A stretch of 64,000 nt of DNA from Nitrospirae bacterium MYbin3 (GCA_002753335.1 PEAD01000015.1:1-64000), one strand, 5' to 3'. Positions 1-64,000 are shown, counted from the stretch's first letter. The notes: generated by a model from the letters alone, not told the origin. Numbers and translations: made by a program.

Positions 1-175
1 CAAAACAAATCTTGCAAGCTTGGAGTTAAAAACAAAAGGTTAAGGGCTGGCTACGATGACAATTACAGATCTGAAATTCTTAACCTTCAGGGAACGACAT
101 AGTGCGTTTGCCCTGGCTAATGTAACGGTCAATTGCGCTCTATCATTCAAAAAAACTATAATCCAGGCTGAACCA

Positions 176-2047
176 ATGAAGAAGAACATTGCAAATGTAA
201 CTGCTTCACCATTTTGGAGCAAGCCTGCTATTCATATGATTGTAATTGCACTTGTAGGCTTGTTTGTTTATTCTGAGACTTTTGATGCGCCTTTTCAGTG
301 GGATGAGAGAGAGTTTATTGCAAATAATCCAATAATTAAAAACCTGAGTTTTTTTGCTACCCCTTCTGCTGCAAAAGATCTTACATATTACGATGCACTT
401 AAACATAGATATATCGGGTATCTAACTTTTGCTTTGAATTACAAAATTCATGGCTACGATGTCTTTGGCTATCACATTTTTAATGTTTTTGTACACCTAA
501 TAAACGCCCTGCTCGTTTATGCGATTATACTGCTAAGCTTTAAAACTCCTAAAGCACAACCTATTGACAACGCAGAAATGCCTTATAGAATCGCAACTCT
601 TACATCTATTATATTCGTTGCCCACCCAATACAGACTGAAGCGATTACATACATTTTCCAACGACTCGCTTCTCTTGCCACTTTTTTTTACCTGCTTTCG
701 TTTGCTGCTTATATATATTCAAGATTATCACAGGCAAGCACAAAAAAAATTGGCTTTTACTTGCTATGTGTAATCTCCTGCATTGCAGGCATGAGGACAA
801 AAGAAATAATGTTTACCGCCCCTTTAATTATAACGCTCTTTGAGTTGATATTCTTTAGCGGAGGGTTTAAAAACCGTATCTTATTTCTCTTGCCTATTCT
901 TTCAACATTACTAATAATACCGCTTTCTCATCTCGGCACCGAAAGACCGACAACCGAAATTCTTACCGGAATTGTTTCAGTAGATGTCGGATACGCAAAA
1001 ATAGATAGGTTTCATTATTTCTTTACGCAGTTTGGTGTAATTATAGATTATATAAAGTTGTTGCTATTACCTATCAATCAATGCATAGACCATGATGTCA
1101 GACTAATTAAGCATTTCTGGACAGCTATGAATGTCGGTTCACTCTTTGTACTTATATTAATTTTTTCGGCTGGATTAAAATTATTAACAAAGCGTGATTT
1201 TATGAAAAAACTTGCGGGATTCGGCATAATCTGGTTTTTTATAACAATCTCCGTCGAATCAACAATAATACCGCTTCCAACAATTATGAACGAATATAGG
1301 GTTTATCTGCCTTCATTCGGATTTTTTACAGCCTTATCTGTTGGCTTGATAAAAATCAGTGATAAGCTACCCGTTGATGGTAGAAGCCGTTTTCTAGGTG
1401 CGATTCTTTTAATTTCTGTGCTTGCCGGCTCCTCATATGTAAGAAATGCTGTATGGACAAGCGATATAGCGCTTTGGGAAGATGCGACTATCAAAAGCCC
1501 GAAAAGACACCGCACCTTCAACAATCTGGGGAATGCCTACCTGCGCTCATTCCAGCCTGAAACAGCACTAATAAATTTCGACAAGGCTATAGAATTGTAT
1601 CCTGCAAATAATTTGCCGTATCACAGCAAGGCAGAAGCCTTCCTAATGATGGGCGAATTCGATAAGGCTGAAAAAAATTATAAAAAATCATTGCAGTTAA
1701 ATCCAAAATATTTTAAGAGTTATATAGGACTAGGACTTGTTGCAACATCAAGAGATTCTTACGACGAAGCAGAAGAATCCTATCTTTCGGCGCTTAAGCT
1801 AAACCCTATGTCTGCCCTTGCGCTTAACGGTATGGGGTTTATCCGTTTTAAACAAAAAAAATATAGTGAAGCTCACCAGTTTTTTGATAAAGCTATAATT
1901 TCCGATCCATTTTACGGGACAGCTTATTTAAATAAAGGCACACTATTTCTTGCGGAAGGCTTAAACCAAAATGCTCTTGAAGCTTTCAATAAAGGCTGTT
2001 CTCTTGGTAATAGTGATGCGTGCAAAAAAGTTAAGGCTTTGCGTTGA
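176..2047 (+). CDS. Multi-pass membrane protein (TMTC/GT-C glycosyltransferase-like) with C-terminal TPR repeats
   Basis: Has F-x-W-D-E/D near the N-terminus, HPIQTEAITYIFQR, EYRVYLPS and RNAVW...LWED, followed by TPR repeats. The ORF opens at 56; the ATG at 176 is the likelier start. Confidence 0.75.
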   Translation: MKKNIANVTASPFWSKPAIHMIVIALVGLFVYSETFDAPFQWDEREFIANNPIIKNLSFFATPSAAKDLTYYDALKHRYIGYLTFALNYKIHGYDVFGYHIFNVFVHLINALLVYAIILLSFKTPKAQPIDNAEMPYRIATLTSIIFVAHPIQTEAITYIFQRLASLATFFYLLSFAAYIYSRLSQASTKKIGFYLLCVISCIAGMRTKEIMFTAPLIITLFELIFFSGGFKNRILFLLPILSTLLIIPLSHLGTERPTTEILTGIVSVDVGYAKIDRFHYFFTQFGVIIDYIKLLLLPINQCIDHDVRLIKHFWTAMNVGSLFVLILIFSAGLKLLTKRDFMKKLAGFGIIWFFITISVESTIIPLPTIMNEYRVYLPSFGFFTALSVGLIKISDKLPVDGRSRFLGAILLISVLAGSSYVRNAVWTSDIALWEDATIKSPKRHRTFNNLGNAYLRSFQPETALINFDKAIELYPANNLPYHSKAEAFLMMGEFDKAEKNYKKSLQLNPKYFKSYIGLGLVATSRDSYDEAEESYLSALKLNPMSALALNGMGFIRFKQKKYSEAHQFFDKAIISDPFYGTAYLNKGTLFLAEGLNQNALEAFNKGCSLGNSDACKKVKALR

Positions 2048-2064
2048 TTTGTCTTCTAAAACAA

Positions 2065-2102
2065 ACAAAGGAGAGGAGGGCAAATGCCCTCCTCTCCTTT
2101 GT
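2065..2102. terminator. Bidirectional intrinsic terminator between convergent genes
   Basis: Perfect inverted repeat ACAAAGGAGAGGAGGGCA / TGCCCTCCTCTCCTTTGT. Confidence 0.8.
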
Positions 2103-2133
2103 ATTTGAAAACTAAATAATCGCTGTCGCTATT

Positions 2134-2919
2134 TTAGTGTTCTAGCACGTATCCAACCACACATTTATAGGTATTCGTGCCCGCTGCCATACCATCATTC
2201 CATGGCTTAAGCGCAGTAGTCAAATCTGCTCCATTAGTAGGTGCTCCTGGACCTGCAGTATCTGCATCAGCTGCAGTTGCGCACACAGCCAGATTTAAAA
2301 AACGACCCGCCTGACCGTCAGCAATTCCATCAATCATTGTATCTAAAGCTTGAGCAATGTCAATCGGAACATTTCTAAATACAACAAGATTCCTCTTATG
2401 ATTAGCTGTAGCTGATTCTTTTAATAAATAATAATAAAGGTAGGCGTTGATATTCTTAACTTTACCATAAACCTCACTATCAACAATACCTTGTCCAATG
2501 TTAACTCCGGTTACCTCACAAACAGCACGGTCTTCGATATTGCCGCTTTTTATGATTTCGCATGGATTTATTCCAGCACGGATTAAGACATCACGGATTG
2601 CTTTTCTTAAAGTATCAGTAGTTGAAGCGTCAATTCCATCCATAAGGCCATCCACAACCGTGGACCCAGTACCACCGCCACCATTTGAAGCTCCATCGCC
2701 CAAATTAGAACCAGTCTTGTCGTAATAGGTATCGGCCATTGACACCCATTTGCCTATAAAACCCTGATACAACTGCTTGGTCTGAGCGCTTCTCATAACA
2801 TCTTTGCCCTTCATAATCGCGCCCAAGATTATGCCGATAATAACAAGCACGATCGCCATTTCGATAAGGGTAAAGCCTTTTTCGCTTCCTAAAGCCAGTC
2901 TCTTATGCAACTTTCTCAT
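2134..2919 (-). CDS. Type IV prepilin-like protein (N-terminal cleavage/methylation motif), 261 aa
   Basis: Basic leader, then G|FTLIEMAIVLVIIGII with E at +5; GGAGG RBS upstream. Confidence 0.85.
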   Translation of the reverse strand: MRKLHKRLALGSEKGFTLIEMAIVLVIIGIILGAIMKGKDVMRSAQTKQLYQGFIGKWVSMADTYYDKTGSNLGDGASNGGGGTGSTVVDGLMDGIDASTTDTLRKAIRDVLIRAGINPCEIIKSGNIEDRAVCEVTGVNIGQGIVDSEVYGKVKNINAYLYYYLLKESATANHKRNLVVFRNVPIDIAQALDTMIDGIADGQAGRFLNLAVCATAADADTAGPGAPTNGADLTTALKPWNDGMAAGTNTYKCVVGYVLEH

Positions 2920-3059
2920 TTAAGCCTCCTATTTTTATTATTAAACAACATCTGAACTTCCCCCACCTCAATACTTTACTAAACAATCACCCCCTCATAA
3001 CGCAATTTCTTAACAGAAAATTAAATACTTCAAAAAATTAGTTCATCAAAGCGTTACTA

Positions 3060-3088
3060 ATTAAACCAGATTGCAATAATGTTGTCAA
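3060..3088 (-). promoter_or_regulatory. Putative sigma70 promoter for the prepilin gene
   Basis: Minus strand TTGACA-17 nt-TTTAAT with TG just upstream of the -10 element. Confidence 0.5.
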
Positions 3089-3224
3089 GGTTAATATGCT
3101 TTTGCAAAAAAAAAAAATGCAAATTTTGTACCTTGTCAGCAAGAATTTGTGTTATACTATTCGTCAAATCTTATTTGGATAATTTAGTTATAATTTCTGC
3201 CTGTTTAAATTAGTAGGAGGGGAT

Positions 3225-5483
3225 ATGAAGCGGAAGATAGTGACAACCTTTATTCTTTTAGCCTTTTTGCTTGTTTCGACATCTCAGGTCTTTGCTGAGG
3301 AACAGCCTATTGTAACCGCAATAGAGGTGAAGGGGCTTAAGCGCATAGAAGAAGGCGCAATAAGGGCACGGGTTTCCCAGAAAATCAGCACCCCTCTCTC
3401 GCAGGACAAGACAACCGAAGACATAAAAACAATCTACAAAATGGGCTATTTTGACAATGTAAAGGTTGACATAGAGCCCTTTGAAGGCGGAATAAAAATA
3501 GTTTATGTTGTGGCCGAAAAACCCACCATAGTTAAAATCGAGTTGCAAGGCAATAAAAAATACGACAACGACCAGTTGATGGAGAAGATTACTTTAACAG
3601 TCGGAGCGATAGCAGACATAAACCTGATAAACGACAATGCCGCAAAACTTAGGACTTATTACGAGGATGAGGGTTATTATCTTGCAACCGTAGTTCCTTT
3701 AGTAAGCAAGGCAAAAGATGGCGAGGTTGTCGTAACCTATCAAATTGAAGAGAACAAACAGGTCAAGATCAGAAACATTTCTATAATCGGAAATAGCGCC
3801 ATGTCCGAAAGAAAGATCAAAAAAACCATAAAAACAGAAGAGCGCGGCCTGTTTAAATTCTGGGGCGGTTATTTAAAGAAAGAGGAGTTGGCGTTAGATG
3901 TAATAAGAATTAAAGAGCTTTATTTCAACAATGGATACATAAAGGCTGCGGTGGCCGAACCAAAAGTGGAGCTTGATGAAGACAAAAGAGGCATGCGAAT
4001 CACTTTTACGGTATCTGAAGGTCAGCAGTTTAAAGTGTCGTCCGTTGATATTGCCGGCAACAAAGCTTTTTCGAAAGACGAGCTTAGTCAGTTGATCAAG
4101 CTGGCCCCGAAAACAATCTTTAACAAAAAGAAGATGACAGCAGATGTTGCGGCGCTTTCTGATAAATACGCGGACAATGGCTATGCCCTTTCGTCCATAA
4201 CACCTGATCTTGTTCCTAACGATGAGACCCGCGAAACAAAAGTTATCTACAGGATTGAAGAAGGCGACAAATACAGGATGGGACGAGTCGAGATTTCGGG
4301 CAACACTAAAACCAGAGACAAGGTTATACGGAGAGAGGTAAGGGTTGACGAGGGCGAAACATATTCAGCCTCAAAGATAAAGAGAAGTGAAGAAAGGCTG
4401 AAAAACCTTCAGTTTTTCGAAACTGTTGACATGGCCCAAAAACCAAAGCAGGAAGACAAGAGCGTAGATCTTGACGTAAAGGTAAAAGAGAAAAACACCG
4501 GATTCCTGAGCATCGGCGGAGGTTACAGCTCTGTTGATAAACTTGTGGCGATGGTTGACATTACGCAGGGCAACCTCTTTGGAAAAGGCCAGCTCATAAA
4601 ATTGCGCGGTGAGCTTGGCGCCAGAAGCACCTTCTACGAACTGGCTTTCAGAGATCCATATTTCCTTGACTATCCCGTGTCTTTTGGAACCAGCCTTTAC
4701 AGGTCTTACAGAGATTACGGAAACTATGAAAGGCGGTCAACAGGGTTCGATGTTTCACTCGGTAAAAGCTTTTGGGAGTATTGGGGCGCATCTGTTACTT
4801 ATGGTTTAGATGTTTCGACCATTTCTAATGTCAGAGAAGACGCGTCGCAGTATGTTAAGGATCAGTCCGGAGAAAAAACAACCAGCAGCGTAAGCTATTC
4901 TGTCGGCAGGGATACCAGAGACAATCACCTTGACCCTACTAAAGGCTCAAAGATTGCCTTGTATGAAACGTTTGCTGGCTTGGGCGGGACCAACGCCTTT
5001 GCAAAGGCGTTGATAGATGCGGGTTCGTTTCATCCAATACCTATTTTTGAAGATACGCCTACCACATATCACATACGAGGAAGGGCAGGAACAGCAGGCG
5101 GCATTCTCGGAAAACAGCTACCCATCTATGAAAAATATTACATAGGCGGAATAAACACTGTGCGCGGCCTTGGATACGGCGATGGCGGTCCTAAAGACCC
5201 GAACGGCGAGCCTATCGGCGGATTCAGAGAGCTGATTATAAATAATGAAATCATATTCCCTATCGTGCCTGAACTGCGCTTTAAGGGTGTTGTGTTTTAT
5301 GATATGGGCAGAGCTTATGGCGATGGCGAAGCATTTGGAACATCACTTAGGCGGACTGCAGGAGCTGGCATTAGATGGATGTCGCCCATAGGGCCTCTGA
5401 GAATTGAATGGGGCAACAATCTCTCGCCGAAGAAAGGCGAGGCGGGCAGTAAAATGGAATTTACTTTTGGATCATTCTTTTAA
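3225..5483 (+). CDS. bamA: Outer membrane protein assembly factor BamA
   Basis: Signal peptide, POTRA repeats (GNTKTRDKVIRRE), VRGL motif, C-terminal Phe; sits upstream of skp-lpxD. Confidence 0.95.
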   Translation: MKRKIVTTFILLAFLLVSTSQVFAEEQPIVTAIEVKGLKRIEEGAIRARVSQKISTPLSQDKTTEDIKTIYKMGYFDNVKVDIEPFEGGIKIVYVVAEKPTIVKIELQGNKKYDNDQLMEKITLTVGAIADINLINDNAAKLRTYYEDEGYYLATVVPLVSKAKDGEVVVTYQIEENKQVKIRNISIIGNSAMSERKIKKTIKTEERGLFKFWGGYLKKEELALDVIRIKELYFNNGYIKAAVAEPKVELDEDKRGMRITFTVSEGQQFKVSSVDIAGNKAFSKDELSQLIKLAPKTIFNKKKMTADVAALSDKYADNGYALSSITPDLVPNDETRETKVIYRIEEGDKYRMGRVEISGNTKTRDKVIRREVRVDEGETYSASKIKRSEERLKNLQFFETVDMAQKPKQEDKSVDLDVKVKEKNTGFLSIGGGYSSVDKLVAMVDITQGNLFGKGQLIKLRGELGARSTFYELAFRDPYFLDYPVSFGTSLYRSYRDYGNYERRSTGFDVSLGKSFWEYWGASVTYGLDVSTISNVREDASQYVKDQSGEKTTSSVSYSVGRDTRDNHLDPTKGSKIALYETFAGLGGTNAFAKALIDAGSFHPIPIFEDTPTTYHIRGRAGTAGGILGKQLPIYEKYYIGGINTVRGLGYGDGGPKDPNGEPIGGFRELIINNEIIFPIVPELRFKGVVFYDMGRAYGDGEAFGTSLRRTAGAGIRWMSPIGPLRIEWGNNLSPKKGEAGSKMEFTFGSFF

Positions 5484-5516
5484 AAAAAATAATAATCAAT
5501 CAATCGGAGGATAGTA

Positions 5517-6056
5517 ATGAAAAGATTTGTTTCAGTTGTTTGTGCAATAACGGTTATCTTAGCAGTCGGGCTTGCTTCTGTTGCAAGCGCCGCCGACATA
5601 AAAATAGGCGTAGTTGATGTAAGAAAGGCTTTATTTGAGTCAGAGGCAGGCAAACGGGCAGCAGCAGACCTCGATGTTCTTGTAAAAGCAAAGCAGGCGA
5701 CCATAGATGAAAAGGCCAAGGCCATTGATAAGGTTAAGGCTGACCTTGAAAGAAAGGCTTCGGCAATGTCTGCTGATGCGAGAAAGGCTCAGGAAGCAGA
5801 AATGGAGCGTCTAGTGAGGGACTATCAGAGAATTGCTACCGATTCTCAGGCTGACCTCAAGAAGAAAGAAGCTGAGCTCAGTGATGATATCCTGAAAGAG
5901 ATTTTTGACGTGATTAACAAACTCGCGCAGGAAGATAAGTATTCGCTCATAGTAGAAAAGCTTTCAGGCATTGTTTACAATGACAAGGCTTTGGACATAA
6001 CCGAAAAAGTTATAGCACGATATAACGAATCAAAAAAGGCGGCTCCGGCGAAATAA
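5517..6056 (+). CDS. skp: OmpH/Skp periplasmic chaperone
   Basis: KIGVVDV...SEAGK N-terminus, coiled coil, DITEKVI C-terminus; synteny. Confidence 0.9.
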   Translation: MKRFVSVVCAITVILAVGLASVASAADIKIGVVDVRKALFESEAGKRAAADLDVLVKAKQATIDEKAKAIDKVKADLERKASAMSADARKAQEAEMERLVRDYQRIATDSQADLKKKEAELSDDILKEIFDVINKLAQEDKYSLIVEKLSGIVYNDKALDITEKVIARYNESKKAAPAK

Positions 6057-6078
6057 GTTGAAAAATAAGCCGCTCTTT

Positions 6079-6244
6079 TTCTAAAAAAGCTTTACCACAG
6101 AGAGCACGGAGGAAAAACTTTGATTTACAAACAAAGAACTGAACACAGAGCAAACGCCCAAAAGAAGAATTGGGAAACCTCTGCGAACTCTTACCATATC
6201 ATGCTTTCTCTGAGTACTCTGTGGTTCAACTGCCGTTTTTAGAA
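6079..6244. repeat. MITE-like intergenic element with imperfect terminal inverted repeats
   Basis: TTCTAAAAA..ACCACAGAG at the left end and CTCTGTGGT..TTTTTAGAA at the right end. Confidence 0.5.
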
Positions 6245-7284
6245 TGAAACTTTCAGAAATTGCCGCATTGGTAAATGGTTCAATTAAAGGCGACGCTGAC
6301 CTTTTAATAACCGGCGTTGCAGGAATATCGAACGCAGTTCATGGCGACATCACGTTCCTTGCAAATGCAAAGGCCTTGAAAGAGCTCAAAAGCTCAAAGG
6401 CTTCTGCGGTGCTTGTAAACAAAGAAACAGAAGGGTTCGAGCAGGCTCAGGTTATAGTAAAAAATCCGCAGTATGCCTTTGCACAGTTATTAGAAAAGTT
6501 TCATCCTGCAATACATTCATGGAGAGGTATCAGCAAGGATGCGTTTGTATCCGAAAAAGCTGTTCTTGATAAGGATGTAACAATTTATCCGTTTGCTTTT
6601 ATAAGTGATGATGTAAAGATTGGATCCGGAACCGTAATATATCCGGGTGTCTTTATTGGCACAGGCAGTTCTGTTGGAAGCAACTGCACAATTTATCCCA
6701 ACTCAACTATCAGAGAAGGGATAACAATAGGCAACAATGTGATTCTGCATGCCGGTTCGGTTATCGGCGCAGACGGGTTCGGCTATGTTTTTGAGAACGG
6801 CAAGCATAACAAAATTCCGCAAGTCGGCGGCGTAGTGATTGAGGACGATGTTGAGATAGGTGCGAACACCGCAATAGACAGGGCAACTACCGGAAACACT
6901 CTTATTGGTAAAGGCACCAAGATAGACAACCTGATACAGATAGGCCATAATGTGCGTGTAGGAAAACAGGTTATACTTGTTGCTCAAACCGGCATAGGCG
7001 GAAGCTCCGAAATAGGGGATGGGGTACTTATAGGCGGACAGGTAGCAGTAGCTGACCATACAAACGTTCAGGCCGGAGCGATGATAGGAGCAAGAGCCGG
7101 ATTGATGGGCAATGTGCCGAAAGGCATATTCTCTGGAGCTCCGGCAATCCCGCACAGAGATTGGCTAAAAAGCTGCGCAGTATTCGCAGTGCTGCCGGAA
7201 TTAAAAAAGAGAGTTGCCGAGCTTGAAGAAAAAATAAAACAGTTCGGTTCTGACAAAATAGAAAAAACTGACAATAAGCAGTAA
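6244..7284 (+). CDS. lpxD: UDP-3-O-(3-hydroxyacyl)glucosamine N-acyltransferase
   Basis: Hexapeptide repeats, [21 protein letters not shown]. Confidence 0.95.
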
Positions 7285-7300
7285 AGATTTTGGAGGCAAT

Positions 7301-7732
7301 ATGATAGACATCAAAGAGATTTTATCGCTTCTTCCGCACAGGTATCCGTTTCTGCTTGTGGATAAAGTTCTTGAATTAACCGAAAACAAGTCAGCGATCG
7401 GAATAAAAAATGTGACGATCAACGAACCGTTCTTTGTGGGTCACTTTCCCGGACAACCAGTAATGCCGGGCGTGCTTATAGTTGAGGCTATGGCCCAGTT
7501 GGCAGGAATACTCGCGTTTAAGTCCGGCGTAGCCGGAACCTCGGTCTATTTTATGAGCATGGATAAGGTCAAGTTCAGAAAGCCGGTGTTTCCCGGCGAC
7601 CAGCTAAGATTAGAAGTGACCGTCACGCATATGCGGGGCAATGTTTGGAAATTCGCTGCCACCGCAACAGTTGAGGGGCAGCTAAAGTCAGAGGCGGAGT
7701 TCACAGCTATGGTCTCTGACAAGAAACTTTAG
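7301..7732 (+). CDS. fabZ: 3-hydroxyacyl-ACP dehydratase
   Basis: [11 protein letters not shown] and [20 protein letters not shown]. Confidence 0.97.
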
Positions 7733-7740
7733 GAGGAGAT

Positions 7741-8520
7741 ATGTCGAAGAAAATAGATAAAAGCTCACTGGTAAGCAAAAAAGCGAAGATAGGCAGCAAT
7801 GTTGAAATCGGGCCTTTTTGCATAATAGGCGACGGGGTCGAGATCAAAAAGGGCACGAAGTTAATATCTAACGTTGTTGTGGAAGGGAATACCGTAATAG
7901 GCGAAAACTGCACCATCTATCCTTTTACATCTATAGGTTTTCCTCCTCAGGACCTCAAATATAAAGATGAGAAAACAGGGCTGACAATAGGGGACAACAA
8001 CATCATAAGGGAATATGTTTCTATCCACCGCGCCTCTGTAGGCGGGGACGGATTTACAACCGTCGGGGACAACAACTTCCTGACCGCATATGTACACATA
8101 GCGCATGACTGCAAAATAGGAAACAATATCGTTATAGCCAGTGCAACAGCGCTTGCCGGGCATGTGCATGTTGAAGACTTTGCGTATATCGGTGGTGTTA
8201 CAGCGATACATCAGTTTACGCGTATAGGCACACACTCTATGGTTGGCGGGTTCAGCGGCATCGGGCAGGATATCCCTCCATACACTATAGCGTCGGGATC
8301 GAGAGCCAAGCTTTATGGTCTGAATGTAATCGGACTTAAAAGACGAGGCTTTTCTGAAGAAACCATAAACGATCTCAAAAAAGCCTACAAGATTCTTTTC
8401 AGAGAAAAAAGAACGCTGAAAGATGCGCTGAAAAAGATAAAATCCGAGCTGCCCGAGACCGAGACCATAAACAATCTGGTCGAGTTTATCGAAAAGAACA
8501 AACGCGGCATATGCAGATAG
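7741..8520 (+). CDS. lpxA: UDP-N-acetylglucosamine O-acyltransferase
   Basis: PQDLKY, HIAHDC, HQFTRIG, GLKRRGF. Confidence 0.95.
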   Translation: MSKKIDKSSLVSKKAKIGSNVEIGPFCIIGDGVEIKKGTKLISNVVVEGNTVIGENCTIYPFTSIGFPPQDLKYKDEKTGLTIGDNNIIREYVSIHRASVGGDGFTTVGDNNFLTAYVHIAHDCKIGNNIVIASATALAGHVHVEDFAYIGGVTAIHQFTRIGTHSMVGGFSGIGQDIPPYTIASGSRAKLYGLNVIGLKRRGFSEETINDLKKAYKILFREKRTLKDALKKIKSELPETETINNLVEFIEKNKRGICR

Positions 8521-9329
8521 GCATCATTGCGGGAACAGGAGAGCTCCCGGTAATAATAGCCAGAGATGCTCAGGAGCGTGGATACAGTGTTGTTACCGTA
8601 GCGCTTGAAGGCTTGGCTTCAGAAGCGATGAATCAGGTTTCTAACCACATTTCATGGGTTAATGTCGGGAAGCTCGGCGACCTTATAGAAACATTAACAA
8701 AAGCAAAAGTCACGCAGGCAATACTCGCCGGCAAAGTGCCGAAATCGCTTATCTACAAATCAAAAGTAATCCCTGACTTCAGGGCTGTTAAGCTTCTTTT
8801 TTCCCTCAAGGACAAGAGTGATGATTCTATACTTAATGCGATAACAGACGAGCTGGAAAAAGAGGGAGTAAGCATTATTGATACGGCTTCGTTCAGCCCA
8901 AACCTGCTTACGCCCGAAGGAACACTCACAAAAACAAAACCCACGGATGATGAATGGAAGGATATAAAATTCGGATGGCGCATCGCCCGGGAAATAGGAA
9001 AATTAGATATAGGCCAGACTATTGTTGTCAAAGGCCGAGCGGTCATGGCTATTGAGGCTATCGAGGGAACCGATGAAGCTATAATCCGAGGCGGCAAGTG
9101 GTGTGAAGAAGGCGCGGTTGTTATTAAGGTAAGCAAGCCCCAGCAGAACATGAAGCTGGATGTGCCGGTTGTTGGCACAGATACATTGAAAAGCATGTCG
9201 TCGGTAAAAGCAAGAATCCTCGCGATTGAGGCAGGCAGAAGCATAATCATAAACAGAGACGGTTTTGTCAAAGAGGCTGAAGAAAAAGGCATAACCGTAG
9301 TGGGTTACAAAGGAAATCCGGACAACTAA
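8511..9329 (+). CDS. lpxI: UDP-2,3-diacylglucosamine pyrophosphatase LpxI
   Basis: GIIAGTGELP, DIGQ, AIEAIEGTD, KPQQ...DVPVVG. Confidence 0.9.
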   Translation: MQIGIIAGTGELPVIIARDAQERGYSVVTVALEGLASEAMNQVSNHISWVNVGKLGDLIETLTKAKVTQAILAGKVPKSLIYKSKVIPDFRAVKLLFSLKDKSDDSILNAITDELEKEGVSIIDTASFSPNLLTPEGTLTKTKPTDDEWKDIKFGWRIAREIGKLDIGQTIVVKGRAVMAIEAIEGTDEAIIRGGKWCEEGAVVIKVSKPQQNMKLDVPVVGTDTLKSMSSVKARILAIEAGRSIIINRDGFVKEAEEKGITVVGYKGNPDN

Positions 9330-9334
9330 ATTTT

Positions 9335-10288
9335 ATGACTTACGCTGAAGCTCTAAAAGACGGATTCAAAACCGTACACAAAAACTGGCAACTGGCACTG
9401 ATTCAGTTCCTTTCGATGATTGTCAGCTTCATTAGTTTTTTCATCATAGTCGGCACGCCCATAGGCATAGCATTTATCTTATTTGGGCTCGACCTGACAG
9501 AGATACTCAAAATGAGCGATGTATTCAGCGCCTTTAGAGACTCGGCAGAACTTCTCAAAAAATATTTCGCGATGGCGATAGTGATTATACTCAGCCTATT
9601 GGCATACCTCAGCTTTATAGTAGTGCTTTGGACATTTACCTTTGGCGGAATAATAGGCGTAATTACCGACAACATATTTGATGAAAAGCAGCGTTTCAGC
9701 TTTAAAATCTTCATAAGCGACGGCAAAAGATATTTCTTTCCGGTTTTTATTTTCTCGGCCGTCATAGGCATTATTTTCATAGTCATCTCATTTGTACTTG
9801 TAATCCTTGGTGGAATATCCTCCTCGATAATCGAGATCGCAAAAAGCGAGGAGGTCACATTTGCCCTTTTCCTCGGGGTCTTTTTTTCGCTGATACTCGT
9901 TTCGGCCGGTCTTTTCCTGATCCTTGTCACTCTGGCTATAACGGTTTACGGTATAGCAACGCTTGCATTTAAAAGCACAAAATCTTTCGAGACCCTTAAG
10001 GTTACGATCAAGTATCTTATATCAACACCTTCCGCAATATGGTTTTACGGCTTATTGATGGCAGGATATGCGCTCGTAAGTCTTTTGTTCATGCTGATCG
10101 GCTCACCCATAACATTTATTCCTTTCATCGGCCCGCTGCTTGCGGTGCCTTATCATCTGCTCATGTATCTTGTACAGGGGTATTTCGGATTAATTACGAT
10201 AGCCTCGGCGTTTCATTATTACCACAGGACGGCTTTCATAGCTCCGGTTGAAAAGATTGATATGCCGGAACATGTTGAGGAGGTTTAG
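9335..10288 (+). CDS. Polytopic membrane protein of unknown function
   Basis: About 6-7 hydrophobic segments; stop codon directly abuts the gltX start. Confidence 0.7.
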   Translation: MTYAEALKDGFKTVHKNWQLALIQFLSMIVSFISFFIIVGTPIGIAFILFGLDLTEILKMSDVFSAFRDSAELLKKYFAMAIVIILSLLAYLSFIVVLWTFTFGGIIGVITDNIFDEKQRFSFKIFISDGKRYFFPVFIFSAVIGIIFIVISFVLVILGGISSSIIEIAKSEEVTFALFLGVFFSLILVSAGLFLILVTLAITVYGIATLAFKSTKSFETLKVTIKYLISTPSAIWFYGLLMAGYALVSLLFMLIGSPITFIPFIGPLLAVPYHLLMYLVQGYFGLITIASAFHYYHRTAFIAPVEKIDMPEHVEEV

Positions 10289-11695
10289 TTGGACAAAGAA
10301 GTAAGGGTCAGATTCGCACCAAGCCCGACAGGACATCTTCATATAGGCGGTGCCCGAACCGCTTTGTTCAACCTGCTCTTTGCCCGCCACAACAACGGCA
10401 AATTCATACTGAGAATTGAGGACACAGATACAACACGCTCTACTGATGAATATATCGAGGCGATAATACAAGGGATGAAATGGCTCAAACTCGATTGGGA
10501 TGAGGGTCCGTTCAGACAGACAGCAAGATTTGACATATACAAAAGTTATGCCGAAAAACTCCTGGGTGAAGGAAAGGCCTACCGCTGTTACTGCTCCCAG
10601 GAAGAGCTTGAGCAACGGCGTCAGGAAGCTGCAGCTCAAGGCAGGCCGCCTAAATACGACGGCCGCTGCAGAAATTCGGAACATCAGCCAGATAAACCTT
10701 TTACGGTCAGGTTCAAGACGCCGCAGGAAGGCCAAACCATTGTCAATGATTTAATAAAAGGTGTCGTTGAGTTTGAAAACAATCAGCTTGACGATATGAT
10801 AATTGTTCGCTCTGACGGAACTCCCACATACAATTTTGTGGTTGTTGTTGATGACATAGATATGAAGATTACTCATATAATCAGAGGCGATGACCACCTT
10901 AACAATACCCCTAAGCAGATCCTTATCTATAAAGCCTTTGACTGGGATCCGCCGGCGTTTGGCCATCTGCCGATGATATTGGGCGCAGACAAGGCCCGAC
11001 TGAGCAAAAGGCATGGGGCCACCTCGGTTATGGCCTACGAAGAGATGGGATATCTTCCAGACGCGCTGGTCAATTATCTTGTACGGCTCGGTTGGGCATA
11101 TGGGGATCAGGAGGTCTTCTCCCGCGATGAATTGATTAAGTTCTTCGACCTCGAAAATATCGGCAAATCAGCAGCGGTATTTAATCCAGAAAAACTGCTC
11201 TGGCTGAACGGGCAATACATTATCAATTCCACTGCAGCAGAGATTGCGGATGCTGTTCTGCCTTTTCTAGTTAAAGCAGGGATCGTCCGAAATGATGAGC
11301 ATATCGATAAAGAGTGGCTTTCTAAAGCGGTTAAAACATTACAGGAGCGCTCAAAAACTCTGATAGAACTTGCAACCTCTCTGAAATACTACATTAACGA
11401 GCATGTGGAAATAGACCAAAAAGCAAAAGAGAAATTCCTTAAGCCTGACAGCATCAAAGTTCTGGCCGAGCTTAAAGCGGAACTAGAAAATATGTCTGAT
11501 TTTAGTGCGGTTGAACTGGAGAAAGTTTTCGTTTCGCTTGCAGAAAAACTTTCGATAAAACTCGGCAGCATAGCACAGCCTGTTAGAGTGGCGATAACCG
11601 GAAGCACCGCAAGTCCTGGTATCTTTGAGGTTATAGAGATAGTGGGCAAAGACAAAACGCTGAAACGGCTGTCAAAGGTCATAGAAGGGGGATAA
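10289..11695 (+). CDS. gltX: Glutamate--tRNA ligase
   Basis: RFAPSPTGHLHIGG (HIGH motif) and RLSKR; TTG start with GAGG RBS. Confidence 0.97.
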   Translation: MDKEVRVRFAPSPTGHLHIGGARTALFNLLFARHNNGKFILRIEDTDTTRSTDEYIEAIIQGMKWLKLDWDEGPFRQTARFDIYKSYAEKLLGEGKAYRCYCSQEELEQRRQEAAAQGRPPKYDGRCRNSEHQPDKPFTVRFKTPQEGQTIVNDLIKGVVEFENNQLDDMIIVRSDGTPTYNFVVVVDDIDMKITHIIRGDDHLNNTPKQILIYKAFDWDPPAFGHLPMILGADKARLSKRHGATSVMAYEEMGYLPDALVNYLVRLGWAYGDQEVFSRDELIKFFDLENIGKSAAVFNPEKLLWLNGQYIINSTAAEIADAVLPFLVKAGIVRNDEHIDKEWLSKAVKTLQERSKTLIELATSLKYYINEHVEIDQKAKEKFLKPDSIKVLAELKAELENMSDFSAVELEKVFVSLAEKLSIKLGSIAQPVRVAITGSTASPGIFEVIEIVGKDKTLKRLSKVIEGG

Positions 11696-11696
11696 C

Positions 11697-11870
11697 ATGG
11701 CTCTAAGCAAACAACTGTTGGACATTTTAGCATGCCCTAAATGCAAAGGTGATTTGGTTTACAAAGAAAATGAACAGAGGCTGATTTGCGGAAACTGCAA
11801 ATTGGTATACCTTGTCAAAGACGACATCCCGATAATGCTGATTGATGAAGCAATTCCGCTAAAAGATTAA
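11697..11870 (+). CDS. Trm112/YcaR-family small protein (57 aa; not in the ORF track)
   Basis: Manual translation MALSKQLLDILACPKCKGDL...CGNCKLVY.VKDDIPIMLIDEA. Confidence 0.85.
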   Translation: MALSKQLLDILACPKCKGDLVYKENEQRLICGNCKLVYLVKDDIPIMLIDEAIPLKD

Positions 11871-11888
11871 GATACTGCCGGAGGCAAA

Positions 11889-12221
11889 ATGGTTCTTGAC
11901 GCAATAATAGAAAAAGAGTCTCTCTCGATAGAGATAACAGACCCTTTTAAGGCTGACATTGAAGCAATCACAAAAAAAATAGAAAATTTTGCCGCATCTA
12001 AAAAAACAGATGTTGCGGGTTGTGATATCCGCGGCTTGATACCCAAGATGATACGAGGCATTGCAGGCTGCGAAAGCGGCTGTCCTGCAAACGCAAAGAG
12101 CCTTGTTGAAAATGGATTCGCGAACTTTGAGCTGAAATATATTGAAGGCGGCATACTAGCGGCAAAGGCCTCTATTGAAGGCGGCAAAACTTTACAGCTT
12201 AAAATGTTTCCTGATTTTTAA
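11889..12221 (+). CDS. Hypothetical protein with a GCESGCP motif
   Basis: GGAGG RBS; 110 aa; co-oriented with gltX and the Trm112-family gene. Confidence 0.65.
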   Translation: MVLDAIIEKESLSIEITDPFKADIEAITKKIENFAASKKTDVAGCDIRGLIPKMIRGIAGCESGCPANAKSLVENGFANFELKYIEGGILAAKASIEGGKTLQLKMFPDF

Positions 12222-12222
12222 A

Positions 12223-13929
12223 TTATTTCGAAGAAACCTTCTGAAGCTTGGCCCATTCATCCTTGAGCGTTACGGTTCTATTGAATACAGGTTTGCCGGG
12301 CTTTGAATCCACGGTATCCGCGCAAAAATATCCGAGCCGCTCAAACTGAAAACCGTCTCCCGGTTTTGAATCTTTAAGACCCGGCTCAAGATAACACGGA
12401 TTCAACACCTCGATCGATTTGGGATTTAGATACGAGGTGAAGTCCTTGCCTTCCTCCGCATCATTAGGATTTTCTTTTGTGAACAGTGCATCATACAGTC
12501 TCACTTCAGCCTTGATAGCATGGCGCGCCGAAACCCAATGCAGCGTGGCTTTTACCTTGCGCCCATCAGGAGAATCTCCGCCGCGCGTAGCAGGATCGTA
12601 AGTACAGTGAACCTCAACAACTTCACCGCGTTCATCTTTTACAACACTTTCACATTTTATAAAATAAGCGTACCTAAGCCGCACTTCCCTTCCCGGAGAA
12701 AGTCTAAAAAATTGCTTAGGAGGATTTTCCATAAAGTCGTCTCTCTCAATATGAGGCTCCTTAGAAAACGGAACTTTCCTAGTACCTGCTGCAATGTCTT
12801 CGGGGTTGTTTATCGCATCGAGAAACTCCTCCTGCCCTTCCGGATAGTTTGTGATAACAACCTTCAGAGGCCGGAGAACAGCCATAACGCGCGGTGCTTT
12901 CTTGTTCAGGTCTTCCCGAACGCAGTATTCAAGCAGCGCAAAATCAACAAGGCTCTCTTTTTTACCAACACCGATGCGCTCACAAAGATTACGAATAGCC
13001 GCAGGTGTATATCCGCGCCTTCTCATTCCGGTCAAAGTCGGCATGCGGGGATCATTCCATCCTGTCACATGGCCTTCATTGACAAGCTTAAGCAGCCTGC
13101 GTTATGGCAACACTGTGTAGCTCATATTGAGGCGTGCAAACTCTATCTGCTGCGGATGATGTATGCCGAGTTCATCGAGGAACCAGTCATATAGAGGTCT
13201 ATGATCCTCATACTCTATCGTGCAGATGGAATGCGTAATGTCTTCGTATGAGTCAGACAAAGGATGAGCGTAGTCGTACATGGGATAAATACACCATTTA
13301 TCGCCTGTTCTGTGGTGAGCCTCTTTTTTTATCCTGTACATGACCGGATCGCGCATATTGATGTTGCCCGAGGCCATATCTATCTTGGCTCGGAGCACCC
13401 GGGAGCCGTCCTCAAACTCTCCGGCTCTCATGCGCCCGAACAAATCTAAGTTTTCTTCAACAGGTCGGTTGCGGAAAGGGCTTTCTTTGCCCGGCGCTGT
13501 AAGCGTTCCCCTGTATTCACGTATCTGCTCTGCATTCAGATCGCACACATAAGCCTTGCCTGCTTTTATCAACTGCACCGCATGGTCGTAGATTCTTTCA
13601 AAATAGTCAGAAGCATAGTAAAGCCTGTCTGCCCAATCAAAACCAAGCCAGTGTACATCTTCCATAATTGACTCAACATACTCAATGTCCTCTTTGCTCG
13701 GATTAGTATCGTCAAAACGGAAATTGCAAAGCCCTTTGAACTCGTCAGCAAGCCCGAAATTAAGGCATATGGATTTGGCGTGCCCTATATGAAGATAACC
13801 GTTCGGCTCAGGAGGAAAACGGGTCATAAGCCTGCCGCCAAACTTGCCGGTCTGCATGTCTTCGGCAGCTATCTGGCGGATGAAGTTAGACGGCACAGAT
13901 GAAGCGTTTTCGGGGTTCTGGTTTGTCAT
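12223..13929 (-). pseudogene. glnS: Glutamine--tRNA ligase interrupted by an in-frame TAA at 13102-13104
   Basis: [17 protein letters not shown] in the 5' half and [17 protein letters not shown]...QFERLGYF in the 3' half, in the same frame; the junction reads YTVLP*RRLLKLV. Confidence 0.8.
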
Positions 13930-14033
13930 TTGCGGCTCCTCGAAAAATGTTGTTAAGACTTGATATTTTACCACATTGCTCTAATCAAGCGAGCGTTTAT
14001 GCTAAAATAAAAGACCTGCTCAGTCAGGAGAAA

Positions 14034-14119
<86 letters not shown>

Positions 14120-14152
14120 TTTATTCGGACAAAAAATCCCACTCTACTACGA

Positions 14153-14815
14153 TTACTGACTGATAAGAATTACGACGCGGCGATTTTTTGCCTGGTTTGC
14201 AGATATCGGCTGGCTGTTGTTGTCTGTGTTGGGCATAAGCGGTCTGGTATCAGCCAATCCAAGCACCTGTATCTTTTCTTTGGGAAATCCCTGTTCAATA
14301 AGAAATCGTGCAACAGCGCTGGCGCGTACGGCCGAAAGTTCCCAGTTGGATGGGAATTGGGCCGACTGAATCGGTATGTTATCCGTATGACCTTCGATAG
14401 TAATCCGGTATTTCATATTCATTATGGTCGGTGCAACACTTTTCAGTATCGCAAATGCGTTCTCCATAAGATCCGCTTTCCCTAAATCGAAAAAAACGCC
14501 TTCTTTGAGTTGTATAGCAACCCCGTTAGGCCTCACCTCAAGGGCCATCGCATCCTGCCGGCTGACTATAACGGTCTCGAGCTCCTTCTTTATGTCCTGA
14601 AGATCCTTTTCCTTTTGCTGCAACCCCTTAATGTCGGTGCCGAGGGCCTTGCCTAGAGACTGGGCTATGGTCTTATACTGTTCGACATCCACGGTCGAGA
14701 CTGCAGCAATAAGAACGAAAAAACACATAAGCTGAATGACCATATCGGCAAATGCGAGCTGCCATTGTTCAGCCTCTTCTTCCCTTCTTCTCTGGAACAG
14801 CTTTTTCCTTGTCAT
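14153..14815 (-). CDS. motB: MotB/PomB-family stator subunit (TM helix plus OmpA-like peptidoglycan-binding domain)
   Basis: WQLAFADM..LMCFFV with the conserved Asp, IEGHTDN, SNWELSAVRA, NRRV. Confidence 0.9.
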   Translation of the reverse strand: MTRKKLFQRRREEEAEQWQLAFADMVIQLMCFFVLIAAVSTVDVEQYKTIAQSLGKALGTDIKGLQQKEKDLQDIKKELETVIVSRQDAMALEVRPNGVAIQLKEGVFFDLGKADLMENAFAILKSVAPTIMNMKYRITIEGHTDNIPIQSAQFPSNWELSAVRASAVARFLIEQGFPKEKIQVLGLADTRPLMPNTDNNSQPISANQAKNRRVVILISQ

Positions 14816-14831
14816 CGGATTAAAAAAATCA

Positions 14832-15608
14832 TCAGCTTCTTTTTTTAATGGAAGACCATTTGCGGGGTGGCAGATATGCCTTTAATTTGTCCATGACGAT
14901 AGGGCCGGGTGCCTTGTCCTTCATAAAAAGTATCCCGTCCCTTATTACCGACATAAGAATAATGCGCTCCTCTATCCTGCCCTCGACCTTTACAGCGATA
15001 GGAAGAAAAACCATATATGCTAAAAGAATGCCGTAGAGTGTGGCGGTAAGCGCAACAGCCATTGCAGGGCCGACCTGCTTTATATCGCCGCCCATGGTCT
15101 GCATCATGCTTATGAGCCCGATAAGAGTACCGATAAGTCCGAAGGCCGGAGAAAATTTGGCCATAGACCTAAAAACACCGGTGGATGCCATTTCCTGCTC
15201 ATACGTTTGATTTATCCTCGTATCCAATATTTCACGAAGCTCCTCTTTGGAATAACCGTCAATTAGCATCTGAACAGCATCTTTTAAAAAAATATTCTCG
15301 ATGCCGGGAAGCTCTTTTTCGAGATTAACCCTGCCTTTTGTTGTAAGCTGTTCCGAAATGTAAACCAGTTCGTGTATATAATTTCCTATAGGCAGATCTT
15401 CCCGTTTCATTACAACAAAAAAAGCGCTGAATACCTGCATCACCTGCTTAAGTGGATAACATATAAAAGTGGCCGCGATAGTGCCCCCGAGAACAATTGC
15501 TATGCCGGAGAAATTATAAAAAACACTCAGGCTTGTGGTGGCCTCTGAAGTCGCATAGGACAATATGCCGATTCCAAAAATAATACCGAGTATCGTAGCT
15601 ATATTCAA
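14832..15608 (-). CDS. motA: MotA/PomA-family stator subunit
   Basis: IVLGGTIAAT, PAFGLIGTLIGL, AVALTATLYG; the TTG start overlaps the upstream TGA. Confidence 0.9.
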   Translation of the reverse strand: MNIATILGIIFGIGILSYATSEATTSLSVFYNFSGIAIVLGGTIAATFICYPLKQVMQVFSAFFVVMKREDLPIGNYIHELVYISEQLTTKGRVNLEKELPGIENIFLKDAVQMLIDGYSKEELREILDTRINQTYEQEMASTGVFRSMAKFSPAFGLIGTLIGLISMMQTMGGDIKQVGPAMAVALTATLYGILLAYMVFLPIAVKVEGRIEERIILMSVIRDGILFMKDKAPGPIVMDKLKAYLPPRKWSSIKKRS

Positions 15609-16783
15609 GGCTTAGCACCTTTAAGGGATTTTATAAGCTGGATAAGCTCTTTTTCGATATCACCAGCTTCTATTTCATCAATCTCCTGCCGCGCAGCAAC
15701 CTGATCTTTCACAATACCAGCTATCTTTGATGAAAGGTTGGCGTAAATCTTGGACTTCGCCTCATCGCCTGCTATAAAAGTCAAGATCCCCATTTTATAG
15801 TGGCCGAGCCTTGAGAACGCCTCCTGAAGCGTGTTGCCGTCAACGTAGATAATATCATCCACTTCGGTCAGGTCTTCGATATTCAGGGAACGCCTCTTAA
15901 CCTTCTTAAAGAAACCCTCGCCGACCTCCTGAGCCCAGTCAGCAGCAGCCCGTTTGTGTATGAAGAAAATATTTTCCGGAATCTCACCGGTTCCGATTTT
16001 CTTGTAAATAAGCTCGGGGGTTGTATTTACGATATTTGCAAACTCATGTATGTCTATAAACTCTCTTTCCTGTGCAGATGTTCCGAGAGTTTGGCGGAAT
16101 TCTTCATAAAATTGCTTTGCCTTTTTCAAAAACGTTTTGGAATCCGGCATCTTTAAATATTTAACAACTTCTGATGCGCTCTTCCTCTCTATAACATCAA
16201 TTATGTTTATACTTGCCAATTTCTTAACAATCGTATCAATTTCAAGCTGTGGAATCGAGAGTATATCCCTTATCCTTTGAGAAACTTCGTGATAAGGCAC
16301 ACCCGAATCATCAGTGCCTTGTTTGGTTTGGGATAGATACATAAACTCGATTATGCTGCAGACACTCATAAACACATTGCCTACCGGCTGGTCTGAAACT
16401 TTTTTGCTTGTCCTGTGGAGCCTGTCAATAGCTGATTTGGTTATCGCCTGTATGATTTTGGGGCTTTCGCGAAGATGCTGCTCCAAAACCTCTTTGTCAA
16501 TTATTATAATCTCGCAAAAATCATCCGCCACAGCAGACGCTGTGCGGGGCTCACCGCTCAAAACACCCATCTCCCCAAAAACATGACCCGGTTTGATATG
16601 CGCAAGAGTGACCTGATTGTTGTTGACAGTTTTATAAATAGTAACCGAACCGCTCTTTACCAAAAAAGCGGTCTCACCCGTCTGCCCCTCTTTGCAGATG
16701 AGCTGTCCCTTATAAAAAGTTTTGACGTTGTAAGTACCCATAAATCTGCTCTCGCCCCCTTTCAATGCATTGAAAACTATCAT
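15605..16783 (-). CDS. Multidomain protein: cNMP-binding domain, HTH-like region(s) and FliG C-terminal-like domain
   Basis: EGQTG..FLVKSG, GHVFGEMGVL..PRTASA (cNMP). C-terminal DDIIYVDGNTLQ...KSKIYANLSSKIAGIVKDQ...IQLIKSL resembles FliG_C. Alternative start at ATG 16741. Confidence 0.75.
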   Translation of the reverse strand: MIVFNALKGGESRFMGTYNVKTFYKGQLICKEGQTGETAFLVKSGSVTIYKTVNNNQVTLAHIKPGHVFGEMGVLSGEPRTASAVADDFCEIIIIDKEVLEQHLRESPKIIQAITKSAIDRLHRTSKKVSDQPVGNVFMSVCSIIEFMYLSQTKQGTDDSGVPYHEVSQRIRDILSIPQLEIDTIVKKLASINIIDVIERKSASEVVKYLKMPDSKTFLKKAKQFYEEFRQTLGTSAQEREFIDIHEFANIVNTTPELIYKKIGTGEIPENIFFIHKRAAADWAQEVGEGFFKKVKRRSLNIEDLTEVDDIIYVDGNTLQEAFSRLGHYKMGILTFIAGDEAKSKIYANLSSKIAGIVKDQVAARQEIDEIEAGDIEKELIQLIKSLKGAKP

Positions 16784-16836
16784 AAAACATAGAAACCATG
16801 ACTTGCAATAAAATACATCCTACAAAAGTTGGCTTA

Positions 16837-17958
16837 TTATTCGCTGTTCGCTATTATCAGCCCCGCGTATGATACTAAGTGGCTGGTAACCGGAATTCCG
16901 TTTGTTAGCTGCTCCGTTGTTTTTTTTGAAAAAGAGCAAACTTTTTCGAAAAATGTTACATAGTTGTCCTGATAGGTGGATATGAGCTGTTCGTATATCT
17001 CGCGCGCTGTATTAAATTCCCTGCCTTCAGGCAGTTTTATGCCCAGTCCTTTCAACAGCTCCACCGATTTTCTAAGTTCTATAACTCCATGACGCACATG
17101 GGTCTGGGGAATACCCATAGCAATCTTTAGCATCTTTGCCCATTGCGCGCAGAGATGTATTTTTTTAAAGCCATGCGCCGCAGCCTCTTTGAATGAGAAC
17201 TCCAGATAGTCGCCCATCATCACATAAGCTTCTTCAGGAAAACCGAATTCTTTTATATGCGCTTTTTCGGAAGTTCTTCCAGAGGAAAGCACAATCTCAT
17301 CACATCCCACAGCTTGGGCCACATCCATGGCCGATTTTATAGATGCGGTCCACGCTTCTGCCGAAAGCGGCTTAACTATACCGGTTGTGCCGAGTATAGA
17401 AATGCCGCCGACAATACCGAGTCTGCTGTTGAGCGTCTTCTTCGCAAGCTCCTCGCCGTTAGTCACCAAAATTGTTACTTCTACGATAGCAGCAACACCG
17501 ATTTTGTTGATTGCTTCCTCTACCGCCTCGCGTATCATTTGGCGCGGCACAGGATTTATGGCGGCTTCGCCGACAGGTACAGATAGGCCCGGCTTTGTGA
17601 CCCTTCCAACACCTTTGCCGCCTTTTATAAGCAATAAGCTGGAGATGGGCAGTGAGCTTCTTCTCACCTCAGCAATAACCTCCGCTCCATTGGTCACATC
17701 CGGATCATCCCCTGCATCTTTTATCACCGATGCAAAAGCTGTTCCGTCATCACTTCGAAATCCTGATTCATGAATCCTGAATTTATGCCTGCTGCCATTT
17801 GGGAAAGGAATCTCAACTTCAGAAAGAGCTGCCCCGCTATTCAACAATATAAACGCAGCCGCCTTAGCAGCAGCAGCCGCGCAAGCTCCGGTGGTGTATC
17901 CGGAACGGAGCGGTCTATTTCTCGATGCCAACCCTTGCCTTGATTCCTGAATAGACAT
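16837..17958 (-). CDS. cbiD: Cobalt-precorrin-5B C1-methyltransferase
   Basis: LRSGYTTGACAAAAAKAA, KDAGDDPDVTNG, GGISILGTTGIV. Confidence 0.95.
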   Translation of the reverse strand: MSIQESRQGLASRNRPLRSGYTTGACAAAAAKAAAFILLNSGAALSEVEIPFPNGSRHKFRIHESGFRSDDGTAFASVIKDAGDDPDVTNGAEVIAEVRRSSLPISSLLLIKGGKGVGRVTKPGLSVPVGEAAINPVPRQMIREAVEEAINKIGVAAIVEVTILVTNGEELAKKTLNSRLGIVGGISILGTTGIVKPLSAEAWTASIKSAMDVAQAVGCDEIVLSSGRTSEKAHIKEFGFPEEAYVMMGDYLEFSFKEAAAHGFKKIHLCAQWAKMLKIAMGIPQTHVRHGVIELRKSVELLKGLGIKLPEGREFNTAREIYEQLISTYQDNYVTFFEKVCSFSKKTTEQLTNGIPVTSHLVSYAGLIIANSE

Positions 17959-18433
17959 AATGTTTAACGGGTTTCATTTCGGTGACAAGATCAGCAGCCT
18001 CGATGACTTTTTCATCCGCGTACCTGCCGGTGATTACCAGTTCGGTCTTTCTGTGTTTGGCTTCGATAAGAGATAAAAGGCAGTCTATCGAAATTAATTT
18101 GTGGTACGCGGCTACATTTGCTTCATCAAGAATCACAACATCAAAATCACCTGAACAAATAGCGCTGCGTATTTCATTAATTCCGCCCTGCGCAGCTTTT
18201 ATATCAAATGCAGAGGGTTTCCTTTTAAGTATAAAACCCTTTCCGAACTGCTTTAGGGTTATCAGATCGCTGAATCTTTCGAGCGCCTTATGCTCGCTGC
18301 ATTTGCGAGCCTTGATAAACTGGGCAATAAATACTTTCTGTCCAGCTCCGGCCGCCCTCAGCGCAAGCCCAAGCGCAGCGGTGGTCTTGCCTTTACCGTT
18401 GCCTGTATATACCTGAACATAACCTTTACGCAT
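17915..18433 (-). CDS. cobO: Cob(I)yrinic acid a,c-diamide adenosyltransferase (CobO/BtuR)
   Basis: VYTGNGKGKTTAALG, ILDEAN, ELVITGR. Confidence 0.93.
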   Translation of the reverse strand: MRKGYVQVYTGNGKGKTTAALGLALRAAGAGQKVFIAQFIKARKCSEHKALERFSDLITLKQFGKGFILKRKPSAFDIKAAQGGINEIRSAICSGDFDVVILDEANVAAYHKLISIDCLLSLIEAKHRKTELVITGRYADEKVIEAADLVTEMKPVKHYVYSGIKARVGIEK

Positions 18434-19277
18434 GCAGTCTCAATATCTCCCTGCGCGCTTCGCCAACCGTAAGAGGAACTTTTCCAAAACTCATCTTGTC
18501 CTCATGCTTAAGCTTGTAAATCAGCTCCGCAATCTGCGGAAGCCGCAGCTTTACATTCGCCATTTCATCAGGTGCCGTAAAAACTTGTTCGGGTGAGCCC
18601 CCGCGGGCAACACTGCCTTTACTCAAGATATAAAGCTTGTTCAAAAAAATCGGCACAAGGTCCACGCTGTGGGTAGACATTACAATCGTCACATTCCTTT
18701 CCCTGTTCAAAGCCGTAAGCAGATTCATCATTTTGTATTCACCCATGGGATCAAGGCCTGCGGTGGGCTCGTCAAGAAGAAGTATATCATGGCCCATCGC
18801 AAGCAATCCGGCAATGCAAACCCTCTTTTTCTGTCCAAAACTCAGATTGTGAATCGCCTTTTTCGCATAGCGCTCCATCTCAACATCTTTAAGGGCTGTG
18901 TTAACCCTGCGAGAGACTTCGCTCTCATCAAAGCCCATATTCATCGGCCCGAAGGCCACATCTTCAAACACAGTAGTCGCAAAAAGCTGATCGTCAGGGT
19001 TTTGGAATACAAGCCCCACTTTCCTGTAAATCTCTTTTGGAGAAAGAGTCCTGATGTCTGCACCGTCAAGCAAAATATTACCGTTACAGTTTTTTATCAA
19101 ACCATCCATCACCTTCAAAAGCGTTGTCTTGCCCGAACCATTGCTGCCAAGGATGCCCACAAAATCTCCGGTTTTTACATCAAAATTTATACCCGAAAGT
19201 GCGGTCGTCCCGTCCGGATACTTAAAAGATTCTATCCTGACCGCAAGCCTTGTTTCTTTCCTGCTTATATCCGCCAC
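18426..19277 (-). CDS. cbiO: Cobalt ECF transporter ATPase
   Basis: Walker A GSNGSGKT, FQNPDDQLF, LSFGQKKR, LLDEPT. Confidence 0.92.
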   Translation of the reverse strand: MADISRKETRLAVRIESFKYPDGTTALSGINFDVKTGDFVGILGSNGSGKTTLLKVMDGLIKNCNGNILLDGADIRTLSPKEIYRKVGLVFQNPDDQLFATTVFEDVAFGPMNMGFDESEVSRRVNTALKDVEMERYAKKAIHNLSFGQKKRVCIAGLLAMGHDILLLDEPTAGLDPMGEYKMMNLLTALNRERNVTIVMSTHSVDLVPIFLNKLYILSKGSVARGGSPEQVFTAPDEMANVKLRLPQIAELIYKLKHEDKMSFGKVPLTVGEARREILRLHA

Positions 19278-20023
19278 AAAGCACCCATTATGCAGATAAG
19301 AAATGCGGATATAACAACTTCGGGAAGATTAAAAGGCTTATGCTTTAGCATCGGCATATTTCCGTCGTATCCTCTTTGAGTCATAGCCAAAGCTGTGCTC
19401 TGGCTGTTTTCGAAAGCCTTAAGCGTCAACGAGCCTGCAAGCGTTCCGAAAGAACTCAATCCCTGTTTCACAGACGCATAACCGAGTCGGTTCTTTTGTG
19501 AGTTGTAGATAACCATCGCATCTTCAAAGAGCATAAATATATATCTGTATGCAAACATCAGCACCTCGATAAAACCCTTCGGAAATCTCAGCCATGCAAG
19601 AGCTGCTATAAGTTCTGTAAAAGGGGTCGAGAAGCCTAAAAGCGTTAAAATAGAAACAGCGCCCAAAATCCGGCAGGCTATCAGCAGCCCCTCTTTTAGA
19701 CCATCGGCGTATCCCGCTACCTGTATGCTTCCAAGATTAAAGCTGAACAGAACCTCGCTCCCAGTAAAGAAGAGTTTGATGACCAGAAGAACCGCCACTA
19801 TAAACAGCGGCTCTGCAAACCTTAAAAGAAAAGCGCGCAGAGGTATTTTGATATGCAAACAGCAGGCTATAGCGCACAAAAGCACAAAGAAAGGAAAGAA
19901 AAAACCTTTATAGCTTAGCACCATTGCAAGCAGCATAAGCGCAAACACAATCTTAACCCTCGCGTCTATCTTTAAAAAACCATGGTCGTTCCTGAAATGT
20001 TCAGAGAGCAGATGCATCGCCAT
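19265..20023 (-). CDS. cbiQ: Cobalt ECF transporter T component
   Basis: DARVK, YRYIF, AMTQRGYDG. Confidence 0.9.
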   Translation of the reverse strand: MAMHLLSEHFRNDHGFLKIDARVKIVFALMLLAMVLSYKGFFFPFFVLLCAIACCLHIKIPLRAFLLRFAEPLFIVAVLLVIKLFFTGSEVLFSFNLGSIQVAGYADGLKEGLLIACRILGAVSILTLLGFSTPFTELIAALAWLRFPKGFIEVLMFAYRYIFMLFEDAMVIYNSQKNRLGYASVKQGLSSFGTLAGSLTLKAFENSQSTALAMTQRGYDGNMPMLKHKPFNLPEVVISAFLICIMGALWRI

Positions 20024-20366
20024 TTGTAGGGTCTTCCGTCCTTTTGCATTTTATTATATCCGTATTTTTCCGTTCTGTAAGCATGCGCCAATAATATCCG
20101 GCACCAAAACCGCCAACAGCACCAGCAGTCAGAAAAGCGAAGAGAAGCAGATCCCCTTGATCCTTATTAACAAGCGGTTCGCGAGCTTCTCTGCCGTGCT
20201 CTTTGGCGATTTTTTCTATTACCGACTCGTCTACGCCTTTCCATTTGTCCTTTTCAGAACTAAAGGCTGAATACTGAAGGCTGAAAAAAAGAAATACAGA
20301 GATAGATAAACAAAACAGTAGTTTTTTGTAATGACTGCCGACTGCCGACTGCTGACTGTTTTTCAT
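20001..20366 (-). CDS. Small cobalt transport accessory membrane protein (CbiN-like position)
   Basis: Two hydrophobic segments with WKGVDESVIEK between them; lies between cbiM and cbiQ. Confidence 0.7.
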   Translation of the reverse strand: MKNSQQSAVGSHYKKLLFCLSISVFLFFSLQYSAFSSEKDKWKGVDESVIEKIAKEHGREAREPLVNKDQGDLLLFAFLTAGAVGGFGAGYYWRMLTERKNTDIIKCKRTEDPTNGDASAL

Positions 20367-21106
20367 ATCCCCACCTCTTCCGGTTTCAGGACACGCATCT
20401 TTACGAGAAGATCAGGCCGTTTTCTATAAAGCAGCGTAACCATTCCGGCCGTCATAGCGCCTTCGAGAATTCCGAGCGGAAGCTGTGTTGGGACAAATGC
20501 GATTGCGATCTTCCAAAAAAGAGGCATGAATTCTGAATCGCCTTTTAGGCCTGATGCAAGCTCAACCGATGTGGTCAGGTATGTTGCCCAGTCGGCAAAC
20601 AATCCAGCCATGAATGCTGAAACAGCAATGTTAACCCTGATTGTCCGCAATGCCTTAAACGTAAGAAAACCAGCAAAGGAACCCATTACACCCATTGATA
20701 CTATATCAGCCCCCCATGTACTCAACCCTCCGTGTGCCAGGAAAAGCGCCTGTATAAGAAGCGCTGCTGCTGCTATAAGAATGCTTATAGCAGGCCCTAC
20801 AAGAATTCCTGCTATGCCTGTTCCGCATGGGTGAGAGCAGGTGCCTGCAGTAGGCACAGGTATCGGCATGCACGAGATGATGAATACAACAGCGGTTATA
20901 AGCCCCACAAGCGGCTTGAAAGCGGGGTCCTCAGCCGAAAGCTTTTTCAGTTCGTAAAGCCCCCATGCCACAAAAGGGATTGCAATAAGAGACCATACCA
21001 ACGCCCAGTTCAAAGGAAGTATGCCCTCGGAGATATGCATAGCATGAGCCTTCTCAATAAAAACAAAAAGGGATAAGAAGAAAAAAAGCGCTGAGCTTTT
21101 TTTCAC
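20363..21106 (-). CDS. cbiM: Cobalt ECF transporter S component
   Basis: Signal peptide then AHA|MHISEG; CSHPCG; QALFLAHGG. Confidence 0.93.
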   Translation of the reverse strand: MKKSSALFFFLSLFVFIEKAHAMHISEGILPLNWALVWSLIAIPFVAWGLYELKKLSAEDPAFKPLVGLITAVVFIISCMPIPVPTAGTCSHPCGTGIAGILVGPAISILIAAAALLIQALFLAHGGLSTWGADIVSMGVMGSFAGFLTFKALRTIRVNIAVSAFMAGLFADWATYLTTSVELASGLKGDSEFMPLFWKIAIAFVPTQLPLGILEGAMTAGMVTLLYRKRPDLLVKMRVLKPEEVGI

Positions 21107-22101
21107 TTCTCCCCACCCGCGATTTTCAAAAGTGCGTTCACAATCGCCACCGCAACTGGGGTACCGCCCTTCCTGCTAAGGTTTGTTATAAATGGAAACT
21201 TCTGTGCAGCAAGCAGCGCCTTTGATTCGTAGGCTTTAACAAAGCCGACAGGCACACCCACGACAAGCGGCAAAGGGCAAGGTGCAAGAGGCGATTTAAA
21301 GACTTCAACCGTCTTGAGCAGCGCGGTCGGCGCATTTCCGATGGCGATGATGCCGACATTGTTATTTTCGTTTAATGCCTTTTCGATCGCTATTTCGGAT
21401 CGGGTTTTTCCTGTCTCTTTTGAAAGCTTTATCACATCTTCATCATTGATTTTGCAGATCACTTTTCCGCCGAACGGCTCTAGCCATTTTTTTATAATGC
21501 CCGTCTTAACCATTTCAATATCTGTGAGAATGTTCTTGCCGGACTTTATAGCATTTATGCCTGTCTGCACCGCATCAGGATGGAACACAAGGGTCTTTGC
21601 AAATTCAAAATCAGCGGTAGCATGAATCACACGCTTTACAATAGACTGCCGCTCCTCAGGTATTCCACTGAAATCAGTTTCCTCAGAAAGAATCTCAAAA
21701 CTTTTCTTCTCTATGTCCTCAGGCACTGCCCCGCAAGCGGCCTGAATTCTGTCGAGGACCACCTGAACAAGCTTCTCATGAACGCCAAGAGGCTGTGTAT
21801 AAACGAATTCAACCGCAGGATAAATACCCTTGGCCTCTTCAATCAATTCAGGAATATCCTTTGTAACATGCATTCCGGAGCTTAGAAAATAGGGATGCAA
21901 TATTATCTTTTTAGCTCCAGAATCAGCAGATTTCTTGATTGCGGATAGTATATCCGGCTCTGCAAACTGCAGATATGCTGTTGTAACGCAATTATTGCTG
22001 CAGCCCGGATGCATCATGCCATGCAGCATAGACGCTACAAGTCCTATATTGTTAGCCTCTTTCTTGGGGCTTCCGTGTCCAAGCAGTATTATGTTTTCCA
22101 T
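21103..22101 (-). CDS. cbiC: Fused cobaltochelatase (CbiX-type) / precorrin-8X methylmutase (CbiC)
   Basis: N-terminal LLGHGS..AYLQFAEP..GMHVTKDIP; C-terminal RVIHATADF, IGNAPTAL, GVPVGFV, RKGGT. Confidence 0.88.
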   Translation of the reverse strand: MENIILLGHGSPKKEANNIGLVASMLHGMMHPGCSNNCVTTAYLQFAEPDILSAIKKSADSGAKKIILHPYFLSSGMHVTKDIPELIEEAKGIYPAVEFVYTQPLGVHEKLVQVVLDRIQAACGAVPEDIEKKSFEILSEETDFSGIPEERQSIVKRVIHATADFEFAKTLVFHPDAVQTGINAIKSGKNILTDIEMVKTGIIKKWLEPFGGKVICKINDEDVIKLSKETGKTRSEIAIEKALNENNNVGIIAIGNAPTALLKTVEVFKSPLAPCPLPLVVGVPVGFVKAYESKALLAAQKFPFITNLSRKGGTPVAVAIVNALLKIAGGEK

Positions 22102-23438
22102 AGGGTCTCCTTTATAAATTCCACAAAACTTCGAGAAATATTTTTGTTGCTACCGAAATGTATATGCACATAACTTGCGAGAGCATTCCCAACCGAGTAG
22201 CCTTCATCAGCAAGCGTATATTCTGCCGAATCTTTAATTGCATACAGCGTATCGGTCTTTGGAAAGCCAGCGACCGAGGAATAATGAAACTCATGCCCTC
22301 TCAATATTTCACCGCTATTTCCGAGAATACAGTCTTTTTTAAGCGAGACTTGTCGGTAGCCTAGATGGGCCCTGCTTTTGGTCATGCAGGTTTTGAAATC
22401 AAAGACTCCTGCCATTCTGAAAAATTTGCCATCGAAATCTTCAATGCCCTGCGAAAGATACATCATTCCACCACATTCTGCATAAATAGGCATTCCTTTT
22501 TTTGCAGCAGTGAATACAGAATCAAGCATTAATGTGTTCTGAGACAACTGAGCAGCATGCAGTTCAGGATACCCGCCCCCTAAGTAAACGGCATCAACGC
22601 CTTCAGGAATATTCATATCGTCGAGGGGACTGAACAGAACTATTTCTGCGCCTGCCTCACGCAGCAAATCGAGATTGTCCTGATAATAAAAACAGAAAGC
22701 CTTATCGTAGGCAACCGCAATTTTAACTACGGAAGAAGCTGATGACTGAATCGAGAAGGTTTGAGAATTTTCATTCTGCCCTTTCACCCGAGAACTTTTC
22801 TGCACTATCGAGTCAAGGTCAATAAACTCAACCACAGTCTCTGTGAGTTGAGTAAATTGTTCCTCACTAAAAGGTTCATCTTCTGCCGTATGCAGTCCAA
22901 GATGGCGATGAGGTATTTCAAATTCAATATTCCTCGGCAGATACCCGAGAACACTGATATCCTTTACGCTGTCCTTAAGGCGCATATAATGCCTTTCTGA
23001 TGCGACGCGGTTAAATATTACACCAGCAAAAGGCACCACATTATAAGACACAAAACCTTTAACCACCGCCCCTGCACTCTCGGCCATACCGTAAGCGTCA
23101 ACGACCAAGATGACCGGAAGATTAAGCACAGATGCGAGCTTTGCAGTGCTTAACTGTCCATCGTAGAGGCCCATTACTCCTTCAACAACAGAAATGTCGG
23201 CATTTGAAGACACCTTGCAAAAAAGCTCTTTTACATAATCTTCGCCGCACATCCATAAATCAAGGTTCCGTGAAGACAGACCTGCAGCAAGCCTGTGAAG
23301 ACCGGAATCTATAAAATCAGGGCCTGCCTTGAACGGTTGCACCTTAAGCCCCCTGCTTTTAAGCGCAGCCATAATTCCGAGTGCGGCAGTTGTTTTGCCG
23401 CAACCGCTGTGGGTTCCTGCTATAAGCACACCGTTCAT
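22089..23438 (-). CDS. cbiA: Cobyrinate a,c-diamide synthase
   Basis: SGCGKTT, KAGPDFID, EGVMGLYDG, AECGG, GHEFHYS. Confidence 0.95.
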   Translation of the reverse strand: MNGVLIAGTHSGCGKTTAALGIMAALKSRGLKVQPFKAGPDFIDSGLHRLAAGLSSRNLDLWMCGEDYVKELFCKVSSNADISVVEGVMGLYDGQLSTAKLASVLNLPVILVVDAYGMAESAGAVVKGFVSYNVVPFAGVIFNRVASERHYMRLKDSVKDISVLGYLPRNIEFEIPHRHLGLHTAEDEPFSEEQFTQLTETVVEFIDLDSIVQKSSRVKGQNENSQTFSIQSSASSVVKIAVAYDKAFCFYYQDNLDLLREAGAEIVLFSPLDDMNIPEGVDAVYLGGGYPELHAAQLSQNTLMLDSVFTAAKKGMPIYAECGGMMYLSQGIEDFDGKFFRMAGVFDFKTCMTKSRAHLGYRQVSLKKDCILGNSGEILRGHEFHYSSVAGFPKTDTLYAIKDSAEYTLADEGYSVGNALASYVHIHFGSNKNISRSFVEFIKETLWKT

Positions 23439-24592
23439 GCTAATTTTGAAAGCTCCTTAAGTAAACGCATATTATCTTTATTGCTCTTCACAGCAATGCG
23501 CATATAGTTTTCATCAAGCCCTATGAAGTTGGAGCAATCCCTTACCATTATTCCTTTGTCGCGAAGCTGAAGTACGGTCTGCTGGGCGTTTCGTATTTTC
23601 AACAGATAAAAGTTAGCGTCAGATTCGAAATAGCGGATATTCAAAAGCTTGAGTCCGTCTTCGAGCACTGCACTTTCATGCTCGATTACCTTCAATGAAT
23701 CTAGACGGAATGCAGCGTCTCTTAGGGCTGCAATACCTGCAACCTGAGCAAGCGTGTTCACAGTCCAAGGCTCTTTGTATTTCAGAAGAAGATTTATGGT
23801 CTTCGGATGAGCAACAGCGTAGCCGATTCTAAGGCCCGAAAGCGCATAGAATTTTGTCAGTGATCGAAGGACTATCAGATAAGGATTTTTCTCGACTTCT
23901 TTAACTACCGATTCTTCAGGGCAAAAATCTATGAAGGCTTCATCCACAACCAGATAGGTCTTAAATTTAAGGGCTGCATTGCAGATCTTCAGCATATTAT
24001 TCCTGCTTATAACACGGCCTGTGGGGTTGTTCGGGTTGCAGATAAACACCGTGTCAACCGAGTTCATAAGCGCCGAAGCTTTTGTATCCTTGCTCATAGA
24101 GGCGATAAATTTTTCGGCATTAAGATCGAAGTTGTCTTTTTCCCATGTCACGAAATAGCTTACCTGGGGCGGCGTATGGTTAACCGCCTGAAGCGTCTTT
24201 ACAGCTCGCTCGTATTCCGAAAAGGTCGGCGCCGGGATAAGAACTTTTTCTGGTCTCAGCGCCCTTGCCGCAAGATAAATAAGCTCTGTGCTCCCGTTTC
24301 CACAGAGCACATGCTGTGAATCCATATGCAGATGCCGGGCTATCTCGACGCACAAATGCCGGGCATCCGGGTCCGGATAGTCAATAATGGTTCTAATGCC
24401 GTCTTTAATCGCAGCAACAACGCTCTTAGGCAGCCCCAGCGGATTTATAGAGGCGCTGAAATCAATGATCTCGTCTTCAGAAATGCCAAGCTCTTCAGAA
24501 AGCTTATAAATATTCCCTCCGTGAGGCTCGGGCTGCAAAGGTTCTGGCTGCTGCTCCAAAGGCTTTTCATTCTGCTTGTACTGCCATATCAT
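23435..24592 (-). CDS. cobD: L-threonine-O-3-phosphate decarboxylase
   Basis: HGGN, DFSASINPLG, CNPNNPTG, SLTKFYALSGLRIGY; the ATG at 24592 overlaps the cbiB stop. Confidence 0.9.
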   Translation of the reverse strand: MIWQYKQNEKPLEQQPEPLQPEPHGGNIYKLSEELGISEDEIIDFSASINPLGLPKSVVAAIKDGIRTIIDYPDPDARHLCVEIARHLHMDSQHVLCGNGSTELIYLAARALRPEKVLIPAPTFSEYERAVKTLQAVNHTPPQVSYFVTWEKDNFDLNAEKFIASMSKDTKASALMNSVDTVFICNPNNPTGRVISRNNMLKICNAALKFKTYLVVDEAFIDFCPEESVVKEVEKNPYLIVLRSLTKFYALSGLRIGYAVAHPKTINLLLKYKEPWTVNTLAQVAGIAALRDAAFRLDSLKVIEHESAVLEDGLKLLNIRYFESDANFYLLKIRNAQQTVLQLRDKGIMVRDCSNFIGLDENYMRIAVKSNKDNMRLLKELSKLA

Positions 24593-25572
24593 AAAACACA
24601 CCTCACAGTAAGAATGCCGCCTCCAAAGGCTATGCCTAGGAGTGCGGTTACTCTGGTTATAATTATAGTTTTTTCGGATGCTTTCAAGTAATCGTTTTCG
24701 CGCTTGTCGCCTATAAAAGGTTTTTCAACGAGCATGCCGCCGTATGTGGAAGGCCCTCCAAAACTCACGCCGATCGCTCCTGCAACCGCTGCCTCAGGCA
24801 TTCCGCTGTTTGGACTTAGGTGGTTCCTCCCATCACGAAGCATCGTCTTCAAAGAGCAACGTCCTGCAGAAAGAGAACCAAAAACGAAAACTGATGCTAT
24901 GACAACCAGGAACCCGGAGATCCTTGCGGGGATGTAGTTTGCTATATCATCCAGACGGGCGGCCGCCCAGCCAAAGTTTATGTACTTTTCATTTCTGTAT
25001 CCCACCATAGAATCGAGTGTGTTTACTGCTTTGTAAGCAATAGCAAGGGGAAGTCCGCCTATCACCAGATAGAACAGGGGAGCGATAATCCCATCCGAAA
25101 GATTTTCAGAAAGAGTTTCCATCGTAGCTTTCAATATCTCCTGCTCTGACAGATTTTGGGTGTCGCGGCCAACTATCATACTCAGGTTTTGCCGGGCAGT
25201 TTCAATATCGTTTTTCTTAACACTATCTATAACCATACAGGCAGAAGAGATAAGCTCCCGCACCGCAATTGTGGTTGATATCAAATAAACGATTACCATC
25301 GCTCCAACAGATCTCAACAAAGGATGTTCAAAGCTCAAAGAGAATTCATGGAGCGCATAGGCAGCAAAAAAAGCTGTCGGCACAATACAGATAACAAGCG
25401 CTATTCCGGCAGTTTTCTCTGACACAGCGGTTCTCGCATATCTTCTTAGAATATTTTCAAGCGCTGCAATAGCGCTCCCCATTCCTCTGACAGGATGCGG
25501 CAGCCAGCGGGGATCTCCAATCAGAAAATCAAGAATGAAAGCCAGCATAAGTTCGACAGGATGTATACTCAT
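24589..25572 (-). CDS. cbiB: Adenosylcobinamide-phosphate synthase
   Basis: GDPRWLPHPV, IVGRDT, NTLDSMVGY, SPNSG. Confidence 0.95.
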   Translation of the reverse strand: MSIHPVELMLAFILDFLIGDPRWLPHPVRGMGSAIAALENILRRYARTAVSEKTAGIALVICIVPTAFFAAYALHEFSLSFEHPLLRSVGAMVIVYLISTTIAVRELISSACMVIDSVKKNDIETARQNLSMIVGRDTQNLSEQEILKATMETLSENLSDGIIAPLFYLVIGGLPLAIAYKAVNTLDSMVGYRNEKYINFGWAAARLDDIANYIPARISGFLVVIASVFVFGSLSAGRCSLKTMLRDGRNHLSPNSGMPEAAVAGAIGVSFGGPSTYGGMLVEKPFIGDKRENDYLKASEKTIIITRVTALLGIAFGGGILTVRCVL

Positions 25573-27071
25573 AGATTAACAACCTTATTTATGAAATCCA
25601 TGTCGAGGTTTTCTTTCAGCGCCTGCGCAAGGCGGTCTATAGCCTTGTCCTTTGCCTTGGCGTAATTAAAGACCATGTCGAGCGGCGGCAGGCCCTTCTT
25701 CTTCCGGGCAGAATTCAAAACACCCCTTCTGAACGCATCGTTTTCAAAAATACCGTGGAGATACGTGCCCCAACAGTTACTTTTCATAGACCCGTCAAAA
25801 GTCTGTTGGCAGTCGGCAGCAGGCAGCCTGCTGATTTTAAATAAACCGATATCGCCTGAGCTCTCGCCCATATGGATTTCATAGCCTCTGAGCAGGCTGG
25901 GAGTGAAGCCCTGTTCGCTTCCTATCTCCGCTTGAACCCTGCATGTGGTTTTCGTATTTCGAAATATCGTTTCGATATCAAGCAGACCAATCCCGTCAAT
26001 CTCTTTATGCTCGCTCTCTATGCCATCAGCATCGTAAAGCTTTCTGCCCAGAATTTGATAACCGCCGCAAACACCGATTATCTGTATTCCCTTTGCAGAT
26101 GCAAGCTGGATGCTCTTATCAAGCTGCCTCTCTCTCAAAAATAGCAAATCCTTGACCGTATTTTTTGAGCCGGGCACTATCACGATATCCGCATTCTCGA
26201 TATCAGAAGGGTTGGTTGAATAAATAATATCAGCATCCGGCTCATGCACGAATGGATCAAAATCGGTAAAGTTGGATATGTATTTAAGCCTGACTATGAC
26301 TATTTTTATTCTTCTGACTTCTGACTTCTGACTTCTAACTTCTGACTTCTGAGTTAAAGATAGCCCATCCTCTTCGGGCAGCCCAATATCCGCAAGATAC
26401 GGCAGCACGCCTATAACAGGCTTGCCTGTTTTTTCTTTTATCATTTCGAGCCCCGGCCTGAGAATTTCGATGTCTCCCCTGAATTTGTTTATGATGAATC
26501 CCTTGATGCTCCTGCCTTCGCGGCCAAGAAGTTTAACCGTACCAAAAAGTGATGCGAACACTCCGCCCTTATCAATATCACCCACAAGCAAAACCGGAGC
26601 TTTGGCATACCGCGCTGCAGACATATTTACGATATCCACATCCATCAGATTTATCTCGGCAGGGCTGCCCGCCCCTTCCATAACAATCAAATCATGTTTT
26701 AAAGACAGGCTGTCATAAGCGGCTGTGACAACTTCCCATGCCTCTTTTTTAAAGGCATAATATTCCTGAGCCTTCATATGGCGCAAGGGTCTACCCATAA
26801 GAATCACCTGCGAGCCCATATCTCCCGAGGCCTTGAGCAAAACCGGATTCATCTCGACCGTAACCGGAATCCTTGCGCCTTCGGCCTGCAATGCCTGTGC
26901 GCGGCCAATCTCACCGCCATCCTCGGCAATGTAGGAATTCAGCGCCATATTCTGGGCCTTGAATGGCGCGACATTTATTCCCATATCGCTGAATATCCTG
27001 CACAGGCCGGTCACAATAAGGCTCTTGCCAGCGCCCGACCCGGTGCCGGTTATCATTAAAGCTTTAGCCAT
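25569..27071 (-). CDS. cobQ: Cobyric acid synthase (CbiP/CobQ)
   Basis: PFKAQNMALNS, EGAGSPAEINL, ISNFTDF, GTYLHGIF. Confidence 0.95.
   Translation of the reverse strand: MAKALMITGTGSGAGKSLIVTGLCRIFSDMGINVAPFKAQNMALNSYIAEDGGEIGRAQALQAEGARIPVTVEMNPVLLKASGDMGSQVILMGRPLRHMKAQEYYAFKKEAWEVVTAAYDSLSLKHDLIVMEGAGSPAEINLMDVDIVNMSAARYAKAPVLLVGDIDKGGVFASLFGTVKLLGREGRSIKGFIINKFRGDIEILRPGLEMIKEKTGKPVIGVLPYLADIGLPEEDGLSLTQKSEVRSQKSEVRRIKIVIVRLKYISNFTDFDPFVHEPDADIIYSTNPSDIENADIVIVPGSKNTVKDLLFLRERQLDKSIQLASAKGIQIIGVCGGYQILGRKLYDADGIESEHKEIDGIGLLDIETIFRNTKTTCRVQAEIGSEQGFTPSLLRGYEIHMGESSGDIGLFKISRLPAADCQQTFDGSMKSNCWGTYLHGIFENDAFRRGVLNSARKKKGLPPLDMVFNYAKAKDKAIDRLAQALKENLDMDFINKVVNL
26311..26352 (+). repeat. 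Heptamer tandem repeat (CTTCTGA)x6, in frame inside cobQ
   Basis: Six units (one is CTTCTAA), 42 bp, encoding about QKSEVRSQKSEVRR. Confidence 0.9.
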
Positions 27072-27750
27072 AAAACACCCCGTTCAAAAGCTTCACCACC
27101 GGATATTTGTCCCAGAATTCGATGACATTCACCGCAGCAAAGTCCTGCTCCACCCTGAAGACATTTTCGAGAGGTACGCCCATTATGTTGCATAGAATCA
27201 CGCGGTTCACTCCACCGTGAGCAACAAGCGCGATCGATTCTCCCTGATGCTTTTCTAATATCCCGTTCAAAGCAGGCATAACCCTAGCGTTCAAATCAAC
27301 AGTACTCTCGCCGCATACAGGACTGAATGTTACGGGGTCTGATGCCCATGCTTCGAATTCAGACGGGTATTGTTCTTTTATTTCCGGAAAAGACATTCCC
27401 TCCCACACCCCGAAACTTCTCTCTCTGAAAGCCGGATTAGCGACAGGCGAGATAGCATAAGGTTCGGCCACTATTTCTGCGCTCTTGACCGCCCTGCTGA
27501 GATCGGAGCAAAAAACAGAGCTTAGTGCGAGCTCTTCGCTGCTTTTTAAATGCGGCTTGTGAATATCGTTGAGGTAACTTTTCTTTTTTGCCGCTTCTGA
27601 AAGCTTAATATGCCGGAAAACAAAATCGGATGTCTTCTGAATCTGGATTATGCCGTTGTCAGACAAAGGCACGTCAATGCTGCCTTTGTAGCGCTTTACA
27701 TCCGCGCCTTCGGTCTCACCGTGCCTTATCAAATACAGAGTCGTAACCAT
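27064..27750 (-). CDS. cobC: Alpha-ribazole phosphatase (histidine phosphatase family)
   Basis: LIRHGET, SDLSRA, ERSFGVWEG, VAHGGV; operon context. Confidence 0.85.
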   Translation of the reverse strand: MVTTLYLIRHGETEGADVKRYKGSIDVPLSDNGIIQIQKTSDFVFRHIKLSEAAKKKSYLNDIHKPHLKSSEELALSSVFCSDLSRAVKSAEIVAEPYAISPVANPAFRERSFGVWEGMSFPEIKEQYPSEFEAWASDPVTFSPVCGESTVDLNARVMPALNGILEKHQGESIALVAHGGVNRVILCNIMGVPLENVFRVEQDFAAVNVIEFWDKYPVVKLLNGVFYG

Positions 27751-28541
27751 GCATACCCCAACATAAGAAAAATCAGCTCGAATATTTCACTTATAGCGCC
27801 GCAGTGATCGCCAGTGAGTCCTCCGAAGCTGTTGTCGAAAAACTTTACTGTGCAAAGAATGAGAATATAAAAAGAAGGCATTGTCGAGACAAGAAACAAT
27901 GCGAAATTTTTTGCACCCAATTGCGCAAAACCAAAATGCCCTGTGACCGCCGCTACCGCAAGAAGCGTTGCGGTAGAAATCAATACTGTTTCAAGGTTCA
28001 TATTTTCGATAAATATGCGGCCAAGCCCGTCTTTGCGCGCTGATTTAGCATGATACATTGCCGGAACAGTAACCCATTTTGAAAAAACAGGCATAAGGAA
28101 AAGCAGCGTTGCCGGAATGTAGAAAGGGTTAAAATTCATAATACGGCTAATCAGCAAAAATTTAAGCAGCAGAACTATCGCCATCGCCATTGCTCCGGTG
28201 GCCCCTACTGCACTGTCTTTCATTACACTAAGCCGCTTCTCAATATCTTTGCTTCGGTCTCCAGAAGACTTGACCGCAAGCGCGTCGAAGGTGTCCATAA
28301 GCCCGTCCATATCAAATCCGCCATTTGTTATAAGCAGAGCAAGCAGCACAAATCCGGATGTTATTTCGACACCAAAAAAATCCTTGCACACAAAAGCCAC
28401 TAATGCGATACAGAATCCCTGAACAGCTCCGGCCACAGGAAAAAACTTGGCAGATGCAGCGATGTCTCTTTCGGAAAGGTCGCCTTTCACACTTATAGGG
28501 ATTATGGTCAAAAACTGTATCGCAAGAAATAAACTTTTCAA
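27729..28541 (-). CDS. cobS: Adenosylcobinamide-GDP ribazoletransferase
   Basis: [30 protein letters not shown]. Confidence 0.92.
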
Positions 28542-29599
28542 TTTATAATCTCGTCCGACACTCCGGCTTCTCCGAAGGTTGCCATCTCTTTGTAAATCTT
28601 CAGTCCCGCTTCTATCAGGGTCATTGCAAGAGCCGCGCCTGTTCCCTCTCCGAGCCTCAGATTCAAATCAAGCATAGGACTCAAACCCATCTTTTCGAGC
28701 ATTGCCTTATGGCCTATCTCAACCGAATTATGGGCAGCAAAAATATAGTCCACAACCTTAGGTTCGATGCAGTAGGCTATCAGCGCCCCGGCTGTTGATA
28801 TGAAACCGTCAACCACAACCGGTATCCTGTTGGCAGCAGCACCCAGAACAAGCCCTGCAATACCGCCTATCTCTGCTCCGCCAACCTTTGCCAAAACATC
28901 AAGCGCGTCTTTTGGATCAGGGCCGTTAAGCTTTATCGCGCTTTCTATTGTTTTAATTTTGCCTTGCAGTGCATCGTCAGAAATCCCTGTACCCTTGCCC
29001 GTAACCTCCGCAACGGTCCTGCCGGTAAGAACAGATGCAATGGCGCTTGAAGGCGTAGTATTGCCTATACCCATATCTCCGGTACCGAAAAGCTTATATC
29101 CTTTTACCGCAAATTCTTCGGCAAGGCTTATCCCGACCTCTATGCATTTGACCGCTTCTTCCCTCGTCATTGCAGCGCCCTTGGCAAAATTCTTTGTGCC
29201 CCGCATAACCTTTTCTGCCCTCAGTCCTTCCAACTTTTCGAAATCATAATCAACGCCTATATCAACAACTACAACTTCTGCTCCGGCATGCCGTGCCAGC
29301 ACATTTATGCCCGCTCCGCCGCGCAGAAAATTAAATACCATCTGCGGAGTGACTTCTTTAGGATATGCAGACACCCCCTCAGCTGTTATGCCGTGGTCCG
29401 CCGCAAAGGTAAACACAACCTTCTTGTCTATCGATGGCATTTTATCCTGCGATATTGCCACAAGTCTTCTCGCGAATTCCTCAAGCCTGCCTAAGCTGCC
29501 GGGCGGTTTAGTAAGATTATCTAGACGCTTTTGCGCAATCTCAAACCATTCTTTATTTACAGAACAAATCTCTTTTAAAGTCTTTTCAAAAAGCCTCAT
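28538..29599 (-). CDS. cobT: Nicotinate-nucleotide--benzimidazole phosphoribosyltransferase
   Basis: [34 protein letters not shown]. Confidence 0.95.
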
Positions 29600-29611
29600 A
29601 TCCCCTCCTGA

Positions 29612-30121
29612 TTACTTTATTTTCATCGGTATTGCAGCCGCCACAAAGTAAACCTCATCAGCAACAGCCGCAATGCTCTGGTTAAGCGTTCCTGCTAAAT
29701 CCCTGAACCTGCGGGCCAGAGGATTGTCCGGCACAATGCCGAGGCCCACTTCGTTCGAAACAAAGAATAAAGACGATTTATTACCCTTGATTGACGAAAC
29801 AAGGGACTCTATTTCATCTTCGATGTTTTTTTCGGCAAGCATCATATTTGAGAGCCAAAGTGTTAAACAATCGAGAAGGATAACTTCGTATCTGCCCTGA
29901 ATATTTTTTAACAGGGCTGCAATCTCCAAAGGCTCTTCAAAGCATTCCCAATCCGAAGATCTCTCTTTTTTGTGCTTCTCAATTCTCTCCTTCATCTCAG
30001 CATCAAAGGCCTGTGCAGTGGCTATATACGCCTTTTTACCCTGCTTATCGGACGCTTTTTTTAGCGCAAAAGAACTCTTGCCGCTTCTTGCTCCGCCTAT
30101 TATAAAAGTAATCCCGGACAT
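29612..30121 (-). CDS. cobU: Bifunctional adenosylcobinamide kinase / guanylyltransferase
   Basis: GGARSGKS, DCLTLWLSN, VSNEVGLG. Confidence 0.95.
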   Translation of the reverse strand: MSGITFIIGGARSGKSSFALKKASDKQGKKAYIATAQAFDAEMKERIEKHKKERSSDWECFEEPLEIAALLKNIQGRYEVILLDCLTLWLSNMMLAEKNIEDEIESLVSSIKGNKSSLFFVSNEVGLGIVPDNPLARRFRDLAGTLNQSIAAVADEVYFVAAAIPMKIK

Positions 30122-30127
30122 GACCGC

Positions 30128-31429
30128 TTAATGCTTGTCTGAGCCGACCATATCGGCCTTAAACATGTCTTTAAGTATATCATTCGCGCAAAACTTGCCG
30201 CACATAGTGCAGGAGTTGTCGCTGCCGTTTCCCCTCTTTGCTTTTATCTCCCTTGCCCTTTCGGCATCTAAGCATAGAGAAAACTGGTTTTGCCACTGCA
30301 TATCGCGCCTCGCCTTGGCCATAGCCTTGTCAGCGCCCATATTCTTGTGCTTTATCATGTCGCCTACATGCGCCGCTATCCTCGATGCAATCACTCCCTC
30401 TCTCACATCTTCAGGAAAAGGTAGTCCAAGATGTTCGGAAGGAGTTACATAGCAGATAAAATCCGCACCGTATGCGGATGAGAGAGATGCGCCTATAGCC
30501 GCCGTAATGTGGTCATATCCCGGAGCTATGTCGGTCGTTATAGGTCCGAGCATATAAAACGGCGACTCGCCGCTCATCTTTTTTTCCATGATGATGTTCG
30601 CCTCTATCTCGTTTATCGGTACATGGCCGGGGCCTTCCACCATAGTCTGGCACCCCGCTTCCCTGCCGAGCTCCGCCAGTTCGCAGTTGATAAGCAGCTC
30701 CTGAATCTGCACCCTGTCTGTGGCATCGTGTATCGCTCCTGCGCGAAAGCCATTGCCGAGACTCAAAACAGTATCATGCTTTCTAAGTATCTCGACCACC
30801 CTGTCAAAATGTTCGTAGAGAGGATTCTCTTTATTGTTGTGCTCCATCCATGCGACCAGGTAAGAGCCACCCTTTGAAACAAGGCCGCCATAGCGATAGT
30901 GCTGCTTTCTGAGCATCTCTACCGTCTTTCTGTTGATGCCGCAGTGAATCGCCATGAACGCCACGCCCTCTTCACACTGCTTTTCAGTAATCTCAAACAG
31001 CAGCTCCGCAGGCATGTTCACAGCCGCACCGTACTTCTCGATAGCAAGGGAGAAGGCTTCATAGAGCGGCACTGTTCCCACAGGAAGGCTTATAGAGTCC
31101 ATTACAGACTTTCTTATGCCTTCTATATCTCCGCCAACACTTAGATCCATAAGCGTATCCGCGCCATACTTCTCTGCAACCTTGGCCTTTTCAACCTCCA
31201 TGGCTATATCTGCAATATCGGTTGAAGAGCCGATGGATGCGTTGATCTTTGTGCGCAACCCCTTGCCGATGCCAACTTCTCGCTGGGTCCTGTTGCCATT
31301 GGCCGGAATAACAATCCTGCCCTTCGCAACCCTTCTCCTCACAACCTCAGGCTCTATGCCCTCTTCGCGGGCAACCATCATTACCTCTTTTGTAAACTCT
31401 CCTTTTGCGGCCTTTTCAAGCTGTGTCAT
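30128..31429 (-). CDS. bzaF: ThiC-family radical SAM enzyme, probable 5-hydroxybenzimidazole synthase (BzaF type)
   Basis: ThiC fold (KINASIGSS, MVEGPGHVP, CYVTPSEHL, C-terminal CTMCGKFC) but with VSKGG and GNGFRAG variants; first gene of a B12-riboswitch operon. Confidence 0.75.
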   Translation of the reverse strand: MTQLEKAAKGEFTKEVMMVAREEGIEPEVVRRRVAKGRIVIPANGNRTQREVGIGKGLRTKINASIGSSTDIADIAMEVEKAKVAEKYGADTLMDLSVGGDIEGIRKSVMDSISLPVGTVPLYEAFSLAIEKYGAAVNMPAELLFEITEKQCEEGVAFMAIHCGINRKTVEMLRKQHYRYGGLVSKGGSYLVAWMEHNNKENPLYEHFDRVVEILRKHDTVLSLGNGFRAGAIHDATDRVQIQELLINCELAELGREAGCQTMVEGPGHVPINEIEANIIMEKKMSGESPFYMLGPITTDIAPGYDHITAAIGASLSSAYGADFICYVTPSEHLGLPFPEDVREGVIASRIAAHVGDMIKHKNMGADKAMAKARRDMQWQNQFSLCLDAERAREIKAKRGNGSDNSCTMCGKFCANDILKDMFKADMVGSDKH

Positions 31430-31441
31430 TCAATTCCTCCT

Positions 31442-31481
31442 AAAAAACAAAAAATCCCCAAGGCAAAATGCCTTGAGGATT
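31442..31481 (-). terminator. Leader terminator/attenuator hairpin downstream of the cobalamin aptamer
   Basis: Minus strand AATCCTCAAGGCA-TTT-TGCCTTGGGGATT followed by a T-tract, just before the AGGAGG RBS. Confidence 0.7.
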
Positions 31482-31576
31482 GCACCCTGATTTACTTCAT
31501 CCTCTACTCTTCCGTCCGCGGGAAGGTTGAAAAGCAAGCTATGCGGTTAAGTTTTCCTTCTAAACCGACAGCTACC

Positions 31577-31740
31577 AAGGCAGGTCTTCTGGCTTCCGGA
31601 TCATCCTACTCACCGGCCTTCCCGGAATTTCTTCCAGTGGCTTAGTCGGTTTTTGTCCCCGGTTACAGCGGCGGGACCGCTCCCGATTTAACAATTAGTC
31701 TCACGGGATTCCCTGTTACGCCTTTCGGCGCCTTGATTTG
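31577..31740 (-). promoter_or_regulatory. Cobalamin (AdoCbl) riboswitch
   Basis: Minus strand AACAGGGAA, CCCGCCGCTGTAA, GCCACTG, GGGAAGG and B12 box AGCCAGAAGACCTGCC. Confidence 0.93.
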
Positions 31741-31838
31741 TTATTTATACCGATACTTGAGAGAAAAGTCAAGACAAGTTAAGCAGAGACAAGTTAAGCA
31801 GAAGTGGGAAGAAATTTATCCTCATGGTTGTACTGTTT

Positions 31839-33197
31839 CTATAACCCGTACTGTTTTATCTTGTAATGAAGAACTCTTACAGAAATTCCTAAAATCTTGG
31901 CCGCTTCTGTTTTATTGTTATTGGTTTCCGAAAGAGCTTTCTCTATATATTTCTTTTCAAGTCCTGTAATGGCATCATTAAAAGTAAGCGCCTCGTCAAT
32001 CTCAGGCCGAGCAGTTTTTTTGCTCCCCCCCGAATTTGCCGATATTCCATCCATGTCTATCATATCGCCTGTCGCTATTGCAACAGCCCGGTGTATTGCC
32101 CACTTAAGCTCCCTTATATTCCCCGGCCAACTATGTTTCATAAAATAATCCATGGTTTTAGGGGTCACTCCCAAAACATTTTTACTGTAAGAGTCATTCG
32201 CCTCCTTTACAAATACGGAAACAAGAAGGGGAATGTCTTCCCTCCGCTCCCTTAGCGGAGGCAGCTCGAACATTATGCCGTTTATCCTGAAAAAGAGGTC
32301 CTGCCTGAAATTTCTAACAGGGTCGGCAAGGTTGCTGTTAGTAGCAGAGATTAGCCTGAACACAGTCCTGCGCTCTATCGTTTCTCCTACTTTGTAATAG
32401 CCTCCTTCTTCCAACACCCTTAGAAACTTGGCCTGAACAGATTCCGGAAGCTCGCCGATCTCATCAAGAAAAAGAGTGCCGCCTTCGGCCCGCTCAATCA
32501 AGCCTTCTTTATTCGCCACAGCCCCCGAAAACGCGCCCCTAGTATGGCCAAAAAACTCGCTCTCAAAAATATCCTTGGGAAGCGCGGAGCAGTTGATAGC
32601 CACTATCTCCCCGGAAAGCCCTGAGAGAGAATGTATCCATTCCGCCAGCTTTTCCTTGCCGGTGCCGGTCTCTCCCTTAATCAGCACCGGGATATTCAGT
32701 GAGGCCACCATCTTCGCATTGTCCACGATTTCTTTCATCCTGCCTGTGCCGGATGTTTTGAACGTAGGTTTTATCAGGCTAAGTTCTCTGTCGAGAGAAG
32801 TCACTCTTTCTTGCAGAAACCTGTTCTCAAGATGAACATTAAGCTCTCTTTTAAGTTTTTCTATGTCGAGAGGTTTTGTGAGATAATCGGCAGCGCCCTC
32901 CTTTATTGCAGCAACAGCATTGTCAACCGCACCATATGCCGTCATCATTATCACTATCGGCAACTGCTTTAGCGCCTTAAGTTCGCGCAGCAGATCAATG
33001 CCGTTTCCGTCAGAAAGGCGAATGTCTAGAAGAATGGCATCGGGCATAGACTTCTTAAACATCTCACGCGCACGCTTCAATGAATGAGCGGCAGAAACAA
33101 CAAAACTGTCTTCAAGCGCCATCTGAAGAGATTCGCTGAAATTAGGCTCATCATCAACAATAACTACTTGCGGTCTGCCGTCTTTATTTAGACTCAT
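31839..33197 (-). CDS. Sigma54-dependent response regulator (REC-AAA+-Fis HTH)
   Basis: VDDE, LLDIRL, GETGTGKE, GAFSGA (GAFTGA variant), WPGNIREL, C-terminal HTH. Confidence 0.93.
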   Translation of the reverse strand: MSLNKDGRPQVVIVDDEPNFSESLQMALEDSFVVSAAHSLKRAREMFKKSMPDAILLDIRLSDGNGIDLLRELKALKQLPIVIMMTAYGAVDNAVAAIKEGAADYLTKPLDIEKLKRELNVHLENRFLQERVTSLDRELSLIKPTFKTSGTGRMKEIVDNAKMVASLNIPVLIKGETGTGKEKLAEWIHSLSGLSGEIVAINCSALPKDIFESEFFGHTRGAFSGAVANKEGLIERAEGGTLFLDEIGELPESVQAKFLRVLEEGGYYKVGETIERRTVFRLISATNSNLADPVRNFRQDLFFRINGIMFELPPLRERREDIPLLVSVFVKEANDSYSKNVLGVTPKTMDYFMKHSWPGNIRELKWAIHRAVAIATGDMIDMDGISANSGGSKKTARPEIDEALTFNDAITGLEKKYIEKALSETNNNKTEAAKILGISVRVLHYKIKQYGL

Positions 33198-34369
33198 GCC
33201 TGTCTTATCCTCTCTTTTGGCATTGTAATCCTAACCCCTGCCCCTTGGGTAGGGCTGTATAAGGATATCTTACCGCCATGAGCAACCGCAATTTTCTGAG
33301 ATAGAAAAAGCCCGAGACCGGCGCCGCGTGAGCGGCTTGTCACAAAAGGGTTTATAAGTTCATCAGGATCTGTACCAGAAGGGAAGCCCGCACCATTGTC
33401 TTCATAAAATATTTCGGCATGTCGAGCATCCTCAGTCTCGAAATTTACCACTATTGATATCTGATCCGAATCTGCCTGAACACTGTTTCTGATAAGATTT
33501 TCAAAAAGCAGCCTCAAATAAAATATATCCCCTGATATCTCAAGCTCCGGGCATTTATCAAACTTTATTCCGGCCTTTTGCGACAATTCGCTAATGAAAG
33601 GTTTTAGAGACAGCCATTCTTCATTGTTAAGAGATATTTCTTTGCCGTAAGCCAGCAGATTATCGATCAACTGCTGAGTGCGGTTAATCTCCTCTCTTGC
33701 GAGCACCACAAACCGGCCGGTAAATTTCTCATCCGTTATGCGGGAAGGCAATGCCTGTACAAGATTCGATATTGTGGCCACAGGCGTCTTCAGTTCATGC
33801 GCTAAAGTGGCTGTCATTCGTCCAAGCAGCGCAAGCGCCTCATGCTCTTCATACGCCTTTTTCAACTCAGCATGTCTGGTTTCGAGCTGCTCCTGCACCA
33901 CAAGGGACTGCCTCTTTTTCTCGGCATAAATTACCAGCCCGGCAAAAACAAGTATCGTTACAATAATTCCGGCAAACACCTCAGGAACATCCAGATCGAA
34001 CACTTCTTCCTTGATATAATCCTTTCTGATATAAATATCTATCTGCTTGTTGCCGGCAGTAAAAGAGAATAAATGAGCGGCCTGATCATCAGGCGGCGGA
34101 GTTTCGGTGGATGGATCTATGGCTAACACCTTGCTGTCCATAGCTGTATTGCAGAACAACTTGAGAAAAAGCAAGGTTTGTTCATTTGCAGCATTTGGTG
34201 CGGCATCATTAAAAGATTTTACAGCATCATTTATTTCTTCTTTTACCGTTTTTTTCAGCTTAATTTCGTCCGATATGCTTGCAACATAATATACGAGTAT
34301 GGACAACACGCCGCCTATGGCCATAGAAATCAAGAGATACGCGATAAACTTTGCTATACGGCTTAACAC
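33194..34369 (-). CDS. Membrane sensor histidine kinase
   Basis: Two TM helices, AHELKTP H-box, NLIRNS, DNGAG, GAGLGL. Confidence 0.92.
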   Translation of the reverse strand: MLSRIAKFIAYLLISMAIGGVLSILVYYVASISDEIKLKKTVKEEINDAVKSFNDAAPNAANEQTLLFLKLFCNTAMDSKVLAIDPSTETPPPDDQAAHLFSFTAGNKQIDIYIRKDYIKEEVFDLDVPEVFAGIIVTILVFAGLVIYAEKKRQSLVVQEQLETRHAELKKAYEEHEALALLGRMTATLAHELKTPVATISNLVQALPSRITDEKFTGRFVVLAREEINRTQQLIDNLLAYGKEISLNNEEWLSLKPFISELSQKAGIKFDKCPELEISGDIFYLRLLFENLIRNSVQADSDQISIVVNFETEDARHAEIFYEDNGAGFPSGTDPDELINPFVTSRSRGAGLGLFLSQKIAVAHGGKISLYSPTQGAGVRITMPKERIRQA

Positions 34370-34372
34370 AAA

Positions 34373-36187
34373 TTACATCTCAACGCGTGTTACAACACCA
34401 TGCATTTTATATGAGGGCAGCCTGTAGAACTGAACGTACGAGGGTGTGAGCCGCTTGAATATCGAAAATATTTTCCAGATTATGTTAGTTGTCGAGATAT
34501 CTTCAAGCCCGTAAAATATAGTCTTTTCATCTATGCGGGCCTCTTTCAATATCTCTTCCACGTCAACAACTTCCATATACCCCAACTGTATCTCGAAAGT
34601 CTTGAGGCCTTCTGCTATTTCTTCCTTGAAAAAACCTGTGACGCCGTACGGGTCATCGCGTCTTATTATCGAAACAATAATATTCTCCTCATAAATGATG
34701 TTGTTAGAAAACATAATGCTTGGTATATAAGGCGGCACCCTGTTTATATCTCTGGCAAAGAAAAGAGCGGTCCCTCGTATTTTATTCATGAAGCGATAGG
34801 TGTGGTTGTAGTTCGACAGGAATTCGGGTAGAGGCATAGGCTGCATCGAACTATAAAGCTTCTTTTGCCCTTTGGTATAAATCAAGATAACCGCAAAAGG
34901 GATCGCTGCTATGATAAGAGACCAATAGCCTCCGTGAGGTATTTTGTAAGTGTTTGAAAGCAGATATGCAATATCCACAAAAGTAACAAGCAGCGAAATC
35001 GCGGCTTTGATTTTCATTCCCTTAAGGGTAAAAATCCATGTCATAAGTATGCCGGTAAGGGTCATAGTACCTGTAACGGCAAGGCCGTATGCAGCCGCAA
35101 GCTTGCTCGATTCCCTGAACTCAAACATGATAAAAAGCACCGCGGCAAGAAGAAACCAGTTGACTGCGCCAATATAAATTTGGGACCGCAGTTCGGTAGA
35201 GGTATAATCAACCTTGAAAAGCGGCATCACATGTGTTGTAATGCCCTGATAGACTATCGAAAACATACCGCTTATCATGGCCTGAGAAGCAATAACAGTC
35301 GCCGTTATGCTCAAGACCAGAAAAGGGATATACAGCATTTGTGTCTGATTGAAAATCATCTCAAAAAGAACATTTTTCGCACCGGGGTGCTGCATAAGAA
35401 AAGATCCCTGACCGAGATAATTCAGTATCAGCGCCACAAAAACAAAATACCATGCCTTTATAATCGGCTGCCGACCTAGATGCCCCATGTCAGCATACAG
35501 CGCCTCACCGCCTGTCGCGCAGAGAATAACCTCAGACAAAACAAAAAATCCGGCCAAACCGTTTGTTATCAGAAAATTTATAGCATAGTAAGGATTCACA
35601 GCCATAAAAACTTTGGGCGTCTGCATTATCGAAACAACACCCGAAACAGCAAGTGTCATAAACCACAAGATCATCAGAGGGCCAAAGGCTCCGGCTACTT
35701 TTTCGGTCCCTTTCCGCTGAAAATAAAACAGGATAATGGCGATGATTCCGGCAACAAGAATCAGTGTTGTCTGATTGGTTTTTTCTAAACCCGGAATAAG
35801 CAGTATTCCTTCGACCGCACTTAGTATACTTATGGCCGGGGTTATAACGCCGTCACCGACCAGCAGCGATATGCCGATAAAAGACAGCATACCCACAAAA
35901 GCGGCCTGTCTGCCTGACTTCAGTAGCGGGACCAAAAGCTCTTTGAGCACGATGGTGCCGCCTTCGCCTTTTTTGCCGAGGCTCATAGCCAGCCATGCAT
36001 ATTCGACAGTTACAAGAATTATCAGCGTCCAGAAAATAAGCGACAGAACGCCCATAACATGATCTTCGGTGGGCTTGAGCAACAGAAAGATAACTGTCAG
36101 GGTATAGATAGGGCTTGTGCCGATATCTCCGAACACAAGTCCGAGTGATTTGATAATTCCTTTAGCCTGTGACTCTTTTTCGATCAT
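34373..36187 (-). CDS. kup: KUP/HAK/KT potassium transporter
   Basis: GLVFGDIGTSPIY, GEGG, DGVITPAISILSAVEG, TGGEALYADMGH. Confidence 0.95.
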   Translation of the reverse strand: MIEKESQAKGIIKSLGLVFGDIGTSPIYTLTVIFLLLKPTEDHVMGVLSLIFWTLIILVTVEYAWLAMSLGKKGEGGTIVLKELLVPLLKSGRQAAFVGMLSFIGISLLVGDGVITPAISILSAVEGILLIPGLEKTNQTTLILVAGIIAIILFYFQRKGTEKVAGAFGPLMILWFMTLAVSGVVSIMQTPKVFMAVNPYYAINFLITNGLAGFFVLSEVILCATGGEALYADMGHLGRQPIIKAWYFVFVALILNYLGQGSFLMQHPGAKNVLFEMIFNQTQMLYIPFLVLSITATVIASQAMISGMFSIVYQGITTHVMPLFKVDYTSTELRSQIYIGAVNWFLLAAVLFIMFEFRESSKLAAAYGLAVTGTMTLTGILMTWIFTLKGMKIKAAISLLVTFVDIAYLLSNTYKIPHGGYWSLIIAAIPFAVILIYTKGQKKLYSSMQPMPLPEFLSNYNHTYRFMNKIRGTALFFARDINRVPPYIPSIMFSNNIIYEENIIVSIIRRDDPYGVTGFFKEEIAEGLKTFEIQLGYMEVVDVEEILKEARIDEKTIFYGLEDISTTNIIWKIFSIFKRLTPSYVQFYRLPSYKMHGVVTRVEM

Positions 36188-36203
36188 ATGGGTGAATGCT
36201 GCT

Positions 36204-37217
36204 TTATGCGAAACTTTCTTTCATACGCAATAACAGTTGAACTATTTTTATGCTTTCCTCAACCGTTCTGGAACCTAAGCCGCACGCGGGAGTGAGAATG
36301 ACCCTTTTTCTAACCAAATCTTCGGGGATGTATTTGCAAAGCGACTCTATATTCCTGTGAAGCATAGCTGCAAGCGTGTCCTCCTGCGCAGTGATTACAG
36401 CTTCAGAAGTTGGCACAGCCCCCCATGCAAGACAGCCGCCGTTTTCGAGAAAGTTCTTTATCTCTGTATGATATATGGCGAGGGTATCGAAATATTCGCA
36501 GGAATCAAAATTAAGTATCTTGAATCCTGCAGTCATAACCATCGGCCAGTCAGCACGGCCGCAGCAATGTATTCCGGGAATGCCGCCGCAATTTTCTATC
36601 GTCAAGGCAACTTCACGCAAAAGCCGTGCTGCTTCAGCCGAATCCACACCCAGATATGTCGAGCTTCCTAGCGCCGAAAGTATTGGCTCATCAACAAAAA
36701 TGATAACCTTCTCGGCGTGCTGCTTCAGCAGGTCAATCTGCCACCTGACCTTTGCCTTAAGCAGCATACAGGCAATTTCTCTCAACTCCTCATCAAAATA
36801 AATGTATCTGCCAAAATTGTCTTTTAGCCCAAGCGTAAAGGTTACGGGACCGGTCACATGCCCTTTAAGCGTCTTAAACCTTCTGCCTTTTATCTTTCTC
36901 AAAAAGGCATGCAGGCCAAAGGCATAGTCTTCTGATATAGCTATTTTACTGTCCTCTGTACAGGCCTCGTAAAACCTGTCGAGCTCATCACTGTCATCCC
37001 TTAGAACCCAGATATTCTGCTCTTTATCATTCAATCTGACAAACGGGAACCCTTCGGAATACTGGGGAATCATAAGCTCTTTAAACGAACGCTTCGGCAG
37101 CTGCGGCCAGAAAGGTATATCAAGAGTGTTCAGCACCAGTTCGCATGCATCATCAACATTTCGATGTGGAAGGCTACCGATACCGGTCGTCGAGAAAGGC
37201 TTAAGCTCAAAAGACAT
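36204..37217 (-). CDS. Single-domain (core) cobalamin-independent-type methionine synthase-like methyltransferase
   Basis: TGIGSLPH, KGHVTGPVT, VDEP, zinc-ligand motifs IHCC and TPACGLG. Confidence 0.75.
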   Translation of the reverse strand: MSFELKPFSTTGIGSLPHRNVDDACELVLNTLDIPFWPQLPKRSFKELMIPQYSEGFPFVRLNDKEQNIWVLRDDSDELDRFYEACTEDSKIAISEDYAFGLHAFLRKIKGRRFKTLKGHVTGPVTFTLGLKDNFGRYIYFDEELREIACMLLKAKVRWQIDLLKQHAEKVIIFVDEPILSALGSSTYLGVDSAEAARLLREVALTIENCGGIPGIHCCGRADWPMVMTAGFKILNFDSCEYFDTLAIYHTEIKNFLENGGCLAWGAVPTSEAVITAQEDTLAAMLHRNIESLCKYIPEDLVRKRVILTPACGLGSRTVEESIKIVQLLLRMKESFA

Positions 37218-37259
37218 GCGGTATTATAGCAAATAGGACAACCTAAAATTCATCATCTA

Positions 37260-37301
37260 TTGACAAAAAGCATTAAAACATAATAATATTTGCATATATT
37301 A
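37260..37301 (+). promoter_or_regulatory. Putative sigma70 promoter with an overlapping palindrome (candidate ArsR operator)
   Basis: TTGACA at 37260; TAATAT-TTGCAT-ATATTA inverted repeat at 37284-37301. Confidence 0.5.
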
Positions 37302-37318
37302 ATACAAAGGAAAACAAT

Positions 37319-37681
37319 ATGCGCTCCATAGGCAAAAAGATAGAGCTTTTACGATCGATAGCCCATCCTGCAAGAATAAAAATTCTCGATGAACTTGCAA
37401 AGGGTGTTAAGTGCGTCAGCGATTTTGAGGAGTTCCTCGAGATAAGCCAGCCGAATGTCTCGCAGCATCTTTCGCTTCTACGAAGGCACGGCGTAATTGA
37501 TTTTTATGTTGACGGCAGGCTGAAATGCTATTTCCTCGTTGACCCTATGATCCCTGAACTTCTGTCGGTATTAAATACAGACCACGCTTCAGAACTGCCT
37601 GCCCCAGCATGCTGTCCTGTAACGAGAAAAGGCAAGTACCCGGGCGAACGGAAGAGAAAACAGAAAACCTCAGTCGAATAA
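37319..37681 (+). CDS. ArsR/SmtB-family metalloregulator with a C-terminal CC motif
   Basis: IAHPARIKIL, KCVSD, SQPNVSQHLSLLR; tail PAPACCPV. Confidence 0.9.
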   Translation: MRSIGKKIELLRSIAHPARIKILDELAKGVKCVSDFEEFLEISQPNVSQHLSLLRRHGVIDFYVDGRLKCYFLVDPMIPELLSVLNTDHASELPAPACCPVTRKGKYPGERKRKQKTSVE

Positions 37682-37704
37682 AAATACAAAACAGGGAGGA
37701 GCGT

Positions 37705-38004
37705 ATGAGAAGGATTTTATTGACCACAGTTGTTTTTCTTGCAATTGCTTCAATAAGCATATCCGCTTTTGCGGCCGAAAAAAAAGTACAGTTAGTTGTC
37801 CCTAAAGTGTTTTGAGCGACTAATGCATCGCAGGCAAGTCTTGCCGCGAAATCGGTTGCAGGCGTCATTTATGTTGATGATGATATTGCTACGACATCCT
37901 TAACCTTAATTTATGACACAGAAAAAACAAATATAGAAACAATTAAAAAAGCCCTGAAAGATGCGACTTATCCGGTTGAAGGCGAACCGATAGATATTAA
38001 ATAA
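37705..38004 (+). CDS. Exported HMA/MerP-fold selenoprotein (Sec at TGA 37813-37815), 99 aa
   Basis: GGAGG RBS and signal peptide ..SAFA|AEK, then VQLVVPKVF-U-ATNASQ...KSVAGV...LIYDTEKTNIETIKKALKDATYP. The frame stays open past the TGA and a SECIS-like hairpin follows. Confidence 0.75.
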
Positions 38005-38024
38005 AGAATCAATAGGAGCACTTG

Positions 38025-38273
38025 ATGAAAACTATTAAACTTTATGTTAATGAACCCATGGGCAAGCGGTGATTGGCGAATACCGAATCAGCCCGTAGGG
38101 CAGAGAAAGAACTGGACGCTAAAGTAGTCGTCATTCCAAAAACATCGCCCGAATATTCGTCCGAGAAAAATCCACCTGTTTGCCCTTCCGTGTTCATCGA
38201 CTCAAAACCGCTGGTAATAAACGGCACCGTTACATTTGAAAACCTTGCTGACGCAATAAAAAAAGAGAACTAG
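38025..38273 (+). CDS. Small thioredoxin-like selenoprotein with an NEPxGxxU motif (Sec at TGA 38070-38072), 82 aa
   Basis: AGGAG RBS; MKTIKLYVNEPMGKR-U-LANTES...PPVCPSVFID; SECIS-like hairpin downstream. Confidence 0.8.
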
Positions 38274-38274
38274 T

Positions 38275-39063
38275 ATGGAGATTCCGATTCTCTTAACACT
38301 TTTATTGCTTGGACTTGGCGGCGGCTTTCTTTCGGGACTTCTCGGACTCGGCGGAGCCATCTTTATGATACCGCTTTATCTCTATGTGCCTCCGCTTCTC
38401 GGTGTAGGCCAGCTAGATATGAAACAGGTTGCGGCTGTCAGCATGGTGCAGGTGCTTTCGGCCTCTTTGTCAGGGCTTATCGTTCATAAGAAAAATAAAT
38501 TTGTCAGCACATCAATTCTTATAACGATGGGGTCATGCAACGCTGTCGGAAATCTTGCAGGCTCGCTCTTTTCAAAACATACCAAAAGCGAACTTTTACT
38601 CGCTGTCTTCGCCACACTCGCCGTAATAGCAGCCTTTGCAATGTTCATCCCAAAAAGAGAGCAGGGCGGCGAACTTTCACCGGATGAAATCACCTACAAC
38701 AAACCCCTTGCCGCGCTACTGAGCCTTGGCATAGGCACCTTCGGGGGCATGGTAGGGGCTCCTGGAGCTTTTATTTACATACCGATAATGATTTACCTGC
38801 TTAACATTCCGACCCGCATAGTAATCGGCAGCACACTAGGCATAGTGTTCTTGGGCGCACTCACAGGGACTATCGGAAAAATGATTACCGGCCAGATTAT
38901 ATGGCCATACGCGGCTGCCCTTGTTGTTGGGACCATTCCGGGCGCCCAATTCGGCGGCAATATGAGCAAAAAGATAAACACAAAAAATCTGCGTCTTGCT
39001 ATTGCTGTAATCATCGCATTGACCGGCCTGCGAATGTGGTATCAGATAGTATTCGGTATTTAA
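38275..39063 (+). CDS. TauE/SafE (TSUP) family sulfite/sulfur-compound exporter
   Basis: GFLSGLLGLGGAIFMIP repeat; about 8 TM helices. Confidence 0.88.
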   Translation: MEIPILLTLLLLGLGGGFLSGLLGLGGAIFMIPLYLYVPPLLGVGQLDMKQVAAVSMVQVLSASLSGLIVHKKNKFVSTSILITMGSCNAVGNLAGSLFSKHTKSELLLAVFATLAVIAAFAMFIPKREQGGELSPDEITYNKPLAALLSLGIGTFGGMVGAPGAFIYIPIMIYLLNIPTRIVIGSTLGIVFLGALTGTIGKMITGQIIWPYAAALVVGTIPGAQFGGNMSKKINTKNLRLAIAVIIALTGLRMWYQIVFGI

Positions 39064-39148
39064 TAAAGTAATTGGCTTTTTGTTGTTGAGCGAATACTCC
39101 CTTATCTATTACAATTAGTTAAAGAATAAAATCTGCGAAGGGGGGGCG

Positions 39149-40195
39149 ATGGACATTAAGCTAACAGAACTCGCAAGCTGCGCAGGTTGAGCGGCTAAAT
39201 TCAGCCCTGCTGACCTGCTCCACGTGCTGGGGCAGTTGCCCGAAATAACAGATCCCAATGTTCTTGTAGGCGCGAAAAACGCCGATGATGCTGGAGTCTA
39301 TCGCATAACAGATCAAATCGCGGTCGTACTCACTACTGATTTCTTCACTCCTATTGTTGATAACCCATACTCGTTTGGAGCAATAGCTGCGGCCAATTCT
39401 CTTTCGGATGTTTATGCTATGGGAGGGATCCCAACTGTAGCTTTGAACATCGCGATGTTCCCGAGCCAACCCGAGTTTTTCTCATCATTGAAGCAGATAA
39501 TGCAGGGCGGCATAGATAAGATGGCAGAAGCCGGAGTTTCTATTATCGGAGGCCACACGATAAAAGACAAAGAGCCTAAATACGGTTTTGCGGTTATGGG
39601 GCTTGTCCATCCCGACAAAATTCTCGACAACACAAAAGCAAGACTGGGGGACTCCCTAATACTCACAAAAAAAATCGGGACCGGCGTGCTTTCAACAGGC
39701 ATAAAAGCAGGAAAATGCGAGCAGGCAACGATTGACGAATTCACAAACTCTATGTCAATGCTTAACAAAACAGCAAGCGAGATAATGATGAAAATCGGTG
39801 TAAGCACAGCCACAGATATTACAGGCTTCGGGCTGATAGGGCATCTGAATGAAGTCCTCTCTGCAAGCGGATGCGGCGCAAGACTGCATTCGGACAAAGT
39901 GCCGTTCTTTGCTGAAGCAGTAAGACTTGGCGAAATGGGCATAATACCGGGCGGCACAAAAGCAAACTTCAAAACCTATGAAAAAAGTGTTTCATGGTCC
40001 TCCGATGTTTCGGATGTAGCAAAAATGCTTATGAATGACGCGCAGACTTCAGGAGGTCTGCTTATCTTTGTCCCTTCCGAAAAAAGACCTGCGTTGATCG
40101 AATCACTCCAAGCCGCAGGTATTCTTGCAGCGCATCTGGGAGAGGTGGTCAAGTCTAAAACAGCAGAAGAAGCCAGAATTTTGGTTGAGCGTTAA
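39149..40195 (+). CDS. selD: Selenide, water dikinase, Sec-containing form (TGA 39188-39190)
   Basis: MDIKLTELASCAG-U-AAKFSP is in frame with DDAGVY, TTDFFTP, ANSLSDVYAMGG, TDITGFGL, DAQTSGGLL. Confidence 0.93.
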
Positions 40196-40975
40196 GTGTT
40201 GTCCGGCGTTGATCTGCTGCTGCTTTTTATCGGAGGAGGTGTCGGTTTTTTATCAGGGCTTTTGGGGATTGGGGGGGGAATTGTTATGCTCCCTCTTCTT
40301 CTGTATGTCCCGCCATTGTTCGGATTAACGCCACTGGACGTAAAAAGCATTACAGGACTCACAATGGCCCAAGGTTTTTTTGCGTCCCTAACCGCAGTAT
40401 TCTTTCACAACAAAAATAAGTTTGTAAGCAGGCCTCTTGTGATATCTCTCGGCCTTTCCCTTTTTGCCGCTTCTTTCGCCGGAGCATTATTTTCTAAAGC
40501 GGTATCTGACCGCATGCTGCTGTCAATCTTCAGCATGCTCTCGATCATTGCAGCCGCGATGATGTTCATTCCGCGAAGTGATGAGAAAGACGAGTTTAAG
40601 GAAGATTTAATAACCTTTAATAAGCCGCTTTCGATTGCTGTTGGCCTTTGCATAGGTTTTCTCACCGGCATGGTTGGACAGGGCGGAGCTTTTCTGCTTA
40701 TTCCAACAATACTTTATATTTTAAAAGTTCCGCTCAGGGTTGCTTTGGGCAGCACGCTTGCAATAGGCTTGTTTTCCGCAACCGCAGGACTGGCCGGAAA
40801 AGTTATGACAGAACAGCTGCCTTTTCTTCATGCAATACCGCTGCTTATCGGAGCTGTCCCGGCCGCTAGACTAGGAAGCATTGCAAGCAAAAAAACAGAA
40901 AGCCGCCATTTGAGATGGATGCTGGCTGCCGTTATAACCGCCACAGCTTTGAAGATGCTGTCAGATATATTTTGA
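40196..40975 (+). CDS. Second TauE/SafE family transporter
   Basis: GFLSGLLGIGGGIVMLP; clear paralog of 38275-39063. Confidence 0.88.
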   Translation: MLSGVDLLLLFIGGGVGFLSGLLGIGGGIVMLPLLLYVPPLFGLTPLDVKSITGLTMAQGFFASLTAVFFHNKNKFVSRPLVISLGLSLFAASFAGALFSKAVSDRMLLSIFSMLSIIAAAMMFIPRSDEKDEFKEDLITFNKPLSIAVGLCIGFLTGMVGQGGAFLLIPTILYILKVPLRVALGSTLAIGLFSATAGLAGKVMTEQLPFLHAIPLLIGAVPAARLGSIASKKTESRHLRWMLAAVITATALKMLSDIF

Positions 40976-40983
40976 TTCAGGGA

Positions 40984-41550
40984 TCAGCCGAAAATAGAAA
41001 CAAAATTTATTGACTGCTGTTTGACCGCTAAGTTGTAATTGCCGCTTTGGTTGTACCCTGTTGAAGCCGCCTCGTTATTTTCCCTTGCCTGCTCCTGTTT
41101 TGCCTGCGCCTTTATCCCATCTGCTGTGGCCGCAACATTGCGGTCCTGTCCGGAGGGATCCGCAGGCGCAAGAGCCGCGCGCTTCACCTGCTCCATCTTG
41201 GTAATAGTTGCGGATGGCGTATTTTCGGGAGATATATCTATCTGAACTTCGCCTCCGGTAATATAGCGCTTGCCATCAGGGCCAACCGTGTACTGATAAT
41301 TTGCGGCCCCGGCATATTGGCCTCCGGCAGACTGGTGAGCGCGCTCATGCGCCATAACCTTTTGCTCTTGGGTTTTTAAACGCTGCACCTCGCTCTGAAT
41401 TGCCTGCTGTTGAGAAATATCAGCTGCTGACAAAACACTATTTTGAATCTGATTTTTTGAAAGGTCTTTTGGAGACGAAAAACTATTTACAGGATTGGGA
41501 AATCCATTGTTGAGATAACTCTGATATAAAGCTGCACCGCTAACCTGCAT
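40984..41550 (-). CDS. SprA-related family protein (HExxH putative metalloprotein)
   Basis: VMAHERAH, YTVGPDGKRYITGGEVQID, AALAPADPSGQD. Confidence 0.8.
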   Translation of the reverse strand: MQVSGAALYQSYLNNGFPNPVNSFSSPKDLSKNQIQNSVLSAADISQQQAIQSEVQRLKTQEQKVMAHERAHQSAGGQYAGAANYQYTVGPDGKRYITGGEVQIDISPENTPSATITKMEQVKRAALAPADPSGQDRNVAATADGIKAQAKQEQARENNEAASTGYNQSGNYNLAVKQQSINFVSIFG

Positions 41551-41556
41551 GATAGC

Positions 41557-41754
41557 TTAGGCATAGATATCGACACTACCTGTTTTCGCTGCTGTCCCCT
41601 GAGCCGTCTGTGCCATCTTTGATGAGGTTTCGATAACCTGAGCCAAAGCCTGGTCAGCCTGGGCCGAATTCTTTACGGCCATGGTGCTTTTAGCAAGCTG
41701 ACCATACAGCTGCGTCTGATAAATACTAGAGTTTATTGCGCTTAAAGCTGCCAT
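41557..41754 (-). CDS. Small hypothetical protein (YjfB-like C-terminus)
   Basis: Ala/Gln-rich 65 aa ending GSVDIYA; AAGGA RBS. Confidence 0.55.
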   Translation of the reverse strand: MAALSAINSSIYQTQLYGQLAKSTMAVKNSAQADQALAQVIETSSKMAQTAQGTAAKTGSVDIYA

Positions 41755-41776
41755 TATTAAATTCCTTGCCCTTTCG

Positions 41777-42310
41777 TTATACTTTTTTGCTTAGTATCAC
41801 GCCTGTTTCTTTCATATCCTTTGCGTCTGCCGACACTTCTTCTATGTTCAAACTGTTCGAATCACCAAGAATTTCTTTCATCTTGAGATACTGTTCCGGC
41901 GGCACCTGCGTTACAACATTGCCTTTGGCATCCATATACTTGACCACAGAATCTCCGGTTATTTTATTGTATTCAAACACAACCTTGCTTGCTGATTTGG
42001 TAATATTTTTGGCGCTTTCGACAAGTTTGTTTTGAATGTTTTTCTGTGCTTCCTGAACCGCAACATTGCCCGCAACGGTCTGGCTTAAATTTTGGGGTGA
42101 TGAATTTTGATTTGCAGCACCAAGCCCTGCAGAACCATTCTGCGCCTTTGCTTGCACCTGAACCTGCACCTGAGCTTGGGCTTGGCTATTGCTTAAATTG
42201 GCCGCCTGCTTCGCAAAATTAGCGGCAGTTGGATTGTATGCACTAAGTGAACTTAAATTTGTACTCGAATTTACTTCCATTGCAAGTTCACCACCTTTTA
42301 AGAAAATCAA
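41777..42310 (-). CDS. FlaG-like domain protein with a low-complexity N-terminus
   Basis: VVFEYNKITGDSVVKYMD..GNVVTQVPPEQYLK resembles the FlaG core; likelier start is MEVNS. Confidence 0.6.
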   Translation of the reverse strand: MIFLKGGELAMEVNSSTNLSSLSAYNPTAANFAKQAANLSNSQAQAQVQVQVQAKAQNGSAGLGAANQNSSPQNLSQTVAGNVAVQEAQKNIQNKLVESAKNITKSASKVVFEYNKITGDSVVKYMDAKGNVVTQVPPEQYLKMKEILGDSNSLNIEEVSADAKDMKETGVILSKKV

Positions 42311-42334
42311 AGGTCACTTCTATTTCCAGTAAAA

Positions 42335-42775
42335 CTATACCGCCATATTCACTTGGTTCTGAACCTGTCCCTGTTTCTTGCTTGCGTTATATGCCGAAAC
42401 AGCCTCTCTTATCGAGTTTCCGGCATTGCTGATTTCTTCATACTGCTGAATCAGCGCCTTAGGCCCTTTGCTGTCGTTCTCGGCGGTTTTGTTCTTATCC
42501 GCTTCCTGTTTGTCCTTCTTGTCAGCAACCTGCTTGATTTCATCAGTATTCTTTGCTACATCTGCAGCCTGCTGTGCATCCTCAGTCTTCTTTGCATCAG
42601 CTTCCCTGCTTATGCTGACCTTGTCCTCTGCTGTACTCTGCTGTTTTTTCTTTGCTTCAGCTGCATAAGCCAACTGCTTGGCGTCAGGCCTTTCTTTAGC
42701 CGACGCCTGATTTATCTGCTCGTACTTGTTAACATTGAGAGAGTTTATGTCCGATACAGTTGCCATAATCCTCAC
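42335..42775 (-). CDS. Hypothetical charged protein with a DKVSISREA motif
   Basis: GGAGGTG RBS; Lys/Ala/Asp-rich; the D-x-V-x-I-S motif is seen in FlgM-like and other flagellar-exported small proteins. Confidence 0.6.
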   Translation of the reverse strand: MRIMATVSDINSLNVNKYEQINQASAKERPDAKQLAYAAEAKKKQQSTAEDKVSISREADAKKTEDAQQAADVAKNTDEIKQVADKKDKQEADKNKTAENDSKGPKALIQQYEEISNAGNSIREAVSAYNASKKQGQVQNQVNMAV

Positions 42776-42841
42776 CTCCTGCTCCTAATCTTATCGTACA
42801 ACTAAACCACTTGTTTGTCAATATGTTACAACTCATAATCA

Positions 42842-44098
42842 TCAGGAAAGTTCCATATAATCCAGATCCTTGTGAAAGGTCTCCTCAAGCCTCCAGAGAG
42901 AGAAAAAAGCCACGATAAGACATAAAATCCCTATTAAGGCCGCACCATTAAGAATGCCTAACTGAGACTTGGCAAATTGAAAAAGAAATGTGACCGGAAC
43001 AACACTTCCCCTCACTAAATTAGGCACAGTAGTAGCCACCGTCGCACGCAGATTAGTTCCAAACTGCTCCGCAGCAACCGTTACAAAAATTGCCCAGTAA
43101 CCTATAGCAAAGCCTAAAAGCGTGCATGCTCCATAAAATATCTCTGCTGTTGCTCCGGTAAGATTAAAATAAAGCAACATAAAAAATGCTGTCAGAAACA
43201 CGAAGAAAAGCACCGCTTTCTTCCGACTCTTCCATAACTGACTCAAAAGTCCGCTCGAAAAATCTCCCGCTATCAGTCCAATATAACAAAACATCACCGC
43301 ATTGCCCGCATTCACCACGCCTTTAATGTTTAGGGCATTTGCGAATTCAGGAGAAAAAGTTATCAATATTCCGACCACAAACCATATCGGAATACCGATC
43401 AAGACCGAATTGAGATATTTCAAAAAAATCGGCCATCCAGAAAAAATCTTAAAAAAGTTGCCTTTGCTGACTTCGCTGCGCTCCATCTGTCTGAACATTC
43501 CTGATTCATAAGTCCCTATCCGCAGAAGCATCAAGAGCAGGCCGAGTCCTCCGCCCAGAAAAAAGGCGACTCTCCAATCAAACAGCTTCGCAAAATAGTT
43601 CGCAAGTATCGCACCCGACACCCCCACAGAAGCCACAACCATAGTGCCATAGCCGCGCAGATGTTTTGGCAGCACCTCGGCTACAAGCGTTATCCCTGCG
43701 CCAAGCTCTCCGGCCAATCCTACACCCGCGATAAAGCGCCAAACCGAATACCACTCAATCGTGTCAACCATTCCATTAGCTATATTCGCAACCGAATAAA
43801 GAAAAATCGAGCCGAACAAAATCTTCAATCTTCCCTTCTTATCTCCTAAAACCCCCCAAAGCACTCCGCCTATAAGCATTCCGGCCATCTGCATATTCAA
43901 AAGGAATACGCCTTCATCAAGCAGCGCCTGCCCATGCAGACCTATAGATTTAAGGCTTGGAACCCTGACGATGCTAAAAAGCACAAGGTCATAAATATCC
44001 ACAAAATAGCCCAGCGCCGCCACTATGACAGGGGCCGAAAAAACAATCCGCCACTGCGGAATCGTCTCCACCTGCGTATGACCCTCAATCTTTTCCAT
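42842..44098 (-). CDS. Major facilitator superfamily transporter
   Basis: GYFVDIYDL, GVLGDKKGRL, RFIAGVGLAGE, EQFGTNLRAT; about 12 TM helices. Confidence 0.9.
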   Translation of the reverse strand: MEKIEGHTQVETIPQWRIVFSAPVIVAALGYFVDIYDLVLFSIVRVPSLKSIGLHGQALLDEGVFLLNMQMAGMLIGGVLWGVLGDKKGRLKILFGSIFLYSVANIANGMVDTIEWYSVWRFIAGVGLAGELGAGITLVAEVLPKHLRGYGTMVVASVGVSGAILANYFAKLFDWRVAFFLGGGLGLLLMLLRIGTYESGMFRQMERSEVSKGNFFKIFSGWPIFLKYLNSVLIGIPIWFVVGILITFSPEFANALNIKGVVNAGNAVMFCYIGLIAGDFSSGLLSQLWKSRKKAVLFFVFLTAFFMLLYFNLTGATAEIFYGACTLLGFAIGYWAIFVTVAAEQFGTNLRATVATTVPNLVRGSVVPVTFLFQFAKSQLGILNGAALIGILCLIVAFFSLWRLEETFHKDLDYMELS

Positions 44099-44203
44099 TC
44101 AACCCTTCCTTTGTATTTGACTGTCTTAAAACTTCTTTAGTAGTATAAAAGATTAAGCCAATGAGCTTGCAACTAACAATAAATTATAAGGAGGTGAAGA
44201 ACA

Positions 44204-44389
44204 ATGTACATGGTAAATGTTGATGCGGCCAAATGTGAAGGCTGCGAAGAATGCGTTAACAACTGCCCTCAGGAAGTCTTCAGAATGGTTGACGGAAAGT
44301 CAGATCCTTATCAGACTGCAGAATGCGTTTTCTGCGAAACCTGTCTGAGCGTCTGTCCTCCGACAGCAATAACGATAAACGAAATGTAA
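44204..44389 (+). CDS. 2x[4Fe-4S] ferredoxin
   Basis: CEGCEECVNNCP and CVFCETCLSVCP; AAGGAGGT RBS. Confidence 0.93.
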   Translation: MYMVNVDAAKCEGCEECVNNCPQEVFRMVDGKSDPYQTAECVFCETCLSVCPPTAITINEM

Positions 44390-44401
44390 TATTTGCAGGA
44401 C

Positions 44402-44444
44402 AATAAAAAAAGGAGGCTGCTTGATGCAGCCTCCTTTTTTTATT
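44402..44444. terminator. Bidirectional intrinsic terminator
   Basis: A7-GGAGGCTGC-TTGAT-GCAGCCTCC-T7 between convergent genes. Confidence 0.9.
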
Positions 44445-44451
44445 ATAAAAC

Positions 44452-44703
44452 CTAATTCTTCTTGAGATAAATCTCCCACATGCCTTTATCTTCAATCTTT
44501 ACGACTTCAATGTCAAATCCCTGCTTTTCTGCATAACGCGGGATTGAATCCTCAGCAGATGCCGGAGCATCGCAGAGAACCTTTAGTATCGCACCGCTGT
44601 CAAGCTTCTCCATCTGCTTCTTTGTCAGAACCAGAGGGTAAGGGCATACCCTGCCTAAAACATCAAGTGTTTCTGCCGGTGCCTGAGACTTTAAATCTGC
44701 CAT
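44452..44703 (-). CDS. tusA: TusA-family sulfur carrier
   Basis: LDVLGRVCPYP motif. Confidence 0.88.
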   Translation of the reverse strand: MADLKSQAPAETLDVLGRVCPYPLVLTKKQMEKLDSGAILKVLCDAPASAEDSIPRYAEKQGFDIEVVKIEDKGMWEIYLKKN

Positions 44704-44727
44704 AATTTCAAAACCTCCTTGGTTTAG

Positions 44728-45150
44728 TTAATTGAATAAAAGATGGTCAGCAGCATCCATCGCCTTTTGTATTTCGCTGTAAGGAACCACTTGCGCTTTT
44801 GTCTCGCCGCCAATATCTTCAGCATCCATAATGAGCGCCGATTCAGAAATTCCAAACTTATCGACATCCTCTTTGCATATAAGCACCTTCAGGTCAAGCA
44901 GAAGCGCATTCTTTATGTGCTGCTCAAGACTTGTAACACCGTAGTGCTTCATTGCCTGATGACCCTTGACGCAGTTCAATACGCCGTCGCCGATAAAGCA
45001 GATAACCGGCTCGACATTTTCACCGTCTTCAAGATAAATCTCTACTGTCTGGCTGGATATGGCATGCGTCATCGCAAGCCTTGAGCCCTCTAGCTTATAC
45101 GGGAGGCTTTTGACCACAAAAGCATATTTCTTAATCGCCATTTTAGTCAC
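44728..45150 (-). CDS. DsrF/TusC-like protein (DsrE/F family)
   Basis: VKSLPY, CFIGDGV, ICKED; operon position. Confidence 0.7.
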   Translation of the reverse strand: MTKMAIKKYAFVVKSLPYKLEGSRLAMTHAISSQTVEIYLEDGENVEPVICFIGDGVLNCVKGHQAMKHYGVTSLEQHIKNALLLDLKVLICKEDVDKFGISESALIMDAEDIGGETKAQVVPYSEIQKAMDAADHLLFN

Positions 45151-45508
45151 CTCCTATATGCAGCACCTTGTCTGCGCTGAAACAGCTCGCAAGGTACCAG
45201 TCCATGCTGTGTCTTTTAAAGCCTGCCATCGTATCATCCTTTTGATAGCCTCTTGCCTCAGCACAGGCCTCGCAGGCCGTAGCCCTAAACTTGTCGGTCG
45301 CAAAAAGCTCTTCAAGAGTCTTTGCGAGGGCCGAATAATCCTTAAACGCCCGCTGCCCCTTCTTTGAAAGCATGGTAGCGTTTCCAGACACCCACAGGTC
45401 AACCGAATGCCCCTTTTCAACCGCAGCCTTTGAGAGCTTTACGGCAAAGTCAAGAGACATGGAGCCGACGAGGGATGAAAAACTGCCGATTGTAAGTTTG
45501 CCCATCAT
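45143..45508 (-). CDS. DsrE/TusD-like sulfurtransferase
   Basis: AVEKGHSV.LW.SGNA and ACEACAEARG. Confidence 0.78.
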   Translation of the reverse strand: MMGKLTIGSFSSLVGSMSLDFAVKLSKAAVEKGHSVDLWVSGNATMLSKKGQRAFKDYSALAKTLEELFATDKFRATACEACAEARGYQKDDTMAGFKRHSMDWYLASCFSADKVLHIGGD

Positions 45509-45517
45509 TGCCTCCTT

Positions 45518-45814
45518 TTATATCCAGATTATTTTTTCGTAATCGTTGAAGATTAAATCAACGACATCACCGTAAGTTACAACCTTAACACGGCTGTCAA
45601 TATTGGCTGCGGTAAAACCGCGGCTTTCCAGATCTTCTGCAAGCACATAGAAAGCGGCCTGCTTGGAAAGAACCGAAGACGCTCCACCATTTTCTTTTGC
45701 AGCAGCGTGATAGACACCGTTGCCTACGAGGATAATGCCGAGCTTATCAGCCTGCAGCCTCTCGATGACGTCGGAACCGCTTCTGTAGTCACTCATGAAA
45801 ACACCGAGTTTCAT
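45518..45814 (-). CDS. DsrH/TusB-like protein
   Basis: GNGVY, YVLAEDLESRG, YGDVVDL, C-terminal IIWI; ATG 45814 follows GGAGG. Confidence 0.78.
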   Translation of the reverse strand: MKLGVFMSDYRSGSDVIERLQADKLGIILVGNGVYHAAAKENGGASSVLSKQAAFYVLAEDLESRGFTAANIDSRVKVVTYGDVVDLIFNDYEKIIWI

Positions 45815-45867
45815 CAAAACACCTCCCCTTCTCACTTGATATTATCTAAACAACTCCTTATGGAGTT

Positions 45868-45901
45868 TAACTTTATACCAAAGTTACGCGAAGGTTGTCA
45901 A
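45868..45901 (-). promoter_or_regulatory. Putative sigma70 promoter with a palindromic operator over the -10 element
   Basis: TTGACA-18 nt-TATAAA; TAACTTT-N5-AAAGTTA at 45868-45886. Confidence 0.55.
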
Positions 45902-45977
45902 TCAAAAACAGGCATAAGAAAAACTGATGGAGCTATTAGACTGAAGCACCTAAAAGAAATAGAACAAAAACAGCTAT

Positions 45978-46868
45978 CTATTGTGCAGAACTTTTTTCTC
46001 CGATGCTGAAGCTGAAAGTCTTGGACACCTTCATCCCGTCGGGGTCGGCAACAGAAACCCTGAAATTATAAGTCCCCTTTTCTTTTTTAGTATTCTTATA
46101 CACAAGCTTTCCGGTATCTTTGTCTATAGTCATGCCTTCAAGGAGCGGCTGCTCAAGAGCAAAAGTTAATTTATCACCGTCAGGGTCTTTGCCTATCATC
46201 TGAAACTCAACATCACCGTTTGCTTTTTGGGACGAGGCGCTCATTTCGAGCGTTGGCAGCGAGCCATGAACAATAACAAACGCGCTGTTATACGGGTATC
46301 CCTCTCTGCCGTCATCCACAGGAACAACCTGAACACTGATGCGGTCGCCCTTTTTGAAAACGCCGGGCTTAAGTGTTTCTCCGTTTGCACCGGGAACAGG
46401 TTTTTCATTAACGCTCCATTGATAGAGATACTCTACTTTATCCGAATAGCTTGTACCGAGAGATATAACAGCTTTTACGCTGTCAAAAATCGTAGGCTGT
46501 TCAGGTGACAACTTCACAAGCTTTATAGTTGCCCGCCTCTCATCCCTTGCTGCCTTTTCCTGTCCCGGAAGCATTCCGGCAGCATCCCTTTTTTCGAGCT
46601 GGTATGGAGAGGTTTGTTTTGTATCGCCAGATACAGATTCTGGCTTTGTGACAGTTTTGCCGAATATTAGATAAAGCACAGACAAAAGAACAACCGCTCC
46701 AATAAAAAATAAAGCAACAGCCGGTTTTTTGCTTGCCGGTTGTTGCTGCTTTACCTGTTTTATCTGACTTGTCTGCTTTTGCTGCTTAGGCTTTTGAGGC
46801 TGAACTTTAGGCTCTAAAAGTTCCTCTAAACTTATCTCTACTACTTCTCTTTTTCTTGCCGGTTTCAT
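45978..46868 (-). CDS. Bitopic membrane protein with Ig/cadherin-like domains
   Basis: One TM helix; YQWSVN, KKGDRISVQV, DPDGDKLTF, GMTIDKDTG, VSVADPDG. Confidence 0.7.
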   Translation of the reverse strand: MKPARKREVVEISLEELLEPKVQPQKPKQQKQTSQIKQVKQQQPASKKPAVALFFIGAVVLLSVLYLIFGKTVTKPESVSGDTKQTSPYQLEKRDAAGMLPGQEKAARDERRATIKLVKLSPEQPTIFDSVKAVISLGTSYSDKVEYLYQWSVNEKPVPGANGETLKPGVFKKGDRISVQVVPVDDGREGYPYNSAFVIVHGSLPTLEMSASSQKANGDVEFQMIGKDPDGDKLTFALEQPLLEGMTIDKDTGKLVYKNTKKEKGTYNFRVSVADPDGMKVSKTFSFSIGEKSSAQ

Positions 46869-46872
46869 TAAT

Positions 46873-49800
46873 TTATTGCACCCTTTTATCTCTCCAGTAC
46901 AGCATGTTGCTCCTGTTGCTTGGGAAGCTCGGGGTTACTCCCGGAACCTTTTGGGTTTGCGTATCAAGACCGGCACCGCCGCTGTTGGTCACATACAGGT
47001 CTGCGCCTGCTCCGTCAGGCCTTATCGATACAAGCGGCGCTGACGGTATGCCTGTACCGAGGGTTTTTGATTTATTTGCTGCAGCATCAACAGTGCCTGC
47101 ACCGGTCGTATAATTAACACCGTAAAGTTTGCCTGTGCCGCCTTGGGTGCAAACGCCGCTGCCGGATGGAGGAGTATAGGTTGTAAAGTAAACCGAGCCG
47201 GCAAAAACGGTTGGCTCTGCCAGCATCTTCTCACCGCTGCCCGCAAAGTTCATGCGCCAACCCTGCTTGACACCGCTGTATGTGGAGCCAGCAGCGGTTA
47301 TATTCTGAAAATCAGCGCTTGAAGAATAGCTGCCGCCGCCATCCTTAAAAGCATAAAACTGCTCCTGTGCGCCGGATGCAGATGGACACTGTTTGTCACC
47401 AGTGCCATAGTAGATCCATATATTGCCTGTAGTGTCTTTGCTTATTGTTGCGGCTGTATAAACAGGCCTGATATCTCCGCCCGATGTACCAACCGCCAAA
47501 CCGGCGGCCCAGTTGCTGGTTGCACCGCAATTATCACCGTTATCTTTGCAAAGTTTAAACCGCCACATGTCACCGCCCATGGTAGCCACATAAACGGTGT
47601 CTATAAATCCGTCATTGTCCGAATCTAAAACAGCGGGCGAAGCCGCAATAGGATAGTCCAGAGAAGCGTTGTTAGTCTTTGTGTATTTCCATAATATGCT
47701 GCCGTCGCTCAGGTCAACCACATAAAAACCTTTACCTAACCTTGAAGAGCTGTCATTGCTGAAACCGCCACTGCCACAGCTATAATCATACGTCCCGCCG
47801 CCCACAAAGCCCACCCACTTTTCATTTCCGCTTATCTTCACCCGACCGATCGCCATCTTGCTCCATGGCTGGGCAAAGTAGGTGCCTGTGGCATTGTCCA
47901 TCGCTGTTGTTCCGCCCAAATGCCACATGTACGTAGGATTGAGTGTGTCGGTAAAATTAAGCGCATAATAGCCGCAATGATAGGGCGTGGCAGAGGTCCA
48001 GGTTTCACTATAAGTTGCGTTGTCAGCCGCACAGTTTACAGAGGAACTGAAAAGATATGAGCCTGCGCCCCTTCCTTCTCCAAACACCACAACCGTCTTC
48101 CAGTCAGAAGAGTTCTTGGTCGTGCCTGCTCCTGAGCCAAGCCAGACATCCTGCGCAGACACAGGTCCATCCACAAAATATTGATGAGATATGCCTGCAG
48201 GTGGAGGATGAGACATATGGCTTACCTGTTGCAGCTTGCGCAAAAGATTCGGGGGGATAAAGCTGAATGCCTCTGAACCGTCAGATGCCTTAATCACATG
48301 AAACTGGCCATCATTGGCTCCAACCACGATTACCCTGCATGCGCCTGAAGAACAACCGGAAGATGTACGCTGGTGGCCGGTCCTGAACGCTTCCCATGCC
48401 TTGGGGTTGCTTGTGTCTATGGCGTCAGAAAAATAAGGCGACGGCGAGGTCAGGACAACAGGATTTGAATGCCATACATCACCCAGCTTCCAGTCATCTT
48501 GATTGTAATTCGTTGCATTATCGGTTGAGGTCTCTCCCCTGAAATATCCGACAACCCTATTCCTTTTTGTTGTATTGTCCCCAACACCCAGTATCTGTGG
48601 TGTCAAGGTGGTGTCAAAATTTACGAGGGAGCCGTTATAGGTCTTCATAGTCCTGCTTGAATGCCCCTGCGCCTGCATTTGAGTCCCCGCATCCCACACT
48701 ACGCTGCCAACACTGCCGTCAGCATTTATAGAATATTTCTTAAGATGGCCCATCCAGAAAGACTCATTGTCGATCGGCTGAAAAGAGGCCTCATAAATAT
48801 TGTTCTCGCTAGTGATTCTGGCCGAAGATACCGTTGTTACCGAAAAAGAGTATGCGGCAGCTCTGATAACATTGACCGCCCGCTTAAGCGCCGCAGTAAG
48901 TTCATCGCCATTGCTTGCGATAAAGGCATACCCGTCCAAGCCTCCGGCGGTATTTATTGTTGTTCCGGTTATCGAGCTTGGAATACCGCCCGGATCATTG
49001 TCAGTGCTTGTGGTTGTTCCGCAGGTGCCGTCAGATGTACCTGTGGTAGCAGCGCAATAATTAGCGGTGCTTGAGTTGTCGGAATAGGCAGTAGATGGAA
49101 GTACATTTGTAAGCGTAGGTGTTGCGCAATCAAGGCCTGTACTGGATGAGCAGTTGAATTTGCAGCAAGTCATCTTCTGTGTCGGCGGGTTGCTTGTGCC
49201 GCAAGCCGCAGGGGTTGCTGTGTCGGATGCAGCCGCATAAGGCGTGTACTTAGTTGTATCTCCGGTTTGAGTGGCATCAGGGTTATATGTGCCTCCATAA
49301 TAAGCTGTCCAGTTCAAGGTATTCTTTAGATAAAAGGGCATATTGGCTCCCAAGCCCACCACAAACACCTTGTACCCGGCATCCGCAAGCGCCTTGGCCC
49401 TGTCAACCGTGGCGCGTCTTCTCTTGTAGCCCATATTGTCCCTGTCAACAGCAGAGACCTTATTGCAGGCCAAAGTATCCTCTCCATCCGTAATAAGTAT
49501 TACGAATTTATCCCTGCAGGCGGCGGCGGTATCTGTAGTTTTATTGGCGTCCAGATAAATCTTGGCCTCTCTCAAAAGAGAAGCCACAGGGGTGTATCCG
49601 GCTGTGCTCAATCCGGCAACACCTCCAGATGTAACGGTGCTCAAACAGCTAGAATTGCTGCCGCAATAAATTGAGCTGTATTTGGTGTTGGTAGCGATTT
49701 CATTAACTATTCTTATGCAGCCCGACGCTGTATCTCCGTCATCAGCTTCAGCCGTAGTATCACAACCCACAAAAGTCATCAGCCCGAGCCTTATGTTCAG

Positions 49801-50190
49801 GCTGGCGTCATCGGTGTTTGTGCCGCTGCTGCTTATAGTGCTGTTATTGGTGTCATCCAAAAGATTGAATATAGCGCGCTTGGCTATATCAAGACGGCTG
49901 CATTTAGAACTGCAACCGGTCTTGGAGCTGCCGCAAAAACCGCCTGAACAGCCGCTGCCTGAGCAGGCTGTAGTATTGGCGACACATGAGTTTGTGGCCC
50001 CATAAGTCTGCATATCTCCCGCAGGGTTGTACACGCTCATGCTTAGGGAAAGGTCCAAAGCTATCAAAGCATCAGGCGAAACCGGGTTCGAAAACAAGGT
50101 ACTCTCGTCAGCAGCGTGGGCAGCTACCGTTAAAGCCAGTGATAAAAAGAGCACAGAAAAAACAATCGGAATTTTCGTGGCGCTAAACAT
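46873..50190 (-). CDS. pilY1: PilY1/PilC type IV pilus tip adhesin (Cys-rich vWA domain plus beta-propeller)
   Basis: Signal peptide, DLSLSM/ITDGED MIDAS, LGDVWHSNP, GANDGQFH, YFVDG, DSDNDGFID Ca-binding loop, C-terminal YWRD. Confidence 0.88.
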   Translation of the reverse strand: MFSATKIPIVFSVLFLSLALTVAAHAADESTLFSNPVSPDALIALDLSLSMSVYNPAGDMQTYGATNSCVANTTACSGSGCSGGFCGSSKTGCSSKCSRLDIAKRAIFNLLDDTNNSTISSSGTNTDDASLNIRLGLMTFVGCDTTAEADDGDTASGCIRIVNEIATNTKYSSIYCGSNSSCLSTVTSGGVAGLSTAGYTPVASLLREAKIYLDANKTTDTAAACRDKFVILITDGEDTLACNKVSAVDRDNMGYKRRRATVDRAKALADAGYKVFVVGLGANMPFYLKNTLNWTAYYGGTYNPDATQTGDTTKYTPYAAASDTATPAACGTSNPPTQKMTCCKFNCSSSTGLDCATPTLTNVLPSTAYSDNSSTANYCAATTGTSDGTCGTTTSTDNDPGGIPSSITGTTINTAGGLDGYAFIASNGDELTAALKRAVNVIRAAAYSFSVTTVSSARITSENNIYEASFQPIDNESFWMGHLKKYSINADGSVGSVVWDAGTQMQAQGHSSRTMKTYNGSLVNFDTTLTPQILGVGDNTTKRNRVVGYFRGETSTDNATNYNQDDWKLGDVWHSNPVVLTSPSPYFSDAIDTSNPKAWEAFRTGHQRTSSGCSSGACRVIVVGANDGQFHVIKASDGSEAFSFIPPNLLRKLQQVSHMSHPPPAGISHQYFVDGPVSAQDVWLGSGAGTTKNSSDWKTVVVFGEGRGAGSYLFSSSVNCAADNATYSETWTSATPYHCGYYALNFTDTLNPTYMWHLGGTTAMDNATGTYFAQPWSKMAIGRVKISGNEKWVGFVGGGTYDYSCGSGGFSNDSSSRLGKGFYVVDLSDGSILWKYTKTNNASLDYPIAASPAVLDSDNDGFIDTVYVATMGGDMWRFKLCKDNGDNCGATSNWAAGLAVGTSGGDIRPVYTAATISKDTTGNIWIYYGTGDKQCPSASGAQEQFYAFKDGGGSYSSSADFQNITAAGSTYSGVKQGWRMNFAGSGEKMLAEPTVFAGSVYFTTYTPPSGSGVCTQGGTGKLYGVNYTTGAGTVDAAANKSKTLGTGIPSAPLVSIRPDGAGADLYVTNSGGAGLDTQTQKVPGVTPSFPSNRSNMLYWRDKRVQ

Positions 50191-50202
50191 GGAGGCCTCC
50201 TT

Positions 50203-50703
50203 TTATCCGCCTGCGGCGGGCTGACCGGTGCTTATCTCGATAGGGCCGTATGCGATGCCTACATCAACGGACATGCTGCTGTTATAGCGAGTATTGGTTC
50301 CTGTAACCGTCTTGTTGGTAACGCTGTAGCCGTAATTTTTGCTGTTGCTGCCGCCTATTTCATAACCGGCCATCGGCATAGAAACGGGAACTCCTGAAAT
50401 GGTTGAGGTGGATATGGAATAGTATGTGTCCGGGTCTGTAGCCGCATCCACTTGCGTGCTTGACAATGTATAGTTTGTCATCGAACCTGCATTGGTATTG
50501 GTGGCCGAAATAAGCGCATGAATCCCCGCTTCGGTAGCAGCAAAGGCCTTATACTCGCCAACCATGCGCGTACTTACCCTAACATCCCTTGTTGTTATGG
50601 TGTACATAAGGGTTGACAATGCCATCAATATCAACAGCACCACTAAGGCGCTGACAAGAGCAAAACCTTTTTCATTTTCAGTTCGTTTCATGACAGCCTC
50701 CAA
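50203..50703 (-). CDS. pilX: Minor pilin, PilX-like
   Basis: EKG|FALVSAL lacking E5; KAFAATEAGI. Confidence 0.8.
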   Translation of the reverse strand: MEAVMKRTENEKGFALVSALVVLLILMALSTLMYTITTRDVRVSTRMVGEYKAFAATEAGIHALISATNTNAGSMTNYTLSSTQVDAATDPDTYYSISTSTISGVPVSMPMAGYEIGGSNSKNYGYSVTNKTVTGTNTRYNSSMSVDVGIAYGPIEISTGQPAAGG

Positions 50704-50706
50704 TTC

Positions 50707-51525
50707 TCAATAATTAATCGCATGGTTCCTCGGAACAACGCTGGTCGAATATATCATGCGCTGCCGTTTGTTCGCGTTCGGATCTTCTGTTTCTACCGCG
50801 AGCTTTATGTCTATACGCCTTATGCTCGCTATCGCGGTTGATTTTGTGTTTGCGTCTAAGGAAGTAAGGTTTGATTCGAGAATCTGCGTGTTCGTCGCAT
50901 CCCAATATGTGAACATAGGAATGCCGAGAGCAGTGTTAATAACATAAACCCCGCGTGGATTGCCGGACGCGATATTGGTGGGGCTTTCCCCCAAAAACGG
51001 CTGGCCGTTGCCTCCTGTAGATCCCGAAGTGCAGCATGTGCATCTTGTTATATACTGGTTTGTGGTGTCATAAACATACCGTATCACCTCGTTCGGCTGT
51101 CCCGTGCTGCCGATAATCCCGTCTCCATTAATATCGGCCTCTACCATAATGGCGGTTGACGATGACTCCATTATGCCTCTCCGTGAAGTATATGCCGGGG
51201 ATGATGTCAGGACACTACATTGGCCACTGCTGTTTGAGGCCGGATCTGCCCATATTGTAGAGGTCCCCGGGGTGGTTGTGGTGGGGTTGTAAGAGGCCAT
51301 GCCTATCTCCATCGCCATCATATCGAGCACCGCCCTCACATCCTGCTGTCCCGAAACTTTCTTCTCCTCGGTTCTTGTAGCGTAAGTGCTCGCCTGTATT
51401 GCTATCAGCATGCCGCCCATCAACATTATAGATATAGCTACCGCAAGCAGCATCTCAACAAGAGAGAATCCTTTATTATTTTTAATCATGGTATACATGC
51501 AATTGCTCCAGGACATGTCGAACAC
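50707..51525 (-). CDS. pilW: Minor pilin, PilW-like
   Basis: KG|FSLVEMLLA, QQDVRAVLDMM..EI, C-terminal VVPRN; true start is probably near MIKNNKG. Confidence 0.8.
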   Translation of the reverse strand: MFDMSWSNCMYTMIKNNKGFSLVEMLLAVAISIMLMGGMLIAIQASTYATRTEEKKVSGQQDVRAVLDMMAMEIGMASYNPTTTTPGTSTIWADPASNSSGQCSVLTSSPAYTSRRGIMESSSTAIMVEADINGDGIIGSTGQPNEVIRYVYDTTNQYITRCTCCTSGSTGGNGQPFLGESPTNIASGNPRGVYVINTALGIPMFTYWDATNTQILESNLTSLDANTKSTAIASIRRIDIKLAVETEDPNANKRQRMIYSTSVVPRNHAINY

Positions 51526-51935
51526 CCCGATTTAAAAAATTCCTGATTGCTGACCACTATGCTCTCGGAATATCCGGTTGTGTTGCCGGGCCATGTAACC
51601 TTAACCGTCACCCTCCACATAGAGCCTACAGCAGCAACGGTTCGCTGCACAGTAAACGGCAGGTCGCCCGACTGCCAAGTGCTTCCGCTCGAATAGACGT
51701 TAGTTGTGCTATTCGTCGGGGTAGCGCAACAACAGTTCATTATGGCGAGCTGTGCCTGTTCCAGATTCTGATGCATAAGGGCTGCTGCGCGCCCGATGCG
51801 GTCGGACTGAAGTGTAAGCTTTGAACCTTGAGGGAAAACAGCAAGCGTGCCAATTATGCCTATCATAAGTATCACCAACGCGACTATCACCTCTAAAAGC
51901 GTAAGGCCGCGGTTATTGCAATGTGTAGGTAACAT
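51486..51935 (-). CDS. pilV: Minor pilin, PilV-like
   Basis: RG|LTLLEVIVALVIL; RVTVKVTW. Confidence 0.8.
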   Translation of the reverse strand: MLPTHCNNRGLTLLEVIVALVILMIGIIGTLAVFPQGSKLTLQSDRIGRAAALMHQNLEQAQLAIMNCCCATPTNSTTNVYSSGSTWQSGDLPFTVQRTVAAVGSMWRVTVKVTWPGNTTGYSESIVVSNQEFFKSGCSTCPGAIACIP

Positions 51936-52392
51936 AGGCCTTCCCTGTAATATTAACAGTTATAACCGCACTTGACCCCCCGCAGGTCACAAGAGTAACC
52001 GAGCCCGGAGTTATCGTACCTCTCGTATCAAACTGTACAATAGCGCCCGAAAATGGGTTTCCGCTTATGCTTATACCCGAGTCAAAAGTATTAATGTTCG
52101 TTGTGGAAAGATTAGTGTAAGCAGCACATGGCACCTCAGCAACATTGTTGCACCGGCTGATTGTATAGCTGGACCCGGAAAAAGTTAGCCTGTACAATCT
52201 ATTCTCAGATGTGGTCTTTAGTTTCAGTTCGATAAAATCCCCCTGAATACTTCTTGCCGCTGTTTTTAGTCTGTTGTTTTGTATGTAATGCATAAGATTC
52301 GGAAAACCGACCGCAATCATAGCCCCCATTACCGCGACGATTACCAAAAGTTCTACAAGCGTGAAGCCTTTTTTATTTTGTCTTGATATCAT
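51913..52392 (-). CDS. Minor pilin, FimT/FimU-like
   Basis: KG|FTLVELL, RLKTAAR, VQFDTRG. Confidence 0.8.
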   Translation of the reverse strand: MISRQNKKGFTLVELLVIVAVMGAMIAVGFPNLMHYIQNNRLKTAARSIQGDFIELKLKTTSENRLYRLTFSGSSYTISRCNNVAEVPCAAYTNLSTTNINTFDSGISISGNPFSGAIVQFDTRGTITPGSVTLVTCGGSSAVITVNITGKAYVTYTLQ

Positions 52393-52419
52393 CTGTTTTC
52401 TCCCTGCCCTAAAAACTAA

Positions 52420-52435
52420 AGCAATTTTAATGCCT
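52420..52435 (-). promoter_or_regulatory. Putative sigma54 (-24/-12) promoter of the minor pilin operon
   Basis: Minus strand AGGCATTAAAATTGCT, which is GG-N10-GC. Confidence 0.65.
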
Positions 52436-52478
52436 CAAAATTAATTATTATTTTTCAACAATAACCTATTAAAACAAA

Positions 52479-52510
52479 CAAAGACTATGTAACTGCTTAC
52501 ATAGTCTTTG
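52479..52510 (-). terminator. Hairpin after pilQ (probable terminator)
   Basis: CAAAGACTATGTAA-CTGC-TTACATAGTCTTTG with a T-rich tail on the minus strand. Confidence 0.6.
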
Positions 52511-52540
52511 GGTAGTACGATTCACACTTTGTGCCAAAAG

Positions 52541-54715
52541 TTATATCTTCATTATTCTCGGTGTGATAAAGATTATAAGCTCTTCGGTGTCATCGGCATC
52601 GGTCTTAGTCTTAAATAGCCATCCAAGCCCGGGTATTTTAGACAGCCCCGGAGTGCCCTGCTCGTTCTTAGTGGTAGAATTTTTCATTATGCCGCCTATT
52701 ACTACGGTTTCACCATCTTTTACCATAATCTGCGTCTGAGCCTGTCTGGTGTCTATGGCAGGATTGCCCTGAGTATCCCTGAAAGCCCAGTCCGGCTCGT
52801 CCTTATTAATTTCAACCTTAAGCACCATAGTGCCGTCCGGAGCGATCTGCGGGGTTACCGTAAGCTTAAGGTTGGCGTCAATATAAGTAGTGGTATAGTT
52901 TCCGTCCTTGCCTACAGTGGTAATAGGAACCCTTTTGCCGTGCTTGATAACAGCCTGCTCATTTTCTAACGTCATGACTCTCGGATTAGAAAGTATCTTG
53001 CCTTTACCCGAACCTTCAATAGCAGAAAGCCTCATATCCAAACCAATAGTTTGAGCAGCATTCAGGTATGACATGGTTACCGCGGCGGTGGGATTTGCAT
53101 ACGATGTGTTCGTGATCGCTCCGACGCCCATAAGAGAAGTATTAAAGCTCGAACTAAGAGTTGTAGAGTCTAGCCTGTCGCCTGCTGAAGGCACAAAGGT
53201 CGGTGATGACCCGCCCTGCGACTGCAATGCTGAAGCGCCTCTTGATCCTGCATACTGAAGGCCGTTCCTGCCGCCCACTGAAAATCTCCTCATTCCCCAT
53301 TCAACACCCAAGCTTTTGTATGCGTTGGATTTCATCTCGACTATGCGGGCTTCGATAAGCACCTGCGGGGTTGCTATATCCAGCATTTCCACAAGCTTCT
53401 GTATCTCAGAGATTCCGGTCGGAGTATCCTTGACTATCAGGGAACGGGTTCTCACATCTGTGCTGATGCTGCCTCTCATAGACAAAACCTTCGCATCTTT
53501 AATAGCAGCGCTAATCTTGTCAACATTGGCGTAGTTGACCACAAAGACCTTTGTGAGAATATCTTCGGCCTTTGTCTGTGCCTCTTTCGTATCAACTAAA
53601 GCTTTTTTCTCATCCTGAAAAACTTTATTGGGAGCGATTCTTATCACATTGCCCTCTATCGCTTTTTCGAGCGTAAAGGTTTTAAGGATCAAGTCCAGAG
53701 ACTGCTCCCACTCAACATTAGCCAGCTTCATCGTTATCTTGCCCTTTACATCAGGGTGTATCAGGATGTTATACCCGCCAACATCACCCAACAGCCTCAG
53801 TATCGGCAGTATATCGGCATCCTGAAAATCTAGCGATACGGTCTGGGGCTTAGGCTTTAAGGCTTCGGCCGTTCTGGACGAATCCATCTGCATCGCCGAA
53901 TCCTTGGCGCCGTCTTTTTTAATTACGTTTTTATCGAGAATGCTTACTACCACCTCATCGTCAACAACGGTAACCTCGGTATAGTAGCCTCTCTGGAGTT
54001 CGAGCATAAACCTGATGCGATCCTTCTCATCCCTGTAACGAATTCCTTTTACAGGGGACGGCACGGATGAAGGCATAGAGGCCTTCATTATAACGTCAGG
54101 AACATCTATATATACCGAATTTTCGAGCTCAATAACCGAAGGCTCAGAAAGATTGCCGTCGCTCTTGATAATCAAATCATAGCCCTCGTTAGTCTTGTCA
54201 AAGAAAACACCGGTTATCTCTTTTGCGGTGCCCTTATCCGAAATATCAGTCGCTGCCGGCATACTCCTTTCAACAGATGCAGAAACTTCTCTAACCGGTG
54301 CAGCATCCTTTACCGGCTTATCATTCCTTTCGGCAACCAGCGTAAGGGTGTTCGATGATTTATTGGCTTTAACTTCCATCGGCGACTGAAGCAGAATATC
54401 TAGCTTTGTCATCGTAGAAGGGTAAGTCACAGCAATTGGGGTAACCTCGGTTATACCCTGCTTATAAGAAATTATTTTTGTCCTGTAATTGCCGCTGCTT
54501 ATGCCTTCAAGGTCAACGATAACGCGAAACGGATCGGCCGAATTCTGCAGCTTATATGTAAAGGGGCCGTCCGCCTTAACGGTGACCGAATAATCCGAAA
54601 CCGTTATGTCGGTTATTTTAGAAAGACCTGTTTTTTCTCCTGCCTGCGCTGTTGCGGCAAAGATTAAAAAGCAGGAGACGGCAAGAAACAGGAATGCTGC
54701 AGCAATTTTTTTCAT
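52541..54715 (-). CDS. pilQ: Type IV pilus secretin with AMIN domains
   Basis: SLDFQDADI, PQVLIEARIVE, LSNPRVMT, VKDGETVVIGG, ELIIFITPRI. Confidence 0.95.
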   Translation of the reverse strand: MKKIAAAFLFLAVSCFLIFAATAQAGEKTGLSKITDITVSDYSVTVKADGPFTYKLQNSADPFRVIVDLEGISSGNYRTKIISYKQGITEVTPIAVTYPSTMTKLDILLQSPMEVKANKSSNTLTLVAERNDKPVKDAAPVREVSASVERSMPAATDISDKGTAKEITGVFFDKTNEGYDLIIKSDGNLSEPSVIELENSVYIDVPDVIMKASMPSSVPSPVKGIRYRDEKDRIRFMLELQRGYYTEVTVVDDEVVVSILDKNVIKKDGAKDSAMQMDSSRTAEALKPKPQTVSLDFQDADILPILRLLGDVGGYNILIHPDVKGKITMKLANVEWEQSLDLILKTFTLEKAIEGNVIRIAPNKVFQDEKKALVDTKEAQTKAEDILTKVFVVNYANVDKISAAIKDAKVLSMRGSISTDVRTRSLIVKDTPTGISEIQKLVEMLDIATPQVLIEARIVEMKSNAYKSLGVEWGMRRFSVGGRNGLQYAGSRGASALQSQGGSSPTFVPSAGDRLDSTTLSSSFNTSLMGVGAITNTSYANPTAAVTMSYLNAAQTIGLDMRLSAIEGSGKGKILSNPRVMTLENEQAVIKHGKRVPITTVGKDGNYTTTYIDANLKLTVTPQIAPDGTMVLKVEINKDEPDWAFRDTQGNPAIDTRQAQTQIMVKDGETVVIGGIMKNSTTKNEQGTPGLSKIPGLGWLFKTKTDADDTEELIIFITPRIMKI

Positions 54716-55392
54716 TCTTCCCCCCTGCGGAGTTTTAAAGGATTCTCCTTGATAATGAGCCTTCCTCTTTCGTCCTTTATTTTCTCTTTAATAATAACAG
54801 AATCCTGAGTTATTTTATAAACGCGTCCTTCACTGGAACATACGAGCATGCCTGCCCTGACAGTATATGATTTGCCGTCAGGAAGCTTTACGAGTCCATA
54901 GTATCCTTCTTTGCCTTTTACAATAGCGGTAAGCTGAACATCGGCCAACGAGCAGTCTTCAAGCGGGCTCAACCTCTTTTTATCGGTCTTCTTTTCTAAA
55001 ATTTCTTTAGGGATAAGCAGCGGCATAAAAGGGTCGCGCTTTCCTAAGGAGGTGTATTGAGCCGGCTGCTGAGTCTGAGGAGGCAATTGCGCGGTTTTGT
55101 TGTCAGGCTTTACCGACTGCACCGTCTTATTGTCAGTCTTTCCCTGATGAATAGTTTTATTGTCAGACTGCGCGGTTTTGTTGTCGGGCTGTTTCTTTGC
55201 GGTGGCATTGTCTTTGCCCTTAGGCATAGGCACAGCAGCGGGCTTTGCCGTTGTAGGTTGCTCAGAAGAAGAGGGCATCAGAAAAAATATCGCGACCCCA
55301 GCAATAATTAAAACCAGGACCCCCCCCACAACCATCTGCAGGCGGCGGTCGGATTTAAGTTTTTCTATGATGTCCCCAACCTGAAAGCCCAA
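54712..55392 (-). CDS. pilP: Pilus assembly protein PilP with a repetitive linker
   Basis: KRDPFMPL, SPLE, LTAIV; position between pilO and pilQ. Confidence 0.85.
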   Translation of the reverse strand: MGFQVGDIIEKLKSDRRLQMVVGGVLVLIIAGVAIFFLMPSSSEQPTTAKPAAVPMPKGKDNATAKKQPDNKTAQSDNKTIHQGKTDNKTVQSVKPDNKTAQLPPQTQQPAQYTSLGKRDPFMPLLIPKEILEKKTDKKRLSPLEDCSLADVQLTAIVKGKEGYYGLVKLPDGKSYTVRAGMLVCSSEGRVYKITQDSVIIKEKIKDERGRLIIKENPLKLRRGEE

Positions 55393-55393
55393 G

Positions 55394-56053
55394 CTACTTC
55401 TTCTCCTTATCTTTTTTCTCTTTTTCTTCTTTTTCCTTCTTTGCTTTTTCTTTGAGAATCTTTTTCTCTTTCTCTGGTATCATCGAATACGTTGCTGCTA
55501 TAAATTCCACATTCACCAGCGACAATGTTTTGCTGTCTTTAACTTTACTGCCCTCGATGCCTATATTCGAAACATTAACAAGCCTGTCAAGCCCCGCTAT
55601 TTTGCTGAACAACATTCCTGCGTTATGATAATAGCCGCTCAACTGAACGACTAAAGGTATCTCATACACTTCGTTGCTCGGATGAACCACACGCACTTTG
55701 GGCTTCCAAGACTGTATTGTCATGCCCTCTTTTATGCTGAGTTCCGAGATCTGTTTAAGTAATCCGGAAATCTCTTTTTCCTCAGGCAGCTTTCGCTTAA
55801 GTTCTGCGAGTTTTGCCGAAATTATTGTATTCTCGGATTTAATCTTGCCCATCTTGGCGGTATCTTTTTTAAGGCTATCTATAACCTTGGTCTGGTTGTC
55901 CAGCTCTTCTCCAAGCTTGCCCATAGTCTCATAGTCCGGCATCATGAAAAGATAAACGGCCAACCCTATTATCAGCACAGGCGGGATGATCAGAAGCAGC
56001 TTCTTCTGAACAGGCGTCATTGTCTCTACATTGATGTTTAGTTCAAGCCCCAT
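55394..56053 (-). CDS. pilO: Pilus assembly protein PilO
   Basis: LPEEKEISGLL, GYYHN, LDRLVNV. Confidence 0.9.
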   Translation of the reverse strand: MGLELNINVETMTPVQKKLLLIIPPVLIIGLAVYLFMMPDYETMGKLGEELDNQTKVIDSLKKDTAKMGKIKSENTIISAKLAELKRKLPEEKEISGLLKQISELSIKEGMTIQSWKPKVRVVHPSNEVYEIPLVVQLSGYYHNAGMLFSKIAGLDRLVNVSNIGIEGSKVKDSKTLSLVNVEFIAATYSMIPEKEKKILKEKAKKEKEEKEKKDKEKK

Positions 56054-56703
56054 TATCCACCCACCAGCACCATGAATTTATATACAGGCGTCTTGGCTAT
56101 CTCTTCGCGTTTGGTTTCGGCTAAATAGGCAATGGCATATTTCTTTTTTATATTAGCTATATATGAAACTATGTCATTATTTGTAAAAGCATATCCTTCA
56201 AGATAAATAGCCTTTCCTGAAGCCATTATGTCCTTGTACTCCATCGTAGAACTGAACGCAGCAAACTTTTCGGGGTTGGATGCCTCGCGCACAAGGTCCT
56301 TATCCAGAAACGCAACTACGGTGAGCCATACACCTTCGGGAAGCATCGAACTCATATCATCAAGCACCGTTACGGGCAAAGACTGTTTTTTGCTGAGCGT
56401 TTCTATAAGCCCGCTGAACTGCTCCATCTCTTTTTTCATGTCTTCAAGCTTTATGACATCTGCTGCCTGCTTTTCAAGGTCGGCGAGAGTTTTTTTATTC
56501 GTTTCGATCTGGTCTTTCAGGCTCGATACTTTATGCATCAAGTAGGCGGTGCCGCCGCCGGCAATAAGCAGGGCCAAGCCTGTGGTGGCCCCCAATATTA
56601 TGAGAAACATCTTGGGGCCTTGAAGCGCTGAAGGGGCTTTTTTCTTTTTCTTCTTCTTTTTCTTCTGTTCTTCGGTTACTGTGAGAAGATTGATTTTTAT
56701 CAT
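56053..56703 (-). CDS. pilN: Pilus assembly protein PilN
   Basis: MIKINLL, LPEGVWLT. Confidence 0.9.
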   Translation of the reverse strand: MIKINLLTVTEEQKKKKKKKKKAPSALQGPKMFLIILGATTGLALLIAGGGTAYLMHKVSSLKDQIETNKKTLADLEKQAADVIKLEDMKKEMEQFSGLIETLSKKQSLPVTVLDDMSSMLPEGVWLTVVAFLDKDLVREASNPEKFAAFSSTMEYKDIMASGKAIYLEGYAFTNNDIVSYIANIKKKYAIAYLAETKREEIAKTPVYKFMVLVGG

Positions 56704-57765
56704 CTACTTGTCATCCTCACGCCTTAGAGCAAGCCCGACAGCTACTGCAGCCATCGGCCCCATATCCTTAAGGAACTCCTTGTTGAGTGCATCAGGAATT
56801 TTAAATCTTTTGAAAGGATCGGCAACCTCCACCTCAATGCCCAGCCTCTCTCCGAGCGCTTCAGAAAACCCCTTAATTAGGGCCGCTCCGCCGGCGAGTA
56901 TTATGCCGTTTATCTCCTCAAAACCGACGCTGCTCCTGAAGTAGTCGAAAGAGCGTGATATCTCTCCAAATATATCCTCAGATGCATTAGCGATAACAGT
57001 CTCTGCCTGTTCGGGATCAACTCCGTCGATGGCGCGTCCCATTTTCAGCCTCTCGGCATCCTCTTTTGATATGCTCAACTCCTCTACAAGCATATCAGTA
57101 TGATGGCCGCTTCCTATCGCGCTGTCTCTGGTGAAAACAGGCAGTCCGTCCTGAAGTATGTTTATTATCGAATTCGTGGCGCCTATGTTTATCAGCGCAG
57201 CAATCCGCTTCTCGCTTATATCGTAATTGAATTCGTACATATTGCTGAGCGCAAAAGAATCAACATCGGCAAGGATAACATCAAGGCCCGCATCTTCAGC
57301 AACTTCAACATAGTCATTTATCACGGTCTTCTTTGCCGCAACCAGAACAACATCCATCTGCCCCTCTTCATCCTGCTTGGGGCCGAGTATCTGAAAATCA
57401 AGGTTGACATCATTGATGTCAAAAGGTATGTATTGCTCAGCTTCATAGCGTATAGAATTGGTGAGCTCTTCTTCGGTCATTGTGGGGATTGTGATGCGTT
57501 TTATTATTACGGATGAATGGCCCGAAACGCCTATGATTGCATCGGCAGACTTGCAGCCGGTCTTTTTCATAAGTTCGCGTATCACCGAAGTAATATGTCC
57601 TTTATCGGTGATCGCTCCTTCAGTTATCGTACCCGGAAGAAGCGGCATCATATCGTAGAAGCCAAGTTCGTATCCGCCCTCTTTAACATCCTTTAACTGC
57701 ACCATCTTTACATAGCTAGTGCCTATATCAAGGCCTACGATATAATTCTTCTTCTTAAAAAACAT
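56704..57765 (-). CDS. pilM: Pilus assembly ATPase-like protein PilM
   Basis: VGLDIGTS, EAEQYIPF, LAGGAA, AVAVGLALR. Confidence 0.93.
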   Translation of the reverse strand: MFFKKKNYIVGLDIGTSYVKMVQLKDVKEGGYELGFYDMMPLLPGTITEGAITDKGHITSVIRELMKKTGCKSADAIIGVSGHSSVIIKRITIPTMTEEELTNSIRYEAEQYIPFDINDVNLDFQILGPKQDEEGQMDVVLVAAKKTVINDYVEVAEDAGLDVILADVDSFALSNMYEFNYDISEKRIAALINIGATNSIINILQDGLPVFTRDSAIGSGHHTDMLVEELSISKEDAERLKMGRAIDGVDPEQAETVIANASEDIFGEISRSFDYFRSSVGFEEINGIILAGGAALIKGFSEALGERLGIEVEVADPFKRFKIPDALNKEFLKDMGPMAAVAVGLALRREDDK

Positions 57766-57819
57766 AGTCTTTTTTACCAGAATCGGCGGGGAAAGTCAAG
57801 AAAAAAACCTTGCCGAGCC

Positions 57820-58293
57820 TCATGAATCCTTGTTTTTACCAAACTCAAGGATTTTTTCCACAATGCCGGTGGTTGACATTCCATTCACAAACGGCAGACT
57901 GCAGGTCTCTTTTGCTATGTCAGAACCCACGATATCCTCCTTCTTCCAATCTCCACCTTTCACCAGAAAATCAGGCCGCAGTTGTTTGATCAACTCATAC
58001 GGCGTGTCCTCTTCGAATATCGTTACAAAATCTACGGCTATCAGTGAGGCAAGCAGCTCAGCCCTGTACGCCTCTGGCACTATCGGCCTGTTGGGTTTTA
58101 AATCTTTTACGGATGTATCTGAATTCAACCCCACTATTAATATATCGCCTAAACCTTTCGATTCCTTTAGATATCTTACGTGCCCCACATGAAGAATATC
58201 GAAACAGCCGTTGGTAAAAACTATCTTCTTGCCCTCTGTTCTGAGCGCATCTATTCTTTTTATGAGCTCTTGGCGTTCGAGTATTTCGCCCAT
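57820..58293 (-). CDS. rfaE2: D-glycero-beta-D-manno-heptose 1-phosphate adenylyltransferase
   Basis: FTNGCFDILHVGH, GLNSD, VKGGDW, STTGI. Confidence 0.92.
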   Translation of the reverse strand: MGEILERQELIKRIDALRTEGKKIVFTNGCFDILHVGHVRYLKESKGLGDILIVGLNSDTSVKDLKPNRPIVPEAYRAELLASLIAVDFVTIFEEDTPYELIKQLRPDFLVKGGDWKKEDIVGSDIAKETCSLPFVNGMSTTGIVEKILEFGKNKDS

Positions 58294-58727
58294 ATTATGC
58301 TGCTCGCCTCCTTAAGAATCTCTTTGTCTCTTTTATAAGAAAGGGTATTCATAGCATCTTCGATGCCAAACCATCTTGCCTCGTCAACTTCCCAGTTGTG
58401 ATCGTCTGTGCTGCCTTCAATATATTCCACGAGATAATAGGTTACGGTTTTTCTGCATTTAAGATTTTCGTTCTTTAAAAAAAACCAGTACGCCTTCTCG
58501 CCTAACATTTCGAGGACTCTGCCTGACAGTCCTGTCTCTTCACGTATCTCTCTCACAGCAGCATCTTCTCTTTCCTCGCCCCTGTTAATCATACCTTTAG
58601 GAAGAGTCCAAATAGTGCTGTTCTTGTTTGCAATCAAGGTGACCTGCGGAGCAGCCTCCACAAATCTAAAAATCACACCGCCTGCAGAGTGCATATGTTT
58701 GATAGTTGCAGGCCTTGCGGTTTTCAT
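58260..58727 (-). CDS. NUDIX hydrolase
   Basis: Nudix box PKG...E..EDAAVREIREETGL. Confidence 0.9.
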   Translation of the reverse strand: MKTARPATIKHMHSAGGVIFRFVEAAPQVTLIANKNSTIWTLPKGMINRGEEREDAAVREIREETGLSGRVLEMLGEKAYWFFLKNENLKCRKTVTYYLVEYIEGSTDDHNWEVDEARWFGIEDAMNTLSYKRDKEILKEASSIIWAKYSNAKSS

Positions 58728-58733
58728 AGCATG

Positions 58734-59804
58734 CTATGGCAGCGGCTTGCCGGTTATTATCCTGAATATGTCGTTGTACATAGCAAAGGCCATCAGCATT
58801 ACGAGAAGCGCAATGCCGACTTTTTGGGAAATTATGATAATCTTCTCGCTCAAAGGTTTTTTTCTCAACGCTTCGATGCCGAGGAACACAAGATGGCCGC
58901 CGTCCAGCACAGGAATAGGCAGAAGATTCAGCACGCCCAGATTTATGCTTATGACCGCCGCAAAGGTAAAGTAACTGAGAAACCCTGCGTTCGCCTGCTT
59001 TTCTGCAAGCTGAAAAATAAGTATCGGCCCGCCTATGTTGTCAGCAGGAACAATGCGCTGGATCAGCTTAACCATTCCTACAACCGTAAGCACGCTTATT
59101 TCCCACGTCTTTAAAAAAGCCTGCTTCACAGAGCCGGCAAGGCTTTCTTTGTAAACTATCGTATCCCCTAAAGGTTTTATTCCGATAAGCCCTACTGTTT
59201 TTTCTTCACCAAAAATGTCCTTCGTCTTTTTGCTTTGGGGCGTTACTTTAAAATCTATAAGCTCTTCCGCTCTTTTAATTTTGAAGTTGAGCAGCTTGTC
59301 AGGGCTTTTATGAATCACCTCTGTCATCTCTGACCATTGGCTTATCTGCGCGTCATCTATCTGAACAATCCTGTCGCCTTTCTGAAGCCCGGCGCTTTCG
59401 GCAGGGGTATCTTTCATCACATCCCCCACAACAGGCAGTAAGGTGGGCACTCCCAAAAGAAATACGAAGAAAAATATAACAACCGCGGTGAAAATATTGA
59501 AAAGCGGGCCGAACAGAATTATCGCTGCACGTTTGTGAATAGGCTGATTCTTAAAGGAGCGCGCCATGTCGGACTGCTCCACCTCGTCTTCAACCTCTTC
59601 ACCAAGCATTTTTACATAGCCGCCAAGAGGCACAGCAGAAAGCATGTATTCGGTCTCGCCTATCTTTCTGCCCACAATCTTGGGGCCAAAGCCAAGAGAA
59701 AACTTCAGCACCTTAACATTGCTGAGTTTCGCAAAAAGAAAATGTCCGAGTTCGTGGATAAAAATCAAGAAGCCAAAAAGAAGCATCGCCGATAGAAAGC
59801 TCAA
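58734..59804 (-). CDS. rseP: RIP metalloprotease RseP
   Basis: HELGH, PDZ domain, NLLPIPVLDGG. Confidence 0.95.
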   Translation of the reverse strand: MSFLSAMLLFGFLIFIHELGHFLFAKLSNVKVLKFSLGFGPKIVGRKIGETEYMLSAVPLGGYVKMLGEEVEDEVEQSDMARSFKNQPIHKRAAIILFGPLFNIFTAVVIFFFVFLLGVPTLLPVVGDVMKDTPAESAGLQKGDRIVQIDDAQISQWSEMTEVIHKSPDKLLNFKIKRAEELIDFKVTPQSKKTKDIFGEEKTVGLIGIKPLGDTIVYKESLAGSVKQAFLKTWEISVLTVVGMVKLIQRIVPADNIGGPILIFQLAEKQANAGFLSYFTFAAVISINLGVLNLLPIPVLDGGHLVFLGIEALRKKPLSEKIIIISQKVGIALLVMLMAFAMYNDIFRIITGKPLP

Positions 59805-60952
59805 CTTTTAATCTCCTTTGCCGCATTTTTTCTCGCCCATGCATCCGCTTCTATTATGCCGTCCAGATCAGAGGCGGGTTTTACTGCATGAGCATCCATA
59901 ACTTTTTTGATTATAACAGGTATCTCCATAAAGCCAATGCCACGGTCCAGAAATGCCTGCACAGCAACTTCGTTTGCAGCGTTTAAAACCGCCGGCATTG
60001 TGCCTCCATCTCTCAGCGCGTCATACGCCAAACCAAGGCAGGGGAATGTCTCCATATCAGGTTTTCTGAAGGTAAGAGACTGCAGGGTTTCCCAATCCAT
60101 TTTAGGAATAACGCTTTCAAGCCTATCGGGATATGAGAGCGCATAAGCGATAGGCGCCTTCATGTCCGGCCTTGAAAGCTGGGCTATAAAAGTTCCATCA
60201 ACAAACTCCACCATCGAATGAATTATGCTCTGGGAGTGAATCAGGACATCAACTTTTTCTGCGGGAAAGCCGAAAAGATGGTGCGCCTCTATCACTTCAA
60301 GACCTTTATTCATAAGCGTTGCCGAGTCTATAGATATTTTTCTGCCCATGCTCCAGTTAGGATGCTTCAGCGCATCTTCGGGTGTTACTTTCTCGAGTTC
60401 GTTTTTTCCCCTTCCTGCAAAAGGGCCGCCGGATGCGGTAAGAACAAGCTTTTGCACCGACCGCTTCTCATAATTTCCGAGGCATTGAAACACCGCGCTG
60501 TGCTCGCTGTCAACAGGTATCAATACAGACCCCGAACGCTTAGCCTCTGACATAACTATATCGCCCGCCATTACAAGCGTCTCTTTATTTGCTATGCCGA
60601 CGGTCTTGCCCGCCTTAATTGCCGAAAGAGTGGGCAGCAAGCCTGCGCTCCCGACTATGGCCGAAATCACAACATCAGCTTCGGACAGCGCTGCGACCGC
60701 ATTTATGCCGTCAACGCCGCATAGCAGTTCGATTTTCTGGCCGGTCAGCTCTTTTTTAAGAATTTCGTACGAGCCTTGTTGAGGTACAGCAACAAATTTT
60801 GGGGAGAACTTTTTTATCTGGCTCAAGAGCAGTTCTGTATTGCTTCCTGCTGTCAGGCCGAGCACGCTGAATTTATCAGGAAACACCGAGACAACATCGA
60901 GCGTGCTTCTGCCTATAGAGCCGGTGGAGCCTAAAATGACAATCTGCTTCAT
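59801..60952 (-). CDS. dxr: 1-deoxy-D-xylulose-5-phosphate reductoisomerase
   Basis: LGSTGSIG, ANKE, PVDSEH, HPNWSMG, NAANE; start taken at MKQIV. Confidence 0.96.
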   Translation of the reverse strand: MKQIVILGSTGSIGRSTLDVVSVFPDKFSVLGLTAGSNTELLLSQIKKFSPKFVAVPQQGSYEILKKELTGQKIELLCGVDGINAVAALSEADVVISAIVGSAGLLPTLSAIKAGKTVGIANKETLVMAGDIVMSEAKRSGSVLIPVDSEHSAVFQCLGNYEKRSVQKLVLTASGGPFAGRGKNELEKVTPEDALKHPNWSMGRKISIDSATLMNKGLEVIEAHHLFGFPAEKVDVLIHSQSIIHSMVEFVDGTFIAQLSRPDMKAPIAYALSYPDRLESVIPKMDWETLQSLTFRKPDMETFPCLGLAYDALRDGGTMPAVLNAANEVAVQAFLDRGIGFMEIPVIIKKVMDAHAVKPASDLDGIIEADAWARKNAAKEIKS

Positions 60953-61767
60953 AATACGAGCGTCATCCAATAAAGAGCAGGCCCCGCATAAAGCGAGCCA
61001 TCAAGCTTGTCCAGAATGCCTCCGTGGCCCGGCACTATAGAGCCGGAATCCTTCACGCCTGCATCCCGCTTGAACATCGATTCTACAAGATCTCCGGCAA
61101 TAGTCACCAAACCTATAACAGCGCCCATAGCCGCTAAAGAGGCATCAGGGCTTTTCGTCAATAAAAGCCTGCCTAAAATAAGTGCAGCAATAATTCCACC
61201 GGCAACAGAACCTACAGCGCCTTCCACAGTTTTGTTAGGGCTTACCGACGGATAAAGCTTTCTTTTCCCAAGGTTCGTGCCGACATAAAAGGCCAAGCTG
61301 TCAGAAGCCCAGACGCAGCCGTAAAGAAATATAATCCATTCAGCCCCCTGAAGCCTGAGATACCATTGTGCGCTCATAAGATTCGGAACATACAGGAAGC
61401 CTATTATGGCCGGCGCAAGATCAGAGAGAGAGGCTGAAGGCTCTTTTATCAAGAAAAGACGCGCCGATGCCATAAGCACAAACGAAAGCATGAAGAATAT
61501 TCCGTTGATGCTGTATCCGCTCATATCTATGACCGAATAGCGCGACAGATATAGGGATGACATCAGGAGCAGTCCGCTGACTATGCCCCATATCGCCAGC
61601 TCTTTTCTGGTTTTGTACATCGAATAAAATTCTGCCTGCCCCAGCGCAGATACCAGCGAAAGCAACAAAAGGAAATAAACGGACGAAAGTTTTGTGATAT
61701 ATAGGTAGAGCAGCGGCAGCGCGACAGCCGCGACCACAAGGCGCTGAAGATGCATCAACCGCCCCAC
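60949..61767 (-). CDS. cdsA: Phosphatidate cytidylyltransferase
   Basis: SPNKTVEG, GDLVESMFKRDAGVKDSG, PGHGGILD. Confidence 0.95.
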   Translation of the reverse strand: MGRLMHLQRLVVAAVALPLLYLYITKLSSVYFLLLLSLVSALGQAEFYSMYKTRKELAIWGIVSGLLLMSSLYLSRYSVIDMSGYSINGIFFMLSFVLMASARLFLIKEPSASLSDLAPAIIGFLYVPNLMSAQWYLRLQGAEWIIFLYGCVWASDSLAFYVGTNLGKRKLYPSVSPNKTVEGAVGSVAGGIIAALILGRLLLTKSPDASLAAMGAVIGLVTIAGDLVESMFKRDAGVKDSGSIVPGHGGILDKLDGSLYAGPALYWMTLVL

Positions 61768-62489
61768 GAATTAAAGGCTTTGGGTTGTGATAGATTTACG
61801 GCTCCGAAACGCCTGCTGCGCTTCTGGTATTCTCTGACAGCCTCAAGAAGTTCGTCTTTGGTAAAATCGGGCCAGAGCGTGTCGGTGAAATAAAACTCAG
61901 AATAGGCCGACTGCCATAGCAGAAAATTACTGATGCGCTGCTCACCGCTCGTCCTGATTATGAGGTCCGGGTCCGGCACTCCGGCTGTGTCCATCAGGCT
62001 ACTGAAAAGCTCCTCATTAACAGTATCGGCTGAAGCTCCTGATTGAACTATTTTTTTTGCGGCCCTTATTATCTCGTCGCGGCCGCCATAGCTTAGAGCA
62101 CACTGCAGCGTCAGCCTTTTATTTTCTGCGGTGCCCTTCTCGACCTGCTCAATCACTGCACCTACGGTGCGCGGCAGCCTGTCGCGGTTTCCGATTATCC
62201 TGAACCTTATGCCTTCCCTCATAAAATTTAGAAACTCCCTCGACAGGGTAGTTTCCAGAAGCCCCATAATTACGGATATCTCATCCTCCGGCCTTTTCCA
62301 GTTCTCGATAGAAAAAGCATACAGAGACAATGCCTCTATGCCTATACCGGTTGCGGCCTCGACCATCTCCGAAACCCTCTCAACTCCCCTTTTATGCCCT
62401 TCAACGCGCGGCAATCCCCGCATCTCGGCCCACCGTCCATTGCCGTCCATTATAATGCCTATATGCTTTGGTATTGACGATTTTTCCAA
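61755..62489 (-). CDS. uppS: Undecaprenyl diphosphate synthase
   Basis: IMDGNGRWA, FSIENW, IRTSGEQRISNFLLWQ. Confidence 0.96.
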   Translation of the reverse strand: MEKSSIPKHIGIIMDGNGRWAEMRGLPRVEGHKRGVERVSEMVEAATGIGIEALSLYAFSIENWKRPEDEISVIMGLLETTLSREFLNFMREGIRFRIIGNRDRLPRTVGAVIEQVEKGTAENKRLTLQCALSYGGRDEIIRAAKKIVQSGASADTVNEELFSSLMDTAGVPDPDLIIRTSGEQRISNFLLWQSAYSEFYFTDTLWPDFTKDELLEAVREYQKRSRRFGAVNLSQPKAFNSWGG

Positions 62490-62508
62490 AAAAAACCTCC
62501 AGAAAAAA

Positions 62509-64000
62509 CTACATGCCCTTCATAGGATAAATATTGAGCGTTACACCCAGTGGGCTTCTGCCTTTTAGCACGTTGGTCATATTCACACCAAAAAGAGATT
62601 TCGAAAGCACCACAAGTTTGTTGTCGATGAAAACATAATCGTAAAGCTCTCCGCTTATCTTATCAACAAGAGTCCTCTCTTCTACGGTCAGCCCGTTCCA
62701 AAGAAGGCTTTTTATGGCCGACTTCCTGTAGCCAAGCCCCCGTGACATCCCGACAAGCGGTGTGCGGAATGGGGCAAGAATCTCTCCGTAGTTGTTCAGC
62801 ATCCTGTCTTTGATGGCCCATTCGCCCCTGTCAACCATGACTGTAGGAGCTTCTTTTTTATAGCTTATAGAAAACCCTCCGTAGTCCTGTCTGCTCCGCC
62901 AAACATTCACTCCGCTCTCGTTGTAAAGGGTCAGATATCCTTCGTGGTCCCATGCAAGAACCCCTTTTTCTCCGCCGATCGCCCTGATAAACTGAAAGTC
63001 GTATATATTCACTCCGGAAGGAATCTTGAACCTTTCGGCCTTCTTGTATGCGCCGTCTTTAAATACTATAGTGAAAACATCGCCGTCATAACCTGAACTC
63101 TTGTCAAACTCCTGCCCCAAGATGCTTCCTTCAAAAGCGCGAACAAACATCCCATTAATCTTGGCAAGCAAAACCAACCCCCCCGGAACGCCGCCTTTCA
63201 CCTGAGTCGGCTTAGCTGGATCGAATTCGTATATGTAGGAATTGACCACACCTTCGGACATCGCGGTTACAAGGATTTTGGACCGTCCGCCTTTGCCAGA
63301 CTCTATTGTGTCCATCCACAATATCTCGCCCTTGGGCGCAGCCTTTAATGTCCAGAGCAGCTTCAGGTCAAGTCCGTAGCGGTACACCTCAATTTCATCA
63401 CCTGCAGATAGAAGCAGATCCTGAATGCCGTCGCCGTCAACATCTCCGAGCGCCATATGTCTAGACCGTGAAGGCAGATCTATCGATAGCAGCACAGCGC
63501 CTTCCTGTTCGGCGTACAAACCTGATTTGAAGCGCAGCTCCTTTACATGGCCGCTGTTTATTGATGCAGCGCTTCCGCCGAACTGCTTTGCATCATTTGC
63601 CCAGAAAAATTTTTGTGTCAGGTTTATCAGGCCTGCCGACTCTGTCGAATCAAGGGCCAGCAGAATTTCTGCACCTTTTTCTCTGGCTTCGGCCGTAAGC
63701 TTAGCGATGTCTTCGGTCTCGATGCCGGTGTCAATAAGCTCAAACCTGCCGCTGTCCTTGAGAAGCTGGTAATAGGCGTCTCCCAAATACCAGTCAACCT
63801 TGCCCTGATAAAAGAGCAGTTTGACCTTCTTTGCCGGAATCTTTATTTTGGCCTTCTCGAAATCTTCGGGCTTGCCCTGAACTATCGCACCTTCTGAAGT
63901 ATCATCACTTGCTGATACTATCTCGATATTCCCTACCGGCATCTCCATGCGACCCAATGCCTCTTTTGTTACAGGATGGACAAACTTTACTCCTTCTGTA
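62509..64000 (-). CDS. FG-GAP/VCBS-repeat-containing protein (5' end outside the window)
   Basis: Open frame to the window edge (..FVHPVTKEALGRME); GDVDGDGIQDL repeat motif. Confidence 0.6.
   Translation of the reverse strand, partial: TEGVKFVHPVTKEALGRMEMPVGNIEIVSASDDTSEGAIVQGKPEDFEKAKIKIPAKKVKLLFYQGKVDWYLGDAYYQLLKDSGRFELIDTGIETEDIAKLTAEAREKGAEILLALDSTESAGLINLTQKFFWANDAKQFGGSAASINSGHVKELRFKSGLYAEQEGAVLLSIDLPSRSRHMALGDVDGDGIQDLLLSAGDEIEVYRYGLDLKLLWTLKAAPKGEILWMDTIESGKGGRSKILVTAMSEGVVNSYIYEFDPAKPTQVKGGVPGGLVLLAKINGMFVRAFEGSILGQEFDKSSGYDGDVFTIVFKDGAYKKAERFKIPSGVNIYDFQFIRAIGGEKGVLAWDHEGYLTLYNESGVNVWRSRQDYGGFSISYKKEAPTVMVDRGEWAIKDRMLNNYGEILAPFRTPLVGMSRGLGYRKSAIKSLLWNGLTVEERTLVDKISGELYDYVFIDNKLVVLSKSLFGVNMTNVLKGRSPLGVTLNIYPMKGM

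Follow-up and report, generated by a model that had tools for sequence, protein, structure and literature searches.

An apparently undescribed three-gene system in which a cyclic-nucleotide-binding, CRP-like protein with a FliG_C-like domain is encoded together with its own MotAB stator

The window, i.e., the whole stretch of 64,000 nucleotides analyzed here from Nitrospirae bacterium MYbin3 (GCA_002753335.1, PEAD01000015.1:1-64000), contains a compact unit of three genes, referred to below as gene 1, motA, and motB, or collectively as the triad (Table 1). The stop codon of gene 1 and the TTG start codon of motA share the tetranucleotide TTGA at 15608-15605, and motB starts after a step of 17 nt from the end of motA. 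The unit is bounded on the upstream side by cbiD (Pfam CbiD) and on the downstream side by a convergent tRNA-Leu(CAG) gene. The ORF coordinates and these boundaries agree with the layout described in an earlier note on this DNA. By contrast, the start of gene 1, which that note placed at the first ATG, probably lies at the second ATG (16741), yielding a protein of 378 aa, because that is where both the closest homologue and the database entry begin, the upstream ATG is not conserved in the homologous locus L007, and the promoter-like -10 element overlaps the first ATG. The candidate promoter has a counterpart upstream of the L007 homologue, and the number of sigma70-like matches in the region (nine found versus 6.1 ± 1.8) does not clearly exceed chance. 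A recent tRNA-targeted island was considered and rejected, given that no att-like duplicate was found (no second tRNA-Leu 3′ end in the window), that the GC dip is merely mild, and that L007 has an identical gene order. In the window, the glnS gene (12223-13974) is apparently broken into a pair of overlapping ORFs, at 13102-13974 and at 12223-13068, and it is one 583-aa ORF in L007, which suggests a frameshift or an assembly error.

Table 1. Features of the triad and its immediate surroundings, in window coordinates.
Feature	Coordinates	Strand	Basis or remark
Gene 1 (cNMP domain, winged helix, HTH_17-like module, FliG_C-like domain)	15605..16783	-	392 aa as called
cNMP-binding domain, residues 21-105, followed by a CRP-like C-helix	16469..16723	-	Pfam, 76.4 bits
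Winged helix, residues ~135-232, at the position of the CRP DNA-binding domain	16088..16381	-	Model, CAP alignment, structural neighbors
Putative HTH_17/MerR-like module, residues ~240-290, followed by a basic linker	15914..16066	-	Weak profile matches of homologues
FliG_C-like domain with torque helix, residues 304-391	15611..15874	-	Pfam, structure, phmmer
motA, dedicated PomA/MotP-like clade	14832..15608	-	Pfam MotA_ExbB match
motB, with ion-binding Asp (FADM motif), plug, and OmpA-type peptidoglycan-binding domain	14153..14815	-	Pfam MotB_plug and OmpA
tRNA-Leu(CAG)	14034..14117	+	Convergent downstream boundary, outside the system
Sigma70-like promoter candidate, TTGCAA-18-TATGAT	16779..16808	-	Candidate also upstream of the L007 homologue

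Both end domains that the earlier note had recognized in gene 1 by eye are borne out by profile searches. The N-terminal cNMP-binding domain resembles that of Bd1971 (structural Z 18.1), its phosphate-binding cassette (G70, E71, R80, and T81) is intact, and ligand binding is predicted; among 82 full-length sequences, G70 is conserved in 80, E71 in 75, and R80 in 66. At the C-terminus, Pfam FliG_C matches residues 305-388 with a score of 25.0 bits (cut-off 23.3), the model of residues 304-391 superimposes on Thermotoga maritima FliG_C (1qc7) with a Z of 13.4 and an rmsd of 2.0 Å over 87 of 89 residues, and the phmmer comparison with T. maritima FliG gives an E of 6e-4. FliG_N and FliG_M have no Pfam match in gene 1 at E ≤ 1, as the note had also proposed, and the equivalent region is modeled as the cNMP domain and winged helix. 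MgtE_N was examined as another identity of the C-terminus and discarded, since it has no match in the window protein and scores below FliG_C in the homologues. Searched by itself against 401 genomes of the same phylum, the C-terminal part yields weak matches of FliG size in about 60, the open frames being mostly 325-345 aa long. The domain has diverged across the gene 1 family (25% mean identity), and its tip is more acidic, the mean charge of residues 364-380 being -4.5 versus +0.9 in FliG controls. The basic residue corresponding to R281 is kept in 64 of 82 gene 1 sequences, the window copy has Q at the D289-like position, which is E or D in 41 of the 82, and the basic residue of the GPVR motif, present in 31 of 31 FliG controls, is replaced by D in 58 of the 82. 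For these positions, the numbering of Escherichia coli FliG is placed on gene 1 by a motif that we take to be equivalent, and the label R297 is likewise our assumption.

The middle ~170 aa of gene 1, which the earlier note had missed, is no mere linker; the region contains two helix-turn-helix-type modules. The first forms three helices and a β-hairpin (residues 135-232) in the AlphaFold2 model, residues 60-196 are collinear with CAP 61-197 (E about 1e-4), and the C-helix precedes the winged helix, which is the CRP order that characterizes members of the CRP/FNR group. In the Atlas model of this part, the structural neighbors are of the PadR type (TM 0.43-0.49 by query and 0.51-0.68 by target). 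An HTH_17-like fold of residues ~240-290 is suggested by the full-length model and by weak profile hits, HTH_17 being listed at this segment in 13 of 100 homologues (E ≤ 0.1; one above cut-off), which were chosen from the 150 listed for covering most of the profile and were scanned with Pfam for the best five families each. In the window protein, HTH_17 is not detected by Pfam. The profile of the middle region has no significant match in Pfam or the PDB, the best PDB entry being a MarR-family protein (E 0.12); HTH_Crp_2 is listed in 1 of the 100 homologues, under cut-off, and the NCBIfam CRP model scores far under its cut-off for gene 1. The AlphaFold2 model was built from 17 sequences (pLDDT 75 and pTM 0.31), and the relative positions of its domains are unreliable. 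Foldseek ranks Bd2879 first; this putative cNMP transcription factor likewise has two HTH modules, and it was rejected as an orthologue because the sequence match is confined to the cNMP domain. DNA binding by gene 1 is doubtful because, of all domains, the winged helix shows the lowest conservation (mean identity 18%), with a poorly conserved, non-basic recognition helix (charge -0.2 on average), and because the HTH_17-like module carries a net acidic charge (-2.8); furthermore, by-eye inspection upstream of homologues revealed no evident shared palindrome. Variants of the family (L014:3197-4795, P0023, P0051, P0097, and P0122) include forms with an N-terminal receiver adjoining a hybrid histidine kinase and FliG_C-less forms with tandem cNMP domains, indicating that the input end is modular.

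The profile search retrieved dozens of full-length relatives of gene 1 at the 50% cluster level, and the named hosts include Nitrospirae, Pseudodesulfovibrio, Desulfovibrio, Ca. Magnetomoraceae, Ca. Magnetoovum, Gammaproteobacteria, and Burkholderiaceae. FliG_C is listed in 80 of the 100 homologues scanned. Within the host phylum the system is rare, the middle-region profile matching 3 of 401 genomes, one of them weakly and partially, and this patchy spread still fits either transfer or wide loss. Gene order was compared at 34 loci, comprising 31 of 35 metagenome loci (the weak or partial L041-L044 being excluded), L007, the locus in genome G262, and one Caballeronia record; three of the 34 were uninformative at contig ends. 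As the earlier note had anticipated, the association with motAB is conserved across genomes: of the 27 informative loci with full-length gene 1 (14 clusters at 70% identity), 25 (12 clusters) have motA directly 3′ of gene 1, with an overlapping or abutting junction at 21 of these 25, and gene 1-motA-motB with a MotC-like MotA is present in all seven Burkholderiaceae records examined (of eight in the plasmid collection; the Caballeronia record is counted in both sets). The two full-length genes with FliG_C and without an adjoining motA are those of L017 and G262, and none of four FliG_C-less loci (two clusters; 0.7-5.1 kb of downstream sequence) has motA 3′ of gene 1. Neither a conserved fourth gene nor a flagellar structural gene was found among 55 flanking ORFs scanned. 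In a FastTree phylogeny of the N-terminal part (87 full and 23 short sequences), 10 changes are required to account for the short state, and strong branches force five or more of them, indicating that the N-terminal part persists without the motor; some of the short, FliG_C-less records could be gene-call artefacts. As separate observations, motA is frameshifted in L015 (4082-4854), a near-copy of L012, possibly through a sequencing error, and gene 1 has an MCP gene nearby in Paraburkholderia PGU19 and in G262, where a run of genes for an MCP, an ion channel/PilZ protein, an adenylate/guanylate cyclase, and full-length gene 1 lacks motAB (L079:3301-9165; G262:C39).

By sequence, the closest structural relatives of the triad MotA are PomA/MotP-type stators. 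Seventeen triad MotAs (the window copy and those of 16 loci, after removal of duplicates, partial sequences, and the Caballeronia copy) fall together on one side of a branch that has an SH-aLRT of 100 in a quick IQ-TREE run. According to the available portion of the PomA study, its interface has a positive face (R88/K89/R232) and a negative face (E96/D114), and R88, E96, and D114 are indispensable for motility (Hu et al., PMC10374538). The R88 position is basic in none of the 17 triad MotAs versus all 25 controls, which are the best-match MotAs of the phylum and the host and are not all confirmed flagellar; the K89 position is basic in 1 of the 17 and the R232 position in none. The positions of G90 and G228 are each K or R in 17/17 triad MotAs versus 0/25 controls, and the latter is K in all seven Burkholderiaceae sequences. 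The negative face is retained (E96 in 17/17; D114 as D or E in 17/17). The window MotA has the E96/D114 face, is devoid of R88/K89/R232, and has gained K91 and K232. The Burkholderiaceae partners group with MotC-like sequences and have K at the R88 position. In E. coli, the charge pairs between stator and FliG are R90/D288-D289 and E98/R281, as given in the accessible text of PMC12505986. The threonines associated with Na+ are largely retained in the triad clade (T158 in 17/17, T185 in 15/17, T186 in 17/17, and all three in 15/17); the window MotA has Ala at T185, and the Burkholderiaceae partners have A or S at T158. In MotB, the plug and the ion-binding Asp are intact and the OmpA-type domain is present. 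Three stand-alone motAB pairs (L089, L090, and L091, in G274, G022, and G318) are sister to the triad stators (support 94); their MotAs keep the R88 charge, and no FliG_C gene is adjacent in the loci scanned.

The host genome possesses a canonical fliF-fliG cluster, in which FliG is assigned by Pfam and the other gene names are those we presume from the sequence, together with one flagellin-family gene, two further motA genes, and six class III cyclases. Its other stator locus (L008:8180-11024; G000:C36) reads motC-like, motB, PilZ-like (by eye), and motA, i.e., one motB and two motA genes. Canonical FliG and flagellin-family matches were found in all three whole genomes checked that carry full-length gene 1; G262 has 16 flagellin-family matches, ordinary stators, and no triad-type MotA (best 38% identity). 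A different arrangement was noted in eight genomes of one family within the same phylum, where an ORF of ~470-490 aa lies directly 5′ of motA (L104, L106, L110-L114, and L116; e.g., L112:15-1481, plus strand; G230:C8 and G005:C1). The five ORFs scanned are FliF_C-TM-FliG_M-FliG_C fusions, followed in the loci read by two motB-like genes and a TPR-like gene, and the fusion is the sole FliG_C match in four of five genomes tested (71-94% complete).

The FliG_C-like domain of gene 1 very probably docks on the co-encoded, private stator, because the genes are translationally coupled, FliG_C and motAB are lost together, and the charges of the two partners have shifted reciprocally. The earlier note had pictured a soluble cNMP protein on its own stator; conserved gene order, coupled loss, and reciprocal charges now support this picture well, in which the docking itself is predicted from sequence. 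Of the two roles that it offered, a nonflagellar motor or sensor is favored since the middle of gene 1 is CRP-like, and the case for a clutch or decoy acting on flagellar stators is weaker since the co-encoded MotA is devoid of charges needed in flagellar motility. The latter role keeps some likelihood, given that all three whole genomes checked are flagellated and that two full-length copies have no adjoining motA. The role of the triad is likely nonflagellar. Its output would lie in the CRP-like part because the cNMP-winged helix-HTH part repeatedly persists alone, and this output may be transcriptional, although we put this forward tentatively. We provisionally prefer to view the triad as a signaling motor, in which a cNMP-responsive, CRP-like protein and its private stator together sense the coincidence of cNMP and ion-motive force. 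MotA5B2, which MotB anchors to peptidoglycan, would be made together with the gene 1 protein, the FliG_C tip would fit the cleft between two MotA subunits, as in flagellar FliG, and the re-coded charges would keep this tip apart from the flagellar motor. Both the FliG_C tip and the HTH modules may be presented differently upon cNMP binding. As ions drive the MotA ring to rotate, the cleft geometry would change and hence how long the gene 1 protein stays held, and holding at the membrane versus release would decide if the winged-helix/HTH part gets to its target, for which DNA is the simplest candidate. The portion of PMC11302681 at hand reports that isolated FliG_C binds solely closely spaced MotA pairs, with at most three per stator; given such asymmetric cleft spacing, rotation should cycle grip and release. 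With less assurance still, a flagellar-type stator may have been repurposed in at least two stator lineages as a one-component sensor, which would grip and release a cAMP/cGMP-dependent transcription factor by means of a FliG mimic and thereby provide, through gene expression, a flagellum-free joint readout of ion-motive force and cyclic nucleotide.

Rotor contact has been proposed to release the stator plug (PMC10374538, in the part available), and docking of the FliG mimic might accordingly unplug the stator and cause a cNMP-gated leak of Na+ or H+, with the HTH modules serving to oligomerize or anchor the protein. The intact MotB plug and Asp, the Na+ threonines retained in the clade, the non-basic HTH surfaces, and the position of the G262 gene 1 after an ion-channel-PilZ gene and a cyclase gene are consistent with such a channel. 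However, the HTH modules would be needless for a leak, and the recurrent persistence of the cNMP-winged helix-HTH part without FliG_C or a motor would be left unexplained; we consider this mechanism unlikely, albeit a serious contender. A flagellar accessory is somewhat less likely again, whether as a reserve stator capped by the FliG mimic and released to the motor by cNMP, or with gene 1 as a clutch or decoy on flagellar stators. Evidence against such an accessory is the loss of R88/K89/R232 from the triad MotAs, R88 being indispensable in PomA motility, the absence of flagellar structural genes from the flanks scanned (0/55 ORFs), and the other stators of the host; evidence for it is the flagellated hosts (3/3 genomes checked), MCP neighbors at two loci, a full-length gene 1 retained in G262 beside ordinary stators only, and the flagellar-type anatomy of the stator, with its plug and peptidoglycan domain. 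It is improbable that gene 1 uses its HTH modules to polymerize, forming a ring or a track along DNA or a cytoskeleton, and performs stator-driven mechanical work as a minimal rotor: FliG_C is a torque receiver by origin, and flagellum-derived rotor-plus-stator modules exist without flagella (FliF-FliG fusions), but gene 1 has neither a membrane anchor nor FliG_M, and the flanks scanned hold no conserved fourth gene. That gene 1 just regulates motAB, with FliG_C as a passive remnant, is hardly credible, since the divergence of FliG_C and the missing motA at two loci, which would fit it, are outweighed by the presence of FliG_C in most homologues scanned, its loss along with motAB, and reciprocal charge changes in two MotA lineages.

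The preferred sensor of cNMP and ion-motive force may be compared with several known systems, and its individual parts are all familiar. With the flagellar stator-rotor pair (MotA5B2 or PomA5B2 with FliG_C; 1qc7, 8bri, and 8ucs), the triad shares the FliG_C fold and torque helix, a PomA-like A subunit with the E96/D114 face, and a B subunit with the Asp, plug, and peptidoglycan domain. By contrast, the triad tip forms part of a CRP-like fusion protein, the unit is located away from flagellar genes, and its MotA has exchanged R88/K89/R232 for new basic residues; without FliG_N/M, gene 1 would form no C-ring, unlike flagellar FliG. The cNMP domain, C-helix, and winged helix are arranged as in CRP/FNR factors, to which gene 1 adds the HTH_17-like and FliG_C domains and from which it differs in its unconserved recognition helix. 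Bdellovibrio Bd2879 (9SFA) also has two HTH modules, but it ends in a zinc-finger-like region, according to the accessible description. YcgR, FlgZ, EpsE, MotI, and FapA are cytoplasmic proteins, several of them controlled by second messengers, that act where stator and rotor meet; in the available portions of the respective reports, YcgR, FlgZ, and MotI are c-di-GMP/PilZ proteins, all of these clutches and brakes act on the flagellar motor, and none is described as mimicking FliG or as being encoded alongside a private stator. No PilZ domain is matched in gene 1 by Pfam, and the protein departs from the PilZ clutches in predicted ligand and fold as well as through its own stator. Zorya recruits cytoplasmic effectors. 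Like ExbBD, TolQR, AglRS, and ZorAB (the GIT class; PMC12505986, in the part available), the triad would use a 5:2 ion motor outside the flagellum, but its stator keeps the plug and peptidoglycan domain, has PomA/MotP best matches, and has a FliG-derived client. The accessible text of PMC12505986 mentions no FliG-derived client and neither “cyclic” nor “Crp,” and its supplementary gene lists could include such stators; that of PMC13277936 contains no cNMP-FliG_C-motAB unit. The earlier note knew of no described system of this architecture, and our literature searches, which covered mostly openly available main texts, likewise found none, nor any stator client that is a soluble regulator instead of a rotor ring or periplasmic arm. 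The triad is a real, conserved, and apparently undescribed system, whose mechanism we infer. If correct, the mechanism would link ion-motive force directly with a cNMP-responsive regulator, and the stator-FliG gear would be re-codable into a private pair. As the published FliG_C-stator structure required an artificial fusion (PMC11302681, in the portion available), the triad would offer a natural, untethered FliG_C-MotA pair for asking whether FliG contact alone unplugs stators, and it is directly testable because its hosts include the cultured, nonpathogenic Pseudodesulfovibrio, Caballeronia, and Paraburkholderia.
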